NCBI GenBank assembly: GCA_951406725.2
Contig: OX597836.1
Span: 49,290,001-49,354,000 of the forward strand
DNA from: Octopus vulgaris
Taxonomy: Eukaryota
Direction of reading: 5' to 3'
DNA length: 64,000 nucleotides
Shown here: positions 1-64,000 of the stretch, one piece after another
Layout of the letters: each line of letters opens with the position of its first letter
How positions within the stretch are numbered: the stretch's first letter is position 1
The notes under the pieces: generated by a model
What the model was told of the DNA's origin: nothing
What the model saw: only the letters and a program-made list of their open reading frames with translations
Database searches by the model: none
Program-made: the position numbers and the translations under genes

Positions 1-968
1 TGATGATTCCAAGCTCCAGAAGGTCATCAATGGCATGGATGACCGAATAAACCTTCAGTCAGACCTACTGGCTGTTGTCCAATGGGCGGAAAAGAATAAC
101 ATGTTGCTAAATGAAGACAAATTTGAACTGATCCACTTTGGAAGGGAGGACGCTCTGAAACTCCCATACTCTCTTCCTTCTGGAGAAATTCTCATGGCAT
201 CCAACAACATCAGAGACCTGGGAGTAACAGTGGACAACAACATAAGCTGGGCTACACATATAAGCAGCAAAGTTGACATGGCCCGCAGAATGTGTTCCTG
301 GATTCTCAGAACCTTCCAGTCGAGAGATTCCCACGCTATTATCCTTCTCTTCTCCACTTTTGCCCGACCCCACCTTGAATACTGCTGTCCACTGTGGTCT
401 CCCTACACAAAACAAAATATTATGAGAATTGAAGCTCCCCAAAGGTCAATCACAAAAAAGATAGATGGCATGTCAGACCTTGACTACTGGGGTAGACTAG
501 AGAAGCTGAAATTGTATTCACTCCAACGACGCCGTGAACGCTACATTATCTGTATGATGTGGAAAATATTCCACCAGCACTGTCCGAATGATGTTGGCAT
601 CACCTTCAAAATGCATCCAAGGCTTGGACCACGTGCCATCCGTCCACAACAAAAATCTAAATCGCATCACATAACGACAATACGTCACAACTATTTCACC
701 TCAATTGGACCCGCTCTCTTCAACATTACACCAGGGCACGTCAAAAAAGAAACTGACCACACAAAATTCAAGAAGTCGTTGGACAAATTTCTTCAAACAG
801 TACCGGACAAACCACCCACACCCGGATATGTCTCCGCAAACAATAACTCTCTGCTCGAATGGGCCTTGGTGCCCAAATCCTGAACTGAAAGACTTCGCCA
901 GGTGGTGCTATTAAGTTAGACATGGCCTGGGCCAATACTGGCCAAAACCTTTCTAAGTTATTCTAAGT

Positions 969-970
<2 letters not shown>
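1..970 (+). mobile_element. 3' end of a CR1-group (CR1/L2-like) non-LTR retrotransposon: ORF2 C-terminus, 3' UTR and tandem tail
   Basis: Frame from nt 2 reads DDSKLQKVING-MDDRINLQSDL (end of the RT YADD/FADD motif), then RDLGVTVD, RPHLEYCCPLWSP, LYSLQRRRERY, typical of CR1-group ORF2. Stop at 883. UTR hairpin ggcca-atac-tggcc (930-943) and tail (ttctaagtta)x2 at 951-970 running into (TA)n. Confidence 0.92.
2..883 (+). CDS. Reverse transcriptase ORF2 C-terminal part (open at the window edge)
   Basis: Uninterrupted 294-codon frame (including stop) with RT and C-terminal LINE motifs; begins outside the window. Confidence 0.9.
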   Translation, partial: DDSKLQKVINGMDDRINLQSDLLAVVQWAEKNNMLLNEDKFELIHFGREDALKLPYSLPSGEILMASNNIRDLGVTVDNNISWATHISSKVDMARRMCSWILRTFQSRDSHAIILLFSTFARPHLEYCCPLWSPYTKQNIMRIEAPQRSITKKIDGMSDLDYWGRLEKLKLYSLQRRRERYIICMMWKIFHQHCPNDVGITFKMHPRLGPRAIRPQQKSKSHHITTIRHNYFTSIGPALFNITPGHVKKETDHTKFKKSLDKFLQTVPDKPPTPGYVSANNNSLLEWALVPKS

Positions 971-1976
<1,006 letters not shown>

Positions 1977-2349
1977 GGAAAGATATATTTAGTGTGTGTG
2001 GATATGTGTGTATCCATCGTGTTTTGTAGTAGAAAAGGTAGTGCTATGTACGTTGTCGGCAATATGTAATGTGAACAAGTACAGCGAACACACATGCACA
2101 GGAATAAACCGAGAGAGAGGGAGAGAGAGAGAGAGAGAATGATAGAATAGAAGAATAGGAATGATGCTGGAATTGGAAAAGCCGTATATAACTCGTTTTC
2201 TCCTTTTCATTCTTACTTTTCTCTTCCATTCGTTCGTTCTGTCGTTCTTCCTGGGTGAAAACTTAAAAGTACACCGATGACTAGGAAGGTATATACGGTG
2301 GGGTCGATGCTAACGAGCATATGTGCATACACACACACACGTGTGTGTA

Positions 2350-2414
<65 letters not shown>

Positions 2415-2695
2415 TGGTGTTAGTAGTGATGAAGGCAGTAGTAAAAACAGTGGTGGTAGTGGTGGTTTATGGTTGTAGCTGTTTGCAGTTAGGCTGTAGT
2501 GTTGTAATAGTGCTCGTATTGGTTATGGTATTACAGTTTGCTGATGTTGTAGTAATGGTTAAAGTAGTGGCGCTGGTTGTGCTGTCTCCAGAGCCTGTTG
2601 TTGCTGCTGTTGTAGTTGCTTGCGTTGTAGTAAAAAATAAAGACGCTCCATTACAAACTGTTGTTATTACGTTGGGTGGTTACGATTACAAGATG

Positions 2696-2956
2696 CTGCT
2701 GCTGGTGGTGGTGGTGGTGGTGGTGGTGGTGGTGGTGGTGGTGGTGGTGGTGGTGGTGGTGGTGGTGGTGGTGGTGATGCTGGTGGTGGTGGTGATGCTG
2801 GTGGTGGTGGTGGTGGTGTGGTGGTGGTGGTGGTGGTGATGCTGGTGGTGATGCTGGTGGTGGTGGTGGTGGTGGTGGTGGTGGTGGTGATGCTGGTGGT
2901 GATGCTGGTGGTGGTGGTGGTGGTGGTGGTGGTGATGCTGGTGGTGATGCTGGTGG

Positions 2957-2987
<31 letters not shown>

Positions 2988-3400
2988 GCTGGCGGTGGTG
3001 CTGCTAAGCTCATTGTTTTGGTTACGGTAGTTCTATTCATACTTTTGATGGTGGTGGTGGTGTACCTGCTGTTCTGGTTACAGTTGTTGTATTGATTGAT
3101 CGTTGTGGTGGTGGTGGTAGTAGTGGTGGTGGTGGTGATGAGAGTATGTTAATGCGTGCGCGCGAAACACAAAAACGAAACCGAAAGAATCTCCTCCCAT
3201 TCCCGTGATGCTGCTGAGGGGGAGAAGGAGCAGGGTGGGTAATTGCTTGGTGGTGGTGGTGGTGGTGGTGGTGGTGATGGTATTTTATGAAAGGAAGGGA
3301 AGGGGTTGGTGGAGAATGAGACTTTGTGTGCTGTTGGCAGAGGCGGCGGCGGCGGCGGCGGTGGTGGTGGTGGTGGTGGTGGTGGTGGTGGTGGTGGATT
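2696..3400. repeat. (GGT)n-rich trinucleotide low-complexity region
   Basis: Long GGT runs with GATGCT interruptions. Confidence 0.9.
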
Positions 3401-3564
3401 TGGTGGTGCTGATGCGGAAGAAGGCAATATTTAGGATGACGATGTATTGGAGAAAGAAAGAGCGAGAGAGAATTAGTAAAGTGAAAGTAGAAAACATGAA
3501 CGGCAGGGAAATAGCGAAAAGGAAAACGGAAGATTTTTTTATAAAGTTAGGGACTTTATGACCA

Positions 3565-3608
<44 letters not shown>

Positions 3609-3830
3609 GCGCCCGATCGTTTGTTCTATCACGATGGTCATAGCATTCCAATTCTGACCATCCCACCTTTTTATTCAGATAGAGCCATATCTGGGGCCCA
3701 CTCCAGTATCCTATAGCCTTCCCCTCTTTTTTTTTCTTTGTTAGGTAGCGTGTTTTTGAGAAGGGTAGGATATTTAGTTGTTATTTCTTGCTGGTAGAGA
3801 GACCTCGTAGAAGTCCCCTCGTCGATTCAG

Positions 3831-3870
<40 letters not shown>

Positions 3871-3892
3871 TATATATGTGTGTGTGTGTGTG

Positions 3893-3925
<33 letters not shown>

Positions 3926-3960
3926 ATGTATATATATATATATACGTGTGTGTATATGTA

Positions 3961-4005
<45 letters not shown>

Positions 4006-4143
4006 GTTAAAGTGAGAATATATGATGAAAGAGGGAGGAGAAAGAGCTTAAGAGAAATAGTGATGAAAAGAGGGTTCGATGATGGGGAAGGAGAGAAAAG
4101 GCGAAGAGGAAGAGGCGATGGTGTAATTGTGATGAAGAGAGGA

Positions 4144-4174
<31 letters not shown>

Positions 4175-4499
4175 AGAGCAGGGGAGAAGGCGAAGTGAAG
4201 TTTGACTAAGTAAGAGCTTAGTAACGATTGCGTCATACAGTCTTCCCTTAGTCATAGGAAGACGTTTATTGGAGCTCCAGCGGGAAGGGGGGAGGGGGGC
4301 TATATAGAGATATAGAGAGAGGGGGAGAGTGAGGCCGTGAAGCAGAGAGAGAGAGTGAGTTGGATGGAAAAGGGTGAATGAGGCAGTGGGAGAAATTAAA
4401 AGCATTGGGGTGGAAGTGAGAGGGGGAGGATATGGACGGACCAGGAGGGGAGAAGGCAAAGCAGGAAGAAGAAACAGTCCACGGCCGTCATATCAACAG

Positions 4500-4545
<46 letters not shown>

Positions 4546-4671
4546 GCGCGCGCGCGTGTATGCTTAAACGTATATGCTTTTGTGTCGTGTGTACACATTT
4601 TTCATTGCGTATGTTAATGCGTGTATGATTTATGTTGCTCTCTCTTTCTCCCTTTCTATGACTGCGTGTGC

Positions 4672-4724
<53 letters not shown>

Positions 4725-5150
4725 TTGTATAACAACTTTGCTACATGTCCTCCTTATCCATATTCATTCTGACACATACATGGAAAAAAAAATACGTCGA
4801 AATTATTTTAACGAAAAATTAATATTTGTACATTGCGCAGAAAACGTGAAATTACAACACGTAAATATTATTATTATTAAGACAAATATTTGTATTTTGC
4901 GCGACGCAGTCCTCACGTCTAGATTCGATTACAGAGAACAATAGGCTCTCTCCGTCCCTTCCCCCCCTCTCTCTCTCTCTCCTTATATATATATATAAAG
5001 TGTGTGTGTGTGTGTGTAGTCTTCAGTATACACAAGGGGGAAAGAATAAGAAAGGAACTCAATACCGAAAAGTAAGAGTTTCTGTAATTTATTGGAACCT
5101 GGGGAACTTTATAAATCGTTAAAGAGATATTCGCGTTGCCGATTTTTGCA

Positions 5151-5188
<38 letters not shown>

Positions 5189-5232
5189 GCGCCACTATCT
5201 TCCTTTAATCTTTGGTTTATCTTTTAAAGTAA

Positions 5233-5282
<50 letters not shown>

Positions 5283-5465
5283 ACTCACTCTTTTCACTCT
5301 TTTACTCTATCAGTATCCAGATTTCTCCGTGTTCCTCCTTTTCTATCAGAATCTGATGAATATTGAGACAGAGAGAGGAGGCAGGAAAGATGATGATGAT
5401 GATGGAGATATAGAGGGAAAGAAAGGAGGAGAAAAAAGACCTTAAAGGCCGTTACATGAGTGCAG

Positions 5466-5514
<49 letters not shown>

Positions 5515-5673
5515 TTTTACCCGCCACCCATCCTTTTTGTGTATGTGCAGTATATTAACCATGTAACGAGTGTGGTGTTGCGACCCTGGCCTCGAAACCT
5601 TTCGCTCTCTCTCCTTCGTCCTTCCCCTCTCTCTCTCTATCTCCCTCTCTCTCTCCACAAAATTCTAACAACA

Positions 5674-5998
5674 CTATTGACCCGAGTCGCATTCTTTTTC
5701 AATTTTTTCCCTCTCTTGTATACAGTTCAACACACACACATGTAATAGCGACCGACATATTTTTTTCTTGATATTGACCCGAATTACTATTTACATGCGC
5801 AATCAGCGACCTCAGCCTCCTTCCCCATGACCACACACACACGCGTGTATATATATATACACACATACACACACGTATGTGTGTATGTACATGTGTACAC
5901 ACATACACCGCACACTTTAAAACCATTTCCCCCGCCTTGCCTCTTGTTTCTCTGCATTATCTCTATCGGCATATTTCTGCTATTGATCCGAGTTACTG

Positions 5999-6052
<54 letters not shown>

Positions 6053-6287
6053 TGTGTGTGTGTGTGTGTGTGTACATCGCTGTAAACAAGGAAAAAGTAC
6101 TCGATGGTAAGAGTAGCAATATAGAGCCGAGCAATATTATTGGAAAGTGAAACTTTGCTACCCTAAAACCACGACTGTTTTCCTTTGGCAGGGAGTTCAC
6201 ACACACACACACACACACACGTCAGCCCCCACCCCGATTTCGCTTCGTCTTCTATCTATCTATCGACATATTTCTGCTATTGACCCG
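5674..6287 (+). repeat. Dispersed ~30-bp motif (tctatcgacatatttctgctattgacccga), 3-4 copies
   Basis: Copies at 5674-5687 (partial), 5753-5788, 5962-5997 and 6259-6287. Confidence 0.75.
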
Positions 6288-6616
6288 GATAGATTTCAAA
6301 ATATTGCCAACAACTGCCAAACGTAACGCACAACTGAGGAAGGAGGAGGAGGAGATGGCGGCGGCGTTGGTTGTTGTTGTTGTTGTTGTGTTGGAGCGCG
6401 GGAAAGCATTGGGATGGATGTTGGTTGATGCTTGTAGCAGAAGAAGAAGAAGAAGAAGAAGAAGAAGAAGAAGAAGGATAAAGCCTGAAAGTGGATGGCG
6501 AGAAGAATGAAGGTGACAGAGGGAATGAATTAGGGACGAAGAAAGCATGTGTGAATGAAAGTGCAGGGATAAAAATGTGATGAATGAATGAAAGAGATGA
6601 ATGAATGAAGGATTTT

Positions 6617-6662
<46 letters not shown>

Positions 6663-6754
6663 AGTCATAGAAGTTATGAAAGAGAATAAGGAGTGGATGG
6701 GTGGCTGTATAAATAAATGTGGTAAGGATGGGTGGATAGCTGGATGATTGGACA

Positions 6755-7020
6755 GGTAGGCGAATAGGTAGATGGGTGGATAGGTAGATAGGTAGAGACA
6801 CATGGGTGGGTAGGTAATAGGTAGGTAGGTAGATGGATGGATGGAGAGATGGAGAGAGAGGTAGATAGGTAGGTAAGTAGGTAGACAAATGGATGGACGG
6901 ATAGGTAGATAGGTACAGAGAAAGAGAAAGGTAGATAGATGGGTTGGTAGATAGGTAGGTAGATAGGTAGATACATAGGTAGATAGATACCTTGATAGAT
7001 AGGTAGGTAGGTAGGTAGGC
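6755..7020. repeat. (TAGG/TAGA/TGGA)n tetranucleotide low-complexity region
   Basis: Direct reading. Confidence 0.85.
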
Positions 7021-9020
7021 AAATAGTTAATGTAGGAGAAAGACTGAAAGACAACGTAAATACATAAAAATGTGTGTGTGTTTATAGGTGTGGCTGCACA
7101 GGTATGGTATTGTAGCTATGTGGAAACATTCGGTTAGTTGGGCGAATTGATGTAGATTTGGTTTATAAATATAAATGGTTAGATTTGTATAGAAAGTAAT
7201 TTTTGACAAGTGGAAAGAAAGAAAAGAACGAAAAGTCAGGAATGAATGCCTCGAAGTAGAGAGTAATGTGGTTATTTTGTTGGTTTCGAGGAATGAAAGA
7301 GAGAAAGCAGAACTGTGACAAAGGAAAGATTGTTGAGAGAATGCGAATGGCAGAACATAAACAAGGATGGAACTGTGACAAGTATATTGCGAAAGAATGA
7401 GGAATTGTGAGGAGATGTAATAATGGAAAGGGAAAACGAACGGCAGAACGATTTATTAAGAAGAGCTAAGAGAAAATAGTGAAGGAAATTTAAAGAATAT
7501 TAAAGGAAATCAAGAGAAAAGAAAAGAAAAATTGTTCAAATGATTTGTTAAAAAAACTGTAAACGAATAAAGTTAATTGTAAAATAAGCCTGAACGAACG
7601 ATGGAATGAAAGTTCAGCGATTGAGTAATGGTAACGAATGATAAGAAAAGAAAATGATTTTTGTGAAACGAAAGAAAGAAGGAAGGAATGAGGTCGAATG
7701 AAGAAAACGTAAGGTAATGGTTTTTTGAGAAGATTGAATGAAGGAAACGAAAAATTATTTGATTGATGAAAGAAGGAGAATTAAATGAAAGAATCGAATG
7801 AAGATTGATTGAAAAACGAAGGAACAAAAAAAGAGAATTTGTTGTAAAAACAGCAAAAAATTGTTATAAAACAAGAAGAGGTAAAAAAAAAAAAAGAATT
7901 ACGAAAGAGAGGAAGAGAAAAAGGCATAATTAAAGAAAATAGAATTAAAAAGAAGAAATTCTTTTAATGTTTAGAAAAACGGCGATGAAAGAAAAGAAAA
8001 AAGAAAAACGATAAGTGGGTAATAAGTGTATGGAAGGAAAGAAAGAAAGAACTAATTGATGATGTTGGGGTTGCCGGTGGCGATGATGAAGAATTAATGA
8101 AGGAGGAGGAGGGGGGACGGTGGTGATAGTAGCAGAAGCGGAGGAGGAGGAGGAGGCGAACTAGAAAAAGATAAATCTAGGTCACATGGAAGTGTACCAA
8201 CAATAAGGGGGATGGACAACAATTGCATCATCACAATTATCATCATCATCACCACCACCACCACCACCACTACTACCAGCAGCAGTATGTAGGAATAACG
8301 GTGGCTGTATGTGGACGCTCGATATGGTAGAAATAACAGCCAAATATCGCTGGTCGCACTTCTGTCTCTACCGTCCATTTATATATAAAGGAAGGACACG
8401 TTGTCGAATAAAATTCCTGGGGTACAAAAATGTTAAAATAAATAAATAATATAGGACGGTCGTGGCTGGAACGGGGTTTTTTCTTTATTTATTTCCTATC
8501 AGTGCTTTGACCTGGGGTTAATTAACAGTTAATTACACAGCTTATTACAGAGGAAGGACACATTAGATTATTTCATTTGAGGTAAAGAAAAATAAACTCT
8601 ATGCAAATGGGAGGGTCACGACTGGAGCGTGCTCGATTAGGGCTGACCTTGCCTTAAACCACCAACAACAGCATCAACCACTCTATCGCTGAACATCATC
8701 ATCATCATCATCATCATCATCATGTTCGACATCATCATCATCGTCATCATCGTCATCATCATCATCATCACAATCAGCAACAACAACAGCCGCAGCAACA
8801 TCTTAAGTACTTTTTTTCGTCTTCTTTTTTCGTGTTTTATTTTCATTTTTTCCTCCCTAGTTATGTCCGTTCTCAATGTGCGTGTATATATATATATATA
8901 TATATGGATATATATATATATATGCATGTGTTTGCATGTATGTGTATAGGTGTGTATGCATGAGTGTTTGTCTGTATATTCGCATGTATGTATACATGTT
9001 CCTATATGTATGTTTGCACG

Positions 9021-9057
<37 letters not shown>

Positions 9058-9294
9058 ATATGAGTATGTGTGTGTTTGTCACTAGCAGAGTGACAAGACT
9101 CCTTTGTTTGAGTCAAGGCAGTTCCAGGGTTTAGGGAGTGTGTGTGCGGGTCTATGTGTGTATGTATAATGGATGGATGTGTATATATCGATATACATAC
9201 ACACTGTACTGGTGGATATATAATTTCTCATACATCAATGAGCCCCGATTACATTTTAATATGTGTCTATACTCCTCTCTCTCTCTCTCTACAC

Positions 9295-9331
9295 GCACAC
9301 ACACACATACATACATACATATATATATATG

Positions 9332-9413
<82 letters not shown>

Positions 9414-9420
9414 TATATGC

Positions 9421-9459
<39 letters not shown>

Positions 9460-9553
9460 TGTATATATATATATACATGTATATATATATACATACATAT
9501 ATGTATGTATGTATGTATATATATGTATGTATATATGTATGTATATATGTATG

Positions 9554-9586
<33 letters not shown>

Positions 9587-9614
9587 GTATGTATATATAT
9601 ATATATATGTGTGT

Positions 9615-9645
<31 letters not shown>

Positions 9646-9724
9646 ATGTATGTATATATATATATGTGTATGTATGTATATATATATATGTGTATGTATG
9701 TATATATATATGTATATGTATATG

Positions 9725-9755
<31 letters not shown>

Positions 9756-9934
9756 GTATATATATGTATATATATATATATGTATATGTATATATATGTA
9801 TGTATGTATATATATATGTATGTATATATATATGTATGTATATATATATGTATGTATATATATATATGTATATATATATATGTATGTATATATATATATG
9901 TATGTATATATATATATATGTATGTATATATATG

Positions 9935-9968
<34 letters not shown>

Positions 9969-10050
9969 TATGTATGTATATATATATATGTATGTATATA
10001 TATATATGTATATATATATATATGTGTATGTATATATATATATATGTATG

Positions 10051-10112
<62 letters not shown>

Positions 10113-10150
10113 TGTATATATGTATGTATATATATATGTATATATGTATG

Positions 10151-10181
<31 letters not shown>

Positions 10182-10198
10182 GTATATATGTATATATA

Positions 10199-10255
<57 letters not shown>

Positions 10256-10265
10256 AATATGTATG

Positions 10266-10296
<31 letters not shown>

Positions 10297-10312
10297 ATAT
10301 ATATATAATATG

Positions 10313-10343
<31 letters not shown>

Positions 10344-10412
10344 ATATATATATATATGTATGTATGTATATATATATATGTATGTATGTATATATATATA
10401 TAAATATGTACG

Positions 10413-10443
<31 letters not shown>

Positions 10444-10490
10444 ATATATATATATATGTATGTATATATATATATATATGTATATATATG

Positions 10491-10541
<51 letters not shown>

Positions 10542-10620
10542 GTATGTATATATATATATGTATGTATATATATATATATATATGTATATATATGTATATT
10601 TATATATATGTATATATATG

Positions 10621-10661
<41 letters not shown>

Positions 10662-10677
10662 ATATACATATATATAT
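9295..10677. repeat. ~1.4-kb (TA)n/(TATG)n microsatellite
   Basis: Direct reading. Confidence 0.95.
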
Positions 10678-11004
10678 AGGAGTGACTGTGTTCCAGGTTC
10701 AGTCCCACTGCGTGGCACCTTGGACAAGTGTCTTCTGCTATAGCCCCGGGCCGACCAAAGCCTTGTGAGTGGATTTGGTAGGCGGAAACAGAAAGAAGCC
10801 CGTCGTATATATGTATATATGGGTGTGTGTATATGCGTATGTGTGTTTGTCCCCTCACCATCGCTTGACAACCGATGCTGGTGTGTTTACGTCCGCGTAA
10901 CATAGCGGTTCGGCAAAAGGGACCGATAGAATGAGTACCTGGGGTCGATTTGCTCGACTAAAGGCGGTGCTCCAGCATAGCCACAGTCACATGACTGAAA
11001 CAAA
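10678..11004 (+). mobile_element. tRNA-derived SINE, family A (head partly deleted)
   Basis: B-box-like ggttcagtccc; CORE-like ggcaccttggacaagtgtctt; internal (TA/TG)n; 3' end gcggtgctccagcatagccacagtcacatgactgaaac. Matches other copies in the window. Confidence 0.85.
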
Positions 11005-11074
11005 TATAGATAACCCTTTTCATCCGTTTCTTCCTCTTCTTTCTACTGAAATCTAACAAGGGAAAGAGGGGTGC

Positions 11075-11500
11075 CAGCCTCCACGTGGTCGCTGGACCTT
11101 CTAGAAATAGCAACACTATCTCCCTTTTATCACGCCTCCTCCCCCCTTAATCTCATTATATATTTTTTATTGATGAAGGCCACGTTAGGCACTATACTTC
11201 GTCTCTGCATTAATTTACATGATGGCATTTCTTGGCATGGTCATGGCTGGACCGTCTTTGATCCATAAGCGTGCTCGATCAACAGTTAAATACTATTATC
11301 GAGTCTCAACAAACACAACAACAACCCGATAGAAGAGGCTCCATGTAGTCGTTCGACTTGCTAGAAATAGCTGCCAAATCTACCAACATACTCTGCACTT
11401 TATGTGACAGCATAAGGTACATGGTTGTGGGTCTTCAGTGCAACAAATGGAGTGGTCACCGTTGGAATATCTTAAGGTCTCTTCGATCAGGCACTAAAAA
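11075..11500 (+). mobile_element. Two copies of an abundant dispersed repeat (family D; core ctagaaatagcagccaaatct, (caa)n-like end)
   Basis: Same core recurs at about 3620-3815(-), 12500-12610(-), 16040-16165(-), 27110-27150(-), 31155-31340(+), 34735-34930(+) and 34960-35040(+). Class uncertain; probably a retroposon. Confidence 0.6.
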
Positions 11501-11524
11501 ACGACGACGATTACAATGTTTATT

Positions 11525-11900
11525 CTGAGTCGTTCGTGCGTCGAACAAAATACAGTGCGATATTTGTAACGCGACTTCGCGTTCCGATTTCAAATCCCAT
11601 CGCGGTTGACCTTGCCCTTCCTCCTCCCGGGGCCGATAAAATAAAGTAGTAGTTGAGTCCGGGAGTAATCATCTTACCCTCAAAACATGCTGGTCTTTCC
11701 GCGTAGATTAGAAACCGAGTTTCTAGACTCATTAGTGCGTCGAACAAAAAATGCCTTGTGATATTCAGTTACAATTCATTAAGTCGTATGGCATCGAGAT
11801 CGATAAAGTACCCGTGAAACACTGAGGATCAATGGTATCGATTAACCAGCCCCTTCCCCTCAAAATTACGGATTCTCTGCCGAAACGGAAACTGTTATTA
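11525..11900 (+). mobile_element. Two tandem degenerate SINE family B copies
   Basis: ttcaaatccc B-box, ccttgcccttcctcctcccggggccgataaaataaagtag core and cccctcaaaatt tail, as in the intact copy at 31998-32202. Confidence 0.65.
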
Positions 11901-13669
11901 ATCATTCAAACTTTGTCAGTTCGCTTAAAAGGCATGAACATCACAACCTCTCACCCCATTTCTTCTCTTGCCATTTCATCAACGAATGGCCCACCACACC
12001 CGATTTGCTGTGGCGACGAGTTGATTCCATGACGTTGCAGTTTCGAATCTTGTTGGAAGTTAGTTTTAATTCTTTCCCCCTCTCTCCCCCTCTCTCAGGA
12101 AAGCCATTAACACCACGACATCACTGTTTCCCCGCAAAATATAAAGACGACTTTGAAGCTCTACAAAAAAGCAAAAACAACCCCCCTTTATTTTTCTATT
12201 TCATTTATTCTCAAGAAATGTTAAAAAATTTCTTTGGGCGAGGCATGAACACCACGACGCCGTTGTCGTTTCTTTTCGATTTATTGTTGTTCTTCATTCA
12301 CTTATTTCGTTTATTCCACAAAATTCGAAGCCGCTTTCAATTTCAGGTTTGAATGGAAATGCATGAACAACACAACACCCTCACTCCATCTTTACCAAAA
12401 ACACAAAAAAGAACATGTTAAACAATACCAAACTTGCCGCCTTTTTCCCTCCCTGTTATGCTTTTCCTCCTCCTCCTCCTCCTCCTCCTGTTGTTGTCAG
12501 GCCCCGATCTAGCAGGGCCTTAAAAACCAAAGACATTCTACACTTCACGGGGGAAGGGGATATTTAGCTGCTATTTCTTGCTGTTCACGCTACCACACAG
12601 AGGCTCTTTCATTGATTCGTTGGAAAAACGTTGTTGTTGTTGTTGTTATCGTTGCTGTTGTTGATACAGTTTGTGATGATGATGATGATTGTTAAAACAT
12701 TGATTTTTCTATTCGTCCTTCGTTCTACTTTCATCTTACCATCATTATTCTTCTTCCAATCATTACCACCACCACCACCAATACTACTACCTTTGTCGCT
12801 CTCCTCGCACTAATCCTCTTCACTCCTACCTCAGTTGTACTATTAACTTTTCCTGATGCTTTTTACTCTCTCTCACTCCACCGAGCTCTCCCTCCTTCTC
12901 CAAATATGATTATTGTATCGTCCACTCTACACTTGCACTCGCGCACGCAATCATACCTGTACACACACACACATACACACACACAATGGTGTCTACACAT
13001 CACTTTGAACACTTCTGCGTCACTCAACGCTTCTCAACTTTTCGCTATTGGTTCTACGTTGTGTGTGTGTATGTGTGGACATATATTTGTATACACACAC
13101 ACACACACACACACAAGAGTTCTGCTCCAAGATGCTCTGCGATACATCATCAGTGTTGCTACTAGGGTTTCAGGAGGTTTCGGCTCTTTTAACACCAGAC
13201 CTCCTTGCTCAGTTCATACAGTGTGTGTGTGTACACATTTGAGGTTTATGATTATTTTTGTTTATTTGCATTGAAGTAAATGCAAATCTTGTCAACTCAA
13301 TCGAATTTCGATTCAATCGATGACTTTAGATTATTCTCTCTTTGTTCCGTTTTGCTTTGATAACACAAATTACCTTCTTCGACCAGTAATGTTCCCTATC
13401 CTTTCTCTATTTGTCAAATGTCTACTAAATCCAATTTCAAAGACAGCAAACGTCAACGCTATGATGATGACGGCTATTGAAGTAGAAACACGAACTCAGA
13501 GTTGTCCTACCTTAGAAGCGAAAATCGGTTTATCGTTTTCTTCCTAGCAACATAAAATCATGTAGAAATGTTGCTTTAAAATTATCTCCCCTTGGCATTC
13601 AATATCATTAACAATCACCGTTTACTTCTGGCCGATCAAGAAATTGTAGAGGGATTCGAACAAACAAAA

Positions 13670-13711
<42 letters not shown>

Positions 13712-13804
13712 TTCAATACACAATAGCTTTATATCTGCGTTACTGGATGAGTTATATGCTCAGCTTGTACAATGATCGAACCGGCTTGTATAGCATAGCT
13801 GGGG

Positions 13805-13855
<51 letters not shown>

Positions 13856-14096
13856 CCCTGATGATCCAATGCAGAATTCCGAAGAACTGCAACGAGGAAA
13901 CGTAGACAGGAAGTAAATATTTTTCTACTGTTGTTTATCTTACCCTCGCTCGCCGCTGTACCGTGGGTAGTAACCACACGGCGGATGAGGACAGTGGTTG
14001 ATTGTCCTCTGTATTGGAAGCTGACCGGAGGAGGAGGAGGAGGATGATGATGATGTATGTGACGCTCTGTCTCATACAGTGATAGTTGTACATCTC

Positions 14097-14145
<49 letters not shown>

Positions 14146-14211
14146 GCACGCACATTTTTTCTTGTGTTTACAGTTAGGTGTGTGTGTGTGTGTGTGTGTG
14201 TGATATGCGAC

Positions 14212-14680
14212 TGACGTCATAAGACTTGATAAACTTTCGGGTGGATGTGATGTAACTCTCCCTTTGGTCTTTTCGGTGGACTTCGACATTTTCTGTCGAA
14301 AAGAGATTTCACCGCAATGTTTTACAGGGTACTTTATGCATGCTTCGAGATCCATTATTCCAAAAACGAACTTATGTGTGTGCGTATACACACACACACC
14401 AAACATCCACACACACCGATGTAGCGTTGCTATCTGTGTTGAGAGTTTAGAAAGCACCGAAAGGAATAAAGCGAGAGAAGGGTGGATGTACCCTGATGTC
14501 ATTCTAGTTATAAATAGAATTGCTGAATAAATAGACTCACACACGCACACGCGCACACACGCATGCACACGTACCGCATCACCTACCAGGAAATAGATTT
14601 GTTTCGTTAAAGGTGACCCAGTGACCTAAAGAGAGAGAATTCGGCACGTAACCGTCGCCGCCGCCGCCGCCGCAGCTAGT
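14212..14680. promoter_or_regulatory. Candidate promoter/enhancer: CRE, D-box, Rev-erb DR2, adjacent GC-rich (GCC)n
   Basis: TGACGTCA at 14212-14219; GTGATGTAAC (E4BP4/PAR consensus RTKAYGTAAY) at 14247-14256; AGGTCA-CT-GGGTCA on the minus strand at 14614-14627; (gcc)n at about 14657-14673. Motif evidence only. Confidence 0.4.
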
Positions 14681-15208
14681 GCTGCTACCCACCACCACCA
14701 CCACCACCACCACTATTACTAGGACTGCTACTATATCTGCTGCTGCTGCTGTTTGTTCTATTATTGTTGTGTAGCGGAAGCGTGTGCTGTTTGCATCATG
14801 AGGGGAGATGGCGGCGGGATGCGTTTAAGGTGGCGGTGGGAGAATATTGTTATTGTTGGTGCTGTGGTTCGGCAAAAAAAGTGAACCTATCGTCTTCGGT
14901 TTCTATTTCTCACTGGCATTCGTCTTTATTTACTGTTATTGTTGGTGGTGGTGATGGTGTATTTGTTCGACGCACCGTCAGTGAAATCGATTTCATCTCT
15001 TCTTTCATTCTGTCCTGCATTTTTGTTGTTGTTTTTATACAGTAATCGATAAAATTAATTCGGAAATGCATGAGTGTCACAACTTCTTTCATTTTTCTCT
15101 GTTCTCTCATCTTCGTACCCCCCCCCCACCAATAAAAAAACCTCCGCCTTCTTTCATCTCCATTAGCGCTAATTAGGAAAGGTATGAATGATAACCATCA
15201 CCATCGAG

Positions 15209-15925
15209 GGCGGTTGATTGGCCGAATGGTTAGAGACTCGGAAAAAATGTCTCCCGACATTTAGTATGGCTCTTAACGTTTTTGCCCATTTCGGCCCTTC
15301 AGGGCACCAGCGTAGCTAGAGTGTGTGTCGCCCGGGGCGGCCCTTCCGTTTGCCGCCCCAGGACCCCACAAAAAACAACATATTGCCTACAGCACCACCC
15401 CTTTAAAAGCACCGCCCGCCCCCTAGCTACGCTAGTGCTTCAGGGTGAATAAAATACTTGGGTTTGTGGTAACGACTTAACCCCTCCCCTCAAAATTTCT
15501 GGCCTAAAACTGGAAATTATTGTTGTTGTTGCTGTTAAGACAGCAGACAGCTACCAGAATTGTTAGCGTGCCGGAGAAAATGCTTAGCGGTATTTCCTCC
15601 GGCATTTTTGCGTTCTGAGTTCAAATTCAACCGAGACTGACTTTGTTTTTTGCGGGTTGTGGGGTGGAGGGGTGGGGGTGATAAAATAAAGTATCAGTTG
15701 AACATTGCAATCGATCTAATCCCTCTCTCCTCAGCCTTGGGCTAAAATTTGACAGAATCACTTTTATTGTTGTTGTTTTTCATCTTTCTTGGGATCGATA
15801 ATATAAAAGTGCAGATCATGAACCGAAATCGATAGAATCGATTAATCCCCACCCCACCCCAGAAAAAAAAAGAAAAAAGAGTTCCTAGGCCTTTTGCCCC
15901 TCCACATTAGAAACTTAATTATCAT
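15209..15925 (+). mobile_element. Cluster of about 3 SINE family B copies, the first interrupted by a MITE
   Basis: Heads ggcggttgattggccgaatggttag (15209) and cagctaccagaattgttagcgtgccgg (15548); ttctgagttcaaattc; gataaaataaagtatcag. Confidence 0.7.
15305..15437. mobile_element. 133-bp hAT-type MITE
   Basis: 15-bp TIRs caccagcgtagctag (15305-15319) and ctagctacgctagtg (15423-15437), 14/15 match. Perfect 8-bp TSD cttcaggg at 15297-15304 and 15438-15445. Confidence 0.9.
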
Positions 15926-16538
15926 AGATCACGGATGGGCAACCTTTTCGAGAAGCGGGCCGCATCAGACGAACCGCACTACTAAATAAATTAAAGGTGA
16001 TTTTTCGCGTCATTCAGTAAGTTCCGCCAACTGCTGTCTGCCTTTGACTGACATAGCCTTACCTCTAGGACGTTCCAACCGTGACCCTTTCTTTTTAAAA
16101 CTGCAGGTGTGTATGAAGATGTTTGACTGCTATTTCAGACACGTAGGGCGACCAGCTGCAGATCCTCAACATGCCCCTCAATAACACAGAGTTAGGAGTC
16201 ACCCTGGTTTGTGATGCTTCAACGAACCTGTCAAAATTCAAGTGACCCTTAGGCCTATATCTCTTTATTATAACCTATCTCCAACTTTTTATGTTGCATC
16301 ATGTAATTAAGTTTACATGTAAATTTTAATTACACAATGCTTGATTAAGTTTTGTTAAATAATTTCAAATATTAACGACACAGTTTGTGCTTCGTTGCAA
16401 AACGTAAAGATATAAAAAAAAAAGTGAATTTAGTGGTCCAGGGAGTTTTAATTGGAGATTTTGTTCTGCTTCATCGCTCTGTCAGATGTGTGTGCATATA
16501 TATGTGTGTTTGTGTGTGTGTGCACGTATGTGCGTATG

Positions 16539-16681
16539 TACGACGTGTTTCCACACAGTTTCTGTCTACTAAATCCACTCACAAGGCTTTTGTCGGCCTG
16601 GGGTGCCGCACAATGAGACTGAACCGGAAATCGCGAAGCTGCCCCAAGCCAGCTTCTCACCCGCACAGCCCTGCCTGTGCC
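16539..16681 (-). mobile_element. SINE family A, 5' half
   Basis: Minus strand ggcacaggcagggctgtgcgggtgagaagc...ccggttcagtctc...aagccttgtgagtggatttagtagacagaaactg. Confidence 0.75.
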
Positions 16682-19600
16682 ATCACCGCCACTAGCACCA
16701 TCACCGCCACTAGCACCATCACTACCACTAGCACCATCACTACCACTAGCACCATCACCGCCACTAGCACCATCACTACCACTAGCACCATCACTACCAC
16801 TAGCACCATCACCGCCACTAGCACCATCACTACCACTAGCACCATCACTACCACTAGCACCATCACCGCCACTAGCACCATCACTACCACTAGCACCATC
16901 ACTACCACTAGCACCATCACCGCCACTAGCACCATCACTACCACTAGCACCATCACTACCACTAGCACCATCACCGCCACTAGCACCATCACTACCACTA
17001 GCACCATCACTACCACTAGCACCATCACTACCACTAGCACCATCACCGCCACTAGCACCATCACTACCACTAGCACCATCACCGCCACTAGCACCATCAC
17101 TACCACTAGCACCATCACTACCACTAGCACCATCACCGCCACTAGCACCATCACTACCACTAGCACCATCACCGCCACTAGCACCATCACTACCACTAGC
17201 ACCATCACTACCACTAGCACCATCACTACCACTAGCACCATCACTACCACTAGCACCATCACTACCACTAGCACCATCACTACCACTAGCACCATCACCG
17301 CCACTAGCACCATCACTACCACTAGCACCATCACCGCCACTAGCACCATCACTACCACTAGCACCATCACCGCCACTAGCACCATCACTACCACTAGCAC
17401 CATCACTACCACTAGCACCATCACTACCACTAGCACCATCACCGCCACTAGCACCATCACTACCACTAGCACCATCACCGCCACTAGCACCATCACTACC
17501 ACTAGCACCATCACCGCCACTAGCACCATCACTACCACTAGCACCATCACTACCACTAGCACCATCACTACCACTAGCACCATCACTACCACTAGCACCA
17601 TCACCGCCACTAGCACCATCACTACCACTAGCACCATCACTACCACTAGCACCATCACCGCCACTAGCACCATCACTACCACTAGCACCATCACTACCAC
17701 TAGCACCATCACTACCACTAGCACCATCACCGCCACTAGCACCATCACTACCACTAGCACCATCACCGCCACTAGCACCATCACTACCACTAGCACCATC
17801 ACTACCACTAGCACCATCACCGCCACTAGCACCATCACTACCACTAGCACCATCACTACCACTAGCACCATCACCGCCACTAGCACCATCACTACCACTA
17901 GCACCATCACTACCACTAGCACCATCACCGCCACTAGCACCATCACTACCACTAGCACCATCACTACCACTAGCACCATCACCGCCACTAGCACCATCAC
18001 TACCACTAGCACCATCACCGCCACTAGCACCATCACTACCACTAGCACCATCACTACCACTAGCACCATCACTACCACTAGCACCATCACTACCACTAGC
18101 ACCATCACTACCACTAGCACCATCACCACCACTAGCACCATCACCGCCACTAGCACCATCACTACCACTAGCACCATCACTACCACTAGCACCATCACCG
18201 CCACTAGCACCATCACTGCCACTAGCACCATCACTACCACTAGCACCATCACTGCCACTAGCACCATCACCGCCACTAGCACCATCACTACCACTAGCAC
18301 CATCACCGCCACTAGCACCATCACTACCACTAGCACCATCACTACCACTAGCACCATCACTACCACTAGCACCATCACTGCCACTAGCACCATCACTACC
18401 ACTAGCACCATCACCGCCACTAGCACCATCACTACCACTAGCACCATCACTACCACTAGCACCATCACTACCACTAGCACCATCACTACCACTAGCACCA
18501 TCACTACCACTAGCACCATCACCGCCACTAGCACCATCACTACCACAAGCACCATCACCGCCACTAGCACCATCACTACCACTAGCACCATCACCGCCAC
18601 TAGCACCATCACTACCACTAGCACCATCACTACCACTAGCACCATCACTACCACTAGCACCATCACCGCCACTAGCATCATCACTACCACTAGCGCCATC
18701 ACTACCACTAGCACCATCACCGCCACTAGCACCATCACTACCACTAGCACCATCACTACCACTAGCACCATCACCGCCACTAGCACCATCACTACCACTA
18801 GCACCATCACTACCACTAGCACCATCACCGCCACTAGCACCATCACTACCACTAGCACCATCACTACCACTAGCACCATCACTACCACTAGCACCATCAC
18901 TACCACTAGCACCATCACCGCCACTAGCACCATCACTACCACTAGCACCATCACTACCACTAGCACCATCACCGCCACTAGCACCATCACTACCACTAGC
19001 ACCATCACTACCACTAGCACCATCACTACCACTAGCACCATCACTACCACTAGCACCATCACTACCACTAGCACCATCACCGCCACTAGCACCATCACTA
19101 CCACTAGCACCATCACTACCACTAGCACCATCACCGCCACTAGCACCATCACCGCCACTAGCACCATCACTACCACTAGCACCATCACTACCACTAGCAC
19201 CATCACTACCACTAGCACCATCACTACCACTAGCACCATCACTACCACTAGCACCATCACTACCACTAGCACCATCACTACCACTAGCACCATCACCGCC
19301 ACTAGCACCATCACTACCACTAGCACCATCACTACCACTAGCACCATCACTACCACTAGCACCATCACCGCCACTAGCACCATCACTACCACTAGCACCA
19401 TCACTACCACTAGCACCATCACTACCACTAGCACCATCACTACCACTAGCACCATCACTACCACTAGCACCATCACTACCACTAGCACCATCACCGCCAC
19501 TAGCACCATCACTACCACTAGCACCATCACCGCCACTAGCACCATCACTACCACTAGCACCATCACTACCACTAGCACCATCACTACCACTAGCACCATC

Positions 19601-19800
19601 ACCGCCACTAGCACCATCACTACCACTAGCACCATCACTACCACTAGCACCATCACTACCACTAGCACCATCACCACCACTAGCACCATCACTACCACTA
19701 GCACCATCACCGCCACTAGCACCATCACTACCACTAGCACCATCACTACCACTAGCACCATCACTACCACTAGCACCATCACTACCACTAGCACCGTCAC
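16679..19800. repeat. 3.1-kb minisatellite, 18-bp unit ACTAGCACCATC-AC(TA/CG)CC, about 173 copies
   Basis: Direct reading; explains the 1161, 1093 and 1052-aa ORFs (TSTITT, PLAPSL and MVLVVV hexapeptides). Confidence 0.97.
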
Positions 19801-20604
19801 CCCCACTACAACCACACTTCTTGCACCACTACCATCGCCGCCATCATTACGCCTCGACCACAGTTACTAACCTGCAACCACTACTACTCCTACCACCCAA
19901 ACTAGAATCACTTCTACTACTACTACTACCTATACCTTCCAAAGCCTCTCTACCATAGCCATCACCTATACTACACTACGACTAACACTAAACATCGTCA
20001 ACACCACCGTACTATTACAACCGCCACCACCATCATCATCATTATCATCACCATCACTACGCCTCCTCCACTCTCATCCCAATATCTGTCCAACACGATT
20101 GCTATCGCCATCACCACCACCACCTCCACCACCACCACACAGACGCAGTGTCGTGGTTGCTTGACATGCTAGAAAGAGTAGCCAACGCTCTCATCCTCTC
20201 AGCTCGTATCCCCTCATCTTCAAACTGGGGCATTACATTGGTTAATGTAAGTCTTATGAGATACGGCTGTCTTGAAAACAAAAAAATGATAGGATGGTCA
20301 TGGCTGGAACGTCTTTTAAATAATAGATCTGCACACTTGTGGTCAGGGGCTAGGGATAAGACAAACGCTGCAACTACAATACAACAACTACCTCCCACCA
20401 CCACTAAGTCAACTTGCAACACAATTCACGCACGTCAAGACATGTTTTATCGGATGGATTTTTTTTACTGTTTTTATTTTGTTTTTGTTTTATGAAGTGA
20501 GATCAATGTTTTAAGGTTGACAATGACAAAATCAATTTGATAAGATTGCTGTGTGTTCTGTGGCTATAGATATACAGATGTCTGTCTTATACATAACAGT
20601 ATTG

Positions 20605-20643
<39 letters not shown>

Positions 20644-20735
20644 TGTTATTGTCACTGTGTATGCATTATTAATATATGGTGTGTACACGTGTGCGCGCAT
20701 GCGATATAATCCGGACATAAGTCATCGAAAACAAT

Positions 20736-20789
20736 TATCGTCTGATGACTTTTTCGCATAAGCTTAGCATGAAACCTTCAGTTACGATG
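20736..20789 (+). ncRNA. Degenerate type I hammerhead-ribozyme-like motif
   Basis: tatcgt-CTGATGA-(22 nt)-GAAAc-cttca-gTT-acgatg; stem I pairs 6 bp in register; stem II is not intact. Confidence 0.35.
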
Positions 20790-20851
20790 TATTATCGATA
20801 ACAGACTATTATACGCGCGCACATATTTATCTGTGTGTGTATAATGTATGT

Positions 20852-21096
20852 GTGAAGTCGCGTGTCTTATTGGTTAGGCCGTTACACTTATGATCGCTGG
20901 ATCGTGGGTTCGATTCCAAGACAGGGCGGCGTGTTGTGTTCTTGAACAAAACACTTCATTTCACGCTGCTCCACCTCCTTTCAATCAGGAGGGGAGATGT
21001 GAGCCCGCTCGCACCCAGCCAGCGGGGGAGGCGACATATGAAGGCATAAAATTATTCAAAAGCGCATTGTGACCAACGATGTGTAACAACATCTGA
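20852..21096 (+). mobile_element. tRNA-derived SINE, family C
   Basis: A-box-like gtcttattggttag, B box gggttcgattcc, CORE-like tgtgttcttgaacaaaacacttcattt; related head at 63597. Confidence 0.75.
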
Positions 21097-21263
21097 CGTA
21101 TTATAGAGTATTTAAAACGAGAACTGCCAATCTAAGGATGCAAGTTTCGTGGGTTATAAAAATTGAGCTCATTTGTTACGTTCTATTGTCCATGAGCTTG
21201 CTTCTGCTTAATACACACACGCATACAGACACTCACACACCTTCTCTATCTCTCTCTAACACA

Positions 21264-21301
<38 letters not shown>

Positions 21302-21629
21302 GACAGGCGAAAATTTCACATGTAATTCGTAATTTAATTATGCTCTACAGCTGTTTCAATACTATAAAAACATCGTTTAATTACATAATTAACCTAAACA
21401 GTTAAAAGTGATATATTAGCCATATCTTCAGGAGAAAATATTTAAAAAAGGGCAACGAAGCGTGGAAATCCAGATTCCGTTACTGTATTGGAGTTTAATG
21501 ACGTGTTTATCAATTCTACTCTTAAATACCGTGAATATATTTTATGTTGCTTGTACATTAAATTCATTGTGTGCATATACATACACACATAATACATATT
21601 CATATATATATATATATATATACATACAT

Positions 21630-21686
<57 letters not shown>

Positions 21687-22024
21687 GCGCGCAAACATAT
21701 ATAGAGGAGAGAGAGAGAGAATACCTACATATCGAAGCATGTCTTGTATTCTTATTGAAGATTTCATGTCATTATTACGATGAGCGTGTGAGAGAATGTC
21801 TCCTTCTTTCCTTGATTCGTGCCTACCATAATTTCATGTTAGAACTTCAATCACTGTCTCATGTCTTCGCCACTTTTCTCACGTGACTCCTTTCTTTCAC
21901 TCTTTTATTCCCGGCAAGCTTTCATCTCGTTATCCATTCATGAATGTTTTCCTGCTGAAATTTTTTTAGGTTACTTTTGTTTTTCAGTTTTTTAAAATTC
22001 TTTTCTACTTTCTTTCACACTATT

Positions 22025-22085
<61 letters not shown>

Positions 22086-22474
22086 ATGGGAGGGCGTATG
22101 AGAGAGGTAAATAGTCTACAAGTAACAAAGAATATGTTATGAAAAAAAACCACTTAATAAATTGTAAATGTACATTTATATCATAATCTTACGAAATGGC
22201 TGCCGTGTTTCGGCAAAGCGAGTATTCGCTTAGTGTCACTAGTAAAAACACGCGCGCGCGCACACACACACGCGTGCGCATACGTATATGAGTGTGTATA
22301 TGTTTTTGAGTTGGGATATACACAGACCTTTTGTTAAGGTTTAGGTTTTGCTGAAGCTATATCACACTCAACTCTGTACACAGTTCCTTGCAACGGAAAC
22401 AGCTGTAAGCCAATGAATGTGATTACGTAACTTTGTTCATTCATTCATATATATATATATATATATATATAAAC

Positions 22475-22656
22475 AAACCAACACCGTTTGTCTACCTGCG
22501 TTCCGTAACTTAGCAGTCCTGTAAAAGAAAATGATAAAATGAATACCAAAGAAAAAACAGTAATTTCAGGGATCGAACCGTTCAAATAAAACCCCTTTAA
22601 GTCGTTGCTCCAGTATGGCCGCACGCCAACGACTCGAATAAAAGGTGACATGCCTG

Positions 22657-22697
<41 letters not shown>

Positions 22698-23030
22698 TTT
22701 CAATCTCTTCTTTTCCCTCTTCCTTTCTTTCTCTCTCTCTCGCCTTCCTCTCCCCATTTCTCTTTCCTCCTTAGCCCTCACCACCCCATCTTTCCCATCG
22801 TCTCCCCTTCCCCATAAAACACTTCGTCTTTTCTTCCTCTATTCTGGGGCACCGCTATTCAGGTTTTAGTCGAACAGACTCCGGTACTTAATTTTTTTCA
22901 TCAAGAAGCCTGGCATTTATTCCGTCGGTCGGTTTTGTCGCTCTGCCAAGTTACGGGAACGTAAATGAACAAACACCGGTTATCAACCAATGATGGGCAA
23001 CAAACAAGCACAGCAACACACACAAACATA
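22475..23030. mobile_element. Two SINE family A 3' halves in inverted (tail-to-tail) orientation
   Basis: About 22480-22645(+): ccgtaacttagcag...gctccagtatggccgc. About 22845-23030(-): ctggggcaccgc...ctgccaagttacggg. Confidence 0.65.
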
Positions 23031-23367
23031 TACACATATCCCTCTGTACATATATAGAAATTTATACACACACACGGACACACGCCGGGTCTCAAAAGCA
23101 CATTTTTGGAAGAGGTCAGGTTTTGAAGAGGAGTAGGCTTACCGTCGCACACATATATAGACAGGTATATATATATATATATCGATAGATACATGGATGT
23201 GTGTGTGTGTGTAACCTTCGACGTCTATAAATTATTGTTCCCGAAATATGTTTTTTATTCCTTCTACAGACCACTCGAAGCTTACTAACTTCCTACTCTT
23301 TGATCGTTGGATCTTACCTTTACACACGCACGTATGTGTGTGTATGTATATGTATCTTCGTGTGTGC

Positions 23368-23418
<51 letters not shown>

Positions 23419-23601
23419 AAGAAGATAAATGAATTATCTTATTACGGATAATTCAAATGATAACCGATACCTGGGTAGCAAAAATCACAACAGAAAAAGC
23501 ACGGTTGAAGTTACGACCATGGAGCATAAAATCCGTGCCTTAGTGCGGAAATTTGAAGTTTTATATATTAAGTGTAGGAAGAAATGGAGCTGAACGAAGA
23601 T

Positions 23602-23632
23602 TTAACAAAATTCCTTTTTAAAAGGAATTTTG

Positions 23633-23636
<4 letters not shown>
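23602..23636. repeat. Perfect 35-bp palindrome (17-bp arms, 1-nt centre)
   Basis: ttaacaaaattcctttt-t-aaaaggaattttgttaa, abutting (TA)n. Confidence 0.95.
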
Positions 23637-23671
<35 letters not shown>

Positions 23672-23733
23672 TGCAGTTTAAATTCTTGGAGAGAGTCATG
23701 TGCGCCCATGGTCGAATTTACTAATAATTATAT

Positions 23734-23786
<53 letters not shown>

Positions 23787-23966
23787 AAATGCTCGAAATA
23801 CGAGAGTAGAAAAAACAGCCAGCAACTGATGAAGCGTCGTTCTTTATATTGTTTGTCTTGTTTTCTATTTGTGTCTTCGTTGTTCGAAAAAACAGTTCAT
23901 ATTCCATGTACTCGTACTTACGTATTTATTTTTTCGTTGTACACGTTTCATGATGTTCTGTGCATA

Positions 23967-24034
<68 letters not shown>

Positions 24035-24152
24035 GTACATATATATATATAATGTACATATATGTATGTATATATGCATATATATTATATTTATTATTAT
24101 TTATATATATATATAATGTACATATATGTATGTATATATGCATATATATTAT

Positions 24153-24222
<70 letters not shown>

Positions 24223-25690
24223 CATAGGTTTCTTCGTGCATATTTGTATATATAAATAGTATACAGAAGGATGAGAGGATTTCGACTCTAACATGGTGTC
24301 CTTAATATTCAAATGTATCTTATAAATAATTACAAACACACACACCGATAGTCAAAGCAGTTTATATATTAATTACTAATTGATGGCGATTGCTGTTTAC
24401 CTTCGCCTCGTTTCCCCTTTAGTTCCGCTGCCTCTTTTCCTCCCTCTCTCTCTCTCTCTCTAATATTAATTCTTTCTCATCTTTCTCTTCCCTTCCATAA
24501 ATATAAACAATCTCTCCTCCGCGCACATTTATTAAACACGTGCGTTTGTTGCTTTACTTTCATTTTCGCGTCTGCTTCCTCTTACAATCCCCTTCCTTCC
24601 TCCTTCACCATTCTTCTGCTCCCACCACCACTAACAATCAACTACCATTCATTCTCCCTTCCTCCCACTCTCTCTCTTCATTTCCTTATCCCTGGCCCTT
24701 TTTTCTCCCTAGACCCCCCCCTTTTTTTTTTAAACTTCCTTCTCCTCCCTATTCTTTGTGTTTTTTCCCGTCGGATTCGACAATCTTGACCTAGAAATTG
24801 CGCTTGAGTGGAGTAAACAGCATTTAGTTGAAAAGCCTTATTTAATTTTTTTCCATTTTTTTCGAAAACGTTCCCCCCCCCCCACTGCTTTATTTCTTTT
24901 TCTTTGTTTGTTATTTAATTTGCACATCTATTTACCACCTTCTTTTTTCTTCTTTTTTCTTCTTTTTTCTTATACACTGACGTAACACGGGGTTTTAAGG
25001 ACTCTCGCACTGACGAGAGACGGGAACACAACAAACAATTCCTCGATGAATGAAAATTCTTCTCTCAGTGAAAGAATGCATGAATTAAGAGCGAAAGATC
25101 TGTGTGTGTGTGTAGGGGTTTGTATGTGTGTGTGTGTGTGTAGGGGTTTGTATGTGTGTGTGTGTGTGTAGGGGTTTGTGCGATAAATAGGCAGGTAGAT
25201 AGATAAGTAGGTGGATAGATATATACACAGATAGTTACACACACACACACACAAACACAAATGCATGTGTGCTAATATGTGTTTATATACGTTAACGCAT
25301 GCGTAAATTCTTGAAATATAATTTTCGTGTTTATATCAATTCTTTGTTTACGTGGGCGTGTTTACAAATACATGGATGTCTCCTGTATGCAATGTGTGTA
25401 GAAATAGATGTAATTACCAAAAACATTCGTCCATTGTGTGTGTTTGCGTGTTGTTGTTTCGGCCCAGTTCAGCTGTGGAAGACGCAACCGTGACCATCAC
25501 GTAATAATCTTATGTGCAAACAAAAGACAAAATACTCATTACCTAACGTATCCTTCTTTTTTGTGGTGGTGGTCGTGGTGGAGATGCCATAGTGTCGTTC
25601 GACCATATTAGGCTGTTGTTTCTAGTAGGATTGTATGTCTATGTTATGCATGTGTGTATGTATATATATACATGAATACATAGACATATT

Positions 25691-25733
<43 letters not shown>

Positions 25734-26397
25734 AACACACATATATATGCACACAGGCATATAACCAAACAGTATATCGTTTCCTCTTTTTCTTTTGCTA
25801 CGAAACTAGGGCCCTCGAGTCACTTCTGTAGCTTCACAACAAATGCATGATGTGTGTGTGTGTGTGTGTGTTGCGTGTCGAGACCCCCACCTTCGTTTTT
25901 AACGTCAAACATTACATATACATATGTATGTGTGTGTTTGTGGGGGGGGATATATTATGGGGGTTGGCTTAATTCTTCCTGGAATTCTCGGGGGTCTCCT
26001 CACACCCCCTCTGAGGCCCGTCCCTGGCCAGGTCTGGACACACCCGTTGTAGGAGGAGGAAGCCAGTAGTGACTTCGAAGGGATGAAAAACAAAGATCGA
26101 ATAGGGGCGGGGGGAAAGTCTCTCAATACACACATCTGTGCGTGAGAGCATTAACACACTCAGACATATATGTATATACATACGTTCACACGTATCTATG
26201 CATATATCTATACATTTATACATACACACATACATGTATGTATGTGTGTGTGTATGTGTGTATACACAACCACAGTTCAATACTGATGACTCATTGGGAG
26301 CCCTACTGATTGTCACCTGACCATTCACAGAGAAGCGAGGAGAACCTACCTCGGAGTAGTGACGAAGTGAGTCATCTTCGAACGAATAAACAATATT

Positions 26398-26441
<44 letters not shown>

Positions 26442-27299
26442 AAATACATGCAGATACGTACACACACACACACATACATTCATTCATACAATGTGTGAAT
26501 GTATGTATTGAGTACTATCCCTATTCATTCACCCAAACGTAAATGTGTTTTGTGTGTGTATAAATGATATAATGTATGAATGTATATATACGCACACACT
26601 CATGTAAGCTGGTGTGTGTGTGTGTGTGTGTATGCACGTACTGATACATTTATATATATATATATATGAATAAATACATGTAAATGTACGTATGTGTGTG
26701 CGCGCGTAAAAACCTTGTTGTTGGGGGGGGGTGCACGTAAAATGTGGGAAACCCGAAATGGTCTTGTGATATTTATTTAGTTCCCAAGGGAACTAGCATC
26801 AGAAGGGAAGCAGATCAAAGGTAAGACTCGAAACCGGCTCCAGTCTTTTACTAATCGACTGTGAAATCTAAAGTAGGTCACCGTTACCGGCGAATTGTTA
26901 GGTGTGTGGAGGTTGTGGCCTGCATGCCTTCACCAAATCTATTATGTTGTGATGGTTGTTTATTAAACTTCAAAACAGCCCCGAATGGATCTGAGCTGAC
27001 AAAATGTTGTCAAGCTGTTTCAATCCCTCATTGTTAGGGTTGTCTAACTATAAGGGGACACCTAGCACTTTCAGTAGCTAACCTGCGTCTTTCTTTTGTT
27101 TAACACAACAAAGTTTTGAGGGAGATTTGGCTGCTATTTAGCTGACCGAACATTCTTTCATTATATATATATATAATTTTAATTTTAATTTTAATTTATG
27201 CTATGTACGAAACTTTCACCCTTTCAACCACTTTTATAATTAATACAAATTAAAAACTACACACACACACACACACACACACACAGATATATACATATT

Positions 27300-27503
27300 T
27301 GTCTGCATTTGTCTCCCCGCCATGGCCGCTTGACAACCGATGCTGGTGTGTTTATGTCCCGTAACTTAGCGGTTCGGCCGGAGACACCAATAGGATAAGT
27401 ACTAGACATACAAAGAATAAGTCCTGGGGTCGATTTCTTCGTCTAACACCCTTTAAGGTGGTGCTCCAGTATGGCTGCAGTCAAACGACTGAAACAAAGA
27501 GGA
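27300..27503 (+). mobile_element. SINE family A, 3' half
   Basis: cgcttgacaaccgatgctggtgtgttta...ggtggtgctccagtatggctgcagtcaaacgactgaaac; near-identical to 10860-11000. Confidence 0.85.
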
Positions 27504-27513
27504 AATAAGATGA

Positions 27514-27555
<42 letters not shown>

Positions 27556-27589
27556 ACAATACATGCTTCCGTGTTTAGGTTTATGAACA

Positions 27590-27625
<36 letters not shown>

Positions 27626-28539
27626 ATGTTTTCTTGTTATTACTCTTGTGTGTTGTTGTTGTTATTTAAGCCTTATGATAAACGCCGTTCCTTTCTTTTA
27701 AAGGCTTTTAGTTGTGTGGCGAGTGATTCGAAGGAGATTTTAGCTGCCATTTCTAACATGTTGCCTTACTCCTCTTTCTCTATTAAACTTTCTATGTATG
27801 CATGTGTGTGTGTGTGTGTGTATATATATGCGTGTGTGTGTATATATATATGCGTGTGTGTGTGTGTGTGTATAGATACACACACACATTTATAGAACCA
27901 ATATGTAAGCGCACTGCTGTCACTGTGTATGTATGTATGTAGGTTGAAGGCTCCTATACTGGCCCCAGTTTTACTTGGTACTAAACAGGAGCAGAGCCCC
28001 ATAATGGAATGCATTTTAGCTCGCTTCGATTTTTTAGTCAAACACACTGCTGTTTCTAGCAGGTCGAGCGATCACGAAGAAGCTATCTATTGAACAAGCT
28101 GTGTGTGTGTGTGTGTGTGTGTGTTTTCTATAAATTATTTAGAACAATGTGTAAATATCCGTTATTGGCTGTGTGAGTAAGCTTGCATGTATGTATGTGT
28201 ATTGCCTGTGTGTGTGTGTGTTGGTTTTCTAGAGCGGTGTGTGTGTGTGTGTGTGTGTGTGTGTTTATTTTCCAATTGACCACGTTGTCAGTTACAATTC
28301 GGAGCATCTCGAGAAAACGTTTGGAATATATTTTGCTTAATGTGTTCAATCAAAATCATTCTCTCTCTCTCTCTCTCATTCATTCACTCACTCACTCACT
28401 CTCACTCTCTCTCTCTCCCTCTCTCATTCACACTCACACACACAAAACTGTGTGTGAGTGAAATATGCATAGGGTGTATATAAGGTGTTTGTATTCATTG
28501 TAAAATGTTCTGACCCAGCTTATATAGTAGTAGAAAGGT

Positions 28540-28671
<132 letters not shown>

Positions 28672-29644
28672 CATGTGTGTGTGTGTCCATGTAATTTTCT
28701 GGAGCAATGTGTGTGTGTGTGTACATGTGTGAAATTTCATGTATTTGGTGTGAATTTATGGAACTTTCGATTCTTCTTGTGTATGGATAGATGAATATTT
28801 TAATGAGGGTGATTGTGTGTGTGTGCATATAAATTATCAGAGTTATGTACATGTGTGTATGTAAATTATCAGCACTACGTGCGTGTGTTCATTGTGTAAT
28901 CGCGAATATATTACATGTGTACACGAATCTGTGTATTTAGAGCGATCGATGTGTGGTATGGATATATATGTTTGCGTGTGTTTATGTATATATATGGTGT
29001 GTGTGTGTTGAACAGTATTCTAATGAGAACGATGTGTGGAGAAATGTTTTAATTAGAACAACGTGTATTGAAATGTTTTAATTAGGGCGATGTGTATGTA
29101 CGTGTGTTTGAATGTGTTGAGCGATAGCAATGTGTGTGTGTGTGTGTGTGTGTATGTAATATGTATGTGTTGGGCATCTGTGTGTCGTGAATACATTTCT
29201 AGAACAGTGTGTGTGTGTGTGTGTGGAGTGTTTATATAATATCGAGATGGCTCCTCCCCCTCTTCCCTTTACACATGTATGATTGCGTGTGTGTGTGTGT
29301 GTGTGTGTGGTTTATGGAGCAATCAATGTGAGTTTAGAAATGGCTTTAATTAGAGCGATGTGTATGTTGTGTGTACATGTATGTATGCGTGTTTTTTATG
29401 TATTTGTCGATAGCTCTACACACTCTCTCTCTCTCTCTCTCTCTCTCTCACTTTATGCACCATACACATGCACACACACATGCATACGTGTGTGTGTGTG
29501 TGTGTATTACTTCCCTTAATGCGTGCGAGTATATTTTATGTAATTTATTGTGCAGTCACTGTATAATTGTGTGTGTACCTGTATGTGGATGTTTTAATTA
29601 AAGCGAAATGTGCCTTTATGTAATTTCCAGGTATGTTTCTCTCT

Positions 29645-29895
29645 CCCTCCTCTCCCACCCCCGTTTCTTTCCCTTTTTCTCTCTCTCTCTCCCTCCCACC
29701 CCCGTTTCTTTCCCTTTTTCTCTCTCTCTCTCCCTCCCACCCCCGTTTCTTTCCCTTTTTCTCTCTCGCTCTCCCTCCCACCCCCGTTTCTTTCCCTTTT
29801 TCTCTCTCTCTCTCCCTCCCACCCCCGTTTCTTTCCCTTTTTCTCTCTCTCTCTCCCTCCCACCCCCGTTTCTTTCCCTTTTTCTCTCTCTCCCT
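29645..29895. repeat. 41-bp polypyrimidine minisatellite, about 6 copies
   Basis: ccctcccacccccgtttctttccctttt(tc)n starting at 29691, 29732, 29773, 29814 and 29855, plus a partial copy before. Confidence 0.93.
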
Positions 29896-30499
29896 CCCTC
29901 CCTCCCTCGTTTCCTCTCTGGTGCGCGCGTGTTTGCCAATGTGTGTGTATTTATGTAATAACTCGATCGATCTGTTTATTAGAAATGTAAGTATGCGTCA
30001 GTGGATGTGTGCGTGTGTTTCTAGGCCATTATGTGTGTGTGTGTGTGTGTGAGTAGGCGGAGGTAGTGAGGGAGGGGGAATCGAGAGAGAGAGAAACAAT
30101 TTGCATGTGACCTATATAGCTGAAATAGATAAACAATATGGTTGCTGCTGCAGTTGCTGCTGCTGCTGCTCTGACTTACACATAATCACACACATACACA
30201 CACATACACATGTATGTATATATTTTACACACACACACACACATAATTATAGTATATTGCATATATATTTTGTGTATGTACACATATACTTACATATTGG
30301 GAGTGTGTGCATATAAATATATATAAATATATATAATATAATATATATTTATATATAATATATATAAATATAATATATACTATTGTGTATATATCATGCA
30401 TGTGTATATATATATATATATAAAATATAGATTATGCGTATTGGTCTGTACGCTCACTTTTCGTTGAAGTCGTCATGTGTATGTATATATATATGTATG

Positions 30500-30539
<40 letters not shown>

Positions 30540-31516
30540 TCCATCCTGGTGGTGGTGTGGTCTAATTCTTTCTTTTGCATCCTATTCTATGACGAGTTAG
30601 TTGTGTGCCGCAAGGGAGTACAAATTAGAGACCAAAACGTATTTGGGGTAGGGTGTAGGTTGGTGTAAAGAGGGTCAGTGGTCGACCCTGGAAGGCTGAA
30701 AGACAAAGTAGGCCGAAGGCGCAGCTTTGGACTCTTCAACACCACCTCCGTGAACATCAACGACGAAAGAGCCTCCTCGCGGCACAGTTCCCACTGTGAC
30801 ACTTTTTTGCACGGATCGATTGGTCAGCGTTATTATTATGGTGAAATACAAGAAGTCGGGGTGATCACATCTGGAACACCCTTGATTATGCATTTTCGTT
30901 CAGAGCTGACCTGGAGATTACTAATTTCGGTACCAGACCTGATATTTAGGGATAAAAACAAAGACAAACAAACAAAAAAACGCTAGAGTCGATTGCACCT
31001 CACCCCAATGGTGATTGTGTGTGTGTGTGTGCGTGTTCAAAACCACAGTAGCGATAGGGTGGTAAGCACTATATCTTCAACATAAACGATCTGGTTTCGC
31101 CTCTGCACTAGATTTTTTGCTTCCAAAGCTTATTTCGGGCCACGACCGAGCCTCGGCACGACCGCTCGATCTGCTACAAATAGCAGCCAGATCTCCCTCA
31201 AATCACACATCGTGTCTTGAAGTTTTACGAAGTGACACCTCCCCCTCCCCCCAAAAAAAACAATGTTTTTGAGTTTCCTTCCTATAACTGAAAGATTGGA
31301 TGGTCAAATTTGGAATGTCTTAGGCTGGAGTTATTACAATAACAAGAACATAGTGACCATTGAAGAAAGGCATGAACATCACAGATTCTCATCTGTATTA
31401 TACAGTAATGTAAATGTATATTACGCCGTTTATTTTCATTTGGTTTTATTGTTTTACGGAGCTGGAACAGTAGGCGCTCCATCCACGACCATCTTGTCTT
31501 TGTTGGATTTTCTTTA

Positions 31517-31800
31517 GGTTTAAGTGATTCCTTTCAGAACCATGAGATTTTGGGTTCAATCTCAATGCGCACCACTGCTTTGCAGCTCTGGATCGTGTGT
31601 ATGTGTGTTTGTCTCCACACTGCGTAACAACTGGTGTCGGTTTGTTTACGTCTCCGTAACGGAGCAGTTCGGCTTGGAAAGGATAGAATAAGTACCAGGC
31701 TTTAAGGGAAGAAAAAACTAATGGGGTCCATTTGTCTAGACCCCTTCGTGCCCCATGTTGGCCGCAATCCACTGACTGAAACTTGAAAAAGAACAAAAGA
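31517..31800 (+). mobile_element. Degenerate SINE family A
   Basis: gggttcaatctc head; tttacgtctccgtaac...gatagaataagtaccaggctt...gactgaaac. Confidence 0.7.
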
Positions 31801-31954
31801 CTATTAGGGGCAGTGAGCCCTTCTCCAATTAAGACAATGAGATGTAAAAATTCGAAAGATTTGGCTGTTATTTCTTGCAGATTGGGCAACCATAGATTCT
31901 TGGTTTAGCTTAGCCGGGACGGCGGATGGCACCTCTTGCATTCCAAAATATTAA

Positions 31955-31955
31955 C

Positions 31956-31986
<31 letters not shown>

Positions 31987-32202
31987 GTAATAATAATCCT
32001 TTCTACTATAGACACAAGGCCTGGCATTTTGGGGAGGGAGGCCATGCGATTAGATCGACCCCAGGGTTCGACTGGTACTTAATTTATTGACCCTGAAAGG
32101 ATGAAAGGCAACGTCGACCTCGGCGGAATTTGAACTCAGATGGACGAAATGCCGTTAAGCATTCTGTCTGGCATGGTAACGAGTCTGCCATTTCGGCGCC
32201 TT
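31955..32202 (-). mobile_element. Near full-length SINE family B with (ATT)n tail
   Basis: Minus strand ggcgccgaaatggcagactcgttacc...gagttcaaattccgccgaggtcgacgttgcctttcatcctttcagggtcaataaattaagtaccag...ggccttgtgtctatagtagaaagg(att)n. Core resembles the Meta/MESC SINE domain (from memory, unverified). Confidence 0.85.
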
Positions 32203-32407
32203 TAATGATGATGACGATGATTATTATGATAAAACGCCCACTCCAGCCGTATCAATGAATTCACAAAACCCAGTTTTCGTTGCAGGTCCTGACAAAGATT
32301 TCCTCCAAATCCAGTTTCTACAAAAGAAGCGGTGTGGGTGGGGCCGGGTATGAAATGTGGCCTCACCCTCGCTTATCCACTCGTCTACCATTCTTTTGTG
32401 CGTAGGG

Positions 32408-32731
32408 ACAACAAAATGGTTCCACCTCCCACAACAAAATGGTTCCACCTCCCACAACAAAATGGTTCCACCTCCCACACCAAAATGGTTCCACCTCCCA
32501 CACCAAAATGGTTCCACCTCCCACACCAAAATGGTTCCACCTCCCACACCAAAATGGTTCCACCTCCCACAACAAAATGGTTCCACCTCCCACACCAAAA
32601 TGGTTCCACCTCCCACAACAAAATGGTTCCACCTCCCACAACAAAATGGTTCCACCTCCCACAACAAAATGGCTCCACCTCCCACAACAAAATGGCTCCA
32701 CCTCCCACAACAAAATGGCTCCACCTCCCAC
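32408..32731. repeat. 23-bp minisatellite, 14 copies (aca[a/c]caaaatgg[t/c]tccacctccc)
   Basis: Period of 23 from 32408; no spacers. Confidence 0.96.
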
Positions 32732-33112
32732 TCCAAGGTGCTGAAACAACACAAGGCACCGCGCGCGCACGCACACACACAAAACGGAGTCATTCGATCC
32801 TGGCAATTATACCTTTGTATCGATTTTTAGGGGACACTGGGACATTTTGTGTCTCCCCTCCCCGCCACCCTATTTACTTATTGTACGTGGATCTATCTAT
32901 CTATCTATCTATCTATATATATATATATATAGATAGATAGATAGATAGATATATATATCCTTTCTTCGACCACGTTAATTCGGGTTCATCCTGGCTGTTC
33001 GGCACCTTGGTTAATTGTAATCTGCCCCAATGCTTCGTTGGTCAATATCTTGTGAGAATTGGACAGAAAACATTAAGGGCACCATCCACGACACTCGAAT
33101 GGCTGTATTTGC

Positions 33113-33161
<49 letters not shown>

Positions 33162-34062
33162 GGCAGAGAATTGCATCCCAGCTGACTCCCCTAATCACTA
33201 ACCTTGATAATCAATATCCACATTTCATTCTCTGACCTTAAACCAAATGAAAAATAGGGGGGGGGGGCATAAATAAAGCAATAGCATTCCCCACCCCCAC
33301 CCGCACACCCCACACTTTATATATAAAAATAATAATAAGCTATCCACCCATCCGTAGCAGTTTGTCCTTCCTCAATAGTAATAATGTCATGCTTGACTGG
33401 ACAAAGGGTGGATAGGCCGAGGCGAGAGAAAGGGTGCGGGGTGGTGGGTGGCTCTGTACAGCAGAAGCAGCACCCGTTCACCCTACCTCCTCCCCTTCCT
33501 CCCGCTCCTTCCTCTTCTCCAGCATTTTTTTTTCCATCTTTTATTCTTTCTTTTACCGCTGGTGTGCGCCAAGGTTAACCAAGTGCACCTGCAATTACTG
33601 CGGCTGCTCCTACTACCACCACCACCACCACCACCACCACCACTACTACTACTACTATTACTGCTGATGTTGCAGAATGCCCCATCACCCCTGCCCCAGT
33701 CCCAACAGTGACCCAAGTCGTTATAGTTAGTTATGATTCTCCCCCTTTCCCTTGTGTAAGGAACGCGGGTGTGTGTATTTAGATACGTATGTATATATAT
33801 ATATGTGTGTGTGTGTGCGCGCGTGTGTGTGTGTGCGTGTGTGTATGTGTGTGTGTGTGTACACATTTATGCATGTGCGCGTGCGCAGTACAGTTTGGCG
33901 TCGTAACAAGAAGGGATTCCTCAATCCAAAATGTGATGTAACATTGTTTATTTAAACTGAATGCTTTTTTCCTTCTACCATGCGTTTCATGCCAATGCGG
34001 TCATCAGGTGAACTTATTATCAGGAATTCGAAATGTTCTATCTGCACACACACACCCGCCCA

Positions 34063-34113
<51 letters not shown>

Positions 34114-34500
34114 CACAAATTATATGTGCATGTTTTCAAGCGTTTCTGATTTCAAAGTGTCTACGAACGCCATGCGCACATTAAATTCCTCATAACCCAA
34201 ACAGCAAAGAAAAAGGTATATTTGCATGTATCTTCTTATTAGAATGGAGGCTTTCACACACACACACACACCGCTTTTTACGGTGAAACTCGAAGTATAT
34301 AAAGCTATAAATGACAGCGTATAAATATTGGGTTATGAAAACCGCTGAATGGGGAAAGCATGATTCAAAGCAGTCTTTTGAAGTTCTTCAATCGGTCTGT
34401 TGTTTATGTCGTAAGAATTTAAAAGGAGTCTCGTAGGACTGGAACCCACGACTTCTGTAAGCATGCCACACGTTCTACCATGATGGACAGACAGACAAAT

Positions 34501-34607
<107 letters not shown>

Positions 34608-35112
34608 GCTCTTCCTCTCGTTATCTGTCACACCTCCCTAAGTAACTCTCACATCAATGTTCTGTCAGAAGAAATGGATTGAAAGTATATGTGTGGTGGG
34701 GAGGGAGTTGACTTTTTTAGCAGACAAGAGTATTCTCCGTGGTTGCTCGATCTACTGCAACAAGCAGCTAAGTCTCGCTTAAGTCACTACCTATTATCTT
34801 AAATAAATACACGATATATTTGACAGTGTAATCCGAGGTATATAGAATGGACAAGACAGTCACGACTGGACCATACTTCGTCATATAGATCTCGATTCGG
34901 ACTCATTTAGAAAGTTTACAATAACAACAACAAATCGGTTTCGCCCAAACCGACGAGGGATGACCTGCGCTATCTTTTGACCTCCTAGAAATGGGAGCCA
35001 AATTTCCTCCTAACCATAACACACCGTCTTAAAGGAAAGGACTCGCGAACAGACTAAATAATATACGTCACATAAAGCGAGATAAAACCACCCGGAGGGC
35101 AGTGTCCCTTTT

Positions 35113-35167
<55 letters not shown>

Positions 35168-35469
35168 GTAGTTATTCTCAAATGAAAGGACTCAACTGCA
35201 AAGGGACATGTTGAGAATAATGTTATGTATTACATTGAGATAAATGTGATTCATTAGCGATGGCCAAATGTTTCGTTCTGCGGTTTTATGCTCAAAAACA
35301 TGCACACTCTGTGCTAATTTAATATTTTAAAGTTTGTTTAAGAATTACAAACGAAACGTTAACCGGGGGCCCAGAGACTCAAATAGTGAAAAGTGGAGTC
35401 CAGCTGATTGGTCGAGTGATAGTGAAAAGCTACGAAGGAAACGTGATCGGAGTGAGATGACAGGATATA

Positions 35470-35548
35470 AACATTGCGGACAGGCACCTGGTGTAGGAAC
35501 GGTCGGGGATAGGCACACACACACACACACATATCTATGTATATATAT

Positions 35549-35579
<31 letters not shown>

Positions 35580-35748
35580 CATATATACGACAGGCTTCTT
35601 TCAGTTTCCGTCTACCAAATCCACTCACAAGGCTTTGGTCGGCCCGATGCTATAGTAGAAGACACTTGCCCAAGATGCCACGCAAGTGGGACTGAACCCG
35701 GAACCATGTGGTTGGTTAGCAAGCTACTTACCACACTTACCTGCGCCT
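35470..35748 (-). mobile_element. SINE family A, 5' two-thirds
   Basis: Minus strand ggcgcagg..gtgtggtaagtagcttgc..ccacatggttccgggttcagtccc..cttgggcaagtgtcttctactatagc. Confidence 0.85.
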
Positions 35749-35834
35749 GTAAATATACATATACAAAAACGCCGCTTCAAACAAGAATTATTTCTGAAAG
35801 TTTATGACGTCAACAAACACACACGTGTGTGTAT

Positions 35835-36020
35835 CTTTGATCTTTTACTTATTTTTGCCATTGGACTGCGGCCATGCTGGGGCACTGCCTTGAAGAATTT
35901 TAGTCGAATGAATCAACTCCTGTCCTTTCTTTTAAAGCCTTGTACTTATTCCTTAGTCGAACCGCTACGTTACGCGGACGTAAACACACCAGCACCAGTC
36001 AAACGTGGTGGGACACAGAC

Positions 36021-36104
<84 letters not shown>

Positions 36105-36264
36105 GACGGGCTCCTTTCAGTCTCCATCTACCAAATCCACTCAAGGCTTTGGTTGGCCCGAAGCTATTGTAGAAGAAACTTTCCCAAGGTGCCACGCAGT
36201 GGGGCTGAACCCGAAACCATGTGGATTGTATGCAAGCTACTTACCACACAGCCACTCCTGCACC
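35835..36264 (-). mobile_element. Full-length SINE family A
   Basis: Head ggtgcaggagtggctgtgtggtaag (A box) and gggttcagcccc (B box); internal (TA)n(TG)n; 3' ggcagtgccccagcatggccgcagtcc...taaaag. Confidence 0.88.
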
Positions 36265-36673
36265 TATATAAGAGAGAGAGAGAGAGAGAAGTGGGAAGGG
36301 GAGAGGAGAGGGAGAGAGAAGGAGAGAGTCAGTGATGGCTACTGTGGCTGTTAGGTTTGTCCTTTGGTCACAGACCTGCCTGTTTGGTCCCAATAATTGT
36401 CCTGGGGCTAAACTACGTCATCATTAACTTCTTATTCCCCCCGCCCCCCACCCACACCTACACACACACACAACAGTATTACCTGTTCTACTGGCCAAGC
36501 TGGAGTCACCACTACACTAGAGGACATTATAACGACGAAACCCAGAAACCTTTCGCCTTTCTCCTGTTTCTTTCTTTTTCCCTTCTTTTTATATATTTTC
36601 TGTTTTGTCATCGGATTTTAACGAAGTTCTTCTCTCATCACCACCACCGCCGCCGCCGTCGTCGTCGTCGTCG

Positions 36674-36723
<50 letters not shown>

Positions 36724-37774
36724 GGTGGTGGTGGTGGTGGTGGTGTCATCTTCATCTGTTTTTCCCTTTTTTTAATCTTCAGTTATCGTTAGTCATCACC
36801 ACTTAGAATGTAACTGTCATCGCCACCACCATCGTCATCGCCACCACCATCGTCATCATCATCGCAGTTACGCTGACCGTCATCATCATTATATCATTAA
36901 TATATCTATCCACAACCATCACTGCCATCATCATCATCATCATTCCTACGTCATCATCATCATCATCATCATTCCTACGTCACCATCATCATCATCACCA
37001 AACTGCTGAGTCGGTGTGTTAAGTTGATTAATTTGCCTCCTCCTCCTCCCCCTTGTATTGCCATTCGTTCTTTTTCTTCTCCCTCTTCATCTTCCCCTTC
37101 TCCCTGCATCTCCCCCCCTTGCTCTTCTTATATCATCGCAGCGAGAGGAAGGAGAGAGCGACGGCTGCGGAGAAAGGGAGGGCGATGGAGGCGGAGTAGT
37201 GGGAGTTGTAGTAGGAGGAAGAGGTGGAAAAGAGAAGGACGTGCTGTGTGGCAAGAGGGGGAGACGGGGGAATGATAACGAGAGAAGGGGAGGAAAGAAG
37301 GGGCGGGAAGGAAAGAAGAGAATAAGAAGACGAAGAGTGAAAGTGACAGGAGAGGGGGAGAGTAAGAATTTGGTAAGGAAGACGATGATGATGATGATGG
37401 AGGAAGAATGGAGAGGGGGACGGTGTAAGGTGGTGGCGGTGTTTGTGTGACAATAGTGCTTGTTGTTGTTGTGGTGGTGGCGGTGGCATTGCTGGATGTA
37501 GTGTTGGTGCCAGTTGTGAAAGTGATACTGGTTAATAATTGCAGTTGTGGTGGTAGTAGCGGCCGTGGTACTTCTTTGTGGTGGCGGCTTTTGTTGTGGT
37601 GTTTGTTGCAGTGCTAGTATATATATTACACCATAGTGGTGATAACGATGGTGGTTGTGGTGACGGCGGCGGCGGCGGTAGTGAAAGTGAAAGTTGAAAT
37701 TAGGTCAAAGAATCTTTTTTTGTTTTCCGCGGAAGAAACAACAAAAAGCAGGAATTTGTAAAACTATAAATAGA

Positions 37775-37813
<39 letters not shown>

Positions 37814-37827
37814 AGTGAGTGAGAGGG

Positions 37828-38286
37828 ATGCAGGCATGGCTGTGTGGGTAAGAAGTTCGTCTTGCAACCACGTGGTTCCGCGTTCACTCCCTCAGCGCGG
37901 TTCTCTGAGTGAGCGAGTCTTCCTCTCCAATATTTACTTATCTCTCCTCAACTTTCGTAACCAATACTCTTGTGAGACTGGAATTTGGCGAACGGAAACT
38001 TACCAGCATCCCATCAGAAGAAGTATGTATCTACCTATCAGCATGTGTGTGTGTGTGTGTGTGTTTGTAATGTGTTACAATGCGTGGTTAAATCAGAGTG
38101 GGAAAGGTAAATCTAAGGGTTTTACGTTCGAATGTAGAAAGAGTATGGATCAGGCTGGAAAAAGAAAAGGGAGTTAAAAAAAAAGTGAAGAAGAAAAGGA
38201 ACTGGGGTTTGTCGGGATCGATCGAAATCCCTTTGAGCCGGTGCCCCAGCATGGTCGCAGTCCAACGCCCGAAACTAGTAAAAGGA
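37828..38286 (+). mobile_element. Degenerate full-length SINE family A
   Basis: gcaggcatggctgtgtgggtaagaag head; cggtgccccagcatggtcgcagtcc...gaaactagtaaaag end. Confidence 0.7.
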
Positions 38287-38655
38287 CAACAACGTGTGTT
38301 TGTATATCGTTGTATATATTTACGTAATTCCGTGTGAGCCTTATTTGATGGCGGCGGCGGCGGAGGGGATTGCGTGGGTTCAGATGTGTGTGTGTTTATG
38401 TGTGTGTGTGTGTGTGTGTTTATGTGTGTGTTTATGTAAACAAAGCACAGTTCCGCGTAATTTGCTCTCGCGCGCGCGCGTGTGTGTAGATTTCACCCAG
38501 TGTTTGTGTGTGTGTGTGTGTGTCGCATTGTTTCCATCTATGTGTATGTAAATGTGTATGGCTCTCGTCTCTCTCTATCTCTCTTTTTTTACCTCCTTCT
38601 CTACCTCCTTCTCTGCCTCCTCACTATCTCCCTCCCTCCCTCTCTCTCTTTCTCT

Positions 38656-38695
<40 letters not shown>

Positions 38696-38811
38696 CTTTA
38701 TATGCAATCAATGTCACACAGTTATGTGTACCTATGTTTTCGTGTACTTTTAAATTTCTGAAACCGTGTCAATGCGTGTATGTGTGATGTACGCTTTGTG
38801 TACGTATGTAT

Positions 38812-38845
<34 letters not shown>

Positions 38846-38891
38846 AAGAGTACGCATATGTCAGCATCTATGTGTCACAAGATGTGTGTCA

Positions 38892-38938
<47 letters not shown>

Positions 38939-39022
38939 ATGTATGTCAGTATGTTTGTGTGTCAATACATGTAGCATGTGTGTCATTTACCAGTGGATGT
39001 CCTGCCTATCTCATGCCGCGCG

Positions 39023-39077
<55 letters not shown>

Positions 39078-39421
39078 TGTTTATGCACGTACTTATCTGT
39101 GTGTTTATATACACAAAAGGTTGTTCCTGTACACTCACACATATAAATGTATGCCTCTGTATCTATGTGTATATATGTATGTATATATATATTATGTATA
39201 TATGTATATATATGTATGTATATATGTATATGTATGTATGTATGTATATATGTATGTATGTATATATATATGTATATGTATGTATATATGTGTGCCTCTG
39301 TGTATAAATATTATATATATACATGTATGCCTCTGTGTATACACACACACACACACTATATTATCGATGTATATATATGTACATTTCTTAATTTATTAAG
39401 TATATATTTATTTATGTTTAT

Positions 39422-39481
<60 letters not shown>

Positions 39482-39611
39482 AAAGGGTTTATTATATAAC
39501 ATACCGAATTTAGAAATAGCAGTCAAAGGGTTATAGCTATTTCTTCTACTAAAAAGGGGTAATTGATAATTATTCCAAATTAATTAATTTCACCCTTCAT
39601 TATTACGGATA

Positions 39612-39659
<48 letters not shown>

Positions 39660-40052
39660 ATCTTTATATATAATGCATGCATTTGCGCTCGTGTACTATG
39701 GCATATATGTGTGTGTGTGTGTGGTAGTTTTCTGGTTCTATGTACTTCTCGGGGAGTTTAGGTGTACATGTACTTAAGTGCGTGTGTGCATGTACCTGTA
39801 AATATAATTCTGTGTGTACCTGCAAATGTGTGTGTGTGCGCGTGCGTGAATCGACTTATCGTTATTTTTGTTTTCATATTACATCATTGGCAACCTGCAT
39901 CTCTTCTCCGCCGCCGCCCCCTCCCCAATCAGTGCCCTCCTTTTCAAAGTCCCTATTTTGTGTTGTGTATGTGTGTTCATTGTTTATCATCTTCAGCATC
40001 ATTGCCAATTCCATCATCATCATCGCTACCCTTACCCCCGCCACACCAGTTT

Positions 40053-40060
40053 TCACCACC

Positions 40061-40091
<31 letters not shown>

Positions 40092-40700
40092 ACATCATTA
40101 TCACCACCACAGTCATTATCATCATTTACATTACTATCACCATCACCATCATCACCACCATCACCACCATCATCATCACCACCATCACCATCACCACTAT
40201 CACCACCACCACCACCACCATCATCACCACCATCACCATCATCACCACCATCACCATCACCACTATCACCACCACCACCATCACCCATCATCACCACCAC
40301 CATCACCACCATCACCACCACCATCACCATCATCACCACCATCACCATCACCACCATCACCATCATCACCACTATCACCACCACCATCACCATCATCACC
40401 ACCATCACCATCACCACCATCACCATCACCATCATCACCACCATCACCATCACCATCATCACCATCATCACCACCATCACCATCATCACCACCATCACCA
40501 TCACCATCATCACCATCATCACCACCATCACCATCACCACCACTATCACCACCACCATCACCATCACCACCATCACCATCATCATCACCATCATCACCAC
40601 CGACATATCATCATTAGCATCACCCCCACCGTCATCATCATATCACCATCTACGTATCAATATTGTCTCCACCACCACCACCACCACCACCACCATCCGC
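40053..40700. repeat. (CAC/CAT)n trinucleotide array
   Basis: Direct reading; poly-His/Thr ORFs are artefacts. Confidence 0.93.
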
Positions 40701-41129
40701 ACATTATATCACCATCTACGCATCAATAATGCCTCCGCCGCCGCCGCCACCGGCGTCACCCCTGCCGTCATTATCGGCATCATTATATCACAACCTACAT
40801 TATTGATGAGCGAAGGCACCGTTCGTCGTCGCCATCGCAGCCTTTTATCATCATTTCCATCGCCCCCACTGCCGCTAACTCTCCACCACCACTATCATCG
40901 TGGCCATCATCACCATCCACCACACCATAACAACCATTTGCCCCACCCACCCATCCACCCACCGCCGCCGCCACCTTAACAATCATTTCCACTCTGGTTG
41001 CCGCCATCGTAATGGTACTTCGATTCTGCTTAAAGTGCATGGGAACCTTATTACTCCATTCCTCTCTCCACCACCACCCCCCACCCCCACCTCACCCCTC
41101 CCTCCCCACTGTCCCACCCATATCTCCGC

Positions 41130-41161
<32 letters not shown>

Positions 41162-41255
41162 ATTACGTCACACGCTGTAACTGCAGTGAGTGAGGGCATA
41201 TATCGACTCAGTTATTTACACGGCAAGCTGCTGTGTACATTGTTACATACACACA

Positions 41256-41333
<78 letters not shown>

Positions 41334-41504
41334 ACCACATTCCATTATTGCTTCACAGATTCATAGATCTTTTGTTATATGTACAGGCGTATACATGTGT
41401 GTGTGTGTGTGTGTGTGTGTATCTGCTATGGAGAGTATGTGTGTGTTTATTATGGATCCATATATATATATGTGAACGAAGATATTTATGTGCATATATA
41501 AATA

Positions 41505-41543
<39 letters not shown>

Positions 41544-41660
41544 TTAAATATTATGATGTATCAGTGTGTCTACATACTGTATGTGCTTGTTTATATACAC
41601 CCATACATGAATGTGAATTTTGTGTGTGTGTGTGTGTGTGCGTGTCTATATATGTCTACA

Positions 41661-41720
<60 letters not shown>

Positions 41721-42176
41721 CATACGTACACTTAATATGAAATGATAGCTAAATCTGATTTATTTAATAATCAACATAACGTTCATGAGATTTATTGAGT
41801 GTATATATGTATATACCCACATTTGTGTATATACTAGTATATCACATGAAAAAAAGTAATGTAGTTATGTCATCTATCTATAAATGTGTGTGTGTGTGTG
41901 TGTGTGCCCGTGCCCACCCACCCACCCACATGTTGTTCCTGAAATTACATAAGATAAACTCATTAATATGTCTAGGCACAGCCTCACCCCTATCCCTTCT
42001 GACCCCATCAAAGCAAAAGCAACTTTGGTATATGTATTTCGGAGGTGTTTATATACATGTATGTATGTATGTGTACACACACACACACACACGTGTGTGT
42101 GCGTGGATGGATGGATGGATGGATGGTTAGGTAGATAGACAGATAAACACAGAGACAAACAGATGGATGGAAGGAT

Positions 42177-42209
<33 letters not shown>

Positions 42210-42277
42210 TAAATGGATGGACGGGCTGAAGGATGGATGGACAGATAGCTACATGGAAAGCTAGATAGATAAATAGC

Positions 42278-42328
<51 letters not shown>

Positions 42329-42765
42329 GGTATGGTTGGGCGGTTAAGTACTTGGCTTTGAAACCACACGTTTTCAAGTTCACTCCCATGGTGCAGCATC
42401 TAGGGCAAGCATCTTCTGTTGCACCTTGGGTAAGCAATACTTTGTCAGTAAAGCTACTAAACAGAGACTTCTACATGCTAATCAGGTGTGTGTTTGTGTG
42501 TGTGCAAATGGCTCTCCATATTGCTATATATAACGTCGTGTTGACCCCTTCACCTGTCACCCTGCCCTTTCAAAATCCTGTCTGAAAATCTCCTTCCCCT
42601 TCGAGTGCTGCTGACATGGAAAAAGCAGACACTTACAGCAACGGACATGGCAACTTTTTTTCTAGATGTCGTCCGTTCGGCTAAAACATTGAAGGTCACT
42701 TTTCTGCAGGTTTGCCAATCAGAAAGTCGTTGGGCTTCAGTTGGCCCATGACACAGTTACACACA

Positions 42766-42874
<109 letters not shown>

Positions 42875-42910
42875 ATACACACACACACATATACACTCTC
42901 ATGCAATAAT

Positions 42911-43697
42911 ACTATTTCGTCTATCTTTATGCTTCTGAGTTCAAATTCCACCGAGGTTAACTTTGCCTTTTATCCTTTCGGGATCGATAAATTAAGTACC
43001 AGTTGCGTACTAGGGTCGACCTAATCGACTAGTCCTCCTCCCCCAAAAATTTCGGACCTTCTCCCTAGAAAAGAAAAGAATATACTAAAATGTGTTGGTC
43101 ACAAGATTGATGCTCTATCATTTTAGGTTTATCTTTTCACGTTTTGTGCAGTTCAGGAACGCAGGTTCCTTGGTCCCCAAAGTGCAGATTCCTGTCTGCT
43201 AGACGGCGACAGTGCCGATCCAGTTTCAATCCTCAGTTGCTACATTTTCATTTCGTTTCAGAAAAGCCATGACCTCCACCACTTCCATAACCTCTCCACC
43301 TCCCTTCTGAATCTCTCTCTCTCTCTCTGTTTGTTCCTTCTCTTGAAGAAATCATTATTGCTTCAGTCGTGAATATATTCTGCGTTCAAATCCTGACGAG
43401 GCCAATTTTTCTTCTCCTCCTCCTCCCCCTCCATCTTTCTGACCTTTTGCTGTGTTCGGAGTTCAAATTCTGCCAAAGTCGATTTTGCCTGTCATCCTTT
43501 CAGGGTCGATAAAATAAGTACCAGTGAAACACTGGGGTCAATGTAATCGACCATTCCTCCACCCCCTCCCACCAAATTTCAGACCTTGTGCCTGCAGCAG
43601 AAAGGATTGGTGCCTGGTGCAGTTATCTGCTTCGCCAGTCCCCAGTCAAACCATCCAATCCATGCCAGCATGGAAAACGGACGTTAAACGATGATGA

Positions 43698-43742
<45 letters not shown>

Positions 43743-44260
43743 AAGGCATCAAGGTGGCAGAGTCGTTAGCCTGCCACACAAACCATGCCAGTGGTATTAT
43801 CAATGTATTGACAATCTGCGTTCAAATTCCACTGAGGTCAACTTTGCCTTTTAACCTGGGGGTGGGGGTGGGTCGATGAAAAAAAAGTACCAGTTATGCA
43901 CTAGGGTCGATCGAATCAATTCATCCCCCTCCCCCAAAATTTCAGGCCTCATACCTTTAGTAGAAAGGATCATCATCATCACCACCACCACCACCATCAC
44001 CACCACCATCACCACCACCATCATCATCATAAAGGTAGTGAGCTGACAGAATGGTTTCTGCTGAGTAGCATTTTTTCCAGTTTTATGTTTTGAATTTTAA
44101 ATTCTACCAAAGTTGATTTTGGGGTCCTTTTATGCATTCAGAGTCGACAGAATAAGGACCAGTTGAGTACTGGGAGGCCGGGGGAGGGGGGTCAATGTAA
44201 TCAGCTTATCTCCCTCCCCAAAAACTTCAGGCCTATTGTAGAAAGGATTATTATTATTAT
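42911..44260 (+). mobile_element. Head-to-tail cluster of about 5 SINE family B copies plus a short tail of another retroposon (43608-43699)
   Basis: gttcaaattc...gtcgataaa.taagtaccag repeats at about 42935, 43383 (partial), 43458, 43818 and 44090; catgccagcatggaaaacggacgttaaacgatgatgat at 43661-43699. Confidence 0.85.
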
Positions 44261-44691
44261 AGTGGACTTTGTGCTATTTAGAGGGGAAATCCCACCCTTT
44301 GCCCTTTTACAAGGGATTAAACCCCACCACTACCACCACCACCACCATTTCAGTACTTTGCTTCTATCTCGTTACAAGTTACAAAATAACGATTCATAAT
44401 TAGAGATTAGATGGCCATGAAATATTTTTACACCATAAAAAACTTAATTTAGATCAAAGCTGATATTTCTCTATCAATACATCTTTTATTTTGTTTTGCT
44501 TTTTTTTTTCATTTTTAAATTTTATTTATTTATTTTTTTGCCAACTCTCTCTCTCTCTGATTGGTCAGTTCGGTTTTCTTACTATTTCTATAAAATTATC
44601 TTTTATTTTTTTCATTAACGTATTTAATGTCATTATATCTGCACCAGACATATGTTGCAATCTTTGAGATAGCAATTTCAATGGAGCTATA

Positions 44692-44736
<45 letters not shown>

Positions 44737-44790
44737 GTCCATACATGTGTGTGTTTGTATATGTGTGTGTATATACATAGATGTGTTTGT

Positions 44791-44847
<57 letters not shown>

Positions 44848-44931
44848 TGCTCACTGTGATATTTATATAATGGCGTTATTTTGAACTGAACATCATTATC
44901 TGATTATCAATCTCATCGCAAACATACATAT

Positions 44932-44986
<55 letters not shown>

Positions 44987-45560
44987 TCTTTTCCTTCAAA
45001 TTTAAGCTGCAGTGAAAATAATCTGATGGTTCAGAAATGACAAGTAATCTGTAGAGAGGAGTTTTTCTCTTAAATTTTGTGACAAAATCTCACAGCAAAT
45101 TCCTGTACAAGCATGTGTTAGATTTTCTGACTGGAAATCCCCTATTTTGCAAGTATTTACAACAAAAGGGACTTCAGTCTTGAGGTGGGGCCAATGATTT
45201 TGCCCTGTGTATCTTCATCTTTTTGGTCCCACAACCCACTTTGGTCTTCAAAAAAAAAAAAAAAAAAAAAAGCAAAGCACTATGTTGTGCCTTAACAAGA
45301 ATGGACAAAGTGGAATATCTCAGAGAAAAGTTTTAATTAAAACTTTAATGCTGATTTTGCTCGTTAGGTGCCGTACTTATTTCTATTCTCAAGTAACGGA
45401 ATCAGTGCCCCTGGTGAGAAGCCCAACATTAATCTTTTCATCCTATTAATCCTGAAAGCCATAGAAAATAGGGGTCATGAGTCCTACTGAAGAATTAAAA
45501 AGGAATTTTTGTCTATAAATTTTCTTCTAAATTAATTTTAATATCTTTTTTTCTTTCCAG

Positions 45561-45621
45561 ATTCGAACCCTCACCCTATCGTAGGAGTAATTTCTATAAC
45601 ACAAGCTCTTCCGCCTTTAAG
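45561..45621 (+). other. Probable 61-nt non-coding 5' UTR exon of the bZIP gene
   Basis: Strong acceptor tcttttttttctttccag| before 45561 and donor aag|gtaaac after 45621; contains no ATG. Vertebrate NFIL3 also has a non-coding leader exon and a single coding exon. Confidence 0.55.
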
Positions 45622-46104
45622 GTAAACAGAGATATCTTTATATTGTTGTTGTTTAGTCCACAAGTCAGTCTTCGTTGACTTGACCATGGCTCTCCAAAGG
45701 GGTCACTATCGACATTTGGGGGTGGGGTCGATGACACTATTCAAGTTGGGCAATAATGCACTTCTACTTAATGATTCGGAAATTACTATTTTTTAAATCT
45801 CATAACAAGAGATATTCAGCAACTTAATTATTATTATTTATTTATTTTCTTGTACAGGTCTGGGAGTCAATGAGGGGTCAGGGGTTCTATGAAGGGGTTA
45901 ATGGTCTAAAAAGTTTGGACTAGACTTGTGAATGATCCAGTTGGTTCCATCCATGACCTTCTCATCTATCTTCATGCATTTATCATCCATTATCTTTTTT
46001 TTAAGACAGCTGTGTGCTATTTAAGGAAGCGATGCTGGCATGAGTTCGATGGGTCTTAATTCCAGTTGTTTCTTATTGCCTGCTCCTGTTCCCTACAACT
46101 TACA

Positions 46105-46400
46105 CTGGTCATTTTGGCTTGGTTTCTACAGCCGAATGCCCTTCCTGTCACCAACCACTTCACAAAGTACTGGGGCCATTTCCGGGTGGCACTTTATTAC
46201 TAGAGAAGTTGAGCAGCCCTTGAGGACTGATGTCTCATCATCATTGTTTTAACGTCCGTTTTTCCATGCTGGCATGGGTTGGATATTGAACAGGAACTGA
46301 TGAGCTAAAGGACTTCATGTTCTAATGTCTGCTTTGACAGGGTTTCTATGGCTGAATGCCCTTCTTAATGCCAACCACTTCACAGAGTGCACGGGGTGCC
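46105..46400 (-). mobile_element. Two fragments of a retroposon 3' region (ggttggcattaagaagggcattcagcc...acggacgttaaa..(gat)n)
   Basis: 46235-46280 is the reverse complement of 43655-43699; a second partial copy lies at 46110-46200. Confidence 0.7.
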
Positions 46401-46790
46401 TCCATTTCACTATTTTCATTGTTTATCTCCTGTAGTATTGTTACATGTTGGTATCATTTAGTATTGTGTTATGGTACTATGGATTGTGATATTATATATA
46501 AAGATACTGTGTAACAGCATGTTACCCCTGTGCAACATGTTGCACCGTGTAGTTTCATGTGGTGGTTCCCTGTATTACAATATTATGTTTTCCATGTATT
46601 ATGTCCATGACCTGCTACCTTGATTTATCTGGGATTTCTTCCTTTTTTCAGATCCCTATTCTGTTGTGCATCCAATCTCACCAATAATGCTGCATCAAGG
46701 TACCAAGTTGACGAAGTCGAAGGAGCAGCCATCTGCTGCGCATGAGACCTGTGGTCAGAGACAGTAGGGGGAGTTGTGTCACTTGTGATC

Positions 46791-48882
46791 ATGGACAATT
46801 CAGTCACTTACGGGTATTCATATTATCAAAATCAGTCCACAATGGTTATCAATAGCAACACTAACAGCAACCACACCACCACTTCCACCACCACCAACAA
46901 ACAACAACAACAACAACAATAGCAACAACAACAACAGCAACAACAATAATGGTCAGCCAGGGAACAGTGAATCAAAAGATGACTTTTCTGATTGTGTTAG
47001 TTCTGGGGAAGACAGTATTCGCGATATTTCCGTACAAGGAGACATGCATGGTTTCATTCCATCAAGAAAGCAGCGTGCTTTCACTCCTGATAACCGAAAA
47101 GACCAGTGTTATTGGGAAAAGCGACGCAAAAACAACGAAGCGGCCCGAAGGTCCCGTGAGAAACGAAGGTTACACGACATGGCGCTTGAGAAACGCATTG
47201 TAGAGCTTTCTCGGGAGAGCTGCATCCTTCGAACCCAGCTCTATGCTGTTAAGAAGCGATACGGCATCCCTCGTGAGGAGCCGATTATTTTGGACAACGA
47301 AGAGCAAGAAATTCTTGATAAAGATCTTCAAGCTCTCAATGCAGCCAGTGCCAGTGCAGCTGCTGCAGTGTCTCCAATGCCACCAAATGCAGTGTTGAAC
47401 AGTCTGAAAATCCGGCGGGCGTCGCCTGTTGGGTTGCCTTTAGTTTCATCGACTGGCTCCAACGCAGCTGCCTCCGTTCCAAATGTGACCAACAATAGCA
47501 ACAGCAATGATACACGTAGTGTGATCTTCTCATTACCAAACAACTCTGAATCCCTCTCAGGGAACACTTCAGCTCCTGCCACAATGTCAACAATTAAGAG
47601 TCACAAAAACAGCACCGTTGCGACTACGTTATCATCAATCCAGCACCAATATAGCTTTGAACCAGCCCTCGCTGTGAAACAGGAACCAGTTGACGACTTT
47701 GAGAGCACAGTCCTAAACACTAGCGAAAGTCAAGGCTCGGTAGATTACCCATCGTCAGAAAGCTACACAACATCTTCAGAGACATTTGAAACTACTACCT
47801 CAGCTCTGATGATGGGTAAAGACAATGCAGAGAACCATATAATCTCAGGCAAGAGCCTGGAGAGTTCTTGGTATCATGGGTCGAGAGAGCCCTTAGATAA
47901 TGGGAAATTAGTTTCAGCGGCAGGAGACCTTGAACAAAAACCTTTACAGCTTGTAGTAAAACGTCGTAAAGTGGAACCTGAACATTTTGCTCATTCACAG
48001 GAACCAGTGGGGGAATATCATAAAAACAGTAACATCAACAACAACAACAACAACAATACCGTCACAACCACCACCCCTAACAACAATAACAACCACCTCC
48101 ACCATCACCAACAGTCACAACAACAACAACCACCACCACCACCACAACAAAAATCTCCAGTTGTCTCTCCGATGGTGCCAAGCCCTCACACACTGAGCAT
48201 CAGTGAGAGTCCCATCCTTCGAACATCCATCTCTACATTACCATTGAAACTACGTCATAAGGTTTCACTTCCTGACCACACCATGTCGTCAGTACAGTTG
48301 TCTTCTCCCACGGCCACAGTTACGTCATCACCTCCATCATCGTCATCATCATTTTCATCAGCATCTGCTTTCACTCAGAACGAGGCCCCAGCAACTCCTT
48401 CAACCCTTCACAATGGTCTCACGCAGCTTTCCGAAATCGCTCTGTCCCATAGCAATCCATTACCTTTACTTAAGAAAGATGTCATTAATGGTGTCAACCT
48501 GCTATCAAGATGTAACGGGAGCAACAGCAGCAGCAGTAACAGCAGCCTGGACGGCAACGTGAACGATGCCAGTGACTTAGAAATGAAACCAAGCGAACAT
48601 GAAATGCTCAGTCGCTTGGACCCAAAGTATGTCGAACGCAGAAAGCGCAACAACGAGGCTGCCCGAAAGTGTCGTGAAAACAGGAAGGCATTGACCAAAA
48701 TGCGAGAAGTCAAGTCCAGCTATCTCGAGTCCGAGAACGGCAAACTTCGTAACGAGATGAATGACCTGCAGGAAGAAGTGAAACAGCTGAGAGACCTGCT
48801 TGAGAAGAAACGACTGGAGCAAGGTTTCAAGGGGAAATTGTCTGATGCAGACGCTCATAATAGCATCACCATTAACACATAA
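46791..48882 (+). CDS. NFIL3: NFIL3/E4BP4/vrille-like transcription factor with two bZIP domains (612 aa from ATG 47044; about 696 aa from ATG 46791 if one A at 46899-46901 is removed)
   Basis: bZIP1 RKQRAFTPDNRKDQCYWEKRRKNNEAARRSREKRRLHDMALEKRIVEL matches the NFIL3/vrille signature; LPLKLRHK repression-region motif; bZIP2 DPKYVERRKRNNEAARKCRENR...LESENGKLRNEMNDLQEEVKQL. Exon acceptor ccttttttcag| at 46651/46652; TAA at 48880-48882. Start position is less certain than gene identity. Confidence 0.9.
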
Positions 48883-48934
48883 CAATAACAAATTCACAAA
48901 AAAAAAAAACACGATAGTGATTATAAAAAAGAAT

Positions 48935-48940
48935 AATAAA
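48935..48940 (+). terminator. First candidate polyadenylation signal (AATAAA) after the stop codon
   Basis: gaatAATAAAagttt; A-rich context, and the real 3' UTR may be much longer. Confidence 0.25.
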
Positions 48941-49765
48941 AGTTTAAACAAAAAATGAATTTATTAAAAGTAATTTAAGACTGACACACCTACATCCAGA
49001 CACACATAGACACCTACACATACCTGTAATTAATAAGGTCCAGCTTTGCTATGCTGAATCAACCTTGGGGTTGTGTTAAAGGTACAGAGTGTCTGGGGAA
49101 TATTCATTAATTACATATGGTCATTTTCATCAGCAGGAATTCAGTTGGTCAATGACTGGCTGAATGAATGGTCACTTGTTCATCCAAACTGACAGAGAAA
49201 AATCTACTAAATACACACAAATGCATCCATCATTCCATAAACACACACACACACACGTCCACATCTATTCATGTACATTTTTGTAAACAGACATGACAAA
49301 AAAAAAAAAAAACAGACGTTAATTTAAGGTTCTTTATTTTAAAGCAAGTTAATGAAATTTAGAAAACACAAATACACTCACACACAAATTAACAACAAGA
49401 AAAAAATAAAACAGAAAAATACAAGAGACATGGCAGAGAAACGAAATATCCAAAACTTAGAAGAGGAGGAGGAAGATAGAAAAAAAATGAAGGCAAAAGA
49501 AACCCCTTCAAACACACACACACACACACACACACAAAAACTTCATTGTTCTTGGAGAATATTTTCAGAAAACACACACACATACACAATGCAAAAAAAA
49601 TGGTTATTCTATCAAAGGGAATTTTTTTTATCCCCCAAAATCTCCAAGAGTTCCCACTGGAAAAAAAAATTCCAATTTCTTTCTCTTTTTTTAAAATTTA
49701 TTTATATTTCAACTTGTTCAAGTCTATCACCTCTAACACAAGTCTTGGCAATGTTATTATTACCA

Positions 49766-49821
<56 letters not shown>

Positions 49822-50141
49822 GTCATTACTATCATCATCAATATTATATATTTTTTTTTAACTGAAGATGGCAGGAATTACCAAGTAGGTTTCCAGGTCA
49901 CGTTATGTATACATATATATGTGTACATATATATATACTCACATATATACACACATGTATGTACATATACAAACACATATGTACACTTAAATATACACTC
50001 GCACACATGCACTCTCCCCAAAGTATCATTTTGCTTTGCAGTGATGGGGGAAAAAAACAAAAATACACAAATGAGCAGGGATTAAGAAAAAAAAAATCAT
50101 GTGTATGTATGTATGTGTGTATATGTGGGTATATATACATC

Positions 50142-50174
<33 letters not shown>

Positions 50175-50384
50175 ATGTATATATTTGTTTATGTGTAAAT
50201 ATAATGTGTGTGTATATATACATATACACCTATGTATGTATGTTTGTACGCGCATCATGTTTCAATTGTGATTTTTTTTTCTTCCACTTTTTTTTTCTCT
50301 CTGAAGAAAACTACACTTCTTATTTCTGCTGTTTATACATGCATATACTTAATCACATTATATAGACATGTGCGAGTATCTGTG

Positions 50385-52592
<2,208 letters not shown>

Positions 52593-53031
52593 TGCATGCA
52601 CATAAAACATGAAAGAAAAAACAAAAAAAAATGATAACAATTGTCTTTTGGTAAAATTGAATTTGAAATGAAAGTGCAAAGTTCAAGTCCGAACACGGGT
52701 GGTACTGTTCTTCTGCTGTCTTATTATTATTATTATCATTATTATTACCATTATATAGCATAATTTTTTTTGTAGGGTGGGTGGTTGTGCTATTTCTATC
52801 TAAAAGAAAAAAAGATAATTTCTGCTTATTCTTTATATACTTATTTTAGTTATCATAATCTGTCATTATTATTATTATTATTATTCATGATTTGAGCATC
52901 TTACTTAAGTTAAATAATAATAATAAAAAAAACAACCTATTTCCTCTTTCTCTTCTCAATCAAGAAATTGGTTGGTTGTGTGGAAAGGAGGAAGAGAGAA
53001 AGGAAGTGAGGCAGGTACAGGTATGAAAAGG

Positions 53032-53086
<55 letters not shown>

Positions 53087-54484
53087 AGACAAATGTACAG
53101 ACAAATCCAAATCATTGAAGTTAGACGAACAGCTAAAAATGGGGGGGGGTCGGGCAAAACTTTTGGGGTTCGAAGTATATTTGGTGTCTCCGTCGTTGTT
53201 ATATCACTCACTCATGCCCTAAACAGGTATAAATAAATGTGTGTAAGAGTTTGTTGACATTCCTTGGCTTTGCTTGTCCTCACCTGCAAGAAGCAGTGGT
53301 GTGGTGTTCCTTGTTGGCATCACAACCAGTAATGCACAAAAAAACAAAAAAAAAATGCATATAAGATGTCTTTGTTGAGACACCATTGAAGGTTGGCCAC
53401 AGGAAAGGCACCTGGTTGCTAAATACTGCCTCCAAAAAAAAAAAAAAGAGAAAAACAAAGGAAAAAGTCCTCGTCTTTCTACCCATGGCATGGGAAGATG
53501 GGCGTTTGACAAATAAAAGAGAAAACTGATGTATTATGATTGGGAAAGACAATTTTTTTAATTGAGATTGAAAAAGAAAAAAAAAGAAAAGAAAATGAAA
53601 TCCTTTCTTGAAAATTAGAAAAGTCAAAAAATAAAATAAACAGTAAAAAAAAAGGTGGGGGTACAGAATATTTTCCTTCCAAAAGTTTGTAGGTGGCAGG
53701 CATCATCTTATTAGGCAGATCTAAGAAGTTTTATGTTTGTAAACCAGCCCCCCCCCCACACTACCTCCTTTCAATCTTTTTTTTTTCTTTTGGTTTGCTT
53801 TAGTTTTCTGAGTGTCTGTGTTAGACCCATTTCCCTCCTCCCCCCATCTCTAAGCCACTTGTAGACGGGGTGGGGTGGGGTTCCCCTCCCGCACCACCAC
53901 CACCACCAAATCTTACACTTATGTAATAAAGCTGATGGCTGACACTGAACTTGCTCACCTCCCTACCCCTACCCCTACCCCACCCTTTTCCCTTCATAGT
54001 TCTTAACGCCCACCACCAGGGGGCAGCATGAAAACTCTTAGGAACCACTGAATCAGAGTGCAGTGGGGGAGGGGAAAGAAGGGTGAGGAGTGATATTAAG
54101 AAATAAAGCAACAAAGTTTACCTCTTTCTTTCACTCGTTCTTTCTTTTTCCTTTCTTTCTTTCTCTATTCCCCCCCCCCCAATTTATTTTTCTCCTTTGT
54201 GGTTTTTTGTTGTTGTTTCATGAAGAAAACAAGAAGAAAAATAGGAAGGAAGAGGAGAGGACTTTTCTGGGATTTGTCTGTGTGTTCTCTGTTGCTGGTC
54301 AGTTTGGTCATTTTTTTAGCCATTCTACAAAATCGTTGTCCGTCACCCACCCCCCACCTCCACATGCATATATACACCCATCCAAATTCCAGTTGGGTGC
54401 TTCCTACAGTCAACAACATATCTGTACATCAGCTAACACCTTCTCTCATGTATATGTATGTATATCTACTATGTATAGGTGTGC

Positions 54485-54562
<78 letters not shown>

Positions 54563-55202
54563 CTCCCGATCATTATTTTTCGTCCATGCTTTTTTTTTCC
54601 CCTCATACGGATTAAAGTATATCTCCGTCATCATCATCACCATCATCATCAACACAGCACTGCAGGAAATTGCTCACATACTTTTCCGTTTTTGTTTTTC
54701 TCCACCGTTTTTGATTGTTTTGTTTTGATTTTATTTTGTATTTTAACGTTAGTGTGTCTTTATGTGAGAGATGGTGTGTGTCATGAATAAATACTCAGGG
54801 TAGGCAGTAGGCATTCATAAAGTAAATTGCCCACAAAAGGCCTTATCGCTATAAAGCAACATGCTAAATCATTTTGACAACAAAATCTATTCAGTTTCAT
54901 TACAATTGCATGTGTGTGGGTGTGGGTGTTCCTTTATATTAACTGAGAGCCAAAATGGGAAATTTAGCTTGGTCACTAGAAGCAAAGCCATGCTTAGCTG
55001 GGGATCAAATTGTACCACCCATTCTCTGCTGATTGGTCACCTCTTTGGGACCATCATTGACAGAGTTCTCATGTAGGGCTCACAGATGGGAGACATGCAA
55101 AATAGTGAGATGCTTGTTATATTTGACTTGTGCAGATATAGGGAGCAGCAAATCTTAGTGAAAGCACATCCAAAAAGCTAAAACGAATCTAGATCACTTT
55201 AA

Positions 55203-55410
55203 CCCTTTTGTTACCATATTTCTGTTGAGATGCTCTGTGTTTCTTAATATAACAAAGAATTTAGTAAAATAACTTGGTTATCATTAAGCTAGTGTTCGGA
55301 ACATAAATTGTGACTAAGGTTTGGTGGAAGATTTTAATTCAGAACTTTAAAAACAAAACATTTGTACTACAGAGCCAGAGGCAGTTTCGGCCGGGTAGGT
55401 AACGAAGGAG
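55203..55410. mobile_element. piggyBac-type (TTAA) MITE, 208 bp
   Basis: TTAA at 55199-55202 and 55411-55414; 13-bp TIRs cccttttgttacc / ggtaacgaaggag (10/13 match). Confidence 0.75.
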
Positions 55411-55449
55411 TTAACAGCAAGACAATGTTGAGTGTTATTTGTTGGGGCA

Positions 55450-57719
55450 GAAGTTTTGGGAGAGAAAAAAACAAAACGAACTGGTATTGTCCTTTGGAGA
55501 CCTTAACCTGTGGGTGAGGAAAAGTGACAAAGCTCTCCTATACAGAGTTCTCCATCAGAAATTCAGAATATTAAGTGCATGGTGTTGGGTTTGGCAATAT
55601 AGGACCAAGAACTGGAGGAGTGTCTTGAATAGGGTTACCAAATGATGATCATAAGATAAAATCCAGTCATGTTGTACTCTCTGCACTGTTTATTTCACTA
55701 TTCCAATCGATGTGATGGCCACAGAAAAGGTAGGCATTTGGAGGTCGGCAGTTGCTGTCCTTCTGCCTTGAATGCACTGGTGTGCATTCTAAGCAAAGTG
55801 TTTGAGGGATTGTGACATTTGATAATGCACCTACTTCTGCCTATCTGTATTTTTTTTTATTTCATCTGATGTCTGTTGGGATTGTTATTTTCCAGAGGCC
55901 ATTGGAATAGAGAATTTGTGGGTCACACCTCAGCATTAATCAAATACCTGTATACAATGAAACAGTGTGATCAGAATTGATCAGAGGCTACAAAACTACT
56001 ACTGCTACTACTACTGCAGCAATCCAGGCACCAGCTCTTGAAATTATAATAGCACTGTGCAGAAGCAGACATTATTCTGCGTCTGTGACAATATTTAATG
56101 TCTTCTGGAATGTACAATCAACTGCTTTACACCAAGTAAACCTTGAATGGCAATAGAAATGGCAGCTGCCAAATAGAAAAATATTAAACATTGTAAAAAA
56201 AGTTATTCACTTAATTCCATCTGCTAAAGAAGTTTGTTGATAAGAATTGGAAACCTCATAATTTTGTATTTAATCAATGTTCCTAGTTTTAATTAGGGTA
56301 GCCACTGCCTACATTGAAGATGGCAGGGCTTGGCTATCATTATTTTATGTCCATATTTAACCATTTTGGCAGCAACTGGATGGATCTTACCATATATATG
56401 AGGGAAACAGTTGATAATCCTGTTTCTTTCAACTCAATTTCACGTCTGTGTTGTACATCCGCCCATATTCAGACAGTGATTGCTAAATGAAGCTGTGGAG
56501 CATCAATGCAATGGTGGCCGGTCCAGGCAATTTAGTTCCCTGTTAAAGTACAGAAAATTGCACTGACCACCTCATCCTGTACAACTTTTGTATTATTCTT
56601 AAGGACCACACAGACAATCCCCTATCCCCAAACTCAAATTAAAGTTAATCAACCCCTTCAAAATAAATTGGCAACAGCATGCACATTTTCGGTAGAGTTA
56701 ACCTTAAAATTTTGATTACCACACGAGTAAAACAGTGAAATCGCTGTTCCTCTTTTATCAAAGGGTTTCACAGTAAATCAACTGTAAATTCATTACTTCA
56801 TTCGATAGAATTTAAATATCTTTTCCAGAACTCCCTAAAGTTCCAGAGAGAATTTACCACAATTACCAACCATAATAGTGAATGTTAGGATGTCAGTTTT
56901 ATTGTACAACAATTTGTCCTGGGTTTAAAAGAAGGGGTGGCCATATGTTTTCTCCATGGGCAACTGTGATCGAGCTGTAGTTTTCCCACTTTGTAAGATT
57001 CTTATTTCTTCAAGAAGCCGAACAAGGCCTCCATTTACATTCGCACAAACCACCGCATCACCAACAGAATTAAAGAATCCTATTGCTGGAATACGTGAGA
57101 GAGTCTGATTTGACCTCTGACATCTTGAATAGGGTTCTACTTTATAACTTTAGTCAGATGGTAATATACAAGTAACACTCCCAAATGCAGCAGAAGTACC
57201 CAGAAGTAAGGCATAATTTGGTTCAATCTCCCATGTAACATGAATGAAGGCATTCATATAGTTTGGAAGATATTTCTCATGGACACACACACACACATTT
57301 CAGTAATGTCAAGGTCAGCTATTTTTGCTTCTAACACCACTAGCTCTCCTCTGAAATAGCCAACTTGAAACTGCAGAAAGCCCTATATCTGCTCATGCAT
57401 TTACACTAATTCAGGCTATTTCCTTGTTCTAATTTGCCAGGAAATTCAAAGGAACTGCTTATAAGAATGTACTCCAATGGTGTGACATGTCATTCACAAT
57501 GCCGCTCCATACTTAAGTGTTTTCTGGAATTGTATGTTATTCTTAGATAAGAAATTCCAGATATTAAAACATCTGGTGATATCACTTAATTACAAAATAC
57601 TTCCGATCTATGGTTATCATCACCAAAGAAAATTCTTCCTCATGCACAACATCTGCTAATTTAGCAGTCTATCTAGCAATAATGGTATTTCTAGGCTCCC
57701 AATTTTTTGGTCACTTGAT
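55450..57719 (-). pseudogene. Possible decayed coding sequence of unknown origin (TE, viral or gene fossil)
   Basis: Microsatellite-poor complex DNA; one minus-strand frame (about 57281-56340) reads protein-like with scattered stops; no recognised motif. Confidence 0.25.
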
Positions 57720-57819
57720 NNNNNNNNNNNNNNNNNNNNNNNNNNNNNNNNNNNNNNNNNNNNNNNNNNNNNNNNNNNNNNNNNNNNNNNNNNNNNNNNN
57801 NNNNNNNNNNNNNNNNNNN
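57720..57819. other. Assembly gap (100 N)
   Basis: Run of N. Confidence 0.99.
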
Positions 57820-58084
57820 ATCTGCCTTGACCAGTGACAATGATTTGTAACTAGTGCATTGTGGGATATACCAATTCATCAAATATTGTTTTACATGTGT
57901 GAGTATGTGAAACTCTGAGTAGCAGTAAAGTGGTTTCTAATAAAAATATAATTTGTATTCAATTGAGGTAAACAAAAACTTGTGGAGGGGAACGAAAAAA
58001 GGGACAAACAAGTCTGATCCCTTTTGTTTTGGTCAATCAATCATACATTGCCCACCTCACACATAGATACACCACCACCATCAC

Positions 58085-58125
<41 letters not shown>

Positions 58126-58680
58126 GTGTTGTCAATCATGATTGCTACAACTTACAATGGACCAATCACCTTCAGAGACATTAAAGAAACAAACACGTTG
58201 CACATTCGCCATAGCTCTCACCACCACCACCACCATTCTTCTTCATTACACACACACACACTGGTGCAGTGGGTCTGCAGACCCCTCGGGGCAGCCACTT
58301 TATTTGTGTGTTTGCTGCAATCGGAGGGATGTTAGATTTAATGAATGGGACGGTTCAAACCCAGGCAGTGCCACTTGTACACACACGCACCCTTCATACA
58401 TTCATATATGCAAAAGAAATGCGGGATTTTCACCACCACCACCACCACCACCATCATCATCTGCTATGATCTTCCCCACCACCATCAGCTTGACCCTACC
58501 ATTACCACCACCACCACCCTCAATATCATCACTGTGATCTCCACCATCACTATCACTACCATGATCTCTACCATGGCCACCACCACCATCATCTTCACCA
58601 CTGTGATCTCCGCCATCACTAACATGATCTCCACCACCACCAACACCACCACCACCATCGTCAAAACTTTTCACTAACTC

Positions 58681-58716
<36 letters not shown>

Positions 58717-59699
58717 CATTCTGTCATCTCTATTTGTAGATTCATTCCTAAAATCCGGAATTCTTATATTTAAATTTTAATGTATTATAATTATGCATTC
58801 AATGCAACAAAACACACACACACATATATTTATACACTCATATATATAAATACATACATATATAGATATACATACACACATACATATATTATGCCTGTTT
58901 ATTATACATGTATGAATATATGTGTGTGTATATAGGTATATATACTGTGTATGTATGTATATATGTATGTGTATATATATATATATATGTATATATACTG
59001 TGTACATATATATATGTATATATACTGTGTATATATATATATACACCTGTATGTATGTGTGTGTATGCATTTACACACACTCATGCATTCATACAGACAT
59101 CTAATTTGTCATTCCACTTTGGAAAATTATTATGTATGCATATGTATGTCCACTGACACACAGAGACACCTGTATGCATATACATACATTCACACATCTA
59201 TGCATATGTATGTATAATCTGTGTGTGTGTGTTCAGGGACACCCATATCTTTTTTCTCTCGCATGGTGAGGATTTTATGAGAATCAATTCTGAATTTGTC
59301 ATCTTTTTTTTTATTTTTTTATTTTCCACTGTGTTTGTGTGTGTGTTTGATATTTTATATATAAAAATATTATTTATAAATAAACGAAGAAAGAGGCAGA
59401 TTGGAAAATTTGCTTAATTAATATTTACAAATGTTCAATAGATTTTCTGTCATTTATTTTCTGAGCCTGTTTTATATTTGTCCTTCCTTCATTGTTTCAA
59501 CAATTTAGTTGACATATTTAACCCTTCCCATGATCCTCTCTCCATCATCCTCTCACAAACCCTTCCCGTGATTGTATTCCTGATGAAACACACTCTATTA
59601 CGTGTGTTTTATTTTTTTTTTGGTTTTTTTTTTAATAATCCAAATTTCTTTTTGAGGGGAGGGGTTACTTTCAAAATAACTCAAACTTCTGTTAAGAAC

Positions 59700-59917
59700 A
59701 GTGGATGGAATAAATTGTTAAAATATCTGGGGAAAAAAATACTTGCGGGGTTCGTTCTTGTTCTTTGTGTTTTGAGTTCAAATCCTGCCAGTTGAGTTTA
59801 CCCTTCATCCTTTCAGGGTTGATAAAATAAAATACCAGTCATATACTTGGGTTGCTATAAATCATTTCCCTCCTTCATCTTTTCAATTTTCTGACCTTGT
59901 GCTTTATATAAGAAACA
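59700..59917 (+). mobile_element. Degenerate SINE family B
   Basis: gagttcaaatcctgcc...ccttcatcctttcagggttgataaaataaaataccag...gaccttgtgc. Confidence 0.75.
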
Positions 59918-60690
59918 TTTTTTTTCTTATCAAGCTGATGTTTTGAAAGTTAACGAGACAAGTTTTCTTACGTAATTTTTATTTATTTATTTTTGTCTTA
60001 GATGGTATGGGGTTGGGTGGGGTAGACAGATACATGACCTTTGCAGAGCCTCCAAGACTGGAGGGAGATGGAAATGGGAGGGGTGGAGGGTGTTTACAAC
60101 TCCTCGGGAGTACAGTCTTACAATCCATCCGACAAGCTCCCACGCAGTTTTTAATGTTTTACTTGCATAGCTTGGGTCGTCAACAACCGTCAACCGACGA
60201 TATTGACGGAAGACATTTACCTGCAGAGAGAAAGCAAAAAAAAGAAAGAAAAAGTTAAAAAAAAAGAAAAGACATTTCAGTTTTAATTTAAATTACGACA
60301 AACACTTCATTTGAAATAAAAAAAAAAAATTGCAAGAATTTGTATGATGGAATAAGATTGAGAGGCAATTTCAGACAGGTCTCTGTAGAAATGGTTAGCA
60401 AAGACAAATGACAAAAACAACAAAAAAAAAACAAGAAAAGAAACTGTTTTTTTTAAACAATCTTTTATTATTTAAAAAGAAAATTACATTAAAAAAATCT
60501 TTTTGTTATTTTTGTTTTCATTTTTATTGCCTTTGTTTTTGACTTTTTTTAAATTTTATTATTTCTCTTATTTTTTATTTATTTAAATTTTTTTTTCTTT
60601 TCATCTTTTTACCTGCTTGATTGGAGGTGACCCACTGAGACAACTGGACACTTCCAATTTGCAAAGTCTTCTTTTCGTATTCTGTTACAA

Positions 60691-60724
<34 letters not shown>

Positions 60725-61759
60725 GTAAAACTTCTTGTTTTTCACCCTCAGTGGAAGTCCAAAGCCCTGAAGGAAGTGGGGTTGGGTGGGGAGAAGTCAT
60801 GACATTGCCAAGAGTGGAGAAGAAACAGGCTCGAGAAAGAACTCAAAATTTTCAATGAAACTGCTATATTATTATTATTATTATTATTAATAGAAATTAA
60901 AAATATTTTGTTTTTTTCCTAGCACCAGCATTCCCCCCCCCCCATTTACCTTTCAGCCCTCCATTCCACCCCAACCATTTCACTCTAATCAATCATCCAC
61001 TCTCCTTTTAATTAAAACTTTTCTTAGATTTTCATGAATTAATCATTATTTATTGACAAATTCAAGCCAAAAAAATATTAAAATAAATAAAAATTGAAAA
61101 TAAATAAATTGAAATACATTGTGAGAGAATGGGTTCTTTTTTTTTTTTGCCTTTTTGCCTTTTTGGCATGGCGTTGGGGTTCTTTTCACTCTAAAAGTTT
61201 AACTATTTAAAGACTGACCTCTCAGGACGATTGAAAAGTGGTTAGTTTATATTGTTGTTGTTATTCTTATTTATTGATCTCTACATTATTTTTACTGCCT
61301 TGTCACCCTTGCAGTATTGAGCTAAACGTATTTACCAATAAGGCATTCATTAGAAGTGAATGTGTTGGTTGAGGTTACGTATGGTGCAACATGAGATTGT
61401 CTCCATCTGCTGGACAACTGTTTTTGTTCAACACCACTAAACAAACTTGTATACAAGCTGTGAACGAAATTACCAGGGAGTCATGAGCAGAATGACAGCT
61501 GCTACTGAAGCAAATAAGGCATCTGTCACAGTTTTAAATGAATCTGTGGAGTGGACGATGAGCTGTTGTTCTGGTTACGTTGTCAGGCAGAGAAATACTG
61601 ACTGCATCATTGACTCTACTGTCACAGCTTTACTGGGAAGGTAGAAGGGGCTGATGAGATCCAGTGAGTTTGAAACAACTGCCTATAACATGACTTCTTG
61701 GTTGCTGTTGCTTGCATCTAGAGTTCAGTACATACAAGCTCATCCCATTGTTAATTAAA

Positions 61760-61950
61760 GATGGTGGATGACAGAATAAGTGCATCAAACAAAATGTCTT
61801 GTAATATTTAGTTACAAACCATTATGTTCCGAGTTCAAACCCTCTGGAGTTGATGTTGTTTCTCCTCCTCCCAAGGGTTGATAAAATAAATTAGCCATTC
61901 AGGACAGAACTCTCTCTGTCCCTCAAAATTTGGAGCTTTGTGTTTTTAAG
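61760..61950 (+). mobile_element. Degenerate SINE family B
   Basis: gatggtggatgacagaat head; gagttcaaaccc; gggttgataaaataaa; ccctcaaaattt. Confidence 0.55.
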
Positions 61951-62136
61951 TTATTATTAAGGTGGGGGCCAAGCATAGGTAACAGCAAGTGTGAAGTGAT
62001 GTAAACTAAATTTGTTTGTGGTATTTACATCCACTCATTTTCTTCATCTGTTTAGGCTCAGTAAACTAGTACCAATATACGAAAATAAAACAAAAATGCC
62101 ATCTCTACAAATTATTGACCTTTGCACTCATATTGA

Positions 62137-62345
62137 TCTTTTTGTTACCAAATTTCTATTGATATCTACGGAATCAAATAATTTAGAAAATAATAAAGAA
62201 TTTAATAAAATAATTTAATGAAATCTTAAGCTGGAGTTTGGGACATAAATTAACACGGAATTTTGATGGAAGAAGGTTTTAATTTGAAATGAGAAGTTTG
62301 TATGACACACCTTGAGGTAGTTTCAAGTGAGTTGGTATCAAAAGG
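62137..62345. mobile_element. Second, older copy of the TTAA MITE
   Basis: tttttgttaccaaatttctattga...aaagaattta.taaaataa...ttaagct...acataaatt...ggtatcaaaagg|ttaa, collinear with 55203-55410. Confidence 0.65.
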
Positions 62346-63097
62346 TTAAGTACCATTAATAAAATCTCAACTAGTGAACCAGAGAGGGTACACATCCATA
62401 GACAAATCTGTATTGACATACTTGATGGGTGGAACGTAAAAAATGAATGAGAAATAATTATGCTGCAGGAGGTGAGGATATTAACCAATGACTGTTGTAG
62501 TTTGAATTATTTTGGTAAACACCAGAGACATAAGGAAAATGCATTGTTCCATACCATTATCAAATACAAAACAAATAAGCACCAAATCTGACAATCCTGG
62601 ACCTTGCTGTCATCCCTTCTGGAAGTGATCTGTGTTTTTGAAACAGTTTTCCTTCTCTATCATCTTGACTCTCAAGAGTCGTCTTTTAGAATGTCTGAAA
62701 GCTGCTTCCAATAAGAATTGATCCTTTTGGTTCTGATTATAGTTTGGATATGATGGGAATTATAAGTTTCCAAAGGCAGGAGTGACCTCCCAGCTCATAT
62801 ACAGTCTGTTATAAACTTTTTCACTGACTTTTGTCTCAAATATTAATCATTCAAATGCTTTCAGTGCAGCATCCACATCTAATAATAATAATAAATTTGT
62901 GTAATTGTTTGCTGCCACAGTCTTGAGGCCATGTGAAGGCAGGAAGCTGTCAAACAGCAAATAGTGTGTGAGTGAGTGGTAGCAAATATATATATGCATA
63001 TTATACATGCTGATACATAGATGCGGACACACATTTGCAGACATATGCATAGACACATACATCCATACATGTATTCATACACATACACATATATAAA

Positions 63098-63265
63098 TGC
63101 ATGTATGACTGAGTGGTTACAGAATTGGCTATGGAATTGCATGCTCTGATATTTCTGTCTCAAATAATGGCTCCTTGGGCAAGTGCTTTCACTGTAGCTT
63201 TGAATCAACCAATACCTCCTGAGTGGAATTAGCAGACAAATACTTTTTGGAAGTCTGTTGTATGT
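63098..63265 (+). mobile_element. Highly degenerate SINE family A 5' half
   Basis: ccttgggcaagtgctttcactgtagc...tgagtggaattagcagac. Confidence 0.5.
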
Positions 63266-63596
63266 ACACATACATACACCCATATATATATATATGTATA
63301 TATATCTGTATGTGTATGTATGAAAGAATGAAACGTCTATCTAATTTACATTCATTTTAGTTTTAATACTGTATATTATACGGCATAGAAAGATATTTTC
63401 AAAAGCAAATAATAAAGATTCAATATTTCATGTATACATATTTAATGTCTAAGTATTCAATGCTAGCATGAACTGATTTAGAGGCAGGAATTTACAGCTG
63501 GAAAGTCTTCTTCTTGACAACCTTCACCTGTTTTCAGGTATACTATTATATATATATATATATATAATATATGAGACAGCATATTATATCTTTGCA

Positions 63597-63875
63597 GTGA
63601 AGGCACATAGCTCAGTGGTTAGTGTAACAGGCTTACAATCGTGAGATTATGAGTTCAGTTTGGCTGTGTGTTGTGTTCTTGAGCAAGACAGTTTATTTCA
63701 TATTGCCAAGCTGTATCGGCCCCTTTGCCTTTCCCTTGCACATCAGTGGCATGGAGAAGGGAGAGGAGTATGCATGGGTGACTGCTGGTCTTCCACAAAC
63801 AACCTCACCCAGACTTGTACCTCGGAGGGGAACTCTCTAGGTATAATCCTATGGTCATCCGTGACTGAAGGGATT
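63597..63875 (+). mobile_element. tRNA-derived SINE (family C-related head)
   Basis: A box tagctcagtggttag; gagttcagtt; tgtgttcttgagcaagaca core shared with 20852. Confidence 0.7.
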
Positions 63876-64000
63876 CAAGGAAATATCTATGTTATTTAGT
63901 GTAGAAAATGTTTTCAAAAAGTAAAGAAAGTATCCTATGGAAACAGATTTGCGATTCTCTCCAATTGTCAAGATGCGTGATGACATTGGCACCCCAATAT

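Follow-up and report, generated by a model that had tools for sequence, protein, structure and literature searches.

The large exon analysed here encodes an NFIL3/E4BP4/Vrille-type protein with two bZIP domains, and comparison with its homologues indicated that the octopus protein is, with high confidence, an orthologue of NFIL3, E4BP4, Vrille and nematode atf-2 in an ancestral bilaterian two-bZIP form. Orthologues in at least eight phyla have this layout. Within this ancient two-bZIP form of NFIL3 the octopus gene is unexceptional, and the observation is broader than the first-pass annotation, made from this DNA alone, had supposed. bZIP factors are usually treated as one-domain, obligate-dimer proteins, and a two-bZIP chain conserved in at least eight phyla raises the question of how self-pairing is avoided or used.

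The octopus gene and its two domains

The window (the whole 64,000-nucleotide stretch of Octopus vulgaris DNA analysed) contains a stop-to-stop frame on the + strand (46789-48882) of 697 aa, free of internal stops, whose closest named relative was an O. bimaculoides protein (90% identity). The features of the gene are listed below (P0001, the octopus protein).

45561..45621, + strand: small 5' exon, apparently non-coding; X2, X9 and X11 each have one contig linking 45559-45619 with 46650
45622-46651, + strand: GT..AG intron after the small 5' exon, its ends read from the sequence, with the acceptor AG at 46650-46651
46652..48882, + strand: large exon with the entire coding region; RNA-like contigs cover 46650-46846, 46955-48019 and 48159-48897 or further
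46791..46900, + strand: probable true N-terminus, in a frame that differs from the main ORF; identity with O. bimaculoides P0003
47065..47265, + strand: bZIP1, NFIL3/Vrille type, aa 93-159 of P0001; Pfam, PDB, domain tree and AF2 helix 106-157
47941..47952, + strand: P-L-x-L motif, aa 385-388; P, L and L invariant in 52 aligned two-bZIP proteins
48238..48261, + strand: LPxKLRxK motif, aa 484-491; in 45/52 two-bZIP proteins and 42/45 other homologues
48412..48444, + strand: short amphipathic helix, aa 542-552; AF2 helix 546-552, low pLDDT
48619..48813, + strand: bZIP2, aa 611-675; Pfam, position table over 125 pairs and AF2 helix 612-684

The single uninterrupted exon with two bZIPs that had been described from the sequence was borne out by the stop-free frame, by the Pfam matches and by RNA-like contigs over both domains. 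X2, X9 and X11, small RNA-like contig sets that come from three studies, contained the spliced 5' join and covered both bZIPs; they are called RNA on a guess, for which that join is the one piece of backing, and the large run X15 includes intron sequence. Contig cover of the 3' UTR extended to ~49500. No contig of X2, X9, X11 or X15 spanned both bZIPs because contigs break at a repeat (48019-48159), those on either side of it overlapping by ~23-30 letters by our own arithmetic. Removal of bZIP2 by splicing, which had been named as the outcome that would overturn the observation, was not seen among the 15 joints listed, with 46 others outside the listing: none of the 15 skipped sequence between bZIP1 and bZIP2 in an RNA-like run, and RNA-like contigs reached bZIP2.

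The natural start is probably the ATG at 46791, which lies outside the main frame. Translation from this ATG gave 34/34 residues identical to O. bimaculoides P0003 compared with 3/34 for the main frame, implying that the CAA repeat near 46899 has slipped by one base; this slip, likely an extra base, is probably an assembly error. A G after 46766 is absent from the window but present in 4/4 runs (a local indel error), and base errors at 46766 and ~46899 would account for the late start (47044) of the annotated protein P0002. The two-bZIP observation is independent of this N-terminal frame question. Two short upstream ORFs precede 46791, one running from ATG 46687 to a stop at 46765-46767 and the other from ATG 46742, annotated in frame in O. 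bimaculoides, to a stop at 46786-46788 once the extra G seen in 4/4 runs is counted.

The HMMER-type check proposed for the two domains found two matching stretches in the octopus protein with either Pfam model, bZIP_2 (E = 1.5e-21) or bZIP_1 (E = 2.6e-9). The AF2 model contained long confident helices at 106-157 and 612-684, with a mostly low-confidence linker. Assignment of bZIP1 to the NFIL3/E4BP4/vrille type stood, its best PDB match being NFIL3 (8k86, E = 2.2e-18), far ahead of other bZIPs, and in the domain tree it fell among first/single NFIL3/Vri domains. Judged only by its conserved DNA-contact residues, the protein would bind the D-box as a dimer and repress transcription. Zipper 1 stops after d3 and has Ser at a2, the usual Asn position, as had been pointed out. 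The further suggestion that this Ser marks a different pairing code was rejected: a2 was Asn in 97% of 125 in-register pairs, the octopus Ser is a local change, and it therefore offers no explanation of the two-bZIP architecture.

bZIP2 looks like a functional domain, intact and strongly conserved. Its description as complete, with N-x7-R and four heptad leucines, was correct: N621-x7-R629 is in register with Leu d1-d4 (646, 653, 660 and 667), d0 being Arg. The best Pfam bZIP_1 stretch was 616-670, and the AF2 helix was continuous over 612-684 (block pLDDT mostly 82-97). The octopus basic region carries Tyr-25, Arg-21, Asn-18, Ala-15/-14, Cys-11 and Arg-10, followed by Arg d0, Ser a1 and Asn a2. 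Across 125 pairs (those left of 150 doubles once 25 duplicated, short or out-of-register ones were removed), conservation was near complete at Tyr-25 (99%), Arg-21 (99%), Asn-18 (100%), Ala-15 (99%), Ala-14 (93%), Cys-11 (99%) and Arg-10 (100%), and extended to zipper 2 (Asn a2 99%; Leu d1-d4 96-97%; Arg, not Leu, at d0 94%). Mean identity of bZIP2 versus bZIP1 was 76% versus 70% in a mollusc-dominated set of 68 proteins and 58% versus 58% in all 125. The Jun/Fos-like Cys that had been noticed in the bZIP2 basic region is the AP-1-type Cys at -11, a single residue that does not establish AP-1 membership despite its presence in 99% of the 125. The 50 residues upstream of bZIP2 showed little conservation across 52 proteins, and an ESM Atlas search with bZIP2 returned generic bZIP clusters only (best 0.88).

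The 'PAR-like' label given to bZIP2 applies, and weakly so, to zipper 2 alone, the assignment of the whole domain being ambiguous. With zipper 2 only as the query, the top PDB match was the PAR protein VBP, a weak match (E = 0.012), followed by the bZIP of ATF-2 (E = 0.32). The whole-bZIP2 profile scored NFIL3 (35.8 bits), Fos (32.2) and C/EBPbeta (32.1), with no full PAR bZIP among the PDB matches, and the single-sequence bZIP2 query ranked ATF-2, FosB and Fos first. The idea of a repressor and an activator (VRI and PAR) united in one chain found no support, as the whole of bZIP2 is not clearly PAR.

The linker between the bZIPs, described as ~450 aa and S/T/N/Q-rich, is 450 aa long with 39% S/T/N/Q; what needs correction is that three conserved motifs lie inside it. 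The P-L-x-L motif is a possible co-repressor docking site. LPxKLRxK, common to the octopus protein, insect Vrille and vertebrate NFIL3, is presumably linked to the NFIL3/Vrille repression domain. A pattern related to the helix at aa 542-552 occurred in 39/52 two-bZIP proteins, being conserved in the molluscan ones, and in 0/45 other homologues. Spacing between bZIP1 and bZIP2 across two-bZIP proteins was 171-611 aa. In Schistosoma proteins (P0265/P0271/P0272) the P-L-x-L motif reads P-L-D-L-S, a form we take to be the CtBP co-repressor docking motif.

Distribution, origin and partial loss of the second domain

Two N-x7-R motifs were present in 52/97 homologues from the first search, and all 19 named proteins among those 52 were molluscan. 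Searches with bZIP2 and with a profile, an HMM recount and naming by cluster look-up added further doubles. These included the lophotrochozoans Lingula (brachiopod), Tubulanus (nemertean) and the flatworms Schistosoma, Dicrocoelium and Spirometra; the nematodes Trichuris, Trichinella, Steinernema and Caenorhabditis angaria; and, among deuterostomes, the echinoderms Acanthaster, Asterias, Anneissia and Diadema, the hemichordate Ptychodera and the amphioxus Branchiostoma. Pfam found two stretches in 6 of these further named doubles checked directly, among 13 proteins scanned. A further ~20 doubles were 'annelid-like', the one source of named annelid evidence being PMC9939569. The HMM count over 289 proteins gave 154 with both domains, 114 with the first only and 21 with the second only, the last being mostly fragments plus Syphacia and a Pristionchus group. 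The lophotrochozoan survey that had been called for was thereby positive in molluscs, a brachiopod, a nemertean and flatworms, and the layout was also found outside Lophotrochozoa. An octopus-specific novelty was rejected, given orthologues across at least eight phyla. The possibility of a molluscan novelty fell too: the layout is not mollusc-specific, and the text passages of PMC9939569 had already recorded it for VRI candidates of a starfish and an annelid.

In a tree of 73 domains and 61 columns, drawn from 30 chosen doubles and 13 chosen singles, a 100/100 branch separated 30/30 second domains from the 43 first/single domains; this tree was inferred without other bZIP families (no PAR) as an outgroup, from second domains picked by an HMM seeded on second domains. 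Their position on one branch argues against separate duplications in each phylum, and the grouping points to a single origin of the second domain before the protostome-deuterostome split.

A related element was detected in the tails of single-bZIP proteins. The zipper-2 HMM reached at least 10 bits in 43 of 109 such tails (114 singles minus 5 whose tails were shorter than 60 aa), including those of arthropod Vrille and vertebrate NFIL3, while 0/2180 shuffles (max 6.8) and no reversed tail (max 3.3) did so. Zipper 2 outscored zipper 1 in 43/43 of these tails, and the remnant outscored the same protein's own first zipper in 42/43. The remnant is a zipper without a basic region, located near the C-terminus. 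Among the named vertebrates, scores were 24.7 bits in lamprey, 27.8 in Myripristis, 14.7 in Sardina and 11.2 in Latimeria; outside vertebrates they were 23.9 in Folsomia, 19.5 and 15.3 in two mites and 25.9 in a Ptychodera paralogue. Profile-profile comparison of the remnant favoured zipper 2 (P 97.2, E = 4.7e-11, 29 columns) over zipper 1 (P 81.7, 16 columns). A post-hoc pattern, written after hits were seen, occurred in 68/109 tails and 0/5450 shuffles at a median of ~20 residues from the C-terminus, with five Drosophila species and a frog included. The Drosophila remnants were found by that pattern only and scored below 0 on the zipper-2 HMM; Diptera were near or below zero except Corethrella (6.8). 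In the tail screen of singles the remnant was absent from four teleost nfil3 paralogue-type proteins, Styela and a rotifer. An HMM built from remnants preferred zipper 2 in 117/150 doubles, although not in octopus (3.6 vs 3.9) or the three nematodes shown; three intermediates were named for exclusion from it. Intermediate forms were seen in amphioxus, which kept N-x7-R with substitutions, and in P0184/P0254, which retained only the start of the basic region. The C-terminal element of single-bZIP Vrille and NFIL3 is likely to be homologous to zipper 2. If their C-terminal helix is indeed a zipper-2 leftover, two much-used model systems, clock loop 2 and NK/ILC development, would gain a defined element open to mutation. 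The text passages of the literature covered assign no role to this helix.

The mirror case was found in Pristionchus-type atf-2 (P0285-P0289), where basic region 1 was visibly decayed in 4/5 sequences, with zipper 1 and the whole of bZIP2 kept; the fifth sequence is partial, without the basic region 1 stretch. By the nematode first-domain HMM, zipper 1 was retained and the N-x7-R core gone in 4/5. Pfam on P0286 (the one checked) found the C-terminal bZIP only, and P0285 gave a full-length alignment with C. angaria ATF-2 (E = 2e-39). Either basic region can evidently be lost while both zippers persist.

Several lineages showed finer variation. In Ptychodera flava (P0164, P0172) both bZIPs are complete in one paralogue and the remnant zipper alone is present in another, and Nucella and Babylonia have two double-domain paralogues each (P0032/P0048 and P0046/P0049). 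In the cephalopod-like P0030, P0038 and P0154 both zippers were unusually diverged and the basic regions intact, which suggests relaxed or shifted dimerisation in some cephalopods. In some nematode, flatworm and other proteins (P0166, P0168, P0169, P0279 and P0283) short indels altered the spacing of basic region and zipper in one of the domains, so that the register needed for DNA binding would be lost.

Pairing of the two zippers

Taken as a whole, these observations are best explained, in our view and with modest confidence, by an ancestral two-bZIP NFIL3 orthologue acting as a bivalent, doubly zipped D-box repressor. The zippers would pair mainly like-with-like (1-1 and 2-2), and two chains would join in a doubly zipped dimer whose two DNA-binding heads hang on a long disordered tether. 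Both heads would be expected to read D-box-like half-sites, such a dimer might occupy two sites at a distance from each other (avidity or looping), and the linker motifs would recruit co-repressors while it holds DNA. Loss of either basic region would leave a working bZIP dimer with an extra dimerisation clamp, which would account for several tolerated losses. Like-with-like pairing itself we infer as an evenly balanced call; it is favoured because a 1-1/2-2 dimer survives loss of a basic region, whereas a dominant 1-2 closure would be DNA-blind. The g/e charges of zipper 2 are self-complementary (octopus, 6 attractive and 0 repulsive) and the zipper cores differ, with Leu in zipper 1 versus Arg in zipper 2 at d0 and Ile versus Ser at a1. 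Over 125 proteins the g/e code scored homo equal to hetero in 98, favoured homo in 21 and hetero in 6.

Asn, conserved at a2 of zipper 1 (97%) and of zipper 2 (99%), allows 1-2 pairing, and with it the single-chain heterodimer proposed by the first-pass annotation. Zippers 1 and 2 of one molecule would then close via the linker into a monomer that binds a single asymmetric site, and forms without one basic region would be autoinhibited. The octopus hetero g/e pairing is also favourable (4 attractive, 0 repulsive), and a disordered linker with spacings of 171-611 aa would have the length for a parallel arrangement of the zippers and would increase their local concentration. ESMFold2 gave 'weak support' to bZIP1-bZIP2 (0.39 versus 0.01 for the best control), with contacts agreeing at least 97% and partner pLDDT at least 82; its mark was reached by 51/78 solved complexes and 2/108 mismatches, and at 0.60 or below by 5/78 solved complexes and all 4 passing mismatches. 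However, the bZIP is a textbook fold, the pass may be memory, the controls were not other zippers, and only the 1-2 pair was folded. The unlike zipper lengths and d0/a1 core residues also speak against closure. The losses, too, are better matched by like-with-like pairing, since a closed form whose basic region 2 (arthropods, vertebrates, the Ptychodera paralogue) or 1 (Pristionchus) had decayed would be DNA-blind. We regard this explanation as unlikely. A fold search with the full-length AF2 model returned 2 chains (Z <=4.5) and was uninformative on helix-helix pairing.

We consider it similarly improbable that the protein is a two-partner adaptor, with bZIP1 as a D-box homodimer module and bZIP2, or the orphan zipper, pairing with other bZIPs such as PAR/CES-2 to tether or titrate an activator. 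The VBP match of the zipper-2-only query fits such an adaptor but is weak, and to our knowledge mammalian E4BP4 has been reported not to heterodimerise with PAR proteins, which counts against it. On the other side, heterodimerisation activity is listed for C. elegans ATF-2, which is reported to dimerise and act together with CES-2 (PMC12521169, PMC4232591, PMC13355510), although the text passages covered do not specify which ATF-2 zipper binds CES-2, and Daphnia Vri lacking its bZIP still partly activated its target, which the authors ascribed, in the passages covered, to heterodimers (PMC5667737). Far less probable still is a second domain that is an artefact, a read-through, a recent two-gene fusion or a functionless relic. 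The window does hold at least one local indel error (the G after 46766) and probably a second, and both domains never lay on one contig; nevertheless, the frame is continuous, the layout recurs in orthologues of at least eight phyla, basic region 2 keeps its DNA-contact residues at 93-100% conservation and bZIP2 is the only intact bZIP in Pristionchus. Conservation has already largely refuted this explanation.

Returning to the doubly zipped dimer, we tentatively extend it to single-bZIP relatives: the ancestral bilaterian NFIL3 may have been a two-bZIP, two-site protein whose zipper 2 still serves for dimerisation or partner binding in the C-terminal helix of NFIL3/E4BP4 (vertebrates) and Vrille (insects); the zipper pair would usually be kept and either basic region would be dispensable. 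If this two-site reading is true, a 'single-bZIP' clock and immune repressor has a hidden second interaction surface shaping avidity, looping or PAR antagonism.

Comparison with known factors and other observations in the window

The D-box/V-P-box repressors NFIL3/E4BP4 and Vrille resemble the octopus protein in bZIP1, LPxKLRxK and the N-terminal position of that bZIP. The octopus protein differs in its second complete bZIP, whereas many NFIL3/Vrille proteins keep only a zipper remnant without a basic region. In the text passages covered, NFIL3/Vrille are described with one bZIP and a repression domain (PMC4629104).

Among relatives of nematode ATF-2 (C. elegans K08F8.2, Q21361, an NFIL3/Vri homologue), the orthologues of C. 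angaria, Steinernema, Trichinella and Trichuris share the two domains; their second domains group with octopus bZIP2, and the linker is shorter than that of octopus. UniProt presumably marks two bZIP domains in C. elegans ATF-2 (Q21361). The ATF-2 literature, in the passages covered, speaks of 'a bZIP domain' and is silent on a second-domain role.

PAR activators (TEF/VBP, HLF, DBP, PDP1, CES-2) share the Tyr-25/Arg-21/Asn-18 basic-region signature with NFIL3 and bZIP2, and zipper 2 is closest to the VBP zipper (small a1, Asn a2, acidic g and basic e). bZIP2 is unlike PAR proteins in Cys-11, Arg d0 and its embedding in an NFIL3 chain, and NFIL3, Fos and C/EBP lie close together in the whole-domain ranking.

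The VRI candidates of Asterias rubens (starfish) and Magelona mirabilis (annelid) were stated to carry two bZIPs in one sentence that calls them an exception; the text passages of that paper give no phylogeny, mechanism or remnant link (PMC9939569). The Asterias cluster was recovered here (P0180, P0252) with the same layout as octopus, P0180 having two Pfam stretches. Neither a second bZIP nor a C-terminal remnant was mentioned in the text passages of PMC4736632, PMC8638415, PMC12521169, PMC4232591, PMC4629104, PMC11668059, PMC5667737 or PMC13355510. No description in print of the single origin, the remnant zipper or the mirror loss was found in the open-literature text passages covered. Within these passages the two-bZIP layout had been noted in passing, no characterisation of it was found, and its origin, remnant and mirror loss are apparently new.

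A D-box/E-box scan of the window gave scattered matches, without a control or a known start site. Repeats were also apparent: the intron holds a high-copy dispersed repeat (46100-46410) with very deep X15 cover, a 3-kb array of an 18-bp unit at ~16650-19830 carries long spurious ORFs on both strands, and a 23-bp tandem repeat occurs in 14 copies at 32408-32731. A T run of 287 bases at 51540-51826 may be an assembly artefact.
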